Shown: in pieces, positions 1 through 64,000 of the stretch
Layout: each line of letters opens with the position of its first letter
How positions within the stretch are numbered: position 1 is the first letter of the stretch
DNA from: Blastocatellia bacterium
GTDB taxonomy: Bacteria > Acidobacteriota > Blastocatellia > UBA7656
Reading direction: 5' to 3'
Length of the DNA: 64,000 bases
NCBI GenBank assembly: GCA_963765495.1
Contig: CAVXWP010000004.1
Span: forward strand, 256,001 to 320,000
The notes under the pieces: model-generated
Told to the model about the DNA's origin: nothing
The model's input: only the letters and a program-made list of their open reading frames with translations
The model's database searches: none
Translations under genes and position numbers: made by a program

Positions 1-1312
1 ATTGATGAGTTTCGGCCATCTTCTCGAAGCAGCGATGGAGATAGCCGATTTCAACATCGGAGTCGGTTATCGTCTCGCCGTCGAGACGCGCGACTATGCG
101 GAGCGTGCCGTGTGTGGCCGGGTGTGACGGGCCTATGTTGATGATGGTAGGCTCGCCGCTTATGCGGTCGTGTTTTTCATCGTCGTGCCATTCGGTTTGA
201 TATTCGATAGGCAGTTTGTAATCGCGCGAAAGCGGCGTGCGCCCGCCCGGATCGTGATCTTTACGGAGGGCGTGGCCTACGAACTCTTCATGAGTGAGAA
301 TGCGTCGCAGATCGGGATGATTTCGGAAGTTGATCCCGAACATGTCGAAGGTCTCGCGTTCCCACCAGTTGGCCGTCTTCCAGACCGATGAAATCGAATC
401 TATCTCGGGCGCGGACTCGGGCAGCGGAACCTTCAAACGGACGCGGTGGCCGTGATCTATCGAATACATGTGATAGACGACATTGAACCGCTCATCTGAG
501 GTCTTGTCGGGGAAACCCTTATAATCGAGCCCCGTAACGGTCGAGAGCAGATCGAATTTGGTAGTCGGGTCCTCTTTGAGCGCGCGGCAGACATCCACGA
601 CTTTATCGGGCCGGATGGTTATGGAGAGGTCGCCCCGGAAATCGTCTACGTCGAGCACCTGATCTGCGAATCCGCCTTTGAGGGCGGCGACAATCGGGTT
701 TTCAGGAGAGGCCGGTTCGCGGCTGATTTGCACGAGTTCTGTGGCGGCGCGCGCCTGTTCGAAAGCGATCAGGAGCGGTTTTGGCGCGCTTTCGGTTATC
801 TCTTTTTTCATCCGTTCGCGAAGGTCCTGGCGCGCATCGGCATCGATCAGAGACTCTTTTTCGATCAACTTTTGAATCATCAAAACGGCCTGCATGACCG
901 CTTCGGGCGAAGGCGGGCACCCCGGGATGTAAACATCCACGGGGATTATCTCGTCTATGCCCTGCATGACGTGGTAGGCGCGATAGAACCCGCCCGATGT
1001 CGCGCACGCGCCCATCGAAATCACCCACTTGGGCTCGGGCATCTGTTCGTAAATCCTTTTGAGAATCGGCCCCATCTTGTCGACGATGGTTCCCATCACC
1101 ATAAGCAGATCCGATTGGCGAGGTGAGAAGCGGACCACCTCCGCGCCGAACCGCGACAGATCGTAGTGCGCAGAGACTACCGACATGAATTCGATAGCGC
1201 AGCAGGCCGTGCCAAACGGCATAGGCCAGAGCGAATTCTTGCGCCCCCAGTTTGCCAGATCGCTCAACCGTGTGGTGATTATGTTGTCGCCTATAGCAGA
1301 CTCAATACCCAT
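1..1312 (-). CDS. nuoBCD: NADH-quinone oxidoreductase fused subunit B/C/D (3'-truncated by window edge)
   Basis: Manual translation from ATG 1312 is open to the window edge: NuoB ([20 protein letters not shown]), NuoC ([23 protein letters not shown]), NuoD start ([15 protein letters not shown]). Not in the ORF track because there is no stop in the window. Confidence 0.95.
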
Positions 1313-1589
1313 TATTTGTCCTCTTTATTTCAGGTCCATCTTGCAGACTATTTGCGTGTTTAAGCGCATCCCAAAATTCTCTTCAATAAAAATCTTATCT
1401 TCCGCTCATACCCGAGTCAAATTACGACATGTTAAAGAAGCGTAACGGTGGTGGTAAATGATTTTCAGCCTTACATAATGATGACCAGACGCCTCCAAAA
1501 GACGTGAAGAATGAAAGCTCAAATCTACAGACCGAAAATCGAGTTGTCAACGAATCCGTTCGATACGGCAGAGGCTTTTTCTCGCGGAT

Positions 1590-1988
1590 TCAACCCGGCA
1601 GGACCGTCACGATGCACTCGCGTTGTCTTGGACCGTTGCATTCGACAAACAATACGCGCTGCCATGTGCCGAGCTGAAGCTTGCCGCCCCTCACAGGAAC
1701 AGTAATGCTCGCTCCGAGGATTGAAGAAATCATGTGGTCGGGCGCGTGCGAAGGGTCGTGACCGTGACGAAAATTTATCTGCGGAATCATTCGTTCAAGC
1801 GTCTCCATGAGGTCTTCATCGGTGCCTTCGATGGCCTCGCCCGTAGTGATTGCCGCCGTCGTATGGCGGACAAAGACATTACAGAGCCCGTCTTTAATCC
1901 CCGCTTGATTCAAGCATTGCTCCACGCGGTCGGTTATATCGAGCACCTGCCTGGCGCGGCTGGTAGATATGTTTATCGTCGCAGGCAT
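1590..1988 (-). CDS. yjbQ: YjbQ/UPF0047 family protein
   Basis: HTTAAIT, HAPDH and LGTWQRV motifs. Start moved to ATG 1988, just after a TATACT -10 box. Confidence 0.9.
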   Translation of the reverse strand: MPATINISTSRARQVLDITDRVEQCLNQAGIKDGLCNVFVRHTTAAITTGEAIEGTDEDLMETLERMIPQINFRHGHDPSHAPDHMISSILGASITVPVRGGKLQLGTWQRVLFVECNGPRQRECIVTVLPG

Positions 1989-2065
1989 AACAATTGAGTA
2001 TAAACCGTCAGACACAAAAGGCAACATCGAACCGAAGTTTCGGCTTTCGGTATCCGCTTTCGGTA

Positions 2066-2258
2066 CAGGGCCATTCAGTTTTCAACGTGTAGATAAGGAA
2101 ACTGGGAATAGGCCGCGGATAATCGCGGATCTGACCTTTATATGATTTAATCCGCGTAGATCCGCCGCATCCGCGTTATCCGCGGCCTATTTCAACTCGC
2201 CTTTGCGTCAAATCAACATTTAATATTTTTTCCGCCTATTGCCAACTGAATGGCCTTG
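2066..2258. mobile_element. MITE with ISAs1-like ends, 15 bp TIR, 10 bp TSD and internal palindrome
   Basis: CAGGGCCATTCAGTT (2066-2080) pairs with AACTGAATGGCCTTG (2244-2258). Direct repeat GCTTTCGGTA at 2056-2065 and 2259-2268. Confidence 0.8.
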
Positions 2259-2314
2259 GCTTTCGGTATCCGGGAGTCGGTGGTAGTATCTAGGCCAACG
2301 CCGCCTCGGGAGGA

Positions 2315-2806
2315 ATGAAGATGAAGATATTCGGGAAGAGTTTATCGGAGTACATTCGGTTTCAGAAGATCTTTCTTATATTGATCCTGATCGTGGGCCT
2401 TGCGCGCCTCGGGCTTTCGCTTGCCGGAGTTCCCACTTCCATAGTGAAATTCTTCAGCCTGACCGTTGTGATGCTGATCGGGTTCGTCTACTACGCTGTG
2501 CGGGTCCAGACCAGCGGGTTTGGCAGCTATAAACAGTTGTTGCCGCTCATAGTGATCCAGAACATCCTCGGTGAAGGGATCATAATTCTGGGCATCATGA
2601 TCGCCATCTTCACGGGCAAGGACAATATTTTCAGCCAGCCCGAGTATAGCGCCGGGATGGACGGGAAAAGCTGGTCACACGTTGCGGGCCACCTCTTGAT
2701 AGGCATAATCCTGCTCTCACTCGTATGGTGGGGCGTCGGGTCTGTGCTGATGTATGTGACCGGGAAGCTCTCGGAAAAAGGAAAAGAGGACGAAGCCCGC
2801 GCCTGA
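2315..2806 (+). CDS. Hypothetical multi-pass membrane protein
   Basis: GGAGG RBS and about 4 hydrophobic segments. Confidence 0.75.
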   Translation: MKMKIFGKSLSEYIRFQKIFLILILIVGLARLGLSLAGVPTSIVKFFSLTVVMLIGFVYYAVRVQTSGFGSYKQLLPLIVIQNILGEGIIILGIMIAIFTGKDNIFSQPEYSAGMDGKSWSHVAGHLLIGIILLSLVWWGVGSVLMYVTGKLSEKGKEDEARA

Positions 2807-2824
2807 GCAGTCCAGATTTTCGGG

Positions 2825-3244
2825 TCAATCTAGGTAGTCTTCTATCGAGATCTCGGATGTAAGAGTCTTGTGAACGGGGCATTGTTTTGCGATTTGAAGA
2901 AGGCGCTCGCGCTGTTCATCGCTCAGGTCGCCTTCAAGCGATATGTGCCGCTCGATCCGGCTGATGTGGCCCTCCTTCGTTGTACAGGTCCGGCAATCCG
3001 TGGCGTGCACGCGGCTGTTTGAAAGCTTTACTTCGACTTTTTCAAGAGGCCAGTCCTTTCGCCTGGCATACATTTGCAGGGTCATCGAAGTGCAAGCGCC
3101 CAGCGCGGCCAGAAGTAACGAGTAAGGATCGGGACCCGTTTCGGTTCCGCCCTGTGCGATTGGCTCGTCCGCGTATAAAGTGTGAGGCCCGGCGGTTATC
3201 TCCTGCTTCAAATATCCGGCGGATTTTACCGTGATTTCAGCCAT
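2825..3244 (-). CDS. OsmC/YhfA family protein
   Basis: DEP..GG..GPDPY, ALGACT and CPVHKTL. Confidence 0.92.
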   Translation of the reverse strand: MAEITVKSAGYLKQEITAGPHTLYADEPIAQGGTETGPDPYSLLLAALGACTSMTLQMYARRKDWPLEKVEVKLSNSRVHATDCRTCTTKEGHISRIERHISLEGDLSDEQRERLLQIAKQCPVHKTLTSEISIEDYLD

Positions 3245-3282
3245 TCGATCTTCTCCCTTTTCGCAGTCTTATTCCGTTTTAT

Positions 3283-4641
3283 TCAATCGCGATTATTGCG
3301 GTCCCGACTCGTCGGGTTGTAGTATTTTCGCCCTTTCAGCCCTTCCGGTAAACACTCCATCTCTTCTGCCCTGCCCGTTTCGAAGCCGTGGGCATATTGA
3401 TACCCCTGCCCGTATCCAAGCATCTTCATCAAAGAGGTAGGCGCGTTGCGAAGATGCAGAGGAACGGGCTCGCGCTCGGTCTCGCGGGCATCCTTCTGAG
3501 CCGACATGTAGGCTTCAAGCACGGAGTTCGATTTCGGAGCCAGCGCCAGATAAATGGTCGCCTGCGTCAGCGCGAGTCTTGCCTCGGGCATTCCTATGAA
3601 ATGCGCCGCCTGCATCCCGGCCACCGCCTGCACAAGCGCCATCGGGTCGGCGAGCCCTATGTCTTCCGATGCGTGGTGTACGAGGCGTCTTGCGACGTAA
3701 AGAGGGTCTTCCCCGCTTTCGAGCATGCGGGCAAGCCAGTAGACGGCCGCATCCGCGTCGGAGTTGCGGATAGATTTTATGAAAGCGGAAATAACATTGA
3801 AATGCTCTTCTCCTGCTTTGTCGTATCTGAGAGCCGCGCGCTGTGTGGCTTCGCCAAGCACCTCTCTGGTTATGACGCGCGCACCCGCATCATCGGGTTC
3901 GGCGATTGAGGCGGCCAGTTCCAGCGTATTGAGCGCCACGCGGGCATCGCCCGACGCGTAACCGGCTATCGCCCGCAGCAGGTCTTCGTCCGCTTCTATA
4001 TGCTCAAGGCCGAGCCCCCGCTCTTGATCGGCGAGGGCGCGTTTCATAAGTTCAGTCAGATGTTCGACCGAAAGCATTTCAAGCACAAATACTTTTGAGC
4101 GGGAGAGCAACGCCGAATTTACTTCAAAAGATGGATTTTCAGTCGTCGCCCCGATCAGGATTATCGTGCCGCTTTCGACATAAGGCAAAAAGGCATCCTG
4201 CTGCGCCTTGTTGAAGCGATGGATTTCGTCTATGAAGACAACGGTGCGGCGACCCGTCCGGCGGCGGTACTCATCGGCTTCGGCCATCACTTCGCGGACT
4301 TCGCGTATACCGGAAACAACGGCGCTGAATTGAACAAAGCGGGCCTCGGTTCGTCGGGCGATGATGCGGGCAAGCGTTGTCTTGCCTGTGCCGGGAGGCC
4401 CCCAGAAGATAAGCGATTGCAGGCGGTCCTCTTCGATCATCCTGCGCAGTGCCCTCCCCTGTGCGGCGAGTTTGTCCTGGCCTACGAATTCGTCGAGCGA
4501 CGAAGGACGCATCCGGTCAGCCAGGGGGCGATGGCTCAGGTCTTCTTCCGCCTCGGGGGCGGAATCTGTTTCGGGCTCCTCAAACAAACGGTTCTCCTGC
4601 TCGCCGTAGGTTTTGGATGTAGCTTTCTTGAGTCTGGGCAT
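3283..4641 (-). CDS. rarA: Replication-associated recombination protein A (AAA+ ATPase)
   Basis: [43 protein letters not shown] and EDIGLADP. Confidence 0.96.
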
Positions 4642-4881
4642 TCTTTTCTCCGGGTTTAAATACTAGAGCCGGAACCGAGCGTATTGCAATGAGGGCGGGA
4701 AAGGTTTCAGGGGAATAAGCGATGCCTGTTAGTGGATTCATGTTGTGTGATCAGGCCGGTTGACAAGGTGAGAGCCAAATCGGTAAGATGAGTTCGTTGA
4801 CAGGTTTTCCTCTCCTTTGTTACCCTTTTTCTTTATTTTGGCAACAGCAGCGTCCGCTGTGCGATAAGTTAATATAAGAGG

Positions 4882-5907
4882 TTGATTGTGAGACCGATCC
4901 GATCTTTTGCCTTGATTATATTCACCGTAACATTTCTCAGTTCGGGCTGCGTTAAAAAAGTGACCGTAGCCGAAGTCTTGCCGGTCTATCAGGAAATGAC
5001 CACAAGCCAGCTTGTCAGTCGGATAAACAACTACGCCGATGTCGAGACATTTTCGGCCAACGGCTACCTCTACGTCCGCAATTATTTTACCGGAAAAGAG
5101 AATAAGGCGGAGGAATACCCATACGCCAATCAACTGATCCGCTTGAAACGGCCTGAAAACATAAGGCTGCAAGTCAATGCGCCTGTGGTCTCCTCGAAGG
5201 TGGCCGATATGACGAGCAACGGGCAGAGTTTCCGGCTCGCAATTTTCTACCCCAAAGACAAGCGGCGTTTCATATACGGCAGCAATCTGAGCGAATTTCA
5301 GCATATGGCTGCCAACGAGATCAAAGAGAACAAAGATCCCAGGCTGGCTCAGGCCGGCGGATTGTTAAACATGCGGCCTCAACACATTGTAGATGCGTTT
5401 CTTATGAAACCGGCTACATTTCACGACGATATGGGATATTTCCGCGAAGAGGTGCGGCAACTCGAACCCGATCCGCGTCCGGGAAAGAAAAACCGTATGG
5501 TCGAGCGCAGCTACTATGTCATCTATGTGATCGAGTACGGCACGGGCCGCGCGGAACTCAGGCGCAAATTCTGGTTTGACAGAAACGATCAAAGCATACC
5601 GCTTGTGCGTCAGCAGACCTTCGAAAACGGCTCAGGCCGCCTCGGAAGCGATATCTCTTATTTCAACTGGTTCAAGGTTCCAGATACCGATAGAATCTGG
5701 CCTGCAAGGGTGATCGTGGACCGCAGAAATGACGGCTATCGCATAGAACTGGACATTGAGCCAAACTCTGTCGAGATAAACGAAGACTTGCCGGATAATA
5801 TCTTTGATCTTCCAAATAAAGAGAACCTGGAAGAGATAAACCTCGATGCGCCGAAAGCCAATACCTCGCCTGATACAAAGAAAAAAGTTCCTCCTCCTTC
5901 GCACTAA
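4882..5907 (+). CDS. Predicted lipoprotein, possible LolA/LolB-like beta fold
   Basis: Signal peptide with lipobox LSSG-C, beta-rich sequence and a C-terminal IFDLP; first gene of a Lol-like operon. Start codon uncertain. Confidence 0.7.
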   Translation: MIVRPIRSFALIIFTVTFLSSGCVKKVTVAEVLPVYQEMTTSQLVSRINNYADVETFSANGYLYVRNYFTGKENKAEEYPYANQLIRLKRPENIRLQVNAPVVSSKVADMTSNGQSFRLAIFYPKDKRRFIYGSNLSEFQHMAANEIKENKDPRLAQAGGLLNMRPQHIVDAFLMKPATFHDDMGYFREEVRQLEPDPRPGKKNRMVERSYYVIYVIEYGTGRAELRRKFWFDRNDQSIPLVRQQTFENGSGRLGSDISYFNWFKVPDTDRIWPARVIVDRRNDGYRIELDIEPNSVEINEDLPDNIFDLPNKENLEEINLDAPKANTSPDTKKKVPPPSH

Positions 5908-5910
5908 AAA

Positions 5911-7074
5911 ATGGATAATCTTATCGCGGCCAACGTAAAGCAACGCCCCCTGCGCACAGCAGTCAGCATCATCGGCGTAGCGCTCGGCGTAATACTGGTA
6001 GTCCTGACCGTAGGGCTTGCGCGCGGCATGATGCGCGACTCAAGCGAGCGGCAGTCAAACGTGGATGCGGAGATTCGATTCTTCCCGCCCGGAAACATCT
6101 CTATTTCAGGCGGGAACCCTCTGATGCTGCCCGTGGCTTATGCGGACGCGCTCACACACGGGGTAAAGCCTACCGAGGAGGACCCGAATATCCAGCCCAA
6201 GCCGCCTGTTCCCGGAGTTATGGCCACCTCTCCCGTCGGCGAGTGGGTGCAGCCGAGCGCGGGCGGAATCGGTTTCGAGATAGTAGACGGGATTGATTAT
6301 GACAGCTTTGCCGCGACTACACCGCTGAAAATAGCCGATGGCAGAAGACTCAATTCAGCCTTTGAAGCCATAGTTGATCGTTACTACGCCGAAAACAACG
6401 TCGGCACAGATAAAAAGCCTGTGCATATCGGAAGCCGGATAACGATTCTCGGTCACGAATTCGAAATAGTTGGAATCTATGAGCCGTCAATACTTGCGCG
6501 AGTCAAGATACCGCTCAAGACTCTACAGGATTTGCTGGGCGGCGCAGACAACTGCACATTCATTATGGTCAAGACCGATACTCCTGAAATCGCTTCTCAG
6601 GTCAGGGAGGCGATCAGACAGTACTATCCCAGCCATCGCGTGATCCTGACATCAGAGTTGCCTGCGCTCTTTTCCCAGGGGTTCAAGCCCGTAGAGGTCT
6701 TCCTCGATGTGGTTATCGGCCTTGCGATAGTCATCAGCACGCTCGTCATTTTGCTTGCGATGTACACTACGATAATCGAGCGCACCCGCGAGATCGGCAT
6801 ACTAAAGAGCCTCGGCGCGTCAAAGTCTTATATCATCCTGACAATCGAAAAAGAGGCGGCGTTGATCAGCGTCCTGGGCATAGTCTGTGGATTCATCATC
6901 GCGCTCGTAAGCAAATATGGGATCGAGGCCAATACGAGGCTGACGATTGACATACAATGGAAATGGCTTTTGATCTCTGCGCTCATAGGTTTGCTCGGCG
7001 GTGTACTGGGGGCGCTCTATCCGGCAATGCGCGCAGCCAATCTCGACCCGGTCGAGGCATTGAGCTATGATTAG
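5911..7074 (+). CDS. ABC transporter permease, MacB/LolC/FtsX family
   Basis: N-terminal TM, periplasmic domain, ERTREIGILKSLGA and LDPVEAL. Confidence 0.92.
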   Translation: MDNLIAANVKQRPLRTAVSIIGVALGVILVVLTVGLARGMMRDSSERQSNVDAEIRFFPPGNISISGGNPLMLPVAYADALTHGVKPTEEDPNIQPKPPVPGVMATSPVGEWVQPSAGGIGFEIVDGIDYDSFAATTPLKIADGRRLNSAFEAIVDRYYAENNVGTDKKPVHIGSRITILGHEFEIVGIYEPSILARVKIPLKTLQDLLGGADNCTFIMVKTDTPEIASQVREAIRQYYPSHRVILTSELPALFSQGFKPVEVFLDVVIGLAIVISTLVILLAMYTTIIERTREIGILKSLGASKSYIILTIEKEAALISVLGIVCGFIIALVSKYGIEANTRLTIDIQWKWLLISALIGLLGGVLGALYPAMRAANLDPVEALSYD

Positions 7075-7187
7075 TGATCCGTGATGCGTGATTTTCAAGG
7101 AACTCGGCTGGTAATGACAAACTGCAAGCCTGGTAAATCACGAATCACGAATCACTAACCATGGATCACGAATCACGGATCACGGGT
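7074..7187. repeat. Heptamer-armed palindrome (GTGATGC/TCACGAA family)
   Basis: GTGATCC GTGATGC GTGATTT ... AATCACG AATCACG AATCACT, then further GATCACG units. Confidence 0.85.
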
Positions 7188-7216
7188 CGCGCATTGCGGA
7201 TCGCGGATCAGAAATT

Positions 7217-7924
7217 ATGAAACCAGTTCTCGAAACAATCGATCTTAAGATGATCTATCACGTGGGCAAGGTCGAAGTGCCCGCTCTCAGAGGCTTGAAC
7301 GTAATTGTAGGCCAGGGCGAATACGTCGCCATCATGGGGCCTTCCGGTTGCGGCAAGTCTACGTTTTTGCATATCGTCGGAGGGATGTTGCAGCCCTCAT
7401 CGGGGCGCGTACTGATTGACGGCGAAGATCTGACGCGGATGAGCGACGCCGAGCGCACCGATTTGAGACGGCGCAAAATAGGCTTTGTTTTCCAGAGGTT
7501 CAACCTCTTCCCCACACTCACGGCCGAGGGCAACTTGAAATTGGCCGAGCGAATCTACGCTAACAGGGCAAACGGCGGGGATGCTGCGCGCAGGCGAGAG
7601 GTACTGGGGTTGCTCCGACTCGAAGATAAGATGAATCACAAACCGCTCGAACTGTCGGGCGGCGAACAGCAACGAGTAGCCATCGCCCGCGCCATAGTCA
7701 ATCGCCCGGCGATTTTGCTCGCCGACGAACCTACGGGCAATCTTGACAGCGAGAATTCTGAGATCGTGCTGAATATGCTCAGAGGGCTCAACGAAGAATT
7801 CGGGCAGACGATTGTAATGATCACGCATAACCCGGAAGCGGCATCGCGGACTGATCGAGTGATCGAGATGCGCGACGGACACGTGATAAAGGCAGACGCG
7901 CCTGTACAGGAGATCGGAAAGTGA
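7217..7924 (+). CDS. ABC transporter ATP-binding protein, LolD/MacB-like
   Basis: [23 protein letters not shown] and [11 protein letters not shown]. Confidence 0.95.
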
Positions 7925-8253
7925 AGATTATCTGGAAAACGCTGAAAGGGGTTCTGTTCTGGTCTTATGATCGCGGAACCTGGCAGTATGACATTATGTG
8001 CGTGCTGATTCTGGCTTTCATCTTTTTTGGACCCAACAGCGTGTTCCGATCAAAAGCCTCCGAGCCTGCTACGGTCTCAAGCCCGCAGTTTGTCACACGC
8101 GAAGAGGTGGGACAGCCTGACCAGAGTCATATCGAAGAGGAGGTGACAGGCTACCTGTCCCGCAAGTATGGACGACAGGTAACCGTTTCGCGCATCGAGC
8201 CGATGATGGATCAATCGGGCAATGTGAGCGGTTATCTGGCAACAGTGAAATAG
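7921..8253 (+). CDS. Small membrane-anchored hypothetical protein
   Basis: GTGA overlap with the upstream stop; [11 protein letters not shown] followed by one TM helix. Confidence 0.75.
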
Positions 8254-8280
8254 AGTTTCAAACAGACAGAGGGTTCAAGG

Positions 8281-8964
8281 ATGAAGCGAATCAGTATTTT
8301 CTTTCTGGCTGCCGCGTTTTTTGTCGCAGCCTCGTTTTCAAGTTCGAGCGCCGCACCAGACGGGCAACTCGACCAGATACTCGCCGAGATGCAAAAATCC
8401 GGGAGGGCGATAAAAGCGGTTTTCGCCAATATGACTCAGGAGAAGAAGAACACCGAAATAGGCGGCAAGCCCGAACGCTATAGCGGCCAGTTGTTTTTCA
8501 AACGCGTAGGACCGGGCAAGGATAAGGCGCTGATCAAATACAAGGTCCCAAACGGGCAGGTGGTTTCGGTCTCAGGTGATGAGATAATCCTATACCAGCC
8601 GCAGTTGAATCAGGCATTCATCACATCGCGAAGGAAACAGGCTTCAAAAAATAAGGAGCTTTCCTTTATCGCAACGCCATATAGCTCGATACCCGAACTC
8701 AAGAGCCAGTACGATATTTCCTTGAAGAGCGACAGCGCCTCGACGGCTGTGCTGGAGCTCAGACCGAAAGCAAAATCATCGGTCAAGTTGCTGACCATGT
8801 GGGTAGACAAATCCATTTGGCTTCCAACCAAATACGTGGTTGAAGACCAGACCAGCATCTCTACCTTTACACTTAGTGATCTGAAGACAAACGGCTCAAT
8901 GGCCGACAGTATTTTCAATATCAGAAGCACCTTGCCAAAAGGCACAAAGGTGAGCAATCAATAG
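8281..8964 (+). CDS. Outer-membrane lipoprotein carrier LolA family protein
   Basis: Signal peptide; ANMTQ, YSGQLFFKR, LYQPQLNQ and LELRPK patterns typical of LolA. Confidence 0.8.
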   Translation: MKRISIFFLAAAFFVAASFSSSSAAPDGQLDQILAEMQKSGRAIKAVFANMTQEKKNTEIGGKPERYSGQLFFKRVGPGKDKALIKYKVPNGQVVSVSGDEIILYQPQLNQAFITSRRKQASKNKELSFIATPYSSIPELKSQYDISLKSDSASTAVLELRPKAKSSVKLLTMWVDKSIWLPTKYVVEDQTSISTFTLSDLKTNGSMADSIFNIRSTLPKGTKVSNQ

Positions 8965-8993
8965 CGGCAAGGTGAATTTATTTGAAGTCATCC

Positions 8994-9025
8994 GAGAGGC
9001 TCCCCGAAGGGGGCCTTTCTTCTTT
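8994..9025 (+). terminator. Intrinsic terminator
   Basis: AGGCTCCC-CGAA-GGGGGCCT hairpin followed by a T-rich tract. Confidence 0.7.
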
Positions 9026-9029
9026 CCCT

Positions 9030-9626
9030 TCACCCGTAAAGGAGCGTGACAAGCAGCGCAAGCCCACCCACAGCAATCGTCCAGAAGGCAAGCTCATCCA
9101 TAATGACGCGCCCGCGCGACAGACCGGGATTTGCCTCTCTCATCTGGCGATGAATTGCCGACAATGCGGAATGGGCCATAAGGATGCCGAACACGAGCGC
9201 GCCAAGCGACATCAGCCTGAGCGGCCAGAGAAAGAAGACCCACTGCATCTCTACAAGCATCAGCAACCCGAATCCGACCACAAGGCACGCAGCCGCGCTC
9301 GTCAGAAGTCCGGCAAGGTCTCCATCCCCGACCGGTATTTTCAGGGTTCCCGCCCTTGAGGCGGCCTCCGGGTCATAGGCTATCGAAGAGCCATAAACAG
9401 GTCGGGAAACAGGGCGTCGCTCGGCATCGTAAGCCTCGCGCGTTTCCGGGTCGCTCAGAACCTCGCGGGCCTCGTTGAGAGCCTTCATATCCTCTTCGCT
9501 GCCGCCGCCGTCGGGGTGGTGCGTGCGTGCCTGCAAGCGGTAAGCGCGGTCTACATCTTCCTTGCTCGCATCCTCGCTGATCCCGAGCAACCTGTAATAA
9601 TCCTTTGTCGAATCGTATTTTCGCAT
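9030..9626 (-). CDS. J-domain protein with C-terminal TM helices
   Basis: DYYRLLG, HPD motif, LNEAREVL and three hydrophobic segments. Confidence 0.9.
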   Translation of the reverse strand: MRKYDSTKDYYRLLGISEDASKEDVDRAYRLQARTHHPDGGGSEEDMKALNEAREVLSDPETREAYDAERRPVSRPVYGSSIAYDPEAASRAGTLKIPVGDGDLAGLLTSAAACLVVGFGLLMLVEMQWVFFLWPLRLMSLGALVFGILMAHSALSAIHRQMREANPGLSRGRVIMDELAFWTIAVGGLALLVTLLYG

Positions 9627-9696
9627 CTCTCAACTTGCCGGTCATTATAGCCATCGTGTGATAGAAATAGAATAGCCGGGGTCGTTGGGCTTCCAA

Positions 9697-9821
9697 AATG
9701 TAGGCGAGGAAAATGGGAATAGGCCGGGACGGACGCGGATGCGGCGGATTTTCGCGGATCTGAACTTATATGAGCTAATCCGCGTAGATCCGCTCAATCC
9801 GCATCCGTCCCGGCCTATTTC
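9697..9821. repeat. Partial copy of the 2066 MITE/REP family
   Basis: ATGTAGGCGAGGAAAATGGGAATAGGCCG.. arm and ..CGGCCTATTTC, with the GCGGAT/ATCCGC palindrome. Confidence 0.8.
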
Positions 9822-9884
9822 TATTGCCCTATTTTATGCTTCGTTCTATGCGGTCATCGAATCTTTCGTGTTATATTGGCTTTT

Positions 9885-11375
9885 ATGGCAGCTACACCAA
9901 GAGACGCGGCAGCGATAATACTGCTCAAAGATAAATCGGATCCGAAAGTGTTCTGGGTCAAACGCAACCCGAAGCTCATGTTCATGGGCGGCTTTCATTC
10001 TTTTCCCGGCGGCCAGTTGGATAAAGAAGACTCAGGAATCCGTGTCGCCAATTGCGAAACGGAAGGCGAAGCCTCAATGCGAGCATGTGCCGCGCGCGAA
10101 TTTTTTGAAGAAGCGGGCGTGCTGCTTGCTCGCGGAGCCGAACGCCTCGCGCCCGGGCAGTTAGAGGAGAAACGGCGAGCGATTGCCGAAAAGAGTAAAT
10201 CATTCAAGCAAATCCTCGAAGAGGATAACCTTGAACTGGACGGCTCCGCCTTGATCCAAACAGGGCGATGGGTGACTCCGCCGTTTGCGCCCCGGAGGTT
10301 TGATACGTGGTTTTTTCTTGGCTGGCTCCCCGAAGGCCAGGAACCTTTTGTCGAACCGGGCGAGCTTGAGATGGGCGAATGGATTCGCCCATCCGAGGCT
10401 CTGAAGCTGTGGAAACAAGGCGAAATCATCATGGCTCCGCCTACGCTTCATATCATCAAAACACTTGCGGAATACTCCGACCGTCTGGACGAACTGCCTG
10501 CCGCGCTCACGGCGCTGCCGGAAGCCCGCCGGGGGCAGGTCAGACGCATCGAGTTCAAACCGGGCATATTTCTTTTCCCCGTTGAAACCCGTACCCTTCC
10601 GCCCGCTACACATACGAATTGCTATATCGTAGGCGGCAGCGAAGTCATCATCATCGATCCGGCTTCACCGTTTGAGGAAGAACAAAAAGCCCTCGACGAA
10701 TTTATTGATTCGCTTCTAGCCGAAGGCCGAAGGGTGCGCGAAATCTTTATAACTCATCACCACCCCGACCACGTCGGGGGGATCAATCACCTGAGCCAGC
10801 GCCTCGGCGTACCTGTCGCAGCTCACCCGCTCACGGCTGAAAGGCTGCGGGATTCGGTCAAGGTAGATCGCTTCGTAGAAGATAACGAATTGATCGAACT
10901 CGACGGAGAGCCAGCCCTGAGGTTGCGCGCCTTGCATACGCCCGGCCACACTCGCGGCCACCTCTGTTTTTATGAAGAGGGGATGGGGGCTATCTTGACA
11001 GGCGATCTGATTGTGGGGATCGGGACCGTAGTGATTGATCCGCCCGAAGGCAACATGCAGCAGTACTTCGATTCGCTAAACAGGTTGCTCGAACTTCCGA
11101 AACTCACATCGCTTTTTCCCGCGCACGGCCCGGCCATCGGCTCGGCCCGGGCGAAGATTCAGGAATACATAGATCATCGTCTGATGCGCGAAGACAAGAT
11201 ACTGGATGCAGTGCGAGCGGGCGCTTCGACGCCACACGAGATAGTCGAGGCCGCCTACACCGATGTGTCGCCTTCGCTTTACTGGCTGGCTGAACGCTCG
11301 ACCGTCGCTCATCTGGAAAAACTGGAAACCGAACGCCGCGTGAGTAAAACCGATGGAGGTCAATACCAAATCTAA
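9885..11375 (+). CDS. Nudix hydrolase (NUDT19-like) fused to a LACTB2-like MBL-fold hydrolase with a winged-helix C-terminus
   Basis: FPGG..AAREFFEEAG and RRFDTWFF, then THHHPDHVGG, TPGHT, TGD, PAHG and VAHLEKL. Confidence 0.9.
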   Translation: MAATPRDAAAIILLKDKSDPKVFWVKRNPKLMFMGGFHSFPGGQLDKEDSGIRVANCETEGEASMRACAAREFFEEAGVLLARGAERLAPGQLEEKRRAIAEKSKSFKQILEEDNLELDGSALIQTGRWVTPPFAPRRFDTWFFLGWLPEGQEPFVEPGELEMGEWIRPSEALKLWKQGEIIMAPPTLHIIKTLAEYSDRLDELPAALTALPEARRGQVRRIEFKPGIFLFPVETRTLPPATHTNCYIVGGSEVIIIDPASPFEEEQKALDEFIDSLLAEGRRVREIFITHHHPDHVGGINHLSQRLGVPVAAHPLTAERLRDSVKVDRFVEDNELIELDGEPALRLRALHTPGHTRGHLCFYEEGMGAILTGDLIVGIGTVVIDPPEGNMQQYFDSLNRLLELPKLTSLFPAHGPAIGSARAKIQEYIDHRLMREDKILDAVRAGASTPHEIVEAAYTDVSPSLYWLAERSTVAHLEKLETERRVSKTDGGQYQI

Positions 11376-11943
11376 AGATACGGGCCAAATCGTCATTCCA
11401 CAAAACACGCTTGTTGTGCTCGTAGGTCCCGCCGGATGCGGGAAGTCTACATTCGCAGCAAAACATTTCGTGCCCACCCAGATAGTCTCTTCCGACCAGT
11501 GCCGCGCCCTGGTTTCTGATGATGTGACAAATCAGGGCGTATCTCATCACGCATTCGATCTGATGAATTTTCTGATCAAAAAGAGGTTGCTGCTCGGTCG
11601 TCTCACCGTGGCCGACGCCATGAATATTGATCCCGTCAATCGTAAGCGGCTCGTGAGATTTGCGCGATGGTTCCGGTTTCGCTCGCTCGCTCTGGTCTTC
11701 AAGATACCGCTTGAGACCTGTCTTGCCAGAAACGACGCGCGCGACCGCAGGGTGCCGAAAGACGTTTTGTTAAAGCAGTACAAATTATTTGAGAGCGCCC
11801 GGCACACCATCGGACAGGAAGGGTTCAATGATCTCTTTGTGCTTGATGAAACGGCTCAATCCGAGACGAGCATCGAGATCGCGCCGCCCTACAATCACCC
11901 TGTCAATCGCCCGCCTGCGCAATCGGCTCGTCAACAGGAATAG
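11353..11943 (+). CDS. Stand-alone polynucleotide kinase-like P-loop protein (AAA_33, Pnkp kinase type)
   Basis: [44 protein letters not shown] and [10 protein letters not shown]. Confidence 0.85.
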
Positions 11944-13765
11944 GCGGCCACAGCGCGCGCCGCCATTTCAACATAGCATCTATCAGGACTATCACCACGC
12001 AAGTCATCATGATCGCCGTAAGCACCGTGTTCAGGTATCCGCGAAAGGCCGTAGCCGGATTTGCGGTCTCGGCAAGAAAATTGTCGAAAATCGAGCGCCA
12101 CCCTGCGGTCAGCGTTATCGTAGCGACAAAGACCATAGGCAGAGCCGTCACCCACGCATAACGCGCGCGGCCTTCGTTTATGATGACCGATGTCCCCACG
12201 GCCAGGGCTATCGCGGCGAGCAGTTGATTGGCTATCCCAAACATAGGCCAGATAGTCGAAACCGACCCGGTACGGATGAAATAGACCCAGCCAAAGACGA
12301 CAAGCACGGTCGTCAGGATCGCGCCCGGCATCCAGTCGGGCCGCTCCAAAGGCTCATAGAGCCTCCCCATAAACTCGCCTACCATGAATCGAGCGACACG
12401 TGTGCCCGTGTCTATCGTAGTCATGATGAACAGGGCCTCAAACATAATGGCGAAGTGATACCAGTACTTCATAAGCCCGCGCATGCCGGGCAACCCTGAA
12501 AAAATCTGAGCAATGCCTACGGCGAGCGTTACCGCGCCGCCCGTTCTCCCCTGTAGATTTTTTTCGCCCGTCTCCGCGGTAAGCTCCGCGAGTTTTTGCT
12601 CTCTGAGATCGAAACCTTCGGAACTGTGAGTCTCTACGAACGCGGCGTAATCGGTCCGCGTCCTATCCACATTGATCGAGAAATAATCGCCCGGCAGCAG
12701 CGACGTAGCGGCCACAAGCGCCACCACTCCTACGAGGCCCTCCATAAGCATCCCGCCGTAGCCGATCACCCTCGCGTCGGATTCGCGATTCAGCATCTTT
12801 GGCGTGGTGCCTGAACTGATGAGCGAGTGAAACCCTGAGATGGCTCCGCAGGCGATTGTTACAAAGACAAAAGGAAAGAGCTTGCCCGGAATGATAGGCC
12901 CGCCTCCCGACGCAAAAGGCGTGATCGCGGGCATGTGAAGTTGCGGCGCGACAAACAGGACCCCGATTATGAGAAACGCGACCGTGCCGATCTTCATAAA
13001 CGAACTCAGATAATCGCGCGGGCACAGAAGCATCCAGACGGGCAGGACCGAAGCGATAAAGCCGTACCCGGCCATCATGTATGTGATCGTCCTCTCCGAG
13101 AATGTGAAGTTCGGAGCAAACGAGGATTCGGCTATCCATCCGCCTAGTATGACCGCAAGGAAGAGACCTATCACGCCAATCGTCGTGGCTTCCTTGATCC
13201 TGCCCTTGCGGAATCGGTACATGTAAAACCCCATAAAGAGCGCGAGCGGGATTGTGAACCCCACGGTGAAGGTGCCCCAGGGACTCTCTGCGAGCGCCTT
13301 GACCACGACAAGACCAAGTCCGGCAAGCGCAATAACAACTATGAAAAGGATGGCAACGCCCGTGATGACGCCCGAAAGCGGGCTGATTTCCGTGCGGGCG
13401 ATCTCGGCAAGCGATTTGCCGCGACGGCGCACGCTTGAGACAAGTATGACGAAATCGTGTACGGCTCCGCCGAGGACTACACCTATTACAAGCCAGAGGA
13501 GCCCGGGCAAAAAGCCAAACTGTGCCGCAAGCACCGGCCCTACGAGCGGGCCCGCGCCGGAGATCGCCGCGAAGTGATGCCCGAACAGGACCCATTTATT
13601 TGTAGGGTAGTAATTATGCCCGTCGTTGAAGGTATGAGCCGGTGTAACACGCGAATCATCAAGCGCCATAACCTTTGCGGCGACGAAAGCGCTATAATAG
13701 CGATACGCGATGGCCAGCACGCATAACACGCCTATCATAATCGGGAGTGCGCTGATCTGACTCAT
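11903..13765 (-). CDS. cstA: Carbon starvation protein A transporter
   Basis: [35 protein letters not shown] and [12 protein letters not shown]. Confidence 0.96.
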
Positions 13766-13777
13766 TTGATCGTCCCC

Positions 13778-14032
13778 TCAAGCATCAATCTTCAGTCGTT
13801 TCAGAAACTGGCGATCATCGGCGGTGAAATCTTTCTCGGCAGGCGCTTCTGTATCCTCTTTGCGAGACCGCCGGTCCTCGACTGCTATGTTGGCCTCAAG
13901 CATAAGGTAGACTTCGTAACCTGAATCCCTTATGGCCTGCATGATGGCTTCGACTCGCGGGGACCCCGTAACAGTCTCGCTTATGACATCGCCGAGTTCC
14001 TGGAGTAAACCCTTAACTCTTTCTTCCACCAT
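13778..14032 (-). CDS. Small conserved-looking hypothetical protein (84 aa)
   Basis: GAGGG RBS before ATG 14032; C-terminal DRQFLKRLKI; lies just upstream of cstA. Confidence 0.7.
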   Translation of the reverse strand: MVEERVKGLLQELGDVISETVTGSPRVEAIMQAIRDSGYEVYLMLEANIAVEDRRSRKEDTEAPAEKDFTADDRQFLKRLKIDA

Positions 14033-14158
14033 ATACCCTCGCTTTTTGCTGAGATTATTTGCAACGACTGCTATTGCCCCTGATGCTACTGTCTGAGACA
14101 CCGTATGTCAACGCTGCGTTACGCATTTTGTGCTAGCATCAAAATGAGACTAATCGTT

Positions 14159-14752
14159 ATGTTTTTGCTGTCGAAACCCTCAGAAGATCAGATCAGGGAG
14201 TTTATCAAAGCGCAACAGCGGAAGCCGTTTTCATACCCTGATATAGGCGCTACTATCCTGAAACCTCCCGCCGGATACAAGGTTGATCATAATCGCGCAA
14301 GGCTCGGCGAAGGCGGCAAGACCTTTGCCCGCGCCGTTGAAGCCCTGAAAGAGTGGAAAATGTTTGACCTCGGATGGGTCGAGCTTTTCCGGCTCGACCC
14401 GCCCGACAATTCCATAAGGGCAGGTGAAACCCTTGCCGTGCTGATTCATCATTACGGCCTCTGGTCGCTGAATTCCACTCGTATTGTTTACGTCGTGGAA
14501 GAAGATCTTCCCGCGCGAAGATTCGGATTTGCATACGGCACGCTGCCCGAACACGGCGAGCGGGGCGAAGAGAGATTCACTATCGAGTGGAGGCGCGATG
14601 ATGATTCGGTCTGGTATGATCTGCTGGCCTTCTCGCGGCCTCAACACCTGCTTGCGAAAGCGGCTTACCCGCTCGTACGAAGGCTTCAGAAACGCTTTGC
14701 CCGCGATTCTCTTCGCCGTATGGTTGACACCGTGGCGGGCAATCTGAGATAA
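14159..14752 (+). CDS. DUF1990 (YndB-like) family protein
   Basis: FSYPDIGAT, GFAYGTLPEHGERGEERF and AFSRP. Confidence 0.9.
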   Translation: MFLLSKPSEDQIREFIKAQQRKPFSYPDIGATILKPPAGYKVDHNRARLGEGGKTFARAVEALKEWKMFDLGWVELFRLDPPDNSIRAGETLAVLIHHYGLWSLNSTRIVYVVEEDLPARRFGFAYGTLPEHGERGEERFTIEWRRDDDSVWYDLLAFSRPQHLLAKAAYPLVRRLQKRFARDSLRRMVDTVAGNLR

Positions 14753-14811
14753 GCGACCAGTGGAAAGGCGTTTCGCTTTTTATCCATCAACACGTTTTTT
14801 AAGGAGGAAGG

Positions 14812-17800
14812 ATGCTCAGACGTTTCTGGACAGCTCTTTTCATTATATCTGTTATCGCTTCATCAGCCGTTCGGCTGCACGCTCAAGTGCCGCAGGCAAT
14901 CGGCGCTGCCGCGTCCGGTCAACCCGCGCTCGAACGAGACCCGAACCAGCCGATTGATGAAGAATACACAAAGAAGATCGCCGAATACACTACCGAACCT
15001 TTCTTCAATTCTCCGTTGACAAATTACCTGCCCGCTTCAAAAACCGTCCCGACTCCAAAGGTGGTTCTTGGCGATGTGGCGGGCGCGCCGGGCAAGCTTC
15101 CTTACGCCGAAGAGGTCTATCGCTACATGCGAATGCTCGAAAAGGCCAGCCCGCGCGTCAAGGTTTTTTCCATAGGCAAAACCGAAGAAGGGCGCGAGAT
15201 GATCGCCGTGGCCATCTCTTCGGAAGCCAATCTATCCAGCCTGGAAGAGAATCGCGCCAGGCTCGCAAAGCTGGCCGATCCGCGCACGATAAACATGAAC
15301 GACGCCGAAGCCGAGCGGATTGTCGCCGCCTCGGTCCCCGTTTATTACATAACCGGAACCATCCACTCGCCCGAAACCGGCTCGCCCACGGCGCTGATGG
15401 AACTCGCTTATCGCCTCGTCGTAGACGATAGCGCCTATATCAAATCTATCCGCGACGGCCTCATCACGCTTATCACGCCCGTTGTCGAAGTGGACGGACG
15501 CGACCGCATGGTAGACGTATACAACTGGCATCTCGCTCACCCGAAGGAGAACTGGCCGTCTCTCGTTTACTGGGGCCATTACGTAGCTCACGACAACAAC
15601 CGCGATGCCATGTCGCTTACGCTCAATCTCACTCGAAACGTGCTGAAGACCTACGTGGGCTGGAAGGCGCAGGTGCTTCACGACCTGCACGAATCGGTTC
15701 CCTATCTCTATGACAACACGATAGGCGACGGGCCGTACAACGCATGGGTTGATCCGATTCTGACCGATGAATGGCAGATGCTCGGATGGAATAACGTGTC
15801 GGCCATGACCAAATTCGGGATGCCGGGCGTCTTCACTCACGGGACGTTCGATACGTGGTCGCCCGGCTATCTGATGTTTATCGCGGCCTCGCATAACGGC
15901 ATCAGCCGGCTCTACGAAACATTCGGCAACGCCGGGGCCGATACGGTCGAGCGCACGCTTTCGCCCGAGGATTACCAACGGACCTGGTACAAGCAGAACC
16001 CGCCGCTTCCGAAAGCGAAATGGTCACAACGCAACAACAACAATTATCAACAGACGGGATTGCTCACGGCGCTCTCTTACTTCGTGTCTAACAATAAACT
16101 CTTCCTGCGTAACTTTTACCTCAAAGCAAAACGCTCAATCGAAAAGCCTGAACGCGAAGGACCGGCGGCTTACGTCTTCCCGGCCGATGATCCGAGGCCG
16201 GGGGCCCAGGCGGAACTTCTCCGCCTGTTGCAGATGCAGGAGTGCGAAATCTCTCGCGCAACCGCGCCATTCTCAGTCACTTTGAAGACGAAGAAAAAAG
16301 ATAAACCGAAGACAGATTCAACCGACAAAGACGCGAAAACCGGCGAGCAGAAAAAAGATAAAGATGCGCCGACAACCGAGACGCGCCAGTTCCCTGCCGG
16401 GTCTTACATCCTCCGAATGGATCAGCCCTACAGCCGCATCGCGGATATGATCCTCGATTATCAGTACTGGAGCCCGGACGACCCTCAGAAAGATGTCTAC
16501 GATGATACGGGCTGGACATTTGGCGAGCTTGGCAACGTGCAGGTTGTGCGCGTCACGGATGCCAAAGTGCTTGACGCGGCGATGGAGCGCGTTTCAGGCG
16601 AGGTCAAAGCGCCGGGCGCGATCATCGGCACGGGCTCTGTGTTTCTGATAAACCACAACACAGATAACGCCCTGATGACTTTGCGTTACCGGCTGAAGAA
16701 CGCGTCCGTGTCGGTCGCAGAAGAAGGATTTGAAGCGGCTGGCCAAAAATTCAATCGCGGATCGTTTATCATAAGCAAAGTTGGTACTGAAGATTTGAGG
16801 CGGGCGGCGACCGAGCTTGGATTGCAGGCTTACGCCGTGGCGGCGGCCCCTTCGGTGCAATCGCACGCGGTAAAGACTCCGCGCATAGCGATGATGCACA
16901 CCTGGCTTGGCACTCAGGATGAAGGCTGGTGGCGGATTGCATTCGATAAACTGGGTGTGCCCTACGACTATATCAGCACTCAGGATGTAGCCAAAAACAA
17001 CGACCTGAGCGCGAAATACGATGTAATCATTTTTGCCCCCGTTGGGCGGGGCAACCCGCAGGCAATCGTTGACGGGATTCCGCAATGGGGAAATCCCATT
17101 CCCTGGAAGACGACTTCGCTGACTCCAAACCTTGGCAAGATAGATTCGACCGACGACATGCGGCCCGGACTTGGGTGGTCAGGGCTGGAAAACCTGAAGA
17201 CTTTCGTGCGTCGCGGCGGATTGCTCATAAATGTGATGGATACCGCCGATTTCGCGGTGGCGTTTGGTTTCACGCCTGGAGTCTCGATTGCCAGAGCGCA
17301 GAAACTCAAGCTGACGGGCGGCGTGGTGCGTTCGAAATTCGTAGACTCGGCAAGCCCGATTGCATACGGCTACGGCGACGGGCTTTCGATTTACAGTTTT
17401 GACGGCCCTATATTCAACCTCAGCAACATGGCCGGCGGAAGAGGAGGCGGCAGGTCGGAGCGGGAAAGAGCTACGGGGCGGGGCACGACAGACGACCCCG
17501 ACACTCCGCAGGGCAGGCCGGGATTTGAAGCGCCGGAAGAGCCTAAGGCGGAAACATGGGAAGCGCTCCCGCTTACGGATGAACAGAAGCGAAACGGGGT
17601 CTACGTTATACCTCCCGCGAGCCGCCCGCGCGTCGTGTTGCGTTACGCCGACAGCAAAGACCTGCTCGTTTCGGGTCTTCTCGAAGGCGGCAACGAAATA
17701 GCTCAACACGCCGCCGTGATTGACGTGCCGGTCGAGAAAGGCCACGTTGTGCTGTTCTCAAATAATCCCTTCTGGCGCGGAGAGACCTCGGGGAGTTACT

Positions 17801-17865
17801 TTCTGGTCTTCAACGCTATTTTGAATTTCGATAACCTGAATGCCGGAAGGAAACTCGAACAGTAA
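14812..17865 (+). CDS. Secreted M14 family zinc carboxypeptidase
   Basis: Signal peptide; IHSPE, DNNRD and HDLHES zinc and substrate motifs. Confidence 0.9.
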   Translation: MLRRFWTALFIISVIASSAVRLHAQVPQAIGAAASGQPALERDPNQPIDEEYTKKIAEYTTEPFFNSPLTNYLPASKTVPTPKVVLGDVAGAPGKLPYAEEVYRYMRMLEKASPRVKVFSIGKTEEGREMIAVAISSEANLSSLEENRARLAKLADPRTINMNDAEAERIVAASVPVYYITGTIHSPETGSPTALMELAYRLVVDDSAYIKSIRDGLITLITPVVEVDGRDRMVDVYNWHLAHPKENWPSLVYWGHYVAHDNNRDAMSLTLNLTRNVLKTYVGWKAQVLHDLHESVPYLYDNTIGDGPYNAWVDPILTDEWQMLGWNNVSAMTKFGMPGVFTHGTFDTWSPGYLMFIAASHNGISRLYETFGNAGADTVERTLSPEDYQRTWYKQNPPLPKAKWSQRNNNNYQQTGLLTALSYFVSNNKLFLRNFYLKAKRSIEKPEREGPAAYVFPADDPRPGAQAELLRLLQMQECEISRATAPFSVTLKTKKKDKPKTDSTDKDAKTGEQKKDKDAPTTETRQFPAGSYILRMDQPYSRIADMILDYQYWSPDDPQKDVYDDTGWTFGELGNVQVVRVTDAKVLDAAMERVSGEVKAPGAIIGTGSVFLINHNTDNALMTLRYRLKNASVSVAEEGFEAAGQKFNRGSFIISKVGTEDLRRAATELGLQAYAVAAAPSVQSHAVKTPRIAMMHTWLGTQDEGWWRIAFDKLGVPYDYISTQDVAKNNDLSAKYDVIIFAPVGRGNPQAIVDGIPQWGNPIPWKTTSLTPNLGKIDSTDDMRPGLGWSGLENLKTFVRRGGLLINVMDTADFAVAFGFTPGVSIARAQKLKLTGGVVRSKFVDSASPIAYGYGDGLSIYSFDGPIFNLSNMAGGRGGGRSERERATGRGTTDDPDTPQGRPGFEAPEEPKAETWEALPLTDEQKRNGVYVIPPASRPRVVLRYADSKDLLVSGLLEGGNEIAQHAAVIDVPVEKGHVVLFSNNPFWRGETSGSYFLVFNAILNFDNLNAGRKLEQ

Positions 17866-17868
17866 AAC

Positions 17869-17971
17869 GTGATGCGTGGTAGGTGATGCGTGATGCGTGA
17901 AGTCGGCGATAAGCCTGTCAAAAGGCGATTGCTATAAAGTCGCGCATCACGCAATCACCTACCACGCATCA
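17869..17971. repeat. Heptamer-armed palindrome (GTGATGC family)
   Basis: GTGATGCGTGGTAGGTGATGCGTGATGCG ... CGCATCACGCAATCACCTACCACGCATCA between convergent genes. Confidence 0.9.
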
Positions 17972-17984
17972 GAGTGAGTCGCGC

Positions 17985-19379
17985 TCAGCCCAGTTCGACA
18001 ATTTCCTGATAGGTTGGTATAACCACGTTCCAGCCTAACTCCTTGACGATTTTATCGCGCAGAGCCTGTGCCGAATCGGGTTCGCCGTGAACAATGAAGG
18101 TTGCGCGAGGCGGGCGCTTAAACCCTTTGAGCCATTTTAGTATCTCTTCGGAATCGGCGTGCGCAGACAAACTGCCTATGCTCTCGATATGCGCCCTCAC
18201 GGGTATCATCTCGCCGTGTATCTTTACCTCTGTTTCGCCGTCCTGCAAGCGGCGTCCGCGAGTGCCCGCCGCCTGATAGCCTACGAAGATGACGGCGCTT
18301 GCCGGGTCAGGCAAATGCTGAGCGAGGTGATGGAGCACGCGCCCGCCCGTTGCCATCCCCGACGCAGAGATGATAATCGCAGGCCCTTTTAACGAGTTGA
18401 GCGACTTCGACCCTGAACGCCCCTGCACGAGCGTGAAATTGCGCGTGGCGAGCGGATTTCGATTCAGGTTCTGGATTCGCTTCATGTCAAAGTCGTGATC
18501 TTCTTTATGCCTGGAATAGAGCCGCGTGGCCGAAGCTCCCATAGGCGTATCCACAAAGACAGGCAGCACCGGGATTCGGCCTTCGTCCTCAAGCTCGCGC
18601 AGATAATAGACCAGCAATTGAGTCCGGCCCACGGCGAAGGCGGGGATTATGACTTTACCGCCGCGCTCGCTTGCCCGGTTGATTATCTCGGCAAGCCGGT
18701 CCTTTGGATTCGTCTGTTCGTGAGTGCGATTCCCATAAGTGGATTCGATCAGAAGATAATCGGCCTCGTCCACCGGAGAAGGATCGTTCAAAATAGGCTC
18801 GTCGTAGCGGCCAATGTCCCCTGAGAAGAGTATCTTGAACGGTTCGTGGTCAGGTTCGGTCACTTCGACGGCGATAAAGCTTGAGCCGAGTATGTGCCCG
18901 GCAGAAATAAAACTGGCGTTCAAGAATTTGCTCAGGTGAACATTCTGATTATAATCGACACCCTGTACCTGTTTGAGAGCCGAGTTCGCATCCTGCTCGG
19001 TGTAGAGCGGTAGCGCGGGCTGATGTTTTGAAAAGCCCCTGCGATTGGCATAGGCGGCCTCTTCTTCCTGCAACTTCCCCGAATCCGGCAACATTATCTT
19101 CAGTAAATCCGCCGTCGCCTTCGTTGCATAAACCGGGCCGGTGAACCCGTCGCGCACAAGGCGCGGCAGATAGCCCGTGTGATCTATGTGCGCGTGCGTA
19201 AGCAACACCCAGCCGATTGACGCGACATTTATTGGCAAAGTGTGCCAGTTGCGCTCTCTGAGCTCCTTGTAGCCTTGAAACAACCCGCAATCTATCATCG
19301 CCCGGTTGCCGCCTACTTCCAGCACGTATTTTGACCCCGTAACCGTGCCGGTAGCACCTAAAAATTGAAGTTTTGCCAT
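17985..19379 (-). CDS. MBL-fold beta-CASP ribonuclease (Ysh1/TTHA0252-like)
   Basis: THAHIDH, AGHILGS, FSGDIG, ESTYG, FAVGRTQ, SAHAD and VHGE. Confidence 0.95.
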
Positions 19380-19495
19380 AGCGAGGTCACACTATCAGAT
19401 CAGATAAACTGTCAGCAAGGCCGTACCCCTCGCCCTGACTGAAATGCCCCCTGCCCAACGCTTGAGTTTCGGGTCTCGCCGGTTCGTCTTTTATA

Positions 19496-19526
19496 TCTCG
19501 AATCTCAAATCTCGAATCTCAGATTT
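19496..19526. repeat. Heptamer tandem repeat (AATCTCR)
   Basis: TCTCG AATCTCA AATCTCG AATCTCA GATTTG. Confidence 0.65.
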
Positions 19527-19606
19527 GTAATTGTGGATATAAAATAACTTATCTCCTGTTTGGCAATCTGAAAAATATTTTTTAAAAGATATGAAACCAA
19601 ACTCAA

Positions 19607-19639
19607 CTTAACACCGTTAAGCAACTTGACAGCGTTAAG
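19607..19639 (+). promoter_or_regulatory. Tandem palindromic operators, likely TetR autoregulation
   Basis: CTTAAC-ACC-GTTAAG and CTTGAC-AGC-GTTAAG immediately upstream of the TetR start; the second overlaps a TTGACA. Confidence 0.75.
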
Positions 19640-19654
19640 TCTACAAGGACAGAT

Positions 19655-20266
19655 ATGGGACCAAGAGACAGGCGAGAGCGAGAAAGGGAGAATTTACGGC
19701 AGGAGATACTGGACGCCGCGCGCGAGTTATTCGTCGTGGAAGGTTATGAAAACGTCTCTATGCGCCGCATCGCAGACAGGATTGATTATTCGCCTACGAC
19801 GATTTATCTCCATTTCAAGGACAAATCCGACCTGCTTTACCATATCTGCGCCGAGACATTTGCCCGGCTATCTGAGAGGCTCGAAGCGATCTATCGGGAA
19901 TGCGCCGACCCCCTGGAGTGTTTGAAGGAGGGATGCCGCGCATATATTGAATTCGGGTTGAAATTCCCGGATCACTATAAGGTCACATTCATCAATCATC
20001 CCGAGCATCTAAAGCACGACGAGCATATGCCGAAGGAGGAGTCAGCGGGGATGAAGACGTTTTATCATCTCCGCCAGGCGGTTGAAGAATGCATCATTCA
20101 GGGGAAATTCCGTGAAACGGATGTAGACATGGTCAGCCAGATGCTGTGGGCGACGGGTCACGGCATCACTTCTCTGCTGATCTCTTTCCCGGATTTTCCC
20201 TGGGCCGATAAGGAGCGGATGATTGATCTCCTGCTCGATACGCTGGTTGAGGGGCTTAAAGCCTGA
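19655..20266 (+). CDS. TetR/AcrR family regulator (WHG-type C-terminus)
   Basis: ILDAARELF..SMRRIA..YSPTTIYLHFKDK and LWATGHG. Confidence 0.95.
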   Translation: MGPRDRRERERENLRQEILDAARELFVVEGYENVSMRRIADRIDYSPTTIYLHFKDKSDLLYHICAETFARLSERLEAIYRECADPLECLKEGCRAYIEFGLKFPDHYKVTFINHPEHLKHDEHMPKEESAGMKTFYHLRQAVEECIIQGKFRETDVDMVSQMLWATGHGITSLLISFPDFPWADKERMIDLLLDTLVEGLKA

Positions 20267-20403
20267 GTGCTGCTGACATGGTGGTCTACGCAACCCGTGC
20301 CAACACTTTAGCAGCAACGATAAAAGATTTTGTTTGGCCGTCCGACTCCGGCAGGAAGATGGCAAACACAGATTACGGATTTTCTTTGAAAGGATTTTGA
20401 GCT

Positions 20404-20778
20404 ATGAAAAAGAATCTCATGACTTCACTTTTAGGATTGTTTCTGGCGCTTGGACTCACGTCTGCGCCGCAGGTTTTCGGCCAGGAAGGCACCAGGTCTC
20501 TCAAGCTCAACCGCGACAGCGTAGTAGCGGGACAGGCGCTCTCGAAGGGCAATTATACGATCAAATTCGATGAGAGCAAGGACGGCGAGGTGATCTTCCT
20601 CAAAGGCGATCGAGAGGTTGGGAAATCAACCTACAGATTGACTAAGCTTGATAAGACCCCAGCCGATACAAGTGTTGTTTATGCGCTTGGGACGGACGGA
20701 TCATTTCAGGTAAAACGCATCGAGTTCAAGGGACATGATATGGCACTCACTATCGAACAGATAGAGTCGAGTAAGTAA
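20404..20778 (+). CDS. Small secreted beta-rich hypothetical protein
   Basis: Signal peptide; VAGQALSKGNYTIKF; followed by a strong terminator. Confidence 0.8.
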   Translation: MKKNLMTSLLGLFLALGLTSAPQVFGQEGTRSLKLNRDSVVAGQALSKGNYTIKFDESKDGEVIFLKGDREVGKSTYRLTKLDKTPADTSVVYALGTDGSFQVKRIEFKGHDMALTIEQIESSK

Positions 20779-20808
20779 AGAAGAGAACAGAAGGTAGAGA
20801 TAAAACTC

Positions 20809-20861
20809 AGACCACAGACGGACACCCTGAGGCTTAGGGTGTCCGTCTGTGGCTCTTTTTT
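20809..20861 (+). terminator. Intrinsic terminator
   Basis: CCACAGACGGACACCCT..AGGGTGTCCGTCTGTGG stem plus TTTTTT. Confidence 0.88.
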
Positions 20862-21382
20862 GCTCGGATGCTCAGGACGCGGGCATTCTTCGATTTTGGG
20901 AACGGGCCATCCCGGGAATGGACATTTCATTACAAGAGTCGGGCCGCTCTGTTTTCGCTAAGACCAGTAGTTCAAAAGTTTAGACTCTTCTCGCCCGATG
21001 GCATACCGATTGATCCAGATACCGGTTCAGGGTGTCATTTGGTTATTTCAGGGAAGATGTGTAGACTTGATTTTTAACAGCGCACATCTGAATGCGCGGG
21101 ATAATCAAGCGGACCTGCCCCGGTTACTCACGTTCTTTAGCGGTTTGCACCGTGACGCGATTACAGATTCGTTACGCAGACAGCATGGTTTTTCTGTCTT
21201 TGTTTCACAAGCGGTTGCAAAAAGTTTGGGTGAAATTTAATGAAACGGTCTCTAACCGGATGTCGTATGAGCCTGTGACCAGGAAACAGCTATTAATTTT
21301 GAAACGAGCTGTGAGCGCGGCCATTCGGGGTTCTGATAGAGTGACCGGGCAGATGTAATAATATTGCTTTGAGAGGAAGCTT

Positions 21383-23317
21383 ATGATTTCACTTTTGCAA
21401 AAGATTCAAAAGACCGGCCGCACGTTTACGGCTGTCTCAGTTGTCACATTACTCAGCGCGTCGCTACCTGTTTCGGCGTTTTCACAGGAAGGAATCGTGG
21501 CGCTCGAAAAGAGGCCAAAGCAGCAACAGTCACAGCAACCGAAGCCGCCTGACACGCCTCCCACCCCTCAGAAAGAATTACCAAAGCCAAATACTCAGGA
21601 GACCAGAGAGAAGCAGGAGCAGTTCGGTGAGACAAAGCCGCAGGAGATGACCGAACGCGAAAAGCGCAACCTCCCGGCCCCGGGCGAGAATCCGGCTCCA
21701 TCGTCTACCGAAGGAACTCAGCAACAGGAACCGACTGATGCCGGTGCACCCAACCAGATCATAGAGCCGCTTCAACTTTCGCCTGAGGTCACACATGAGC
21801 GCGTAGGCGTAAGGACGGATCAGAAGCAACTGCTCTCGCTCCAGGATGCCATCGGGATGGCTCTGCAAAACAACCTCGACATCGAAGCATATCGCCAGGG
21901 AGTGCAGATAGCGCAATATAACCTCTTTGCATCCAAAGGCGTTTACGATATCGTTTCGGGCACTGATCTCTATTATCGCAGCCAGACCTTCCCGGTAACG
22001 TCTATATTCGGCGGCGGCGATAATAGTTCGTCTGTGACTCAGAAATCACTTGTTTACAATTTCACTACTCAGCAGGATATAGAAAAGACCGGCGGTTTGT
22101 GGCAGGTTGAGCTTGACAACACCCGGTTGACCACAAGTTCCACGGCATCAACATTGCCGACTCAGTACAGCCCAACGCTGACGCTGACATTTACTCAGCC
22201 GTTGTTGCGGAATTTTTCAATAGATCAGAATCGCCGCCAGATACAGTTGGCCAAGAAATCGCTCGACCTGTCCGACAGCCAGTTCCGCCAGCGCGTGATC
22301 GAAATAATCAATTCCGTGCAGCGCGCCTACTGGGACCTTGTCTTTGCAATCCGTAACGAAGAGATTGCCCGCGATTCGGTAGAACTGACTCGCACTCAGC
22401 TTGAGAACAATCAGAAACAGGTAGAGGCGGGCACCCTCGCCCCAATCGAATTGAGATCAACCGAAGCCGCGCTTGAAGCGCGAAAGGGTGATGTGATCAT
22501 CGCTTTGCAAAATATCACAACTGCCGAAAACACTTTGAAGGGTCTGTTGATCAAAGACGCAAACGATCAGATGTGGTATTCGGAGATAGAACCGACCGAC
22601 CAGCCGCAGTTTGGACAGCCAAACTTTAATCTGGATGAAGCCACGAGGCTCGCGCTCACCAATCGCCCTGAACTTGAGCAGATGAGGCTGCAAATGCAGC
22701 AGAAGGATGTTGACATCAAGTTCTTTGAAAATCAGACAAAGCCGCAGGTGGATTTCATAGGCGTCTACGGTGACACGGGGGTCGCGGGTACGCCTTCGTC
22801 GTCATCCCTCGGGACCAATGTGCCTTCGAGGTTCCAGGGCGGTTACTTCCAGGCCCTGAACAACCTTTTCAGCCAGGACTTCCGCACATATCAGTTTGGG
22901 GTTCGCGTCAGCTTCCCGTGGCGCAACCGCACGGCAGAAGGCAATCTGGGCCGGACGCTTGCCGAAGCCAGACAACTCGATGCCCGACAACGTCAGTTGG
23001 TTCAATCAGTCCAGATCGACGTAAGAAATGCGCTCCAGGCAGTCGAGGCTACCCGACAGCGTTTCGAAGCGGCCCGGGCGGCACGAGTAGCTGCCGAGGC
23101 TCAGTTGAAGGGTGAAGAAGAGAAGTTCCGCGCCGGTCTTTCGACCAACTTCTTTGTCTTACAACGTCAAAACGATCTGGCCGTAGCTCGTGGTACAGAA
23201 GTTCGGGCGCTCACAGACTACAATAAAGCTCTAGCCGATCTGCAAAGAGTCACGGGTATGACGCTTGTGAGCAATAACGTACAGGTTACGGCCCTGCCGG
23301 GCGGCAGCACCAAGTAA
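21383..23317 (+). CDS. TolC family outer membrane protein with a Pro/Gln-rich N-terminal extension
   Basis: LSLQDAIGMALQNNLDI, FTQPLLR, AYWDLVFA, ALTNRPEL and GLSTNFFVLQRQNDL. Confidence 0.92.
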   Translation: MISLLQKIQKTGRTFTAVSVVTLLSASLPVSAFSQEGIVALEKRPKQQQSQQPKPPDTPPTPQKELPKPNTQETREKQEQFGETKPQEMTEREKRNLPAPGENPAPSSTEGTQQQEPTDAGAPNQIIEPLQLSPEVTHERVGVRTDQKQLLSLQDAIGMALQNNLDIEAYRQGVQIAQYNLFASKGVYDIVSGTDLYYRSQTFPVTSIFGGGDNSSSVTQKSLVYNFTTQQDIEKTGGLWQVELDNTRLTTSSTASTLPTQYSPTLTLTFTQPLLRNFSIDQNRRQIQLAKKSLDLSDSQFRQRVIEIINSVQRAYWDLVFAIRNEEIARDSVELTRTQLENNQKQVEAGTLAPIELRSTEAALEARKGDVIIALQNITTAENTLKGLLIKDANDQMWYSEIEPTDQPQFGQPNFNLDEATRLALTNRPELEQMRLQMQQKDVDIKFFENQTKPQVDFIGVYGDTGVAGTPSSSSLGTNVPSRFQGGYFQALNNLFSQDFRTYQFGVRVSFPWRNRTAEGNLGRTLAEARQLDARQRQLVQSVQIDVRNALQAVEATRQRFEAARAARVAAEAQLKGEEEKFRAGLSTNFFVLQRQNDLAVARGTEVRALTDYNKALADLQRVTGMTLVSNNVQVTALPGGSTK

Positions 23318-23349
23318 GCTTCGATCAGAAACATTCTCCTCTCAAAGAA

Positions 23350-23379
23350 GGCGGCCCACGCGAGGCCGCCATTTTTTTT
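23350..23379 (+). terminator. Intrinsic terminator
   Basis: GGCGGCC..GGCCGCC followed by T8. Confidence 0.85.
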
Positions 23380-23515
23380 GCTCTTAAAATTTACTTAAAG
23401 CTACACCACTGGCGCGGACAATCCGACCTCAAAACATTGATGCCCGATTGCGGGTTCTTGATACTTTTAGTGAGGAGTCTTTCGACAGGCTCAGGCTGAG
23501 TTAACAACTGATCAT

Positions 23516-23830
23516 TTAGCCCACAAGGCTATTGATCTGGTCCCGGTCAGATGTCGATATATCGTTGAAATCGACGCCAAAACCGACTTTGAATTGATGG
23601 AAGCGGACTACGCCGCCTGTGCATACCTGATGTCCATTCGGAAGGCGAAAGCGAAGCGTTACTCTGGTACCGGTTATCGTAGGCACGAAACTTTCGATAA
23701 ACGCGCCGCGAGGATTGAGGTCGAGTATTCTACAATCACGACCCTTTCCTTCTACCTCGCAGTGTGCGTGCAAAAGGCTCCTGGTTTCTGCCCCGTGGTC
23801 TATTGTTTTGCATACCCCAACAGCACTCAT
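23516..23830 (-). CDS. Stand-alone PilZ domain protein
   Basis: ILDLNPRGAFI, LRFRLP and GFGVDF; AAGGAG RBS before ATG 23830. Confidence 0.82.
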   Translation of the reverse strand: MSAVGVCKTIDHGAETRSLLHAHCEVEGKGRDCRILDLNPRGAFIESFVPTITGTRVTLRFRLPNGHQVCTGGVVRFHQFKVGFGVDFNDISTSDRDQINSLVG

Positions 23831-23961
23831 ACCCTGAATCTCCTTTTTCACAGTCTATTTGATTTCTATTAACTTGCCTGATCAGTAGAAAGCCTAAAAG
23901 CATACAACAGTCCCCTATGATTTACAATAAAAATCCTGAACAGCGTCGCGGCTCGATTCTC

Positions 23962-24201
23962 TTATTCGCGATTTTCATTGCTTGTGGCTTCGGCGACTCG
24001 ATCAATGACCTCGCCTTCGTTCTCTCTGTAGCTCGATTGGTTCGCCAAATCATTCACATCAAGCCCGGTCGGTTTGAGTACTCTATCGGCCCCTTCCCTC
24101 CCAACTTCGGTCTCCTGTTTTAGCTTCTCTATGCGCATAGTCTTGTTTGAAGACGATGTCTGCACATGCTTGTCATCCCCGGGATTATTTCGATTATTCA
24201 T
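23962..24201 (-). CDS. Small hydrophilic hypothetical protein (79 aa)
   Basis: GAGG RBS; consensus sigma54 promoter about 45 nt upstream. Confidence 0.65.
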   Translation of the reverse strand: MNNRNNPGDDKHVQTSSSNKTMRIEKLKQETEVGREGADRVLKPTGLDVNDLANQSSYRENEGEVIDRVAEATSNENRE

Positions 24202-24246
24202 ACTCTCGATCCTCTCAAATAGAACAAACTTCCAGTAATATCAGGC

Positions 24247-24262
24247 TGCAATGACTATGCCA
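24247..24262 (-). promoter_or_regulatory. Sigma54 (-24/-12) promoter
   Basis: TGGCATAGTCATTGCA on the minus strand (GG-N10-GC). Confidence 0.8.
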
Positions 24263-24460
24263 TTCGCTGAGAAGCTATAGAGTGTCGCAAGTGAAAATCC
24301 ACGCGGCGTTTGTACCGATTTCTACCATTTTCAGATGGAAAGAAGTACACACCACTATTGAGATGAATCAAAGAACAGAGGGAATTAATACCAAATCTCT
24401 TCAGTATAGAGACGATAAAGATCACATAGCCCCATAATTTGAGTGGAAGGCTTGTCTTTA

Positions 24461-24570
24461 TAGGCCGCGGATGACGCGGATCTGACCCTATAAAACCAAA
24501 TCCGCGAAAATCTGCCGCATCCGCGTCATCCGCGGCCTATTTCAAGTATTCTAACCTGCATGTTGAAAAT
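24461..24570. repeat. Partial, inverted copy of the 2066 MITE/REP family
   Basis: TAGGCCGCGGATGACGCGGAT..ATCCGCGTCATCCGCGGCCTA. The right flank reverse-complements to TTTTCAACATGCAG.., like the MITE left arm. Confidence 0.8.
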
Positions 24571-24737
24571 CATTATGATTCTACGAATTCGATTGCCAAA
24601 CGTCATCATCTGAAAAGCGTTGATATAGATCAACTCTTTTGTCATGCGTGGAGGCTCCTGTATAATTTGTCTCGCACAGACAGAATTAATCTCGAAGCGA
24701 AATCTGCAAACCCTTAAAGTGATCGAGGTAAAGTTTT

Positions 24738-25250
24738 ATGCCTTCCAAAGATATTTTACAGTTGGGCAATCCGCTGCTCTGGGAAAAATGTGCGCGTGTC
24801 GCAGAGCCTTCTGACAACGAGACTCTATCGCTCATACGCGACTTGAGCGACACGCTCGCCGAATTCCGCCGCGCCACGGGCTTTGGCCGGGGGATAGCCG
24901 CCCCGCAGATAGGCTCGCTCAAGCGGGTGATCTTTATACGCATGCAGACGGAGGGTTTTTCCAGCCCGCTCATCAACCCGGAAATTATCTGGGCAAGCGA
25001 TCAGAGGATGGAGCTCTGGGATGATTGCTTTAGCTTTCCTGACCTGATGGTGCGAGTGTCGAGAGCCGTCGAGGTTAAGGTCTCCTTTCAAGACGAGCGC
25101 GGTCAGGATCGCATAGTCGAAGCCAGAGGCGATCTGTCGGAATTATTACAACACGAGATTGATCATCTTGACGGGGTGCTTGCTCTTGACCGAGCCGTTT
25201 CGCCCCGGGCGCTTTCAACACGCGCCGAGTGGGAACGGATGCAGAGATAG
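24738..25250 (+). CDS. def: Peptide deformylase (divergent motif 2)
   Basis: GRGIAAPQIG, DDCFS in place of EGCLS, and QHEIDHLDG. Confidence 0.9.
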   Translation: MPSKDILQLGNPLLWEKCARVAEPSDNETLSLIRDLSDTLAEFRRATGFGRGIAAPQIGSLKRVIFIRMQTEGFSSPLINPEIIWASDQRMELWDDCFSFPDLMVRVSRAVEVKVSFQDERGQDRIVEARGDLSELLQHEIDHLDGVLALDRAVSPRALSTRAEWERMQR

Positions 25251-25593
25251 CGATTTCAATAAAAAATTGCCGGGGATGTATTTTTTTCATCTCCCGGCCC
25301 TCTATTACCCGAGCCGAGCAGCCCTCACCTATATTGACTTTTAGCATATTCAATACTGGCTTTTGTGCAGCCTTCAGGCGCAAATAGCAGACCTGCTCTT
25401 CGAGGAGTGGCTGCCGAGGCTGTAATAAATGCAATAAATGATCTGAAATTTTCAGACTTTCAGCCGCTTTCAAACGTCTGAAAGTGCGTGAGACAGTAGA
25501 ATCCTCTCGCCTCTCTTATTCAGGCTTGATGCGCGAGGATGAAGTCTCAGGCTGCCGTGAGGCCGCCGGTCAACTCAAGGAGGAGAGTAACCC

Positions 25594-27039
25594 ATGGCAA
25601 GTATCACTTACGACGAAGCCGCTCACCTGCTCAGGAGGATGGCTTTCGGAGGAAGTCCCGATGAGATCAACGACCTCGCCGGGCGCGGGCGCGAAGGAGC
25701 CGTTGATTTCCTGATCAACTACGACAAGATTGACAACAAAGCGATGGAAGACCTGCTCGAACAGAGCTTTGACTTCTCTGACCCAAGGGACAATACCAGA
25801 TTCAATCAGGCGATGATCCGCCGATGGTGGTTCACCCGGATGGTTACGTCTCGCCGACAGTTTGAAGAGAAGATGACCCTCTTCTGGCACAACCACTTTG
25901 CTACGGCCCTCTCAAAAGTTCAGGACATCTATATGTTTGTTCAGAACAACACGCTGCGCGACAAAGCACTGGGCAGATTCGACGACCTGTTGCTTGCCGT
26001 GGCGCAGGATGCAGCCATGCTGATCTGGCTCGACGGCATAACGAACGTACTCGGCAGCCCCAACGAAAACTGGGCGCGCGAGCTTCAAGAACTCTTCACC
26101 ATGGGCATCACCGATTTGGTGACGGGCGAGCCGAATTACACCGAGCAGGATGTTAAAGAGATCGCTCGCGCCTTTACCGGGTGGAAGTTCAACTTTAACC
26201 GCCGAGGCAGCGATCCATTCGATATAACTTTCTTCATCAACGCCGCTCAACACGACAACACATCCAAGACCATATACGGGCAGACGCTCAATTTCACCGG
26301 AGAAGACGTGATAACGGTGATCTCTGCGCGACAGGCGACGGCGCGATTCCTCGTAAGTGAGTTTTTCGAGTTTTTCGTCTATCCCCTCACCTCGAGTTCA
26401 GGCGACAAGAAGACCATAGATAAATTCGCAAGCGTGTATCTGTCGAGCAATCACTCGATAAAGGAGCTTGCGCGGGCCGTATTCGTCTCTGATGAATTTT
26501 TCAGCGACCGCGCGCGATTTACCCTCGTCAAACAGCCCTCGGAACTGGTTGTAGGAGCGATTCGCATGCTCGGCGCTACCTATAACCCGGGAGAGTCCGA
26601 CAGGCGCGGAGGTGGCGGCAATCTCCTTTTCGGCGAATCGGCTCTGATGGGACAGGATATGTTCAATCCGCCGGATGTGAATGGGTGGGATTTGAATTTA
26701 GCCTGGATCAACACCTCGGCGATGCTCGAACGGTTCAACTACACAAACACGCTTGTGACCGCGCGCACAAACAGACCCGACAATCCCGGCCTGTTTGTAG
26801 AGACATCTCAACTGGCGAAGTACACAAAGTCTACGGCCAAAGCGACGACCAAGAAATTCCTAAACCTGCTCGGCCCCTTGAAGATAGATAAGAAGACCAG
26901 AAAGACGCTTCAGAATTATCTCAGCACCGACAATCAGGGCAACAAGGTGAGCTTTGAAAACAACGACGCGACGATTGACACAAAGGTGCGAGGACTGGTC
27001 CACCAAATTATGTGCCTGCCGGAGTTTCAACTAAACTAG
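25594..27039 (+). CDS. DUF1800 family protein
   Basis: HLLRRMAFG, EKMTLFWHNHFAT, NENWARELQELFTMG and PPDVNGW. Confidence 0.93.
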   Translation: MASITYDEAAHLLRRMAFGGSPDEINDLAGRGREGAVDFLINYDKIDNKAMEDLLEQSFDFSDPRDNTRFNQAMIRRWWFTRMVTSRRQFEEKMTLFWHNHFATALSKVQDIYMFVQNNTLRDKALGRFDDLLLAVAQDAAMLIWLDGITNVLGSPNENWARELQELFTMGITDLVTGEPNYTEQDVKEIARAFTGWKFNFNRRGSDPFDITFFINAAQHDNTSKTIYGQTLNFTGEDVITVISARQATARFLVSEFFEFFVYPLTSSSGDKKTIDKFASVYLSSNHSIKELARAVFVSDEFFSDRARFTLVKQPSELVVGAIRMLGATYNPGESDRRGGGGNLLFGESALMGQDMFNPPDVNGWDLNLAWINTSAMLERFNYTNTLVTARTNRPDNPGLFVETSQLAKYTKSTAKATTKKFLNLLGPLKIDKKTRKTLQNYLSTDNQGNKVSFENNDATIDTKVRGLVHQIMCLPEFQLN

Positions 27040-27049
27040 GAGGAAAGAT

Positions 27050-28354
27050 ATGCCAACCAGAAGAGAGTTCATAAAGCTTAGCGCGGGGATGGTATCCGTA
27101 GGCATGGTCATGCCAAAACTCTGGCTGACGGAAGCGCGCGCCGAGGGGCCGATAGATTCACAGGGACGCAGGATATTTGTCGTCATTCAACTGGCGGGCG
27201 GCAATGACGGGCTGAACATGCTTGTGCCTTACAGCGATCTCCGGTACGCGAGCCTGCGCCCAAATCTTTCCTTCAAAGACTCCGAGCTAAAAGACGCTCA
27301 GGGGCGTTCGACCATCCTCGACAATCAATTTGGTCTTCATCCTTCGATGAGTGAGATCAAAGACCTTTACGACGCGGGCAAAGTCGCCGTAGTGCGCGGC
27401 GTGGGCTATCCTTCGCCCAATCTGTCGCATTTCCTATCGCAGGACATCTGGCATACGGCCGACCTTACGGGGCTCCAGGGCGACGGATGGCTCGGCAAAT
27501 ACGCCGACCTCGCCCTTGTGGGGAAGCCCGGTCTTCCCGCCGTATCAATCGGCGGGTCGCTGCCAAAGAGCCTGTTTGCCGAGGATTTCGTAGTGCCGAG
27601 CGTTTCAAGCTTTGACGCCTATACATTCCAGACCGACCCCAGAAATACGGGTGACCGCAACAATCAGCTAAACACGTTCAATACAAATTATGGTCGCGCC
27701 TTTCCCGAAGAAAGCTTCCTGAAAGAGATAACCGCGACGGGGCGTGACGCGCTTGCAGGCGCGCAGGAGATTCAATCGTCCGTGGCAAGTTACAGTTCGA
27801 GTGTTGTATACCCTGTCGGCACTCAGGGCAATCAGAACAAGCTCGCTTCGGCATTGCAGATGGTAGCGCAGGTGGCCACGACAATCCCTGAGGCCGAACT
27901 CTTTTACGTGCAGATGGGCGGCTTCGATCATCACTCGCAAGAGATAGGCAGTCAGGAAAACCCCGGGGATAAGACCGTAGGCCAGCACGCTACGTTGCTG
28001 AAATATTTCTCCGAAGCGGTCAAGGCGTTTTATGACGACCTGGCCGAGCACGGGCTGGCCCAGAACGCGGTCATGATGCAGTGGTCGGAATTTGGCCGTC
28101 GTCCGAATGAGAATGCTTCTTTCGGGACCGATCACGGCACGGCCTCGCCCATGATCGTCATCGGCGATCCGGTAAAGGGCGGCCTTTACGGCGAGCAGCC
28201 CTCGCTTGCGGCGACTTCGCTCGATCAGGCGGGAAATATGGTCTTCGCTGTGGACTTTCGCGAAGTTTATGCGACAATCCTCGATAAGTGGCTTGGCGTA
28301 GACTCGAAGACGGTGCTCGGCTCGCAGTATCCGAACGTGGGGTTTCTGGGCTAA
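27050..28354 (+). CDS. DUF1501 family protein with Tat signal
   Basis: TRREFIK, LAGGNDGLN, FGLHP, SHF, GGFDHH, SEFGRR and GTDHG. Confidence 0.93.
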   Translation: MPTRREFIKLSAGMVSVGMVMPKLWLTEARAEGPIDSQGRRIFVVIQLAGGNDGLNMLVPYSDLRYASLRPNLSFKDSELKDAQGRSTILDNQFGLHPSMSEIKDLYDAGKVAVVRGVGYPSPNLSHFLSQDIWHTADLTGLQGDGWLGKYADLALVGKPGLPAVSIGGSLPKSLFAEDFVVPSVSSFDAYTFQTDPRNTGDRNNQLNTFNTNYGRAFPEESFLKEITATGRDALAGAQEIQSSVASYSSSVVYPVGTQGNQNKLASALQMVAQVATTIPEAELFYVQMGGFDHHSQEIGSQENPGDKTVGQHATLLKYFSEAVKAFYDDLAEHGLAQNAVMMQWSEFGRRPNENASFGTDHGTASPMIVIGDPVKGGLYGEQPSLAATSLDQAGNMVFAVDFREVYATILDKWLGVDSKTVLGSQYPNVGFLG

Positions 28355-28387
28355 TTTGCTTTTTGAGACGGAACGAAAGGGAGAAAG

Positions 28388-29530
28388 ATGTTCAGCTTCA
28401 GGATCAGGCGAAAGCTTCAGGCGGTCATATTTATTCTGATCTCGGCGGCGGTCGCCTACGGATATGTGACCGGGCCTGATGCGCGCTACACGGGCGCTCC
28501 GGGCGACATAGGCAGTTGCGTTCAGTGCCACGATACCTTCCACGAAGCCAATATGGGGCCGGGCAGCGTCACCATCAGCGGCAACCCGGCTGTCTACGAG
28601 CCTGACATGCAATACGTTATAAACGTAACCGTGCAGCAGCCAAACCGTCAGCGTTACGGATTTCAACTGACCGCCATAGACAAAGACGGCAATCGGATAG
28701 GGACGCTTTCCTCGATTGATAACTTCACGCAGGTTCACGCGATGACAGGCGCTGGCGGCAGGCAATACATCGAGCACACGCAAGCCGGGACAGTCCCGTT
28801 AGTGTCGGGCAGCCGCACCTTTCAGATTCGCTGGACCGCCCCTGATACGGATAAAGGCTATGTGAAATTCTTTTTCGCGGGCAACGCCGCCAACGGAGAC
28901 GGCACCAATCAGAACGATTACATCTATACAAACAGCGCTCTGACCGACTCTCCGACCACGGTAGTAAACGTCTCGCTGCTTACGAACCCGGCCGGGTTGA
29001 ATTTCGAGCCGGGAGCGAAATTCGTCATCGACTGGACCGCAACGAATCATTCGAATGTTGAGAGCTACGAGGTCCGTTATTCCACCGATGACGGGGCGAC
29101 TTTCCCGATCACAAACCTGATTTTCTCGACTACAAACCCGGATCAAACATCTGTCGAATGGACCGTCCCCGATGTATCGACCAATCAGGCGCGCATACGT
29201 GTACTTGCGGCCACGAAAGCGGGTGCAGCGGTTGAGATCAAGAGCGGGCAGTTTGCGATAAACGGAACCGCGAGCGGTACGCTTCCGACGATCATCAGCG
29301 TAAAGCAGAAGGGGAAAAAACTTATCATCACGGGCGCAAACTTTCAGCAGGGCGCAAAGGTCGAGATGGACGACGTGGATCAGAAGACCAAGAACGCAAT
29401 GGATTTCTCGCACGTGCTTAAATGCAAGAATGCGGGGCTGAGCATAAATCCCGGCGATACGGTCACGCTCGTCGTGAGAAATCCCGACGAGACAAAATCT
29501 GCGCCGTTCACGTTCACGCGTCCGCTTTAG
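28388..29530 (+). CDS. Secreted Reeler/choice-of-anchor V-like protein with CxxCH and Ig-like C-terminal domains
   Basis: TGAPGD..SCVQCH, GFQLTA, WTAP and GNAANGDG; IPT/TIG-like C-terminus. Confidence 0.8.
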   Translation: MFSFRIRRKLQAVIFILISAAVAYGYVTGPDARYTGAPGDIGSCVQCHDTFHEANMGPGSVTISGNPAVYEPDMQYVINVTVQQPNRQRYGFQLTAIDKDGNRIGTLSSIDNFTQVHAMTGAGGRQYIEHTQAGTVPLVSGSRTFQIRWTAPDTDKGYVKFFFAGNAANGDGTNQNDYIYTNSALTDSPTTVVNVSLLTNPAGLNFEPGAKFVIDWTATNHSNVESYEVRYSTDDGATFPITNLIFSTTNPDQTSVEWTVPDVSTNQARIRVLAATKAGAAVEIKSGQFAINGTASGTLPTIISVKQKGKKLIITGANFQQGAKVEMDDVDQKTKNAMDFSHVLKCKNAGLSINPGDTVTLVVRNPDETKSAPFTFTRPL

Positions 29531-29631
29531 TTATCACAGAGTGTTTCACCTTTAATCCTCCATTACCCTACTCCGGGCCGGCAACGCTTACGAGCATCCG
29601 GCCCAAATTTTTCTGTTCCGCGCGAAAATTT

Positions 29632-29699
29632 GCCACAGAGACACAAAGACACAGAGTATTTTCATAATCTTGTCTCTGTGTCTGCGGTGCCTCTGTGGC
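29632..29699. repeat. Octamer-armed palindrome (ACACAGAG family)
   Basis: GCCACAGAGACACAAAGACACAGAG ... CTCTGTGTCTGCGGTGCCTCTGTGGC. Confidence 0.85.
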
Positions 29700-29787
29700 T
29701 ATTCTGATTTCACAAATTTTGTTTGAGGTTGAGCCGAAAAGATACTAGCATTACACCATCTCGCGCCGAGATTGAGGTTCGCAGCCC

Positions 29788-32037
29788 ATGTCAAAAACCG
29801 AATGGGACAGAAAAACCTGGGCAGGCTTGATGCCGAACGGTATCGGACAGGTAAAGCCCAATCATTACTTCGAGATCGTGAAGGCCGCCTGGCGCAATCG
29901 CGATCAATTGCCTTTTGCGTGGCGCATCCTGACAAAAGGGGTCTGCGACGGTTGCGCGCTCGGCACAACAGGCTTACACGATTTCACGATGGACGGCGTA
30001 CATCTGTGCATGGTGCGGCTCGATCTTATGAGGCTCAATACCATGCCTGCTCTCGACATCAAGAATCTCGAAGATGCGGAAAGATTATCCGCGATGACAG
30101 CCGCTCAGCTTCGTGAGCTTGGCCGCCTGCCTTATCCCTTGCTTCGTCAAAAGGGTGATAGCGGTTTTAAGCGCGTCTCGTGGGATGAGGCGCTCGATTT
30201 TATTGCCTCACGAATAAACAAGATTAAACCCGACCGGCTGGCTTTTTATCTGACCTCGCGCGGCCTGACCAATGAGGTCTATTACGCCGTGCAGAAGGCG
30301 GCGCGGTTTCTCGGCACAAACAACGTAGACAACTCGGCGCGCATCTGCCATGCCCCTTCCACGGTCGCGCTCAAGCGGTCGCTCGGCGTGTCGGCTTCTA
30401 CCTGCTCGTACAAGGACTGGATAGGCACGGACCTGCTCGTATTTTTTGGAAGTAACACGCCAAACAATCAGCCGGTCACGACCAAGTACATCTATAATGC
30501 GAAGAAGTGCGGCACTCGCGTGGCAGTAATCAATCCTTACCGCGAGCCGGGGCTTGAACGTTACTGGGTCCCTTCGGTTTTTGAGAGCGCAATGTTTGGG
30601 ACAAGAATCGCCGATGAATTCTTTCAGGTGAACACGGGTGGGGACAGGGCTTTCATAGCGGGCGTTATAAAACACATGATCATAAGGGGCTGGACAGACA
30701 ACGCATTTATACAGAACCACACAACCGGGTTCGATTGTCTGGAATCGGCTCTGGAAGCCTTTTCCTGGGAGTTGCTGGAAGCTGAATCGGGAGCCAATCG
30801 CGAAGAGATGCTGAAGTTTGCCCAAATGGTCGGCGAGGCAAACTCGGCCATCTTCGTATGGTCGATGGGCATCACTCAGCACAGGAATGGAGTTGCAAAC
30901 GTCGAGGCAATAATCGATCTCGCCCTCACACGCGGATTTGTCGGGCGCGAGAAATGCGGGCTTATGCCGATTCGCGGACATTCCGGCGTTCAGGGTGGCG
31001 CTGAGGTAGGGGCTGTGCCCAACCAGTTTCCCGGCGGCGTAGCGGTGAACGAGGAGGGCGCGCGCCGGTTTGCAGGGCTCTGGGAGATTGAACTTTCGGA
31101 TCAACCCGGGTTGAACGCGGTTCAGATGATCGAAGCCGCGCACGAAGGAAAGCTAGACTTCTTATACCAGATCGGCGGCAACTTCCTTGAGACCCTGCCC
31201 GACCCTGACTACGTCCGCGAAGCTATCGAACGCTTGCCCGTTCGCGTGCATCAGGATATCGTGCTGAGTCCTCAGATGATGATCGAGCCGGGGGATGCGG
31301 TTGTCCTCTTGCCCGGCCAGACCCGCTACGAGCAGCGAGGCGGCGGGACCGAAACTACGACGGAGCGGCGCATACTGTTTAGCCCTGAAATACCGGGCCG
31401 GCGCATAGGAGAAGCGCGCGCCGAATGGGAAATCCCTCTGCTGATCGCCGAGCTGGCGCAACCCGAGCGCGCCGCCCTAATCCACTTCGATGACGCGCAG
31501 GCGATACGCAACGAGATAGCCCGAGCGGTCCCGGCATACGCGGGAATCGAGAGACTGGCAAAGGCGGGCGATCAGGTGCAGTGGGGCGGCCAGCGGCTCT
31601 GCGAGCGACAGGAGACGGATGGAGAGACAGTTCAACACTTTCCCACTGGCGACGGGCGGGCGCGTTTCACCCCGATCAACATAGAGAAGGAAAATGCAGA
31701 CGGGAAATTGCGGCTCTCAACCCGTCGAGGCAAGCAATTCAACAGCATCGTATACAGAGATATTGACCCTCTGACGGGCGCTCGACGCGACGACGTTCTG
31801 ATGAGCCGAGAGGACGTGAGCCGATTGGGGCTATCAGAAGGTGAAAAGATAATCCTGCGAAGCGCGACCGGTGAAATGCGCGGGCGATGCCGCGTAGCTC
31901 CGATCAATCCCGGCAACGTTCAGGTCCACTGGCCCGAAGGCAATGTCCTTATAGAACGCGGAGTCTCAGACCCGGATTGCGGTATCCCCGATTTCAATAC
32001 TACAGTTGAAATTGAGCGCATAGACAGTAACCTATAA
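29788..32037 (+). CDS. FdhF/YdeP family molybdopterin oxidoreductase
   Basis: [24 protein letters not shown] and TRRGKQFNS. Confidence 0.92.
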
Positions 32038-32050
32038 GGAAGGCGACCAT

Positions 32051-32398
32051 ATGCCAAGATTTGATGATGAGCGAAGAGTAGCCCTGGCCGAAGCGCTTCA
32101 GAAAATTCCCACGCCTGAGGGGAAGCGATTCGCAAACGTCTTCGAGCATGGAACTCTACAGATCGAGATTTACGCCCCGAGAGGCACAGACCCGCAATCG
32201 CCTCATACACGCGATGAAGCCTACATCGTCATTACGGGGCAAGGCGATTTCATTTGCGGAGAGAAACGCCAGACTTTCAGCGCGGGCGATTTTCTCTTCG
32301 CGCCTGCCGGTGTAGAGCACAGATTCGCGGGTTTCAGCGATGATCTCGCGGTGTGGGTAATATTTTACGGACCCGAAGGCGGCGAGCATCCCGGCTAA
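32051..32398 (+). CDS. Cupin domain protein
   Basis: QSPHTRDEAY, GDFLFAPAGVEHRF and WVIFYGPEGGE. Confidence 0.9.
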   Translation: MPRFDDERRVALAEALQKIPTPEGKRFANVFEHGTLQIEIYAPRGTDPQSPHTRDEAYIVITGQGDFICGEKRQTFSAGDFLFAPAGVEHRFAGFSDDLAVWVIFYGPEGGEHPG

Positions 32399-32552
32399 GC
32401 TGAAAATCCGACTCGCCCCGACCTGCTTTTCTCATTCTGTACATATAGGCCAATCGGTCAACCTTCCCTTTAGCCATTGTCTTGCAGCTTGACTTAGCCT
32501 GATACGCGCTTTACACCCCCGCACACTGCTCCTTATAATCAACGACTAAATT

Positions 32553-34091
32553 ATGTCTTTTGACCACGAAACAATTCTCATTCTCGATTTCGGAGGCCAG
32601 TACACGCAGTTGATCGCGCGGCGGGTGCGCGAACTCGGGGTCTACTCGGAAATCGTTCCCTTTAACACCCCTCTTTCTGAGATCAAGCAGAAAAACCCGC
32701 GCGGGCTTATCCTTTCGGGCGGGCCATCATCGGTCTACGAGGAGGAAGCGCCTCACCCCGACCGGGATGTGATCGAAATGGGTGTGCCGGTGCTCGGAAT
32801 ATGCTACGGCGTGCAACTGCTCTCATACTTTCTCGGCGGCGAGGTTCGCCCGTCCGAGAGACGCGAATACGGTCACGCCGAGATGGAAATAGAAGCTGAG
32901 AGCCGATTGTTTGCCGATCTTCCTTCGCACATAAAGGTCTGGATGAGTCACGGCGATTATGTGAGCGCCCCGCCCGAAGGCTTTACTATCACGGCCAGCA
33001 CCGCTGCTGCGATAGGCGCAATCGAAGACGCGGCGCGCGCGCTTTACGGCGTGCAGTTCCACCCGGAGGTGGCGCACACGCCGCAGGGCAAAGAGATCCT
33101 GCGCAATTTTCTGGTCAACGTCTGCCACCTGCGTTGCGATTGGACTATGGCCTCTTTTATCGAGACAACGATTGAAGAGATACGCCGTAGAGTGGGCGAC
33201 GGACGTGCGGTCTGCGGGCTTTCGGGCGGAGTCGATTCTTCGGTGGCGGCGGCGCTCGTGGCGCGTGCCATCGGCGACCGCCAGACCTGCATATTCGTAG
33301 ACACCGGGCTGTTGCGTAAAGACGAGTTCGAAGAGGTGATGGATGCCTACCGCGAGATGGACCTAAACGTAGTAGGCGTGGCGGCGGGCGAGCGATTCCT
33401 GACCCGTCTTGCGGGCATAGTTGACCCTGAGCGCAAACGAAAAATAATCGGCAATGAATTTATCGAGGTCTTTCAGGAAGAGGCTCGCCTGCTTGGCGAG
33501 GTCGACTTTCTCGTACAGGGAACGCTCTACCCCGATGTGATCGAATCGGTTTCGGTAAAGGGGCCTTCGGCTGTGATCAAATCGCATCACAACGTAGGCG
33601 GTTTGCCTGAAAAGATGCACCTGAAACTCGTAGAACCTCTGCGCGAATTGTTCAAAGACGAGGTGCGCCGCGTAGGCCGTGAGCTTGGGCTTCCAGAGGA
33701 GATAATCGGGCGGCAGCCCTTCCCCGGCCCCGGTCTCGCAGTGCGAATATTGGGTGAAGTGACATCAGACCGTGTGGCGACATTACAGGCGGCTGACCGG
33801 ATTGTGATAGAGGAGATGCGCGGCGCTGACCTGTATGACAAGGTGTGGCAATCATTCGCCGTGTTGCTGCCTGTCTCGACCGTAGGCGTAATGGGCGACA
33901 GCCGCACTTATGACAATGCAATCGCGATTCGCGCCGTGGAATCCGTGGACGGGATGACCGCCGACTGGGCCCGCCTGCCTTATGATGTGCTTCAGCGAAT
34001 CTCTTCGCGTATTGTGAGCGAGGTGCGCGGAGTCAATCGCGTAGTTTATGACATCAGTTCCAAACCGCCCTCGACGATTGAATGGGAATAA
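32553..34091 (+). CDS. guaA: GMP synthase (glutamine-hydrolysing)
   Basis: [33 protein letters not shown] and KPPSTIEWE. Confidence 0.98.
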
Positions 34092-34140
34092 GAGGCATAA
34101 TACTTTTTGCATTCATTTAGATACTTTCAGGAGGTGAAAC

Positions 34141-34794
34141 TTGCCGCAGCAAGGTCAGTCCAGAGGAAACCCCATACAGGATTACGTCACCGTAGCCGAG
34201 CGAATAGAGAAATTCTATGAGCGCTACCCCGAAGGACGTATCATCACAAACATTATCGAGCACGATGCCGAGCGCGGCTTTATACTGATGCGGACCGAGG
34301 TCTATCGCCACCCCGAAGATACGCTTCCAGCCGCTACGGGACACGCTTATGAGTACAGGGATGCCGGGTACGTGCAGAAGACCTCGTATATTGAGGTCTG
34401 CGAAACGAGCGCGTGCGGCAGGGCGCTTGCGCTTTGCGGATTCGAGGTCAAGCGCGGCATCGCAAGCCGTGAGGAGTTGGAGAAGTCTCAGCGCGCCGCT
34501 CAGAGGGAGGCTCCGCCGCGACGCGAACCCCCGCAACGCGAAGCCCCGCAGATGGTCAGGGAGAAGACACCGCCTCAAGTAGAGGCATCTCCGAAGACAA
34601 ACCAGCCCGCAACCGAAGAGCAGAAACAGGCGATTCTGGAATTGCTCGAAGAGGTTAGACCCGGCGACCGGCGCGCTCAACAAAGAACGCTTGTCGAATT
34701 GACCGGCAAAGATTCACGTGACAACCTAACACAACAGGAGGCTTCCGAACTGATAACCAGACTCAGAAAAGAAGCATCGGAAGGCAGCATATAA
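34141..34794 (+). CDS. Phage-type Rad52-like ssDNA-annealing domain protein (putative)
   Basis: GGAGGTG RBS with TTG start; YVTVAERI..F, ATGHAYE, CETSACGRAL and IASREE; C-terminal ATEEQ..LTQQEASELI. Confidence 0.65.
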   Translation: MPQQGQSRGNPIQDYVTVAERIEKFYERYPEGRIITNIIEHDAERGFILMRTEVYRHPEDTLPAATGHAYEYRDAGYVQKTSYIEVCETSACGRALALCGFEVKRGIASREELEKSQRAAQREAPPRREPPQREAPQMVREKTPPQVEASPKTNQPATEEQKQAILELLEEVRPGDRRAQQRTLVELTGKDSRDNLTQQEASELITRLRKEASEGSI

Positions 34795-34807
34795 GTCTGA
34801 CGAAAGA

Positions 34808-35044
34808 TCAATCGCCGACCTTGCGAACGAGCAGTATCGCAAGCATCGGATGTCGGTCGAGAATTTGAAATCGGCCATCGAAATCTTCGGGCTTATCCTG
34901 ATCACGCAGATCGGCTACGGCGAGGTCCTCTACCTGAATCCGTTCCGAAGACCCGAACAGGCGATAACGCGACGACCTTCCGGCGACCATTTTGATGTCA
35001 ATCTCAGGCGACCGCTCGGCCTCCTGTATGCTGAGTAATCTCAT
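34808..35044 (-). CDS. Small hypothetical protein (78 aa)
   Basis: Fills the gap exactly, 25 nt downstream of the HAD gene; purine-rich RBS. Confidence 0.55.
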   Translation of the reverse strand: MRLLSIQEAERSPEIDIKMVAGRSSRYRLFGSSERIQVEDLAVADLRDQDKPEDFDGRFQILDRHPMLAILLVRKVGD

Positions 35045-35069
35045 AATAAGGCCCTTCTTTCATCCGACT

Positions 35070-35810
35070 CTACGGCTCTAAATCGAGCGATTCGATGAGC
35101 CGGGGGAGTTCAGAAAAATCCGAGGCAATTCGGTCGGCAATCGTGCGTTCGCCTTGCTCCATCGGGGTTACGCCTGAAAAGCGAATCGCCCGAAAGCCTG
35201 CCCTCTTCGCTCCTATGATGTCCGTATGCTCAAGGTCGCCTACATGAACTATTTCAGCCGGGTGCGCTCTGAGCAGTTGCGCTGTGCGTTCGAATACTTC
35301 CCAGTGAGGTTTCGACCGCCCCGCTTCATCAGAAAAAACCAGAGAATCAAACAGATCGAGCAGACCTTCTCGCTCTAATAGCACCTTAAGAACACGGCCC
35401 GGCGAAAAACCCACATCAGAAATTATGCCTAATCGGTAGTGACGGGCCAGTTGCTCGATTGCCTCACGCGCTCCTTCGATAAGCACAGGCGGGCGTTCGA
35501 GTATCCCCTCTTCGTAGGCCCGCGCAAGACGGGCCACTACATCATCAGGCAGACAGACCCGGAGATGCGAAAGTATCCCCCCGACGCGTTCTGCGGCCGT
35601 AAGCGTGCGATGCTCTTCGGTCCAGATTTGATGATGATCCTGAGCCTCGCGCAGGCAGGCGTTATCCAGATCATCATCGCTGAAGCTGCCCAGCGAACAC
35701 AGCGCCTCCGCAAGCAATCGCCTGCGGGTCTGCTGATACAGCATGAAACCGCCCGGCTGCTCGGTGAATAACGTGTTCCAGAAATCGAAAGAGATTGCCC
35801 TTATTCCCAA
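35070..35810 (-). CDS. HAD family hydrolase
   Basis: FDFWNTL, IISD, KP and HVGDLEHTDIIGA. Confidence 0.92.
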   Translation of the reverse strand: MGIRAISFDFWNTLFTEQPGGFMLYQQTRRRLLAEALCSLGSFSDDDLDNACLREAQDHHQIWTEEHRTLTAAERVGGILSHLRVCLPDDVVARLARAYEEGILERPPVLIEGAREAIEQLARHYRLGIISDVGFSPGRVLKVLLEREGLLDLFDSLVFSDEAGRSKPHWEVFERTAQLLRAHPAEIVHVGDLEHTDIIGAKRAGFRAIRFSGVTPMEQGERTIADRIASDFSELPRLIESLDLEP

Positions 35811-35942
35811 AAAAGCGCTCCATAAGATACGGTCCCGAGATGCGAGCCAATGCGGTCGCTCGATGCTATATTCTACTTGTTAGGACGTAGGCGAACAAGA
35901 AACAGTTCGCGTCTGTGTAATCACGATCAGGACGGTTTTTAT

Positions 35943-36578
35943 ATGAATGGTTGGGAACAGACTCCGTTTAAGGACGCGCTCGAAACGGTGGCGGGCAATT
36001 TTGGGTTGATGCCGCTCACTTCGTTGCAACTCGATCAACTGGCAAAACATTTCGAGATGCTTATCAGGTGGAATCGTCGCATGAATCTGACGCGGATAAC
36101 AGACCCCGAGCAGGCGGCGAGGCTCCATTACGCGGAATCGCTTTTCGGTGGCCGCTTCATCGGACGGGCTACCAAACTGCTCGACATTGGCGCGGGCGCG
36201 GGATTCCCTTCTGTTCCACTTGCCGTACTCAGACCCGATATTCAAATCACGGCAATCGAGGCAAATCAAAAGAAATCTCTGTTTCTGAATGAAGTGAGAG
36301 ATGCGCTCGCGCTTGAGAAATTCTCGGTCACGAGAAAAAGATTCGAAGACTTCGACTGGTCGGGCTATGACCTGTTGACCAGTCGGGCGCTTGACCGCGC
36401 CGAATCGGTTTTTCTCTCGGTCACAAAAAGGCTCGGCCCGCATCAACGGCTCATGCTCTATTGCTCGCCCGATCTGGCAAACGCGCTCAAACAGGAGAGC
36501 GGCATTGAAATCAGGCTCGAAATCCAGCCTGTTCCCCGCGCAGAATCCCGTTCGATAGCGCTCTTTTCACGCTCATAA
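35943..36578 (+). CDS. rsmG: 16S rRNA m7G527 methyltransferase
   Basis: WNRRMNLT, HYAESL, LDIGAGAGFP, KKSLFL and TSRA. Confidence 0.92.
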   Translation: MNGWEQTPFKDALETVAGNFGLMPLTSLQLDQLAKHFEMLIRWNRRMNLTRITDPEQAARLHYAESLFGGRFIGRATKLLDIGAGAGFPSVPLAVLRPDIQITAIEANQKKSLFLNEVRDALALEKFSVTRKRFEDFDWSGYDLLTSRALDRAESVFLSVTKRLGPHQRLMLYCSPDLANALKQESGIEIRLEIQPVPRAESRSIALFSRS

Positions 36579-36718
36579 ACGCAGGGAAAATATAATCGGT
36601 CAAAAGAGAGAAAATCGGTGATGGAATATAGTCAAACTGAAGTGGCTTTTTTTTCAAAAATACAAGTATTTACCCGAAAAATGGCCCAAAATAACGGTAA
36701 CTTGACAAATGATATGTA

Positions 36719-36733
36719 TGGCACGGGCATTGC
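36719..36733 (+). promoter_or_regulatory. Sigma54 (-24/-12) promoter
   Basis: TGGCACGGGCATTGC, an exact TGGCAC-N5-TTGC match. Confidence 0.8.
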
Positions 36734-36744
36734 GATAGTTGATA

Positions 36745-36954
36745 CCGGAAGCTTGAGACACCTGAGGGTGCTCTCTTCGGGCTACCATCGCAACGTCGAG
36801 CAAACGCGCGCGCGCGCAGGATGCCTTCTTCAAGGATCGCCGAGGGCCTCACCCCTGCAGGCGACAGAAGGCAGACTAACCGCGCCCGCGTCAAACCGAG
36901 TCAGGACCCTCTCACAAAGATTCGGCGATGTGGTTGGTAGCCCGCTTTCTTTTT
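36745..36954 (+). ncRNA. Candidate structured small RNA of unknown family
   Basis: Nested stems CGGGCTACC/GGTAGCCCG, ATCGC/GCGAT, ACGCG.GCGCG/CGCGC.CGCGT, TGCCTTCT/AGAAGGCA and TCGCC/GGCGA; 5' hairpin; T-tract end; no credible ORF. Confidence 0.7.
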
Positions 36955-36966
36955 AAACAAAAAATC

Positions 36967-37005
36967 TGACAGGATTAACAAGATTTAGATGGATTTGACA
37001 AGAAT
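36967..37005. repeat. Half copy of the nonamer repeat family (ACAGGATTA)
   Basis: TGACAGGATTAACAAGATT.. matches the left arm at 61011. Confidence 0.65.
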
Positions 37006-37010
37006 CTCAT

Positions 37011-38300
37011 TTAACCTGCTGAGATTTTTTCAAGCCCGTCGAGGTAAGGGCGCAAGGCTTCGGGGATGACGATGCTGCCGTCTTCCTGCTGATAGTTCTC
37101 AAGTATCGCAAGCCACGTTCGCCCGATAGCCAGACCCGACCCGTTCAGTGTGTGCGCAAACTCTGGCTTTGATTTCTGCTCGCGGCGAAATCTGATCTGC
37201 GCCCGTCGCGCCTGAAAGGCTTCGCAATTCGAGCAGGAAGATATTTCTCGATATGTATTCTGACTCGGCAGCCATACTTCGATGTCGTATGTCTTTGCCG
37301 CCGAAAATCCCATGTCGCCGGTCGAAAGCACTATTGTGCGATAGGGCAACTCAAGCGCCTCAAGCACCGCTTCCGCATCGCGCGTCAAAGCATCGAGTTC
37401 GGCGTAGGATTCTTCCGGTCGAGTGATCTTTACCAGTTCCACCTTGTCAAATTGATGCTGCCGGATAAGGCCGCGCGTGTCCTTGCCATAGCTTCCCGCT
37501 TCGGACCTGAAACATGGCGTGTAGGCGGTCATCTTTATCGGCAACTGCGAGCCGTCAATTATCTCGCCCGCGTAGATATTTGTGAGCGGCACTTCGGCAG
37601 TCGGGATCAGATAGAAATTGCGCTCATCGGTGAGCTTGAACAGATCGCCCTCGAATTTCGGTAGCTGGCCCGTGCCAAAAAGCGTGTCGGAATTGACTAT
37701 GAACGGGGGCACAACTTCTCTATAACCGTGCTGCTTTGTCTGGAGATCGAGGCAGAAGTTTATGAGCGCGCGTTCAAGGCGCGCACCCGCGCCCGAGAGA
37801 ATCGAAAAACGCGCGCCCGCTATTTTGGCGGCGCGCTCAAGATCGAGTATTCCAAGCGAGAGGCCCAGGTCTACGTGGTCGCGCACATCAAACGCGAAAT
37901 CGCGCGGCGTACCCCACCGCTTCACTTCCTGATTGGCCGATTCATCCGCGCCAATCGGCACGCTTGCATGAGGCAGGTTGGGAAGCGTGGTCATCATCTG
38001 GTTCAACTCGCCTTCGATCTCGGCAAGTTCCGCCTCGGCGGTCGTTATCTGGTCGCCAAGCTCGCGCACGGCCGCTCTTCGACCTTCGGCCTCTTCCTTC
38101 TTTCCGGCCTTCATCAGCTTGCCTATCTCCTGGCTTTCGCTGTTGCGGGTGGAATTCAGATCATCGCGCTTGCTTATGAGCGCGCGGCGGCGTTTGTCGA
38201 GCGTCGTAAAACGGTCAAGCGCGTCTGGAGAGACACCGCGATCTTCGAGCTTGTTCCTTGTCGTATCCAGATTGGCGCGAACGAAATTGATGTCGAGCAT
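37011..38300 (-). CDS. serS: Serine--tRNA ligase
   Basis: [30 protein letters not shown] and HTLNGSG. Confidence 0.98.
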
Positions 38301-38432
38301 TTCCTCTAATACCTTTCAGACCCGGATGATAAATAGATAGCCTAAGCCGGGCGGCGAAATGCTGTCAACCTGTGCGCCCCGACTCATCCGCATTGCGCCT
38401 GTCGCGTGTTTGTCGTTAGCATTGAAGGCGAT

Positions 38433-39314
38433 ATGGAGGAGAGAAAAAAAGAAGCAGAGGTGGAGCCACCTTTTGCGATGCGCGAGCGCGAAGTAGAGAC
38501 CGGAGAAGGGGACACCTCGCGTATTTCATTTCTGGTTTGCGAGCCCCTTGAGCGCGCAGGTTTCATTAATGCCTTCAGCACGCGCAGAGGCGGGGTGAGC
38601 CCGTTGCCCGATGGGGCGCTCAATCTGACAGAGTTCAAGGGCGATCAGAAAGAGAAAGTCGAGGAGAATCGCCGCCGCTTTCAGAAAGCAATCGGCGCAG
38701 GCAAGGCTCCTCTGGTCACGGCCCGGCAGACGCATTCGACCGAGCGATGCGTTATAGAATATGCGGATCAGGCAAGAGGGCCCAGACCCGAATGCGATGC
38801 GATGATCACCGGGCTACCCGATATGCTGCTCGCCATTCAGACCGCCGATTGTTTGCCTATCCTCATAGCAGACACCCGATCCAAAGTGATCGCTGCGATT
38901 CACGCGGGGTGGCGCGGTACGGCAAACCGCATCACGGAAAGGACGGTCGCCGACCTTATGTTGTTGATGGGCGTAAACACCTATGACTGCATCGTCGCGC
39001 TTGGCCCGACGGCCTGCGCCCGGTGTTACGAAGTCGGCACAGATGTGATAGAGCAATTCAAAAAAGAGTTTGGGTACTGGCGCAATCTCTTTTCAGACTT
39101 CAAGGAAGGCGGGAAGGCCCATTCAGACATTTGCGCCGCAAATATTCAGCAACTGGCATTCTGCGGGTTTGATCCCGAAAACATTTACGTCGCGCCGTAC
39201 TGCACTATGCATCAAAACGAGCTTTTCTTTTCTCATCGCCGCGAAGGCAAGACTCAACCGTCAGGCGTAGGGCGATTGCTTTCGGTAATTGGCAGATTGA
39301 GCGATAGGGCATGA
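38433..39314 (+). CDS. pgeF: Peptidoglycan editing factor / purine nucleoside phosphorylase (YfiH family)
   Basis: FSTRRGGVS, QTHS, TADCLPIL, HAGWRG and FFSHRR. Confidence 0.93.
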   Translation: MEERKKEAEVEPPFAMREREVETGEGDTSRISFLVCEPLERAGFINAFSTRRGGVSPLPDGALNLTEFKGDQKEKVEENRRRFQKAIGAGKAPLVTARQTHSTERCVIEYADQARGPRPECDAMITGLPDMLLAIQTADCLPILIADTRSKVIAAIHAGWRGTANRITERTVADLMLLMGVNTYDCIVALGPTACARCYEVGTDVIEQFKKEFGYWRNLFSDFKEGGKAHSDICAANIQQLAFCGFDPENIYVAPYCTMHQNELFFSHRREGKTQPSGVGRLLSVIGRLSDRA

Positions 39315-39349
39315 TCGCAGGTGACTATTCAGGGTTTATTCATTTCCGC

Positions 39350-39421
39350 AAAATGTAGGATAGAGAAATAGGATTAGGCCACGGATGACGCATCCGCGTT
39401 ATCCGTGGCCTAATCCTATTC
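39350..39421. repeat. Collapsed copy of the 2066 MITE/REP family
   Basis: AATAGGATTAGGCCACGGATGACGC..GCGTTATCCGTGGCCTAATCCTATT palindrome preceded by an AAAATGTAGG arm. Confidence 0.75.
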
Positions 39422-39471
39422 GCCTTTTATTCAAATTCGCCGGTAAAACGTGTTTTTGTGATTTATTGATA

Positions 39472-40284
39472 TCAGTCGGCTTTCCCCTTTTTATCCTGTC
39501 TGGCTCCAGTGACCGACGTCAGTTCAGCGCGCACCTCTCCCCACGACATGTCGGCGCTAATCAGAACGGGCAACCGGCGGGCATCGCTTGTCAAATAAAT
39601 CCGCAGTTTGAAGGCGTCCTTTGTCTCTTTTTCTTCCACGGTCTTCACGGCCACTCTGACGACATCATACTTGCCTGTTCGCGTGGTCATCTTCTCGCGC
39701 GCCTCGGGCTCGATCTTTATAGTAGTCAGTTTGTCGTTCTCAAGCAGCGTGAAGGTCTGGGCTTTACCGGGGGTCAGGTCTATGGCGCGGACGGCATAGA
39801 TCAACCCCGCAAGATCGTAGGTATTTGGCGGAACCTGAATCTCTCTGCCGTCGGACAGTTTAGCCGTTCCGCGTTTCTGGTCTATGGTATAGGCGCTCTG
39901 GTCCTGTTTCTTCCCGTGGCGCGAGTGTTTCTCTGCGCGGAAGGGCTGCAAGGTTTCGGAGTTGAGAAAAGATTCGTAGGTATCTTTGACCTTGAAGACG
40001 ACGGCGCTTACTATCCCGACAGATTCCGCCTGCGCGCTCACATGAAATCCGTCAACACCATCGAAATTGCGGCGGTCCTTTGTCTCAAGCGTAAGCTCGC
40101 CCGCTACAATAAAGTCGGACCACGAAACATCATAACTCAACCGCTCGCCGACTGCAAAAGGTATCCCGGTCGCAATTTTTTGGACCTTGTCGCTTCCCCC
40201 GGCTTTTACACTCTTAACCTGACCAAAACTCGCGGGAAGCGAGATAACTACAATCGCCAGCGCAATTATTGATTTTCTAAGCAT
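39472..40284 (-). CDS. DUF3108 family secreted protein
   Basis: Signal peptide; PFAVGERLSY, KVKDTYES and D.RRLPV. Confidence 0.85.
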   Translation of the reverse strand: MLRKSIIALAIVVISLPASFGQVKSVKAGGSDKVQKIATGIPFAVGERLSYDVSWSDFIVAGELTLETKDRRNFDGVDGFHVSAQAESVGIVSAVVFKVKDTYESFLNSETLQPFRAEKHSRHGKKQDQSAYTIDQKRGTAKLSDGREIQVPPNTYDLAGLIYAVRAIDLTPGKAQTFTLLENDKLTTIKIEPEAREKMTTRTGKYDVVRVAVKTVEEKETKDAFKLRIYLTSDARRLPVLISADMSWGEVRAELTSVTGARQDKKGKAD

Positions 40285-40358
40285 CAAAGGTTCTCCCAAA
40301 AATGTCTGACACTACTCAACCTCTGATGCATCCCGCCCTATTCATGATGCCCGGCAAA

Positions 40359-40493
40359 AGAAGGGATGAGGGATGAGGGATGAGGGATGAACCGGACTGT
40401 GGCGGGAGGGTTCGGCAAAAAGCAGTTCATCGGCTATCGAGATATTTATTGAGAGTCCGGTTCATCCCTCATCCCTCATCCCTCATCCCTTCT
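40359..40493. repeat. Perfect 40 bp inverted repeat built of AGGGATG heptamers, 55 nt spacer
   Basis: 40359-40398 is the exact reverse complement of 40454-40493. Confidence 0.92.
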
Positions 40494-40509
40494 GAAATCC
40501 CTCATCCTT

Positions 40510-40542
40510 AAAAAAATGGCGGGACTCGCAAACGAATCCCGC
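40510..40542 (-). terminator. Intrinsic terminator of the M23 gene
   Basis: GGCGGGATTCG-TTTG-CGAGTCCCGCC plus a T-tract on the minus strand. Confidence 0.8.
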
Positions 40543-40569
40543 CGGACCAGTTGGCAATTGGCAACTGAC

Positions 40570-41370
40570 TTAATTTTCGCCCTCCGGTTTCTTACCCGGG
40601 GCCTGCTGGTCGCGGCCGGCGTCCACCATCGGTCGCGACTCGTTGAAATAATCTGATGTAGGGTCGAGCGCAAGCGTCTGCATCGGATTCACAGGATTGC
40701 CGTCAACGCGCAATTCATAGTGCAGATGCGGCGAAGTAGCCCGTCCAGTGCTGCCTGCACGCCCGATTATCGTTCCACGGTCAACCCGGTCTCCTTCCGA
40801 AACCTCGAACGCGGAAAGATGGGCGTAATACGTGGTGATTCCCCCACCGTGATTTACTATCACCAGATTTCCGTACCCGCGATGCCAGCCCGCGAATTCG
40901 ACTACCCCCGGGTGGCTTGCGCCAACGGGATCGCCTCGACGTGCTTTCAAATCCACACCCGAATGGAATTTGGCGCGGCGAGTGAAAGGGTCGCGCCTGT
41001 ATCCGTATACGCTGTTGACCTTGACGACCGATGATGTCACCGGACGCTCCTCAACCGATCTGTCAGATTTCGCTTCGGAATCTTCGGCTTTCAGAGGGAT
41101 CGAAATTGTGTTCGCGTTTCTCTTGATAACTTTGGGCGCGGGCGGGATGACCGGGGTTACATAATCTGATTCTGCGTCCTCAGCTTGAACGGGTTCTTGT
41201 TCCTGAGTTGGCTGCTTAGCTGTTTCCTGTTGAGGTTTCTTGATTTCTTGTGGGGGGTTGGGCCGAGTTTCTACTCGTTGAATCGTGCTTTCCTGCGCTT
41301 GAGCGCCTGTCGAAATTATCAGTGCAAATATGAATGCCAGAAAAAAATTCCTGCGGGTCTCTACCTTCAT
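40570..41370 (-). CDS. M23 family metallopeptidase
   Basis: FHSGVDL, GYGNLV, YAHLS and SPHLHYE; signal peptide. Confidence 0.95.
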   Translation of the reverse strand: MKVETRRNFFLAFIFALIISTGAQAQESTIQRVETRPNPPQEIKKPQQETAKQPTQEQEPVQAEDAESDYVTPVIPPAPKVIKRNANTISIPLKAEDSEAKSDRSVEERPVTSSVVKVNSVYGYRRDPFTRRAKFHSGVDLKARRGDPVGASHPGVVEFAGWHRGYGNLVIVNHGGGITTYYAHLSAFEVSEGDRVDRGTIIGRAGSTGRATSPHLHYELRVDGNPVNPMQTLALDPTSDYFNESRPMVDAGRDQQAPGKKPEGEN

Positions 41371-41665
41371 TAAAAACTTTCTCCTTTCCAGATTGGCCGG
41401 AACAGCCCGACCGCATCTGTTACCGAATTTGCTCGAACTGCTAAATTTTCAGGTGAGGTATTTTGCCAGGAGGCCGCATTCTATGTAGCCGGGTACACCA
41501 TTGTCAATACCCGGCCCCCGATTGGGGAGGCAAAAATTTCTTGTGAATTTATTGCGAGAGATTAAATGTCTGCCGGAATACGTCTTTCGCGCTCGAAATT
41601 GACAAAAGCGCCGCGCGCGTAGACAATTCCTTCAGCCTCGATTCAGAGCGAAAGGTCATTTCAGG

Positions 41666-42985
41666 ATGAAGAAAAAACTCACAGCCGGTATAGCCTTAAT
41701 GCTGGCTTTTATATTTTCGGTGAGCGCTGGGGTCAGGGCGCGGCAAAGCAGCGCCTCTATCACAAAGCCGGACGCATCGGCGCTCAAGGCGACCGGCGAT
41801 ATACTCACAAGCGTCAGCCGTCTGCGCAGGCTCGACATCAAGCGGTCGGTCAAAAGCGGCTTCAAGACTCACGACGAGATACAGCAATCCGTCATAGACG
41901 ACCTGGATGAGAACACCAAACCGGCCGAATTCGAGGCTACATCGAAGGCGCTGATCAAACTGGGACTGATCCCGCGAGATTTCCAGCTCCGCGATTATGT
42001 GATCAAGCTTCTGCGAGAGCAGGTGGCCGGGTTTTACGAGCCAAAGACACAGGAGTTTTATCTCGCGGCGTGGCTGCCTATCTCTGAACAAAAGACCGTG
42101 ATGGCACACGAACTCGTGCACGCATTGCAGGATCAGCATTTCAATCTGCGCCGGTTTGAGAAGTGGCCAAAAGGCGATGCTGATGCGGAGCTTGCCACTC
42201 GCGCCCTCATCGAAGGCGACGCAACGATTGTGATGTTTCAATATGCCGCCGAGCAGCAGAAGTTCATATTCGATGTGACCAGGATGGATTCGCTCACCGA
42301 AAAGCTGCTTGAGCAGGGCGACTCCGAAGACGAAGGCAAGTACCCGGTGCTGAATCAGGCCCCGATTGTCCTGCGCGAAAATCTGCAATTCCCCTACGTT
42401 TACGGCGCGGGCTTTGTACAGGCCATGATGAAACATTCGCCTGAGGCGCTCAATAGAAGCTACGTCAATCTGCCAGCTTCAACCGAGCAGATAATCCACC
42501 CCGACCGATACTTTGCCGGTGACAGGCCGGTGAAGATCGAAATCGGCGATCTGGTTTCAGCAATGGGCGAGGGATGGAAGCGCACGGACATGGATGTAAA
42601 CGGAGAGTTCGGATACCAGGTCGTTCTCTCTCAATTTATAGACAAAAACAAGGCTCGTCGGGCAGCCGCTGGATGGGGCGGCGACCGTTACGCGCTGCTG
42701 GAAAACAACCGGGGCGGCCTTGTGCTTGCGCAATACACGACCTGGGACAGCGCCGAGGACGCGAAGGAATTCTTCGATTCTTACAGCGAGCGTACGGAGA
42801 AACGCTACGGTATAAACAGCCCGGCAGACCCGGCTGCCTCGCCGCGCATCTACGAGACATCCGAAGGGCTCGCCTCGATTGAATTGCGCGATAAAGATGT
42901 AGTGATTATCGAAGGAGCGGAGAATCGCGAGCAGTTGGCGCGACTTTCAGCAAAGCTCTGGTTGAGCAAGAAAACCGTCAAGTAG
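41666..42985 (+). CDS. Secreted zincin-like metallopeptidase (HEXXH)
   Basis: AGFYEP, AHELVHALQDQHF, LIEGDA, STEQIIHP and AAAGWGGDR. Confidence 0.85.
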   Translation: MKKKLTAGIALMLAFIFSVSAGVRARQSSASITKPDASALKATGDILTSVSRLRRLDIKRSVKSGFKTHDEIQQSVIDDLDENTKPAEFEATSKALIKLGLIPRDFQLRDYVIKLLREQVAGFYEPKTQEFYLAAWLPISEQKTVMAHELVHALQDQHFNLRRFEKWPKGDADAELATRALIEGDATIVMFQYAAEQQKFIFDVTRMDSLTEKLLEQGDSEDEGKYPVLNQAPIVLRENLQFPYVYGAGFVQAMMKHSPEALNRSYVNLPASTEQIIHPDRYFAGDRPVKIEIGDLVSAMGEGWKRTDMDVNGEFGYQVVLSQFIDKNKARRAAAGWGGDRYALLENNRGGLVLAQYTTWDSAEDAKEFFDSYSERTEKRYGINSPADPAASPRIYETSEGLASIELRDKDVVIIEGAENREQLARLSAKLWLSKKTVK

Positions 42986-42986
42986 C

Positions 42987-43089
42987 GATGCGTGAAGCGT
43001 AATTCGTGAAGTTAGCGGTGAATCTATCAACAGGTAATTACCTGAAAGTCACGCATCTCGCTTCACGCTTCACGCTTCACGCTTCACGC
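42987..43089. repeat. Heptamer-armed palindrome (GTGAAGC/GCTTCAC family)
   Basis: GCGTGAAGCGTAATTCGTGAAG, core, then GCTTCAC repeats. Confidence 0.9.
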
Positions 43090-43099
43090 ACACACTGCC

Positions 43100-45667
43100 A
43101 TGAAAAAATCGCCCCTCTCGAAAATCGTTGCGGCCATCATAATCATCGGATCATTAGCCTTCGCCTCAAGTACAACCTTTGGGCAAACTCATCCCGCCAC
43201 GCCGTTCCCGCATTCGGATCAACTCGAAAAACTGACTCATGATGTAGCGGCTGAAGCGGTAAAGCGATTTGGTGCGGGCGGACTTACGGCGGAAAAAATC
43301 GCGCTGACCGTGATTGATTTGAACGACCGTCAACACCCGACGTGGGCGAGCTATCGCGGACAGGAGCGCATATATCCCGCAAGCGTAGTGAAACTCTTTT
43401 ACCTCGTAGCGGCTTATCATTTGATCGAAACAGGCGCGCTCAAGCAGACGCCCGGGCTGGAACGCGCTCTTCACGATATGATCGTTGATTCGTCAAACGA
43501 TGCGACACATTACGTGGTTGACGCGGTGACGGGCACAACCGGCGGGCCTGAACTCGATGACGAGGCGCTTAAAGAGTGGATCGAGAAGCGAAACAGCGTA
43601 AACAGATATTTCTCAAGCCTCGGCTATGAAAATATCAACGTAAATCAAAAGACGTGGTGTGAAGGCCCGTACGGACGCGAGCGGCAGGGGCTTGGGCCGA
43701 ATTTCGAGCATCGCAACATGCTCACTACCGAAGCCGTGGCTCGCATCCTGGCTGAAATCGCCACAGACCGCGCCGCTTCTCCGGCCGACACCCGCGCAAT
43801 GATGACCTTGATGCACCGCGACCCGCAGATCAGGTCCACGGACCCCGATGATCAGGCAACGGCTTATCTCGGCAAAGGGCTGCCCGCGGGTTCCGAGTAT
43901 TACTCAAAGGCCGGATGGACATCTCAGACCCGGCACGACTCGGCCTACATACGGCTTCCAAACGGAGCCGAATATGTGCTGGTCGTCTTCACGGTTGACA
44001 ATAGCACTCAGGCCGATATTATTCCGTTCGTGTCTCGACTCGTCGCAGAAGAGTTTTCAAAGAGCCGCCCCCGAGCCGATCTCATATTGCTCAACGGAAG
44101 GCTCTGGACAGGAAACCCGAATCATCCCTGGGCCGAAGCCTTAGCCTCGCGCGGCGAACGCATCATCGCCATCGGCTCGAATGACGAGATCAAAAATCTC
44201 CGCGCGGACAAGATCCGCGTGATTGATCTTGAAGGGCGGCTCGTGCTTCCGGGCTTTATTGACGATCACACCCACTTCGTAAGCGGGGGTTTTCAACTGC
44301 TCTCGGTTGATCTGAGAGATGCGCGCACGCCCGAAGAGTTCGCCCGGCGAATCAAAGAGAGGGCCGGGCAAACCGCGCCCGGCAGGTGGATTACCGGAGG
44401 CGATTGGGATCACGAGCTATGGCCGAAAGCGCCCCTGCCGACAAAAGAACTCATAGACCGTTACACGCCCGATACTCCGGTATTTGTCTCGCGTCTTGAC
44501 GGTCATATGGCGCTCGCCAACAGCGTAGTGCTGAGGCTTGCGAAAATCACAAAAGAGACAAAAGACCCGCCGGGCGGAACCATCGTGCGCGACCCGAAAA
44601 CTGGCGAGGCTACAGGCGTGTTAAAAGACGCGGCTATGGGTCTTGTGTGGCCGCTCGTTCCCGACCCGACCGCTGCCGAGTATGACGAGGCGCTCAAGGC
44701 GGCGCTCGCCGAAGCCGCGCGCCGGGGAGTCACCTCGATTCAAGACATTACATCCTGGGCCGATTACGAAGTATACAGACGGTTTCGCGATGAAGACCGA
44801 TTGACCACGCGAATCTACGCCCGCACGCCCATGATCGAGTGGAAGCGGCAGGCCGACCTTGTGGCTCGCCGGAACGCGGGCGACCATTGGTTGCGGCTCG
44901 GCGGGCTCAAGGCTTTTATGGATGGCTCATTAGGCTCGACCACGGCGCTTTTCTTCGAGCCTTATGTTGATGCGCCCGACACAAAAGGGCTTGCGGTTGA
45001 CGACAACCCCGAAGGCTCGCTCAAGAAGCTGATAATCGAAGCCGATCGGGCGGGACTTCAGTGCTCGGTCCACGCAATCGGGGACAGAGCAAACGACCTG
45101 CTGCTAAATTACTTCGAAGAAGCCGAAAAAGAGAACGGCCCGCGTGACCGCAGGTTTCGCATAGAGCACGCCCAACATCTGAAAGTCAGCGACATTCCGC
45201 GATTCAAGGCTCTTGGCGTGATCGCTTCGATGCAGCCCTATCACGCAATCGATGACGGGCGCTGGGCAGAAAAGAGGATCGGCCCCGAGCGGATAAAATC
45301 CACATATGCGTTTCGGTCGCTGCTCGATGCGGGCGCAACCCTTGTCTTCGGATCGGATTGGACCGTAGCTCCTATCTCGCCGATTCTCGGCATTCACGCG
45401 GCGGTGACCCGGCAGACCATCGACGGCAAGAATCCGGGCGGATGGGTTCCCGAGCAGAAGATTTCTGTCGAAGAAGCGGTTCGAGCCTATACCTCATCGT
45501 GCGCCTTCGCCGAGTTTGCCGAGCGCGACAAAGGAACGCTTGAAACGGGCAAGCTCGCCGATCTGGTCGTCCTGTCTCAAGACATCTTCCGTATCAAACC
45601 CGACGAGATACAAAAGACCTCCATCGTTTACACCATCGTGGGAGGCCGCATCGTTTACGGCCAATGA
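43100..45667 (+). CDS. Fusion of a class A beta-lactamase-like serine hydrolase and a YtcJ-like amidohydrolase
   Basis: Signal peptide; SVVK, SSN and KAG, then PGFIDDHTH, HAIGD, RIEHAQ and FGSDW, in one frame. Confidence 0.9.
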   Translation: MKKSPLSKIVAAIIIIGSLAFASSTTFGQTHPATPFPHSDQLEKLTHDVAAEAVKRFGAGGLTAEKIALTVIDLNDRQHPTWASYRGQERIYPASVVKLFYLVAAYHLIETGALKQTPGLERALHDMIVDSSNDATHYVVDAVTGTTGGPELDDEALKEWIEKRNSVNRYFSSLGYENINVNQKTWCEGPYGRERQGLGPNFEHRNMLTTEAVARILAEIATDRAASPADTRAMMTLMHRDPQIRSTDPDDQATAYLGKGLPAGSEYYSKAGWTSQTRHDSAYIRLPNGAEYVLVVFTVDNSTQADIIPFVSRLVAEEFSKSRPRADLILLNGRLWTGNPNHPWAEALASRGERIIAIGSNDEIKNLRADKIRVIDLEGRLVLPGFIDDHTHFVSGGFQLLSVDLRDARTPEEFARRIKERAGQTAPGRWITGGDWDHELWPKAPLPTKELIDRYTPDTPVFVSRLDGHMALANSVVLRLAKITKETKDPPGGTIVRDPKTGEATGVLKDAAMGLVWPLVPDPTAAEYDEALKAALAEAARRGVTSIQDITSWADYEVYRRFRDEDRLTTRIYARTPMIEWKRQADLVARRNAGDHWLRLGGLKAFMDGSLGSTTALFFEPYVDAPDTKGLAVDDNPEGSLKKLIIEADRAGLQCSVHAIGDRANDLLLNYFEEAEKENGPRDRRFRIEHAQHLKVSDIPRFKALGVIASMQPYHAIDDGRWAEKRIGPERIKSTYAFRSLLDAGATLVFGSDWTVAPISPILGIHAAVTRQTIDGKNPGGWVPEQKISVEEAVRAYTSSCAFAEFAERDKGTLETGKLADLVVLSQDIFRIKPDEIQKTSIVYTIVGGRIVYGQ

Positions 45668-45700
45668 AAATACGGCCAATGAAAATACGGCCAGTGAAAA
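45656..45700. repeat. 15 bp tandem repeat x3 spanning a stop codon
   Basis: TACGGCCAATGAAAA x2 plus TACGGCCAGTGAAAA. Confidence 0.9.
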
Positions 45701-45855
45701 TCGCCCCTTTTATCGTTGATCTGGACACGATATGGGGTAAGCGCATCTTTTACCCGGCGATAGATAAGCATACATTCCGGCCCGGTTTTTCGTCTTAGGG
45801 GCCTCAAGAGCGCCGAAATATCCTCCATTTCCCGCATAATTGCCAATTCCATTCT

Positions 45856-45871
45856 AGGAATGGTAGTTGCA
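45856..45871 (+). promoter_or_regulatory. Probable sigma54 promoter
   Basis: AGGAATGGTAGTTGCA (GG-N10-GC) about 85 nt before the 45957 start. Confidence 0.6.
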
Positions 45872-45956
45872 CTCTAATAGGTGATTCTAATGGCTGTTTG
45901 ATTGAAAAAGAGTAATCAAAACAGAGCCGGTAAGGGATTCATGGAGGAGTCAAACA

Positions 45957-48312
45957 ATGTTTAAGAAATTAAGAAACAAATTCCCCGGCAAATCACCAAG
46001 CATCATGCTTGTAGCAGTTCTGGTAGCCATACTCGGGGCTTCGGGGCTGGCTTTGATGTTTTCGAGATCGTCGGATACCAGAGAGGAGGCTACCCTTGAG
46101 CCTATGGCCGCTCGAATCGAGCGAGTCGACGGCGAGGTAGGTGTTGCGCACGCCTCTGACAAGGATAGCGAGGACGAACAGGAGTTCGAAGATGCGACAG
46201 TAAATACGCCTCTATCGGTAGGAGACCGCGTATATGTTCCCGATAACTCTTCGGCTTCGGTAGCATTTACGGCGCGCAATCGAGCGCGGCTCGATTCAGG
46301 AGCATCGCTGGATGTTCTGACGCTCGCCGATAACAGAACGCAACTTGCGCTTAGAGACGGTTCTGCTCTTTTCGACGTGGGCTATCTTGATGACGGCGAT
46401 TTGTTCGAAGTAGCAACGCCAAACGGCGCAATTGATTTTAATGAGCCGGGCCTTTATCAGATAGGCATAGGCAATGACGGCAACACGCTGATCTCTGTCT
46501 TGAGCGGATTGGCACAGGTAGTAGGGATGTCCGGGTCAGGCGAGTTAAGCAAAGGCGAGGTTCTGACGCTTGCCGCTCAGGCGGCTTCGCAGTTGGTAGC
46601 CTCACGCATAGCGCCCGATCTGGCAGGCGGCATAGTCGATGATTATTACGGCTATCGCTACGGAAACAGGTATGATGGCCGTTATCGCGACTATAATGCT
46701 TATCTGAGATGATCCATACTATTATGACCCGTACGCGCATTCGACCAGCTATGAATACATTTCCTATGACGTGCCGGGCGCGTATGACCTTGACGACTAC
46801 GGCGATTGGGTAGACGACAGCAATTATGGCCGATGCTGGTCGCCGCGAGTCGGTTCCAACTGGGCTCCGTATCGCTCAGGGTACTGGGACACAAACAATG
46901 TTTGGGGACCGACCTGGGTATCGCAGGAACCCTGGGGCTGGGCGCCTTATCACTATGGTCGCTGGGCCTACATCAATAACAGCCGATGGGTTTGGGTGCC
47001 TGAAAATGTAAGAGTACGCAGCACTCCCGTATACGCGCCTGCCTGCGTGGCCTTTGTGCCGGTCAGAGAGACGCAACAGATCGCGTGGATACCGCTGGGT
47101 CCGGGCGAGCCTTATGTGCCCAGATACTATGGCGCGAATTTTCAACCTCGATACCTTGCTTCACAGCAGGTTGTGAACCAGTATGTTGAAATTCAGCAGA
47201 CGTTCATAAACACTCGCGCACCGCGCGGGATCACGGCGGTTCAATATTCAGATTTCACGCGAGTGATCGGGCCAAACTATTACAGGCAGGTAGACCCGCA
47301 GTTGTTCGGTCGCTCAAGGGTGGCGATTGACCCGTTTGCGATAGACGATCTTCGTCAGGTGGCGAGACGTGAAAGACACGACCGCAAGAACTTCAAGCTC
47401 TCACGGCAGATGCGCCATCAGTTATTTGACAGACAGGTAGTCGCAAGCGCCACGCCCGTCGTGTCACAGGTTCATTCCGATTTCGCAAAGAGATTTCAGG
47501 TGGAGTCTGTGAGCAACAAACAGAGGAAGCAAAGGCTCAAGATCGAGCGAAGCGGTCAGGTAGTGACTGCTCAGGCGCTCAATAGACGCGGCCAGCACCA
47601 GATCGTTCAGACGGCAAATCAAAAAGCGCAATCGGCCGAAGCAAAACAGCGCAAACACCAGATAGCCGAGTTTCGCGCTCAGGCCGCAAAGGGCGATCAG
47701 AATGCTAGAGATGAGGTGCGCAGGCTAAAGCAGGAGCAACGCGCTTACAAGAAAGCTGTGAAATCCGCCGGATCAGATCAACACCCGGCTTATCTCGGCC
47801 CGCCTGTGAGGAAGAATTCGAGCGCGAAGTCTGAGCGCAGGGCCAGAAAACAGGCCGCACGCCAGCAAAGCAACCCGGCTGTAGTCCAACAGCAGCCCGC
47901 TCAGCAGTCTGCGGCAAAACAGCAGCTACGCCAGCAGCGCAGGGCGCAAAAGAAGGCCGCGCGACAACAGCGAAATCAGCAGCCGAGCGCACGGCAAAGA
48001 CAACAGCCTGCCGCCGTGCGACAGACTGTAAATGTTCCGAACCCGCGCAAGGCCGCGCGGCAGGCGGCGCGGCAGGCCGCCAAACAACAGCGGGCTGTCC
48101 GCCAGCAAAATGTAGTCCGTCAGCAGGTTCGACAGGCTCCGTCTGCTCGACAGGTTCAAAGAACGAACCCTCAGATTAACCAGAGGAAGGCCGAACGGCA
48201 GGCTGCGCGGCAGGCCGCGAGGGTGAATCCTCAGGTCAATCAGAGGAAAGCGGAACGACAGGCCGCGCGGCAGGCCGCAAAGCAGGGCAAGCCAAATAAG
48301 CGCGACCATTGA
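45957..48312 (+). pseudogene. FecR-like + DUF6600 protein with a Gln/Arg/Ala-rich tail, split by a +1 frameshift near 46707
   Basis: Frame ends TAT CTG AGA TGA while the +1 frame continues DDPYYYDPY..VPGAYDLDDYGDW..WAPYRSG..PWGWAPYHYGRW. It may be an intact gene with a sequencing error. Confidence 0.75.
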
Positions 48313-48337
48313 TCAAGGCGGGCGAGTTTGGCAAATG

Positions 48338-48428
48338 GAAGCGTGAAACGTGATCCGTGATTTTTAAGAAGCAGACCTGTTAATGACAAATCGCAGGTCT
48401 TAAAAATCAAGGATCACGCTTCACGCTT
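48338..48428. repeat. Heptamer-armed palindrome (GTGATCC family)
   Basis: AAGCGTGAAACGTGATCCGTGATTTTTAAGA..TCTTAAAAATCAAGGATCACGCTTCACGCTT; core resembles the 7074 copy (TAATGACAAA). Confidence 0.88.
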
Positions 48429-48431
48429 TAT

Positions 48432-48869
48432 CTACTTCCCTGCTTTGGCGGCCAGCGACTCATAGCTTGTCGATTCATCGCTTTCGGTCGAGGAAGGCAG
48501 GTCGAGCATGCTCCAGCCCGGTTCGACGATGCGGCCCGTGTTATCCATAGCGCCTACAAAGCCTCCGCGCACGTTTGCCACGTCGGTGTATCCCATCTGC
48601 GACAGTATTTCACAAGCGCGGGCCGAACGTCCGCCGGTCTTGCAACCGATGACAAGTTTTTCATCCTTTGGGATATTGGCCTCGACTACGGCCATAAAGT
48701 CTGGATTCGAACTCATACCGATGCCCGGGGAAAAATGCATAATGGGGATATTTTTGGCCCCCGCCGGATGACCGGCTTCAAATTCAGGCACCGAGCGGAC
48801 ATCCAGATAAGTATATCCTGAATCTCCCTGCATCAAGTCGTGGGCCTCCTGTGGGCTTACCTCTTTCAT
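48432..48869 (-). CDS. Rhodanese-like domain protein
   Basis: LDVRSVPEFEAGH and CKTGGRS; AAGGAG RBS before ATG 48869. Confidence 0.92.
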   Translation of the reverse strand: MKEVSPQEAHDLMQGDSGYTYLDVRSVPEFEAGHPAGAKNIPIMHFSPGIGMSSNPDFMAVVEANIPKDEKLVIGCKTGGRSARACEILSQMGYTDVANVRGGFVGAMDNTGRIVEPGWSMLDLPSSTESDESTSYESLAAKAGK

Positions 48870-48942
48870 ATTGTCTCCTTTCAATCGTGAGTTTTGATTA
48901 TAGCCAGTAGTGGCTCCGGGTTCCACACTCCGATGCCGCCTC

Positions 48943-49017
48943 AACTGAATGGCCCTGCCGTTGAACAGGGCCATTCAGTTTTCAAGATGTAGATAAGGAA
49001 AAAGGAGAATAGGCCGC
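48943..49017. mobile_element. Abutting right and left ends of the 2066 MITE family
   Basis: AACTGAATGGCCCTG-CCGTTGAA-CAGGGCCATTCAGTT, then TTCAAGATGTAGATAAGGAA..AATAGGCCGC. Confidence 0.75.
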
Positions 49018-49108
49018 TATAGTCTCAGCCCTGCCTGACTGGCACGTTTCTCTTGCCGGATGCTAAGATTCCTATTTGATTTCATGCTTCGGAGAGTGAG
49101 AGCAGTCA

Positions 49109-50482
49109 ATGCGAGCGCACATAGTTACATTCGGTTGTCAGATGAACGAGTATGACACGCACGCCATTCAATCGGAGCTTGCCGGAATAGGCTACTCGTT
49201 TGTCGACGACTACCACGAAGCGGACCTGGTCCTTGTCAACACCTGCGCCGTTCGCGGCAAGCCCGTAGAAAAAGCTCAGACCCTGCTTGGCGAGTTACGC
49301 AAGGAGAAGCAGGGCCGCAAAAATCTCACCATAGGTCTGATGGGCTGTCTCGCGCAGCTTCCCGAAGGCCAGCGGATGGGTAAAAAATTCGGCGTGGATA
49401 TTATGATCGGACCGGGGGCGATCACGGAGATAGTCCCGGCCATCGAGCGGGGTAAGTTTCAGTCATTCGATTTCAAAGCCGAACTTCAATTTTATTCGCC
49501 TCCTCCGCCCACAGGCTCTGTGTCGGCCCACCTGACCATAATGCGCGGGTGTAACCATCGCTGCACCTACTGTATCGTACCCGCCACGCGCGGGCCTGAA
49601 GTCTCTCGTCCTGCCGCAGACATCATCAATGAAGCGCGGGCGCTGAAAGATGCGGGCGTGGTCGAAATCACCCTGCTCGGACAGAATGTAAACTCATACG
49701 GGATGGTCGCGGGCACAGGTTCGCGGCGCGCGCTTATAGATGGCTATCCATCATTTGCCGAGTTGCTCCGAATGGTGGCCCGCACAGGGATTCCTCGCGT
49801 CAGGTTCGTCACTTCCCATCCCGTGAATTTCGATGATGCGATAATCGAAGCCATCGCCGACAGCCCCGATGTCTGCCGCTACATCCACCTGCCAGTGCAG
49901 TCGGGGTCAAACCGCGTGCTAAAACGGATGGCGCGAGAGTACACACGCGAGTTTTATCTAGACCGCGTGGAAAAGATTCGGCGACTGCTGCCCGATGCAA
50001 CTATCTCTACCGACATTATCGCGGGTTTCCCGGGCGAAACCGATGAGGATTTTGAGGAGACGCTTTCGCTCTATCGCGAGGTCCGCTATGACGCGGCTTA
50101 TATGTTTATCTATTCGGAACGCGAAGGCACGCCCGCATCTGTTCACTTCGGAGATGGTGAGCGTAGCGTCAAGGTAGAGCGACTGGGTCGGCTCATCGAA
50201 CTTGCGAAAGAAATCTCTTATGAACGAAATCAGGAATGGATCGGACGCGAAGTGGAAGTCCTGATCAAGGGGCCTGCCGAAGAGGCGGGCTTTTCGCAGG
50301 GTCATACGCGCGGCAATCACGTAGCGATTGTCAAAGGGGCGCTTCGGCCCGGCTTGCATCGCGTGAGGGTCGCCCACGCAACTCCGAATCGCCTGTATTG
50401 CGCCTCGAATGATTCCGCTATGGCTCTGCCGCCTGAGGCCAACAGGAGAAAACTCGAAGTTTTGTCGATTCCGAGCGTGTGA
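49109..50482 (+). CDS. miaB: tRNA-i6A37 methylthiotransferase
   Basis: TFGCQMN, NTCAVR, GCLAQ, CNHRCTYC, GQNVNSY and HLPVQSGS. Confidence 0.96.
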   Translation: MRAHIVTFGCQMNEYDTHAIQSELAGIGYSFVDDYHEADLVLVNTCAVRGKPVEKAQTLLGELRKEKQGRKNLTIGLMGCLAQLPEGQRMGKKFGVDIMIGPGAITEIVPAIERGKFQSFDFKAELQFYSPPPPTGSVSAHLTIMRGCNHRCTYCIVPATRGPEVSRPAADIINEARALKDAGVVEITLLGQNVNSYGMVAGTGSRRALIDGYPSFAELLRMVARTGIPRVRFVTSHPVNFDDAIIEAIADSPDVCRYIHLPVQSGSNRVLKRMAREYTREFYLDRVEKIRRLLPDATISTDIIAGFPGETDEDFEETLSLYREVRYDAAYMFIYSEREGTPASVHFGDGERSVKVERLGRLIELAKEISYERNQEWIGREVEVLIKGPAEEAGFSQGHTRGNHVAIVKGALRPGLHRVRVAHATPNRLYCASNDSAMALPPEANRRKLEVLSIPSV

Positions 50483-50609
50483 TTGGTACTCCTTATCCGG
50501 CCCCTGTCTTGAACGCCTGCGGATTTAGGTGATATATTGAGAACGCTCCAAAGGTGGAGAAAATAGAAGAAAGCAATAACCAAATAAATACTCTTGCTGG
50601 GAGGTAGAG

Positions 50610-51053
50610 ATGACACAAAATGAAGGCTCACAAACATCCGAGAAACTGACTTTCTTGTTATTAGGCGCAGGCATCGGGGCGACACTGGCCCTGCTCTTCG
50701 CTCCGAAACCCGGACGCGAACTGCGAAACGACATCGCCGATTACACCAAACGCGGGATTGATGCGGCCAATGAAGGCGCTCGCGTTATCGGCGACCGCGC
50801 TACAGATATATATGACACGGGTCGCGGCAAGTTGAGTGAAGCGGTCGGGACCGCGCGCGAAAGAATCGGCCAGGGCGCCGAATCGGTTCGTGAAAAGATC
50901 GGCCAGAGCGCCGAATCGGTTTCCGAGATCGCCGCTCGTCAAAAGGAACAGATCGCTGCGGCTATCGAAGCAGGCAAGCAGGCTTATCGCGAAGAGAAAC
51001 GTAAAGCCGGCGAAACCGGCGGCGGCGCTGCCGTTCAGACCGAAGAGGCGTAA
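50610..51053 (+). CDS. YtxH domain protein
   Basis: FLLLGAGIGATLALLFAPKPGRELR, an internal 11-aa repeat, and AIEAGKQAYREEK. Confidence 0.9.
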   Translation: MTQNEGSQTSEKLTFLLLGAGIGATLALLFAPKPGRELRNDIADYTKRGIDAANEGARVIGDRATDIYDTGRGKLSEAVGTARERIGQGAESVREKIGQSAESVSEIAARQKEQIAAAIEAGKQAYREEKRKAGETGGGAAVQTEEA

Positions 51054-51221
51054 TCGAATCTCGCAGGTCGGCAGGCGAACATTTGACCAGTTGAGAAACA
51101 GAGTTGAGAAACAGAGCCGGGAAACGGGCGTGGCTCTTTTGCGCCGCGCCTCCCTCTTTCTAAATCACGGCCCGCACAGAAGCTTTTGGGCAAGCCCCTT
51201 GTGTTTTGACAAGGAGGACTC

Positions 51222-51815
51222 GTGGAGCCACAGACCTTTTACACAATAGTTGCGATAGCTTCATTGATCATTGCGTTGAGCTTCATTGTCCAGATGGCGA
51301 TGTTTATCTTTATCTATTCAGCCATCAAGAAACTGACGGGCGTTGCAGAGTCGGTCCAGACAAAGGTGGAACCTGTTATAGATCAGGCGAGACCCGTCAT
51401 AACGCAGGTGCAAGAGACGATACTCAATGTCAAAGGAGTCGTAGACAAGATAAACGTTCAGGCAAAAGACACCTTTGACAAGGTGTCGGTTGAGACTCGC
51501 GCAATCGCGGCGGCGGTTTCGACCACCTCTCAGGAAATCACGAGCCTTGTGCATCATCAGGCCGAGCAGATTTCCTCTACGCTGGACCTTACGACCTCAA
51601 CTCTGCAACGTCAGGTCATTGAGCTTGACGAGTTGCTTACGCGGACTCAGGATCGCATAGAGTACACGACCCTAGAGGTTCAAACTACCGTGATCCAGCC
51701 GATTCGCGAAGTGTCGGCATTGCTTGTCGGGATACGGCGAACGATAGAAGCTCTGGTAGGCCGCGACCGCAAACAGATCAACCAGGCATATCAAGACGAA
51801 GAGATGTTTATTTGA
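51222..51815 (+). CDS. Membrane-anchored coiled-coil protein (DUF948/YtxG-like)
   Basis: AAGGAGG RBS with GTG start; one TM plus long amphipathic helices; adjacent to ytxH. Confidence 0.75.
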   Translation: MEPQTFYTIVAIASLIIALSFIVQMAMFIFIYSAIKKLTGVAESVQTKVEPVIDQARPVITQVQETILNVKGVVDKINVQAKDTFDKVSVETRAIAAAVSTTSQEITSLVHHQAEQISSTLDLTTSTLQRQVIELDELLTRTQDRIEYTTLEVQTTVIQPIREVSALLVGIRRTIEALVGRDRKQINQAYQDEEMFI

Positions 51816-51868
51816 TCGAGCCGCCGGTCACCCGCGCGGCAGCCGGGACCAGCGATCATGCTCAACGG

Positions 51869-51900
51869 CACCTGGTTCCATTATCATAGGAGCCAGGTGC
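51869..51900 (+). terminator. Hairpin, possible terminator
   Basis: GCACCTGGTTCC..GGAGCCAGGTGC followed by a T-rich stretch. Confidence 0.55.
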
Positions 51901-51917
51901 ATTGTTATTATGTTCGG

Positions 51918-51985
51918 TTTTGAATTTTGAATTTTGAGTTTTCAGAAGCCTCCGAATCTCAAATTTCAAATTTCAAATTTGATTT
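51918..51985. repeat. Heptamer-armed palindrome (TTTTGAA/TTCAAAT family)
   Basis: TTTTGAATTTTGAATTTTGAG ... CTCAAATTTCAAATTTCAAA. Confidence 0.8.
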
Positions 51986-51998
51986 AGGATAAAAACAG

Positions 51999-54900
51999 AT
52001 GACGACCGAAACGCCTCTGGATTTAAAGGCAACCATAAACCTGCCCAGGACGAAATTCTCGCAGAAAGCTAACCTTACTCAGCGAGAGCCGGAACGATTG
52101 AAGCGATGGAACGAAATAGACCTCTATAGCGAGATTCGCCGCGCTCGCGCGGGCCGCCCCATGTATGTGCTGCACGACGGGCCGCCCTATGCCAACTCAG
52201 ACATCCACATCGGCACGGCGATGAACAAGATATTGAAAGACATAATCGTGAAGTCGCACGCGATGATGGGTTACGATACGCCGTACGTTCCCGGCTATGA
52301 TTGCCACGGTTTGCCAATCGAGCTTTACGTAGACAAGAAGCTCGGGGCGAAGAAGGCCCAGATGAGCCCGGTCTCGATTCGCCGCGCCTGTCGCGAGCAC
52401 GCAGCAAACGCGCTCAAGCGGCAGACCCGCGACTTTCAGCGTTTAGGCGTGCTTGGCGAATGGGATAACCCTTATTTAACGATGTCGAACGCTTACGAGG
52501 CGGAAACCGCCCGTCTGTTCGGCAGATTCGTCGAGCGGGGATATGTCTACAAGGGAGCGCGGCCCGTTTACTGGTGCATACACGATCAGACGGCGCTTGC
52601 CGAAGCCGAGGTGGAATACAAAGAGCATACTTCGCCTTCGATCTACGTCAAGTTCCCGCTGCCCGAAGATCAAGTCAATGAGCTTCAAAAGAGAATTTCA
52701 GGCGAGGGACAGGAAAAAGCACCGGCCCCCGGCTCCGCGCCGCGCGATAGCGCATCATGCGCCAGTTGGCCCCCGGCCCCCGTCTACGTGCTGATATGGA
52801 CGACCACGCCTTGGACGCTTCCGGCCAATCTTGGGATCTCGGTTAATCCGAGGTTCGATTATGCGGCAGTTGATGTGGGCAACGAGGTTTACATAGTCGC
52901 GAGCGATCTTGTCGCGGCCGTGGCGGAAAAATGCGGGATAAATGAGCCTCGCGTGATAGCGCGGTTTTCAGGCAGCCTGCTTGAAGGGCTTCGGGCGCGA
53001 CACGCGTGGCTTGATCGTCCGTCGCTTCTGATGGTGGGCGAACACGTCACGCTTGGCGGAGAGGCCGACGCCGAAACGGAACTCGATGTTGCCGACGCGC
53101 AGAAAAAAGGGACGGGCAAGGCGGGGACCGGATGCGTTCATACTGCGCCCGGTCATGGTCACGACGACTTTCTGATAGGCCAGCAGTACCGCAAAGAACT
53201 CGCGCCGGTCTATGCCGAGTTGCGCGCGGCGGGCGCGGTCTCGGGGAAGGTCGGTACTGAGGTCTATTGCCCGGTCGATAACGCGGGCCGGTTCACAAAG
53301 GAAGTGGATGGATTCGCGGGCAGGCAGGTTTTTGAGGCAAACGACGAGATAGTTGAATTCCTCAGAGACACGGGCGCGCTCCTCTATAGCGAACCCTACG
53401 CGCACCGCTATCCGCATTGCTGGCGGTGTCATAACCCGGTGATCTTCCGCGCTACGCCGCAGTGGTTTATCTCTATGGATAGCCCCGCTGTGCCTGTTGA
53501 TGACTGCTCGGAGCAATCGCTCAGAGAAGGCGCGTTGCGCGAAGTCGATAGCGTCACATGGATACCGGGATGGGGCCGCGAACGGATGCACAATATGCTT
53601 GCCGGTCGTCCCGACTGGTGCGTCTCGCGACAGAGGGTCTGGGGCGTGCCGATCCCCGTCTTTTACTGTGAGGACTGCGGCGAATCCGTTGCAGATGCAA
53701 AGGTGATAAACCATGTGGCCGAAATCTTCGATAAAGAGACCGCCGACGCATGGTACGCGCGCGAGGCCGAATACCTGCTGCCGGAAGGCTTCAGATGTCC
53801 GAAGTGCGAAAAATCTAATTTCGCAAAAGAGATGGACATACTCGACGTGTGGTTCGATTCGGGCTCGTCTTCGCTTGCGGTTCTTGAAATAGAGCGTCAC
53901 CTGCCCTGGCCTGCCGATCTTTATCTGGAAGGGCCGGATCAGTATCGAGGCTGGTTCAACTCTTCGCTGATGGTAGGCATAGCCGCGCACGACCGCGCGC
54001 CCTACAAGACCGTAATCACGCACGGGTGGACTGTTGACGGCGAAGGCAAAGCGATGCACAAATCTACCGGCAATGCCATTTCGCCAAACGAAGTCATTGA
54101 CGTGAGTGGCGCTGAAATACTCAGATTGTGGGTGGCATCTTCGGATTATCGCGAAGATGTGCGGCTGTCGGAAGAGATTCTCAACCGGCTGGTTGATGCC
54201 TACAGAAAGCTCAGAAACACGGCTCGTTTCGCGCTCGGAAACCTCTTCGATTTCGATCCCGAAGGCGACAGTGTGGCTTATGAAGACATGTGGGAGATTG
54301 ATCGCTGGGCGCTTGCGGCAACCGAAGAGCTTGCTCGCAAGGTGATGGAAGGATACAAACGATTCGAGTACACGACCGTCTACCACGCGCTCTATAATTT
54401 TGCTACCGTGACGCTTTCGGCCATCTACTTCGATATCTTGAAGGACCGGCTTTACATTTACGCGCCGGGGTCCAGAGGCCGCCGCAGCGCGCAGACGGCG
54501 CTCTGCCGGATAGTAGACACCCTGGCGCGGCTTCTCGCGCCCGTGCTCGCTTTTACCGCCGACGAGATTTGGGAGAACATTCCCGGCGCTCGGGAAACAT
54601 CCGTTCATATAGCCGAATTTCCAAAACTGGAAGAGCGCGCGTCAGACAAAGAATTGCTCGCGCTGTGGGCGCGGCTGATCGAAGTCCGTTCGACGGTGCA
54701 GAAATCGCTCGAAGACAAACGCAACGAGAAAGTGATAGGCGCATCGCTTGAGGCGAAAGTCATACTGCGAGCAAGCGGCGAGACGTATGATCTGCTTGAA
54801 CGATACGCCGACCGGTTGCCCTCGCTATTTATCGTCTCGCAGGTTGAGCTTGAACGAGCGGAATCGGATACAATTGAGATTGCCGTAGAGCGCGCCGCCG

Positions 54901-55031
54901 GGACGAAGTGCGAGCGGTGCTGGAACTATTCGGATACCGTGGGCAAAGACCCACGCTATCCGACGCTCGATGAGCGGTGTATCCGCCAGATAGAAGAAGG
55001 CTGGGGAGAATTATGGCAACTTCAAAACTAG
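51999..55031 (+). CDS. ileS: Isoleucine--tRNA ligase (type 1)
   Basis: LHDGPPYAN, HIGT, WTTTPWTLP, GTGCVHTAP, WCVSRQRVWG, DQYRGWF, AMHKS and CERCW. Confidence 0.98.
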   Translation: MTTETPLDLKATINLPRTKFSQKANLTQREPERLKRWNEIDLYSEIRRARAGRPMYVLHDGPPYANSDIHIGTAMNKILKDIIVKSHAMMGYDTPYVPGYDCHGLPIELYVDKKLGAKKAQMSPVSIRRACREHAANALKRQTRDFQRLGVLGEWDNPYLTMSNAYEAETARLFGRFVERGYVYKGARPVYWCIHDQTALAEAEVEYKEHTSPSIYVKFPLPEDQVNELQKRISGEGQEKAPAPGSAPRDSASCASWPPAPVYVLIWTTTPWTLPANLGISVNPRFDYAAVDVGNEVYIVASDLVAAVAEKCGINEPRVIARFSGSLLEGLRARHAWLDRPSLLMVGEHVTLGGEADAETELDVADAQKKGTGKAGTGCVHTAPGHGHDDFLIGQQYRKELAPVYAELRAAGAVSGKVGTEVYCPVDNAGRFTKEVDGFAGRQVFEANDEIVEFLRDTGALLYSEPYAHRYPHCWRCHNPVIFRATPQWFISMDSPAVPVDDCSEQSLREGALREVDSVTWIPGWGRERMHNMLAGRPDWCVSRQRVWGVPIPVFYCEDCGESVADAKVINHVAEIFDKETADAWYAREAEYLLPEGFRCPKCEKSNFAKEMDILDVWFDSGSSSLAVLEIERHLPWPADLYLEGPDQYRGWFNSSLMVGIAAHDRAPYKTVITHGWTVDGEGKAMHKSTGNAISPNEVIDVSGAEILRLWVASSDYREDVRLSEEILNRLVDAYRKLRNTARFALGNLFDFDPEGDSVAYEDMWEIDRWALAATEELARKVMEGYKRFEYTTVYHALYNFATVTLSAIYFDILKDRLYIYAPGSRGRRSAQTALCRIVDTLARLLAPVLAFTADEIWENIPGARETSVHIAEFPKLEERASDKELLALWARLIEVRSTVQKSLEDKRNEKVIGASLEAKVILRASGETYDLLERYADRLPSLFIVSQVELERAESDTIEIAVERAAGTKCERCWNYSDTVGKDPRYPTLDERCIRQIEEGWGELWQLQN

Positions 55032-55282
55032 ACAGGGTTCTGGAAGAAGTGAAGAGACTAACGTTCGATGAACAAATTCAGTTGCGCGAGATACTTGACG
55101 AATTGCTTGAACCAGTGAGAGCACCGATGACCGAGGAGGAATTCGAGCAGAAGCTCCTGGAGAATGGAGTTATCTGTCATATTCCCCCCCCGATTACGGA
55201 CCTTACACCCTACAATAGCCGAAAGCTAATCAAGGTAACAGGCAAACCTTTGTCTGAAACAATTCTGGAGGAGCGCCGATAG
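55013..55282 (+). CDS. Putative antitoxin (VapB-like)
   Basis: Small ORF overlapping the ileS end and abutting the PIN gene; C-terminal GKPLSETILEERR. Confidence 0.75.
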   Translation: MATSKLDRVLEEVKRLTFDEQIQLREILDELLEPVRAPMTEEEFEQKLLENGVICHIPPPITDLTPYNSRKLIKVTGKPLSETILEERR

Positions 55283-55744
55283 ATGGCTGTCTTTTTCTTC
55301 GACAGCAGCGCTATAGTCAAGCGATATGCGGGCGAAACCGGATCAGACCATGTGAAGGATTTAACGGATCCGGGTGCAGGCAATCTCATTTATCTTGCGG
55401 GCATTACGGAAGTAGAAGTGATTTCCGCCATCGCCCGGCGAAAACGTGAGCAAAGTTTGACGGAATCAGATGCGCAGATTGGAATCGAGATGTTTAGCGA
55501 TGATCTAATCAATCAATACAGAATTATTGCTATAACAAACGAATTGATCAGCCGAGCAGCGATACTTGTGCAGACGCATATCCTGCGCGCATACGATGCA
55601 GTACAACTGGCTGCTGCATTACAAATCAGTAGATTCTATGCAGGACGAATGCACTTCATCACATTTGTGTCATCTGATCCACCATTAAATAAGGCTGCTC
55701 TCGTGGAAGGCTTAACGGTGGATGATCCCAATAGTCATCCATAA
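55283..55744 (+). CDS. vapC: VapC family PIN-domain toxin
   Basis: FFDSSAIVKRY..E.GS, EVISA, LRAYDAVQLAAAL and VSSD. Confidence 0.92.
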   Translation: MAVFFFDSSAIVKRYAGETGSDHVKDLTDPGAGNLIYLAGITEVEVISAIARRKREQSLTESDAQIGIEMFSDDLINQYRIIAITNELISRAAILVQTHILRAYDAVQLAAALQISRFYAGRMHFITFVSSDPPLNKAALVEGLTVDDPNSHP

Positions 55745-55763
55745 TGGGAGGTAAGCAAGCCTG

Positions 55764-56327
55764 ATGAGTTCAGAGGCAGTTAGCGCCAACACGGGCACGG
55801 GCAAGCTCTGGTACATGATCGTCACCGCCTTTGTGCTGGTGCTCGACCAGTTTACAAAGTACTGGGTTTCGATGTCTCTCAGAGAGGGCGACGAGATAGA
55901 TGTCATCCGGGGTTTTTTAAAGATCAGCTATACCGAAAATCCCGGCATCGCCTTCGGGGTATTTGGCAGCGGCCAGTTACGCTGGCTGCTGGTAGCGGTT
56001 TCAGTCACGGCGATAGTAGTCGTGATCTTTTACCTGATGCGCACGCCCTCGTCAAACAGCCTCTTGTTGTGGTCGCTCGCGTTGCTTGCGGCCGGGATTT
56101 GCGGCAACCTGATTGATCGCATCCAACTGGGCCGTGTGATAGACTTTATCGAGGTGTATTACAGAAGTTATCACTGGCCGGTCTTCAACGTAGCCGATAC
56201 GGCTATAACCATCGGCGCGGCCTTGATGGCCATAGAGTTGTTTCTCTCTCCTCAGCCCGCGAAAGCAACCGATGAGGAGGGAGGCGAATCTCCTATATTG
56301 GAGACCAATGAGAGTTCCGAACCCTGA
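55764..56327 (+). CDS. lspA: Signal peptidase II
   Basis: DQFTK, NPGIAFG, GNLIDR, VIDFI and FNVAD. Confidence 0.97.
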   Translation: MSSEAVSANTGTGKLWYMIVTAFVLVLDQFTKYWVSMSLREGDEIDVIRGFLKISYTENPGIAFGVFGSGQLRWLLVAVSVTAIVVVIFYLMRTPSSNSLLLWSLALLAAGICGNLIDRIQLGRVIDFIEVYYRSYHWPVFNVADTAITIGAALMAIELFLSPQPAKATDEEGGESPILETNESSEP

Positions 56328-56382
56328 GCGATGATCGTTTTTTTCAGATCGGACATAGGGATTCAGGACTCAGGAAGTAGAT

Positions 56383-57201
56383 ATGTTACCAGAGCTTTTC
56401 AGGATACCCGGTCTCGACTGGCCGGTTTCGACTTACGGCCTGTTGCTTGCCATCGGCTTTATTCTGGCATTATGGATAATCGCCCGACTCGCGGAGCAGG
56501 ACGGGCTGCCAAAGAACAGGATTTACGACCTGGGCCTCTACATTCTGGCATCGGCGCTTATAGGCGCAAAGGTGCTGATGGTCATCACGGAATGGAACGA
56601 ATTTGGCGACTGGCGTCGGGTCTTTTCGCTCGATGTTTTACGTTCGGGCGGGGTCTATTTCGGCGGATTTCTGATAGCAGTGGCAGTGAGCATAATCCTG
56701 ATGCGAATGTGGCATCTGCCCTGGCGCAAGACAGCAGACGCCTTTGCGCCCGGGATTGCGCTTGGCCACGCGGTCGGGCGGCTGGGTTGTTTTTCAGCCG
56801 GGTGTTGCTGGGGCAAGCCTACTACTTCGTGGATCGGGGTGAAGTTTACCGAAAAGGCAAACGAGTTGACGGGCGTGCCCATTGACGTGGCGCTGGTGCC
56901 TACGCAATTGATCGAAGCCTTGGCAAACGCCTTGATATTCGTCTTCCTGTTGTGGCTGCGGAAGCGGCGGGCCTTTGACGGCCAGATCATTTTCGCTTAT
57001 CTGATGGTCTATTCCGTAGCGCGATTCACAATCGAATTCTGGCGCGATGACCCGCGAGGATGGGTCTTTGGGCTTTCTACCTCGCAATTCATATCGCTGC
57101 TCATATTCCCTCTCGCGCTCGCCTTGATGTTGTATTACCGGCGGCGCAGTCAGACGCAAAAGCTTGCCCCGCATACGGATGTGGCAGCGCAAGCATCTTA
57201 A
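56383..57201 (+). CDS. lgt: Prolipoprotein diacylglyceryl transferase
   Basis: YGLL, GGVYFGG, GRLGCF..GCCWG, PTQLIE and RFTIEFWRDD. Confidence 0.95.
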   Translation: MLPELFRIPGLDWPVSTYGLLLAIGFILALWIIARLAEQDGLPKNRIYDLGLYILASALIGAKVLMVITEWNEFGDWRRVFSLDVLRSGGVYFGGFLIAVAVSIILMRMWHLPWRKTADAFAPGIALGHAVGRLGCFSAGCCWGKPTTSWIGVKFTEKANELTGVPIDVALVPTQLIEALANALIFVFLLWLRKRRAFDGQIIFAYLMVYSVARFTIEFWRDDPRGWVFGLSTSQFISLLIFPLALALMLYYRRRSQTQKLAPHTDVAAQAS

Positions 57202-57289
57202 GTGATACGTGATTCGTGATTATCAGGCATTTGCCTGTCGATAGATTCATAGCTTACTTCACGAATCACGCGTCAAGTATCACGTATCA
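57202..57289. repeat. Heptamer-armed palindrome (GTGATAC family)
   Basis: GTGATACGTGATTCGTGAT, core, TCACGAATCACG..ATCACGTATCA; core is the reverse complement of the 42987 core. Confidence 0.88.
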
Positions 57290-57294
57290 TCATA

Positions 57295-58248
57295 GTGACT
57301 TCCAATGAAGCGCAATTACTCACCGTTGGCGAAGAGGCGGCAGGCACGCGCCTCGATTCCTTCCTTGCCTCCTCGATAAACGACCTCAGTCGCACTCGAA
57401 TACAGAGGGCCATCGAAGATGGCGACGTTCTGGTAAATGACCGCGCTGTAAAATCGAGCTATCGCGTGAGCGCGGGCGATCAGATCGAAATGGATTTGCC
57501 CGAACCGCCCGTGGTTCAGATCGCGGCTGAGGATATACGGATTCAGGTCGTCTTTGAAGACGATGATTTGATAGTTGTCGATAAGCCTGCCGGTATGGTT
57601 GTGCACCCCGGGGCAGGTATCGAATCGGGAACGCTTGCAAACGCGCTCGTCTATCATTTCAACAGACTCTCAGAGACTGCTGGGCGCACAAGACCCGGCA
57701 TCGTCCACCGCATTGATAAAGAGACCTCGGGGTTGCTGGTCGTGGCCAAAAACGATGTCGCGCACGAAAGGCTGTCTGACCAGTTTCGGGACCGCAACGT
57801 GTATAAGATGTATCTGGCGCTGGTCTATGGGCGTATGTCTCAGGAGCGGGGCGAAATCGAAGCGCGCCTCGGTCGCAGCCCGCACAACCGTACTCGCATG
57901 ACGGTGCTTCGCGGAGGCGCGGGCCGCGCGGCCCACACTATCTTTGAGGCAGCCGACCGGTTCCAGGAGTTCACGCTCGTCAAGGTCTGGATCAAGACCG
58001 GGCGCACCCATCAGATCCGCGTTCACCTCGCCCACATAGGCCACCCGGTTGTCGGAGATTCCACCTACGGGCAGGGGCGTGAGAATTCGATAAGAAACCC
58101 GGTTATCAAGAGAGAGATCAAGGCGCTCGGACGCCACTTTTTGCACTCCGCACAGTTGGGATTCAATCATCCAAAAAGCAGGGAGCGGCTTGAATTCTCA
58201 TCCCCGCTACCGGCAGAGCTTACGACGTTTCTGTCGCTGTTGGAGTAA
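57295..58248 (+). CDS. rluD: RluA-family (RluD-like) pseudouridine synthase
   Basis: S4 domain, VDKPAGMVVHPG, HRIDKETSG and TGRTHQIRVH. Confidence 0.92.
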   Translation: MTSNEAQLLTVGEEAAGTRLDSFLASSINDLSRTRIQRAIEDGDVLVNDRAVKSSYRVSAGDQIEMDLPEPPVVQIAAEDIRIQVVFEDDDLIVVDKPAGMVVHPGAGIESGTLANALVYHFNRLSETAGRTRPGIVHRIDKETSGLLVVAKNDVAHERLSDQFRDRNVYKMYLALVYGRMSQERGEIEARLGRSPHNRTRMTVLRGGAGRAAHTIFEAADRFQEFTLVKVWIKTGRTHQIRVHLAHIGHPVVGDSTYGQGRENSIRNPVIKREIKALGRHFLHSAQLGFNHPKSRERLEFSSPLPAELTTFLSLLE

Positions 58249-58372
58249 AGGGATTCCAGCTTTCGCTTGGACTATTGCTCTAAAACATGGTTTACTTTGT
58301 AAACTCTGGGGCGATTTCACTCAGGGGCTCCATCAATACAGTTCATAAACAGTGCCAATATAGGAATTTGTC

Positions 58373-59638
58373 ATGAACGATGATTCAATCGCACGGCGAG
58401 ATTTTCTCAAAAGCGCGGCGGCTGCCGTCATGCTCCTCTTCACAGAAGAAGAGTTGCTGGCCGCAAAGATTTTACAGGACACGCCGCCGCCCGGCCCCCC
58501 GGTCAAATTCGGAGTCATTGGGCTGGGCCAGTGGGGGAAAGAGATACTCTCTGCGTTGTCGCGGCTGCCCTCTGCTGAGGTCACAGCCATCTGTGACACC
58601 TATGAGCCGTACATCAAGAAGGGGCAAGAGATCGCCCCGAAGGCCACCGCCGTTACGGATTATCGAAAACTCATTGAGTCACCCGATGTCGAAGCCGTAA
58701 TTGTGGCGACTCCATCGCATCTTCATAAAGAGATAGCGATTGCCGCCCTTCAGGCCGGGAAGCATCTCTATTGCGAAGCGCCGCTCGCATCGACGGTCGA
58801 AGAGGCGAAGGCTATCGCGCAGGCCGGGCTTCAGGCATCGAAGAAGATTTTTCAAACGGGGCTTCAGGGGCGTTCGAACACGCTCTATAAGCACATTTTG
58901 CAGTTCGTCAAATCGGGAGTCCTCGGCACGCCCGCTCAGGTCACGGCCCAGTGGAACAAGAAACAGAGCTGGCGGCGTGTGGCTCCTACTCCCGCGCGCG
59001 AGCAGGAGTTGAACTGGAGGTTGTCTACAAAGACATCATCCGGTCTTGTGGGCGAGGCAGGGATTCACAACATCGATCTGGCAAGCTGGTATCTGAAAGC
59101 ATTGCCTACGGCAGTGACCGGATTCGGCTCGGTAGTCAACTGGAAAGACGGGCGCGACGTGCCCGATACGGTGCAGTGCATATTCGATTATCCGAAAGAT
59201 GTGCGGATGATCTTTTCGTCAACTCTGGTAAGTTCGTTCAGCGATGCCTACACGCTGTTTCAAGGAAGCAATAGCAGTCTGATGATGCGCGAGAAACGCG
59301 GATGGATGATAAAGGAATCCGATTCGCCTCTGCTCGGATGGGAAGTCTACGCCAGGAAAGAGCCCGTCCATAACGAGACGGGAATCGCTATGGTCGCCGA
59401 TGCGACAAAGATACTGGCGGCAGGCAAAGACCCGGGCAAGGAAGGCTCGGCCGAGCCTACACACGACGCGCTTTATTACGCGCTCGAAGATTTCACCCGC
59501 AGCATTCGAGAAGAAAAGCCCTCGGTTTGCGGGCCGGAAGAAGGTTATCAGGCGGCGGTCGTGGCCATCAAAGCAAACGAGGCGGTGCTATCGGGCGCAA
59601 AGGTCGCCTATCAACAGACATGGTTCGATCTCAAATAA
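58373..59638 (+). CDS. Gfo/Idh/MocA oxidoreductase with a Tat-like motif
   Basis: ARRDFLK, IGLGQWG, ATPSHLH and YCEAP (EKP changed to EAP). Confidence 0.9.
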
Positions 59639-59658
59639 ACCCAAGGAGAGCTATCATC

Positions 59659-60990
59659 ATGAAAGACAATAAAGACAAGCAGGATTTATCGCGGCGCGAT
59701 TTTCTAAAAGTTGCGAGCGTGACCACGGCGGGTCTTGCCGCAGGCTCGCTCATAAGCAAGCAGGCGAAGGCGGCCGGCGTTCCGCTTCCCGCCAAGGCGA
59801 AAATTCTGGGCGCAAACGACCGCATAAACTACGGCATGATAGGCATAGGCGGGATGGGTGGCGGCCACCTGCGAATTCTCACCGATTTCGCCGCGCCCAG
59901 CAAACCCGATGTTCAGCCCGAAAACATCGCCGTAGTGGCTGTGTGCGATGTGTTCGAGAAACGTCGGAAAAAGGCTCAGGAAGTGGCAAAGGTTCCCGAC
60001 TCTCGGGCTTACGGCGATTACCGGCGGCTGCTTGAAAACAAGGACATTGACGCGGTAGTGATCGCGACTCCCGACCACTGGCACGCGGCCATAGCCATTG
60101 CCGCTATGGAGGCGGGCAAACACATCTACGTCGAAAAGCCCATGACTCACTCTCTCAAAGACGGGTTCAAGCTATACGACACGGCCAAGAGGACAAATCG
60201 TCTTGTGCAGGTAGGCGCGCACGGCAACAGCGATCCGAAATGGCACAAGGCCCGCGAAATAGTCAAAACGGGCAAGATGGGGAAGATACTCTGGGCGCAG
60301 GGCAGCTATTGCCGGAACAACCCGAAAGGCGAATGGAACTATGACATAGACCCGGAGGCCAACGAGCAGACCGTGGACTGGAAGATGTGGCTCGGCAACG
60401 CGCCCAAACGCCCCTGGAGCCCCGAGCGATATTTTCGCTGGAGAAAATACTGGGATTACGGCAACGGCATCATAGGCGATTTGTGGCCGCATCGCCTGCA
60501 CCCGCTGATGCTTGGAATGGCTATCGAGGAATTCCCCAAGAGCGTATCCTGCATGGGCGGCATACTCTGTAACACGGATCAGGGAAACGGCGAAATGAGG
60601 GACGTAGCCGACACGACTACGCTTATGGTCGAGTTCCCTTCCGGCACCATGATCTTCCTGGCGGGCTCTACGGTAAACGAGCGGGGCGTCGAAGATGTAA
60701 TTCGCGGTCACAAGGCGAACCTGCTTTTCGGCGGCGCTAAAGTCGAAATAGTCCCCGAGCGCCCGTATGTGGACGAGGTAGAGGCCAAGGATGAGACTCC
60801 GCCCGATTCGGGCGAAAGCCATGCAAAGCACCAGAAGAATTTTCTTGAGAGTCTCCGCAACAACACCCCGCCGAATGCCAACATCGAGCAGGGCATAAGA
60901 GTACAAACGATCGTATCGCTTGCCGAAGAGTCTTATAGAAAGGGCAAGACGATGCACTTCGACGCGGAGAAGCGAAAGGTAAGCTCGTAG
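59659..60990 (+). CDS. Tat-exported Gfo/Idh/MocA oxidoreductase
   Basis: SRRDFLK, IGIGGMG, ATPDHWH, YVEKP and [10 protein letters not shown]; start ATG 59659 after GGAG. Confidence 0.93.
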
Positions 60991-61010
60991 CCCGCCGGGT
61001 GCTTATTATT

Positions 61011-61083
61011 TGACAGGATTAACAGGATTTCAAAGATTAAAAGAGACTCTTGTTAATCCAAACTAATCTTGTCAATCCTGTCA
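61011..61083. repeat. Nonamer-armed palindrome (ACAGGATTA family)
   Basis: TGACAGGATTAACAGGATT ... AATCTTGTCAATCCTGTCA. Confidence 0.85.
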
Positions 61084-61115
61084 AAAACCCGCTGTTCTAT
61101 TCACGCATCACGCAC

Positions 61116-62069
61116 ATGACAGTGCAGACTCCCGTCACGCTCTCTTCCCACGCAATGGCGACTCGCTTCGAGCTTGTCCTCTACGGTGACGACCCGGCGC
61201 GACTGCGCGGCGCGGGCGAAGAAGCCCTTCGCGAAATAGAACGTCTCGAAGCGCAACTCAGTTTCTATCTCGCCGACAGCGAAATAAGATGGATCAATAC
61301 TCACGCCTCAACCGGCCCTGTCAAAATCGAGCCGCGATTGTTCAGATTGCTAAAAGATTGCGCCCGACTTACAGGGCTGACCGATGGAGCCTTTGACATC
61401 ACGGTTGGCCCTCTTATGAGGGCATGGCGATTCGTGAATGAGACGGGCAGGCGGCCCGAAGCCTTAGAATTGCAAACCGCGAGATCGGTTGTAGGGATAG
61501 ATCACATCCGATTTGATGAAGATAATTTCACGCTGGAATTTGACCGACCCGGTGTGGAAATTGATCTGGGCGCTTACGGCAAGGGCTATGCAATCGAACG
61601 CGCCATCGAGATACTGAGGGAGGCGGGTGTGGCAAGCGCGCTGATGCACGGAGGGACAAGCTCGGTCTCCACAATAGGCGCGCCGCCCGGGAGTAAGGCT
61701 TGGCGCATAAGTTTGAGCGCGCCGCTGGTATCAGACGACAGGGCAGAGATAATCAGCCTTGTCGATAACTCTCTTTCGGTTTCTGCCGTACATGGAAGGT
61801 CCTTTACGGCAGAAGGGCAAACTTTTGGTCACGTCATCGACCCCGGGACCGGAGAGTCTACAAGCCACGCGGTTGCCGCTGCGGCCGTTGGAGCTTCGGC
61901 CCCCGTTTGTGAAGCGGTTTCAACATCGCTTCTGGTGTCAGGGCCGGGATGGCTCTCGACGATGAAAGAGCGATTCCCCGGCTACGGCGCGGTCATAGCT
62001 TTTGCAAATGAAAGGGGCGAAATCGAAATTGTTCACGTCGAGCCGGATCAATTGCCGCTACTCGATTAA
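61116..62069 (+). CDS. apbE: FAD:protein FMN transferase
   Basis: AMAT, TDGAFDITVGPL, DLGAYGKGYA and HVIDPGTG; no signal peptide from ATG 61116. Confidence 0.92.
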   Translation: MTVQTPVTLSSHAMATRFELVLYGDDPARLRGAGEEALREIERLEAQLSFYLADSEIRWINTHASTGPVKIEPRLFRLLKDCARLTGLTDGAFDITVGPLMRAWRFVNETGRRPEALELQTARSVVGIDHIRFDEDNFTLEFDRPGVEIDLGAYGKGYAIERAIEILREAGVASALMHGGTSSVSTIGAPPGSKAWRISLSAPLVSDDRAEIISLVDNSLSVSAVHGRSFTAEGQTFGHVIDPGTGESTSHAVAAAAVGASAPVCEAVSTSLLVSGPGWLSTMKERFPGYGAVIAFANERGEIEIVHVEPDQLPLLD

Positions 62070-62313
62070 GCTTAAGGATAAAACGGCGAGCCCGATTTTG
62101 CAGACGGGCAGATAAACAAGCATCGCGTAAAGATATCCTCTTATCAGGTTAATATTTCTTCCAATATTTGCCTTCAGGGTGCGATTAATAGACTCTTGCG
62201 CGGGTCAGGTTTTCACACTACAATGTGGACGTACTGCCCCTGTTGCCCGCCACAACAACCTTAGTTAGTGGCTACCGCTCCCTGTAGACCACGGCAAGTT
62301 CAGGGTAGCATTC

Positions 62314-63948
62314 GTGCAAGGACAACTAGGCGACAGATACATAGCGGACCTCATACGCGAGCTTTATAATAAGAAAGCGAGCGGATTGCTGCGGCTGTCC
62401 CGTGGTAAGACCATCAAGGCCATCTTCTTCGAAGCGGGCGCGCCCGTATTCGCCATAAGCAATCTGGCCAACGAACAACTTGAATACAAGCTTGTCAAGG
62501 ACGGCGTGGCCACACCGGAACAAATCGAGCAGTCAAAAGCCCAGGCAGAAAAGGCAAACCGGCTTGGATCGGTGCTGGTCGAGATGGGGTTACTCTCTAC
62601 CGAAGAGATGCACAACATAGTGCGCAGGCTGTGCATATCCATAACTCTCTCGCTCTTTGAATGGGAGGAAGGCGAATACATATTCGACGAGCGAATGCGG
62701 GCCGTGCACGATGTGACTCTCAAGACCGGTGTGCAAGACATACTGCTTGAAGGCGCTCGGCGTTCTGCGGGAATAGAGCGGATTGCAACCAACATCGCGC
62801 CGATAGATAGAGTCATCGTTCGTGTAAAACAGGGCGCAACCCCCGCCAATTCAGGCAAGCTCATACCTCTGGAAAGCTATATCCTGTCTCGCATCGAAAA
62901 ACCTACGCCGATAAGCGAGGTGAGCATGTTGAGCGGGCTCAGCGAAAAAGAGTCTCATCGCGCTGTGATTGCGCTGATCGCCGCTGGATTTCTGAAACTG
63001 GACGGCGATGAACAAGAGGTGAAGGAAGAAGAAGAGCCGGATGCCGAGGTTCAGGAGTCGGTGGATGATTTGCGCAGGGAAGTATCGCGCAAGCTTCACT
63101 TCTTTGAGTCAGCCGATTTCTATGAAATGCTCTCCATAACCCGGCATTCGAGTTCCAAAGAGATCAAGGCAGCATATTATCAACTTGCCAAGAAGTTCCA
63201 TCCCGACAGGTATCGCCAGCTTGATGACAAGAATTTGCAAAGTAAGCTCGAGGCCATGTTCTCAAAGGTTACACAGGCATACGAAACCTTGAGCCTGCCT
63301 GCACAGCGCGCCGCCTACGATGAGCGCATAAAATCATCAAATGGAAACTCAGGCGACCTGCCACTGGCTGCCCCGATATCAGCTCCACCATCCGAGCGAT
63401 ACACGACGTCTGCCCTCAGGCACTCGGCCCCGTTGCCGATGCCTGAAATAACCGAGCAGCAGCAGCCACAGCCCGCCGCAAGTGTCAGCGAAGAGATCCC
63501 CGCTCCGGAGCAAGGCCCACCCCCTGCTCAGAACGCGGAGCACCTGTATCAGCAGGGCCGGGCGCGATATGACAGGAAAGAGTTCCACGCCGCCGTGCAT
63601 CTGCTGCGCGAGGCGATCAAGGCTGATTCGAGCAAACCGCACTATCATTATCATCTCGGCGTAGCTCTTATCCGTAATCCGCGCACACGGCGAGAGGCGG
63701 AGCAACATCTGATGAAGGCCGCCGAGCTCGATCCGTATAATGCAAAGATCAGATTAAAACTGGCCGTCCTTTATAAAGAAGTGGGTATGCCAAAGAGAGC
63801 AGATCATTACTTCCGTGAAACACTCTCACTCGATCCCGATAATCGCGTGGCGATGCGAGAATTGAACATGGACAAAAAAGATGAAGCCGCCGGCAGCATC
63901 TGGAAAGCCGATCTCGGCACGATAGCCAAACGGCTATTCAAGAGATGA
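62314..63948 (+). CDS. DUF4388 + J-domain + TPR protein
   Basis: SGLLRL..IFFEAG, LFEWEEGEY; DFYEML..AKKFHPD; C-terminal TPRs. Confidence 0.88.
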   Translation: MQGQLGDRYIADLIRELYNKKASGLLRLSRGKTIKAIFFEAGAPVFAISNLANEQLEYKLVKDGVATPEQIEQSKAQAEKANRLGSVLVEMGLLSTEEMHNIVRRLCISITLSLFEWEEGEYIFDERMRAVHDVTLKTGVQDILLEGARRSAGIERIATNIAPIDRVIVRVKQGATPANSGKLIPLESYILSRIEKPTPISEVSMLSGLSEKESHRAVIALIAAGFLKLDGDEQEVKEEEEPDAEVQESVDDLRREVSRKLHFFESADFYEMLSITRHSSSKEIKAAYYQLAKKFHPDRYRQLDDKNLQSKLEAMFSKVTQAYETLSLPAQRAAYDERIKSSNGNSGDLPLAAPISAPPSERYTTSALRHSAPLPMPEITEQQQPQPAASVSEEIPAPEQGPPPAQNAEHLYQQGRARYDRKEFHAAVHLLREAIKADSSKPHYHYHLGVALIRNPRTRREAEQHLMKAAELDPYNAKIRLKLAVLYKEVGMPKRADHYFRETLSLDPDNRVAMRELNMDKKDEAAGSIWKADLGTIAKRLFKR

Positions 63949-63951
63949 GAA

Positions 63952-64000
63952 GTGATGCGTGATGCGTGATGCGTGACTTCCAGGCAATTACCTGTTGATA
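63952..64000. repeat. Heptamer-armed palindrome, left half (truncated by window edge)
   Basis: GTGATGC x3 plus GTGACTTCCAGGCAATTACCTGTTGATA, nearly the reverse complement of 43028-43053. Confidence 0.88.

Follow-up and report, generated by a model that had tools for sequence, protein, structure and literature searches.

Genetic organization of the locus

The locus lies between the convergent genes rsmG and serS in a 64-kb window, the window being the whole stretch of Blastocatellia DNA that was analysed; the coordinates of its features are collected in Table 1. A preliminary description of the same DNA had reported an exact sigma-54 consensus between these two genes, directed into a structured region, and the consensus was recovered there on the plus strand.

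The upstream neighbour is not constant. Across 32 loci it is rsmG in 15, a divergent M20 peptidase gene in 13 and another gene in the remaining 4. Downstream, a convergent serS was found in all 30 genome-collection loci having downstream DNA, with a small intervening gene in one of these (L038), and in 49 of 50 metagenome loci; taken together, 79 of 80 loci show the RNA gene and serS in a convergent, abutting arrangement. In 25 of 49 metagenome loci the serS reading frame has not yet closed where the RNA match ends, its stop codon overlapping the U-tract tail of the RNA, and the spacing is as large as 381–502 nt in 6 of the 49. The spacer in the window itself measures 56 nt and carries a separate hairpin (36993-37035). 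When judged by eye from the sequence, family f5 has a terminator-like hairpin immediately 3' of the serS stop. A pattern search of 930 nt per locus found no sigma-54-like promoter beside serS in families f2, f4 and f5.

Table 1. Features of the rsmG–serS intergenic locus and its flanking genes (positions in the window)
Feature	Position	Strand	Remarks
rsmG (GidB)	35850..36578	+	Pfam GidB match; upstream neighbour
Upstream repeat 1, CGGTCAAAAG	36597..36606	+	candidate bEBP site
Upstream repeat 2, GTCAAACTGA	36631..36640	+	candidate bEBP site
Sigma-54 promoter, TGGCACgggcaTTGC	36719..36733	+	exact TGGCAC-N5-TTGC; GG 36720-36721, GC 36732-36733
RNA (~205-210 nt)	36745..36954	+	predicted start and end
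P1, 5' strand, GGAAGC	36747..36752	+	pairs with GCUUUC 36944-36949; within the 13-nt 5' block GGAAGCUUGAGAC
P2, 5' hairpin (GAGACACC-UGAG-GGUGCUCUC)	36755..36775	+	
P3, 5' strand, basal long helix	36779..36800	+	partner 36921-36943
P4, apical rod of variable length	36804..36891	+	comprises helices 4-7
Apical-loop motif CCUCACC	36847..36853	+	predicted mostly unpaired
Conserved 3' junction block CCGAGUCAGGACCCUCUC (P5 region)	36896..36913	+	core ACCCUCUC at 36906-36913
P3, 3' strand	36921..36943	+	partner 36779-36800
3' tail GCUUUCUUUUU	36944..36954	+	P1 3' strand and U-tract; presumed terminator tail
serS	37011..38300	-	Pfam tRNA-synt_2b and Seryl_tRNA_N; convergent neighbour

Promoter and upstream repeats

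The exact sequence TGGCAC-N5-TTGC occurs at one site in the whole window. Shuffled windows contained a mean of 0.14 such sites, and because at least one was present in 13 of 100 shuffles the lone exact promoter is weak evidence; the case is carried by conservation. GGCAC-N5-NTGC or a near variant was found at a constant distance from the 5' block of the RNA in each of the first 15 homologs, and promoter elements at a fixed distance from this block were present in all 31 full-length genome-collection loci. The strict form was found in 51 of 55 metagenome loci, the remaining four differing by one or two changes. If near variants are included, the -24 and -12 elements are retained in every copy.

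All but one of 32 unique homolog loci have a tandem pair of GGTCAAA repeats upstream of the promoter, and in 30 of these 31 the repeat-to-repeat spacing is 31–33 bp. Typically set 32–33 bp apart, repeat 1 lies at about -120 and repeat 2 at about -88 relative to the promoter GG, with variants shifted by approximately one helical turn: repeat 2 was placed at -86 to -90 in 26 of 31 loci, at -77 in three and at -99 in one, and in the remaining locus it was mis-picked. Since the distances cluster at -77, -88 and -99, helical phase is kept. Of 53 metagenome loci whose upstream DNA was long enough, 49 also had the pair, and it is retained whichever upstream gene is present. Phased tandem repeats of this kind are as expected of a site for an enhancer-binding protein (bEBP), and the pair is considered a candidate for one. 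It lies approximately 80–150 bp from the promoter and keeps to one face of the helix, which fits the arrangement of sigma-54-dependent small RNA genes.

The composite of both repeats has a single occurrence in the 7.3-Mb genome. A regulon search of the window's genome with this composite motif, alone or upstream of sigma-54-like promoters, returned the present locus and one unconvincing site. The genome contains one rpoN (one Sigma54_DBD match, 204 bits) and 41 matches to the sigma-54 activator domain PF00158, 31 of them scoring at least 111 bits. The closest PF00158 match on the contig lies about 51 kb from the RNA gene, and no activator gene is adjacent to it.

Extent and predicted structure of the RNA

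The RNA is predicted to start approximately 12 nt past the GC of the -12 element and to end at the T-tract; the covariance model built for it, R1, matches 36743-36956 with 155.2 bits. The plus strand from 36735 to 36954 folds at -93.2 kcal/mol (z = -4.35), and none of 200 shuffled sequences was equally stable. The fold of the minus strand is less exceptional (-92.4 kcal/mol, z = -2.4), 2 of 200 shuffles being equally stable. The 5' hairpin and long rod leading to a T-tract that had been drawn in the preliminary description were reproduced by this fold, which terminates in GCTTTCTTTTT (36944-36954). The predicted molecule is rod-like and has two three-way junctions. Conservation of its parts was assessed in two alignments, A2 with 32 sequences and A3 with 63 distinct rows, mostly from metagenomes.

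The 13-nt 5' block GGAAGCUUGAGAC, which contributes the 5' strand of the closing helix P1, is invariant in 32 of 32 sequences. Paired cells make up 89% of P1 in A2 and 95.6% in A3, although support for this helix is modest because the variation is mostly one-sided. The 5' hairpin P2 is 100% paired in A2, where six of its eight pairs never vary and two vary on one side only. In divergent genera G-C and A-U pairs of P2 become G-U (GAGGC/GCUUUC), which is compatible with the plus strand only. A hammerhead-like CUGAUGA in the P2 loop was considered and rejected by eye, as the loop varies (UGAU, UGUU, UGAG, UUUC). An isolated P2-like hairpin precedes ORFs in two other records (L027, and G012:C116 with 27.8 bits). 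The window's genome contains four loose-pattern matches to such a hairpin, including the RNA itself, vs. about one expected by a rough estimate, and this was not taken as enrichment.

Two-sided changes affect 16 of the 23 pairs of the basal helix P3 in A2 and 21 of the 23 in A3. The sub-helices of the apical rod P4 covary in both alignments, and the rod is shortened in the 173-nt forms of the RNA (L017, L040). The apical-loop motif CCUCA[CU]C was found in 28 of 40 unique sequences with a mean unpaired probability of 0.93, and is retained in the most divergent genera and in G008; of the 12 sequences lacking it, most show a loop of the GCCGCAUAGCC type, whereas in the short forms the loop is missing altogether. 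Within the 3' junction block all 32 sequences share the succession GAG-CAG-ACCCUCUC unchanged, bar two variable positions; its core ACCCUCUC, found in 39 of 40 unique sequences, has a mean unpaired probability of 0.66. A tail of the GCUUUCUUU type is kept in most homologs. A simple terminator scan called no canonical terminator at the 3' end of the RNA, where the T-tract comes after the long-range P3 helix and not after a short hairpin. In one genus, represented by G008, the promoter, repeats, loop and 3' motif are kept and the 5' module is different.

Covariation, strand and coding potential

Across the proposed structure, 89.9% of the cells were paired in A2, vs. 39–48% when the partners were slid, and 33 of 64 pairs had changed on both sides. 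The corresponding values for A3 were 93.8% and 48 of 64 pairs. For neither alignment did any of 500 shuffles reach as high a number of two-sided pairs, but these controls overstate independence because the alignments and the structure were built from the same related sequences and A3 was fitted to the model. Doubt about the strand had been raised from a few G-U pairs that seemed to fit the minus strand better. G-U cells outnumber A-C cells by three to one (177 vs. 58), which settles the question for the plus strand.

The statement that the region holds no credible ORF stood with a qualification. A frame of 112 codons (36618-36956), without a Pfam match, is open in the window; among 15 homologs the distance between the conserved 5' and 3' anchors takes all three values modulo 3, and in five of 32 homologs the longest stop-free frame of the plus strand falls to 36–44 codons. 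The region is therefore not coding, and a protein-coding reading was rejected.

Distribution

By blastn and with model R1 the RNA is single-copy in the window's genome. The possibility of a dispersed repeat, mentioned in the preliminary description, was rejected, as there is one copy per genome. Within the window's family (class Blastocatellia), R1 had a single match in each of 49 of the 53 genomes; among the high-quality genomes of that family the count was 39 of 42. No match was obtained in five genomes of the sister family, in 116 genomes from nine other families of the class, or in 149 genomes outside the family in a sample of the phylum. The RNA was also present on 55 metagenome contigs. 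It thus occurs in essentially every genus of one Blastocatellia family, and is best explained as a single-copy, vertically inherited gene specific to that family of soil Acidobacteriota. The synteny with serS that is shared inside this single family may be plain inheritance.

Relation to known RNAs

No Rfam family matched the RNA, as judged at the gathering threshold across the window and in 14 homolog loci, and from the matches listed up to E = 10 in 36500-37100; Csr/Rsm, Qrr, GlmY, GlmZ, CrcZ and Y RNA families were absent from the latter. No published description of the RNA was found in the literature searched. The same searches, at the same thresholds, gave no match to Acido-1 (RF01686) or Acido-Lenti-1 (RF01687), which are presented in PMC2864571 as candidate ncRNAs of Acidobacteria; the likeness to the present RNA is that these are orphan ncRNA candidates from the same phylum. 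The claim of an undescribed structured RNA under a sigma-54 promoter has thus held up, with promoter, RNA, structure and strand all conserved and the Rfam families suggested for comparison (6S, Acido-1, Acido-Lenti-1 and Csr/Rsm) giving no match. A Y RNA of the Ro60-bound type was also rejected, PF05731 (TROVE) having no matches in the genome.

Likenesses of kind were found with several well-characterized RNAs. The Qrr sRNAs of Vibrio depend on sigma-54 and LuxO, serve an enhancer-binding protein of the response-regulator type as its main output and act in trans; they are gammaproteobacterial, about 100 nt long with four short stem-loops, and are present in several copies. They share with the present locus a stand-alone sRNA gene, a -24/-12 promoter and upstream activator sites (candidate sites here), whereas the RNA described here is rod-like, about 205 nt long and single-copy, has no adjacent activator gene and shows no sequence or Rfam similarity to them. 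GlmY and GlmZ of Enterobacteria (sigma-54 and GlrR, about 150–200 nt, with upstream activator sites) are of the same size class and likewise combine a sigma-54 promoter with upstream activator sites, again candidates in our case. GlmY acts through protein mimicry and not by pairing, titrating RapZ. The present RNA differs from this pair in its fold and phylum and in the lack of an Rfam match, and no RapZ-type partner was identified. CrcZ and CrcY of Pseudomonas, driven by sigma-54 and CbrB, act as sponges; CrcZ is about 400 nt long with repeated A-rich motifs and titrates Hfq/Crc. The likeness lies in the sigma-54/activator type of ncRNA, as judged here from the promoter sequence, and the difference in the lack of a repeated motif array. 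The RsaE/RoxS RNAs of Firmicutes, about 100 nt long and not sigma-54-dependent, bear C-rich UCCC/CCCC motifs. They have no homology to the present RNA, but its predicted exposure of pyrimidine-rich loop motifs complementary to Shine-Dalgarno regions resembles theirs, and they served as the model for the mechanism proposed below. The gene is assigned to a known kind, the sigma-54-dependent sRNA genes, as a new RNA family within it, the assignment being one of kind and not of homology.

Proposed mode of action and alternatives

The segment 36745-36954 of the plus strand is, with high probability, a conserved sigma-54-dependent noncoding RNA gene. Sigma-54 RNA polymerase would transcribe it from the -24/-12 promoter, with activation by an enhancer-binding protein presumably bound to the two GGTCAAA repeats, which precede the predicted start by approximately 113 and 145 bp. 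The transcript is predicted to fold into the closing helix P1, the invariant 5' hairpin P2 and the 23-bp basal rod P3, the last opening to a three-way junction that joins the variable apical rod P4 and the conserved junction block P5. Its 3' end would be the U-rich tail, which borders on the stop codon of the convergent serS or overlaps with it. The RNA may serve as a trans-acting riboregulator through which a dedicated sigma-54 signalling circuit exerts its effect.

How such an RNA might act is a matter for more cautious wording. Two exposed pyrimidine-rich motifs, CCUCACC in the apical loop and ACCCUCUC at the junction, bear the anti-Shine-Dalgarno core CCUC; through them the RNA could pair with target mRNAs at their purine-rich ribosome-binding regions, perhaps assisted by Hfq, which is encoded in the genome (PF17209, 93.8 bits). 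Action by base-pairing is put forward tentatively, at somewhat less than an even chance, and the full explanation, gene and pairing mechanism together, is held with equal reserve. The argument from the motifs is weak because any CU-rich motif trivially matches ribosome-binding sites. In a crude search of the window's genome, which gave 1535 scattered exact complements of at least 11 nt, the longest of 16 nt and without consistent context, no convincing target was recognized; none of the complements of 13–16 nt lies at a credible start site, and one of 14 nt beside an ATG was discarded since only a 31-codon frame follows. A duplex of the RNA with the serS leader was calculated at -47.6 kcal/mol vs. 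a mean of -58.6 for random windows, an uninformative result that does not single out this leader; the method ignores intramolecular structure. The strongest conservation lies largely in paired or junction sequence, namely the non-covarying P2 stem and the invariant 13-nt 5' block, a pattern that protein-bound or tertiary-folded RNAs show more typically than seed-type sRNAs do.

The main rival to base-pairing is a protein-binding RNA, whether decoy, sponge or RNP scaffold. A protein partner would recognize it at the invariant P1/P2 junction and at the P5 block, and would be titrated or assembled when the RNA is made from its sigma-54 promoter, as with GlmY–RapZ or CrcZ–Hfq/Crc. The concentration of conserved sequence in the junctions and in P2, while P3 and P4 covary freely, points in this direction, as may the size of the predicted rod with its two three-way junctions; the isolated P2-like hairpins before ORFs in L027 and G012:C116 hint at a stand-alone module. 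Yet such hairpins are not enriched in the window's genome by our rough estimate, the whole 5' module has been replaced in one genus, and neither CsrA nor Ro60/TROVE was found in the genome, so this reading is judged rather unlikely, if worth keeping in mind. Two further readings had been offered in the preliminary description. The CsrB/Rsm-type sponge, which would bind CsrA through GGA loops, was suggested by three GGA strings in the window's copy; these were found at the positions given (CAGGATG at 36817, CAAGGATC at 36831, CAGGACC at 36902), but they are only partly unpaired in the minimum-energy fold, reading '.((..((', '....(.((' and '.......', respectively. This idea fails because no CsrA was found (PF02599, no matches in a genome 97.9% complete) and because the GGA motifs are not kept. 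Among 32 homologs CAGGA[UAC]G is confined to the window's own copy, and A(N)GGA is missing from 21; the string at 36902 is CAGAACC in most copies, and each RNA holds 1–5 GGA strings in total, with no match to a Csr/Rsm family in Rfam. The sponge is considered effectively refuted. The other reading, a 6S-like RNA polymerase decoy, possibly for the sigma-54 holoenzyme, draws on the rod-like form, the length of about 200 nt and the large internal loop, features shared with 6S RNA (RF00013), and some bacteria have two 6S RNAs. A 6S role is nevertheless highly improbable, because a canonical 6S lies elsewhere in the genome (RF00013 at G000:C2:347817-348004, 46.8 bits), and 28 of 31 relatives likewise have a 6S match at a separate locus, among them 17 of the 18 that belong to the family. 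The present RNA fails the RF00013 model in 36500-37100 even up to E = 10, as do the 14 homolog loci when scored at the gathering threshold. It has a 5' hairpin additional to the 6S fold, and in the proposed structure the region likened to a two-sided bubble forms a three-way junction in which the conserved block lies on one side. No mimic resembling UGGCAC or UUGC was seen in its sequence, and it is restricted to a family whereas 6S is near-universal in bacteria.

Other alternatives concern serS. Since the RNA gene and serS face each other end to end, serS transcripts must enter the antisense of the RNA gene. The element could thus act in cis, with sigma-54 activation lowering or processing serS mRNA through polymerase collision or RNA duplex formation. 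The constancy of the convergent serS, against a varying upstream neighbour, favours such an effect, as do the 25 loci with a stop codon in the U-tract, which leave no room for a separate serS terminator; the f5 family, by eye, has its terminator-like hairpin right past the serS stop. Antisense action alone, however, leaves the compensatory changes, the conserved loops and the G-U bias of the plus strand unexplained. The wide spacing in 6 of 49 loci, the gene inserted in L038, and the window's own 56-nt spacer with its hairpin also speak against it, and synteny within one family can be plain inheritance; a purely cis-acting role is regarded as improbable. Equally doubtful is a joint arrangement, an excludon-like switch on serS under sigma-54 control, in which the tail-to-tail overlap would let a signal, through a dedicated enhancer-binding protein, throttle or reprocess serS mRNA by convergent transcription and a 200-bp RNA duplex, while the RNA also acted in trans by pairing or by protein capture through its invariant junction modules. 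That no independent RNA gene is present, and that the region is instead a DNA element, a coding frame or a fold of the serS 3' UTR on the minus strand, is very unlikely. The open 112-codon frame, the stable fold of the minus strand and the probable passage of serS transcripts across the region could be read in that way, but the frame is neither conserved nor matched in Pfam, the excess of G-U over A-C cells favours the plus strand, the promoter and phased repeats are conserved on that strand, and the element is single-copy and no dispersed repeat. The preferred reading is still a sigma-54-dependent RNA gene whose product may act by base-pairing.

Significance

Acidobacteria are among the most abundant soil bacteria and, to our knowledge, almost nothing is known of RNA-based regulation in them. 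From sequence alone the locus is unusually complete, combining a phased candidate activator site, a sigma-54 promoter, a covarying RNA and two conserved exposed motifs. The RNA is a ready-made Rfam family and a way into one of the sigma-54 signalling circuits, of which these genomes have approximately 31; for the present its importance is moderate. The constant tail-to-tail arrangement with serS provides a testable case of possible antisense coupling and, if the excludon-like reading were true, an environmental signal would control an essential aminoacyl-tRNA synthetase gene.

Homologs and distribution

By blastn the RNA gene was found once in the 7.3-Mb genome of the window, with relatives in 14 of 24 genomes of the same family and in none of 16 outside it. 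One-genome-per-species contigs were scanned with a 5'-block pattern, giving 33 loci: 28 titled Blastocatellia bacterium, one Candidatus Onstottus arcticum (also Blastocatellia), three uncultured Clostridia (two sequence-identical to other loci of the family) and one Gammaproteobacteria with the 5' hairpin alone. After removal of 14 duplicates, 32 unique full-length sequences were aligned (A2), and a covariance model (R1) was built from this alignment. R1 gave one match (155 bits) in the window's genome; the gene is conserved and single-copy, not a dispersed repeat. Matches were obtained in 49 of 53 family genomes (39 of the 42 of high quality) and in none of 5 genomes of the sister family, 116 of nine other families of the class or 149 phylum-sample genomes from outside the family. 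One of the four missed genomes (G008) carried the promoter, upstream repeats, CCUCACC loop and a ACCCUCUC-like motif beside serS; its 5' module differed from other copies, and a smaller search scored it at 32 bits. Scanning metagenomes yielded 55 more contigs, and R1 matched every one of them (99–214 bits).

The Gammaproteobacteria-titled MAG (L027:1520-1548, minus strand) held a 29-nt match to the 5' block and P2 hairpin, standing alone and lacking the sigma-54 promoter and 3' motif; some 60 nt downstream is an ORF with, by eye, a signal-peptide-like N-terminus. A second, weak R1 match in one family genome (L075, G012:C116:4060-4146, 27.8 bits) proved to be a P2-like hairpin (CUUGAGACGCCUGAGGGCACUCUCUU); an ORF whose ribosome-binding site is strong (GGAGGAGG) lies about 80 nt downstream of it. 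These two cases hint that P2 may be an independent module; P2-like hairpins were not enriched in the window's genome.

Promoter and upstream repeats

The exact sigma-54 consensus reported between the convergent rsmG and serS was recovered in their 432-bp spacer as the sole TGGCAC-N5-TTGC site in the 64-kb window. Shuffled sequences held 0.14 such sites on average and 13 of 100 held at least one, so the lone site is weak proof. Among homologs, GGCAC-N5-(N)TGC lay 13–14 nt 5' of an invariant GGAAGC at 15 of 15 loci and at all 31 full-length loci of the genome collection; of 55 metagenome loci, 51 had the strict form and four had variants.

The pair of repeats was found upstream in 31 of 32 loci, separated by 31–33 bp in 30 of these, and in 49 of 53 metagenome loci. 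The distance from repeat 2 to the promoter GG was 86–90 bp at 26 loci, 77 bp at three and 99 bp at one, values that differ in one-helical-turn steps. The repeats were kept whether the upstream gene was rsmG, a divergent M20 peptidase gene or another, and their composite occurred once in the window's genome. One rpoN was encoded there; strong sigma-54 activator domains numbered about 31, and none adjoined the RNA gene. Promoter and repeats are arranged as is standard for sigma-54 promoters that depend on an activator: a protein would bind the repeats, transcription would start at about 36745, and the RNA gene would depend on sigma-54.

In homolog loci a conserved GCGGTAGCTTATCAAC-like motif was also seen about 150–200 nt upstream of the RNA promoter, adjoining the divergent M20 peptidase gene (e.g. 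L006, L009, L015, L019, L020, L022, L023, L025, L026, L030, L038, L042, L044, L048); it may serve the peptidase gene as a leader element or regulatory site.

Features of the RNA locus and helices of the RNA
Feature	Position	Strand	Description
rsmG	35850-36578	+	Pfam GidB
Upstream repeat 1	36597-36606		consensus TCGGTCAAAA; tandem with repeat 2
Upstream repeat 2	36631-36640		consensus GTCAAACTGA; tandem with repeat 1
Sigma-54 promoter	36719-36733	+	TGGCACgggcaTTGC; exact TGGCAC-N5-TTGC
P1			5' GGAAGC paired with 3' GCUUUC
P2			5' hairpin, invariant
P3			basal rod, 23 bp
Junction			three-way; 5' strand A-rich
P4			apical rod, variable
P5			conserved block CCGAGUCAGAACCCUCUCUACGG
Looser GGATT-type repeat	36985-37002		gatttagatggatttgac
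Hairpin AAUCUCA...UGAGAUU	36993-37035	-	across serS stop codon
serS	37011-38300	-	

Structure, strand and coding test

On the plus strand, 36735-36954 folded into the 5' hairpin and long rod of the preliminary description, with a terminal GCUUUCUUUUU (−93.2 kcal/mol, z = −4.35, 0 of 200 shuffles equally stable), and separate folds of all 32 sequences shared one architecture. Paired cells in A2 amounted to 89.9%, versus 39–48% with partners slid, and both sides had changed in 33 of 64 pairs; none of 500 shuffles reached any measure. In A3, where metagenome and divergent copies were fitted to the model (63 distinct rows), the values were 93.8% and 48 of 64 pairs, including 21 of 23 in P3. These controls overstate independence, as the sequences share ancestry, the structure comes from these very sequences and A3 was model-fitted; the signal is large nonetheless.

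The strand had been left in doubt, a few G-U pairs seeming to fit the minus strand better, which folded at −92.4 kcal/mol (z = −2.4). Over the homologs, G-U cells exceeded A-C cells by 177 to 58 (108 to 51 in P3–P5), so the folded RNA lies on the plus strand, and P2 changes in divergent genera (GAGGC/GCUUUC) were G-U on that strand only. A coding region was rejected: the 5'-to-3' anchor distance covered all residues modulo 3, stop-free frames were interrupted in several homologs, and the 112-codon frame in the window had no Pfam match. The statement that no credible ORF is present thus holds as to coding, although that frame is open in the window.

Relation to serS

A convergent serS lay downstream in 30 of 30 genome-collection loci with downstream DNA (a small gene intervening in one, the N-terminal domain alone detected in another) and in 49 of 50 metagenome loci. 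In 25 of 49 metagenome loci the serS frame had not yet reached its stop codon where the RNA match ended; the stop lay inside the U-tract of the RNA, so that serS transcripts of these loci necessarily run into the RNA gene antisense. Elsewhere spacings reach 381–502 nt. Plain inheritance within one family may account for this arrangement, or else a functional coupling may, which stands as a rival explanation and is the most novel one considered.

Between the RNA and serS the window has a 56-nt spacer, and many homologs lack one of this kind. In the window's genome, serS may be terminated by the hairpin across its stop codon, which surfaced through a chance-level mir-216 match. Runs of GGATT-type short repeats stood 3' of the RNA, before serS, in several genera (TTTTGGATTTTAGATTTTGGATT; GCGGATTGCGGATTGCGGATTGCC; L003, L007, L066, L068, L069). 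At L007 (genome G022) serS was seemingly split into a 99-aa ORF, the N-terminal domain, and an adjoining 202-aa ORF with no Pfam match; a frameshift or assembly error could be responsible.

Known RNA families and mode of action

Rfam gave no match in the window at gathering thresholds, five chance-level matches (eukaryotic or other) in 36500-37100 at E up to 10, and none in 14 homologous loci. Acido-1 and Acido-Lenti-1, described as RNA motifs of Acidobacteria (PMC2864571), were among the models that did not match the RNA gene. No description of such an RNA was found in the literature searched; that the RNA is undescribed, as first proposed, is supported on both counts.

The two specific roles first suggested fared worse. 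A CsrA sponge is excluded for practical purposes, no CsrA having been found in the window's genome and the GGA strings being unconserved. A 6S-type polymerase decoy is unlikely, since this genome has a canonical 6S RNA at another locus, as have 28 of 31 relatives, and the architecture of 6S differs from that of the RNA gene. That 6S RNA (G000:C2:347817-348004, outside the window) scored 46.8 bits against an Rfam cut-off of 46.4, and several of the relatives' fell just under it, so RF00013 captures the 6S RNA of this class poorly. A Y RNA was excluded as well, since a search of the window's genome gave no Ro60/TROVE protein.

Both exposed conserved motifs are pyrimidine-rich and contain CCUC: CCUCACC in the apical loop, present in 28 of 40 sequences with an unpaired probability of 0.93, and ACCCUCUC in the junction, present in 39 of 40 with a probability of 0.66. 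Hfq is encoded in the window's genome. The most economical reading, offered tentatively, is a trans-acting base-pairing riboregulator, made on the command of a dedicated activator, whose CCUC motifs would pair with purine-rich ribosome-binding regions. Crude target searches in the window's genome gave nothing convincing. The invariant 13-nt 5' block, the P2 stem that never covaries and the conserved junction block argue instead for a protein-binding or tertiary-folded RNA, a reading that we hold to be less likely than base pairing. Activator-commanded synthesis, as proposed for the riboregulator, is the likeness to Qrr, GlmY and CrcZ, regulatory RNAs of Proteobacteria. Sequence-level support for the RNA gene is unusually complete, and the gene appears to define a new family within a known kind of RNA, the sigma-54/bEBP-dependent regulatory RNAs.
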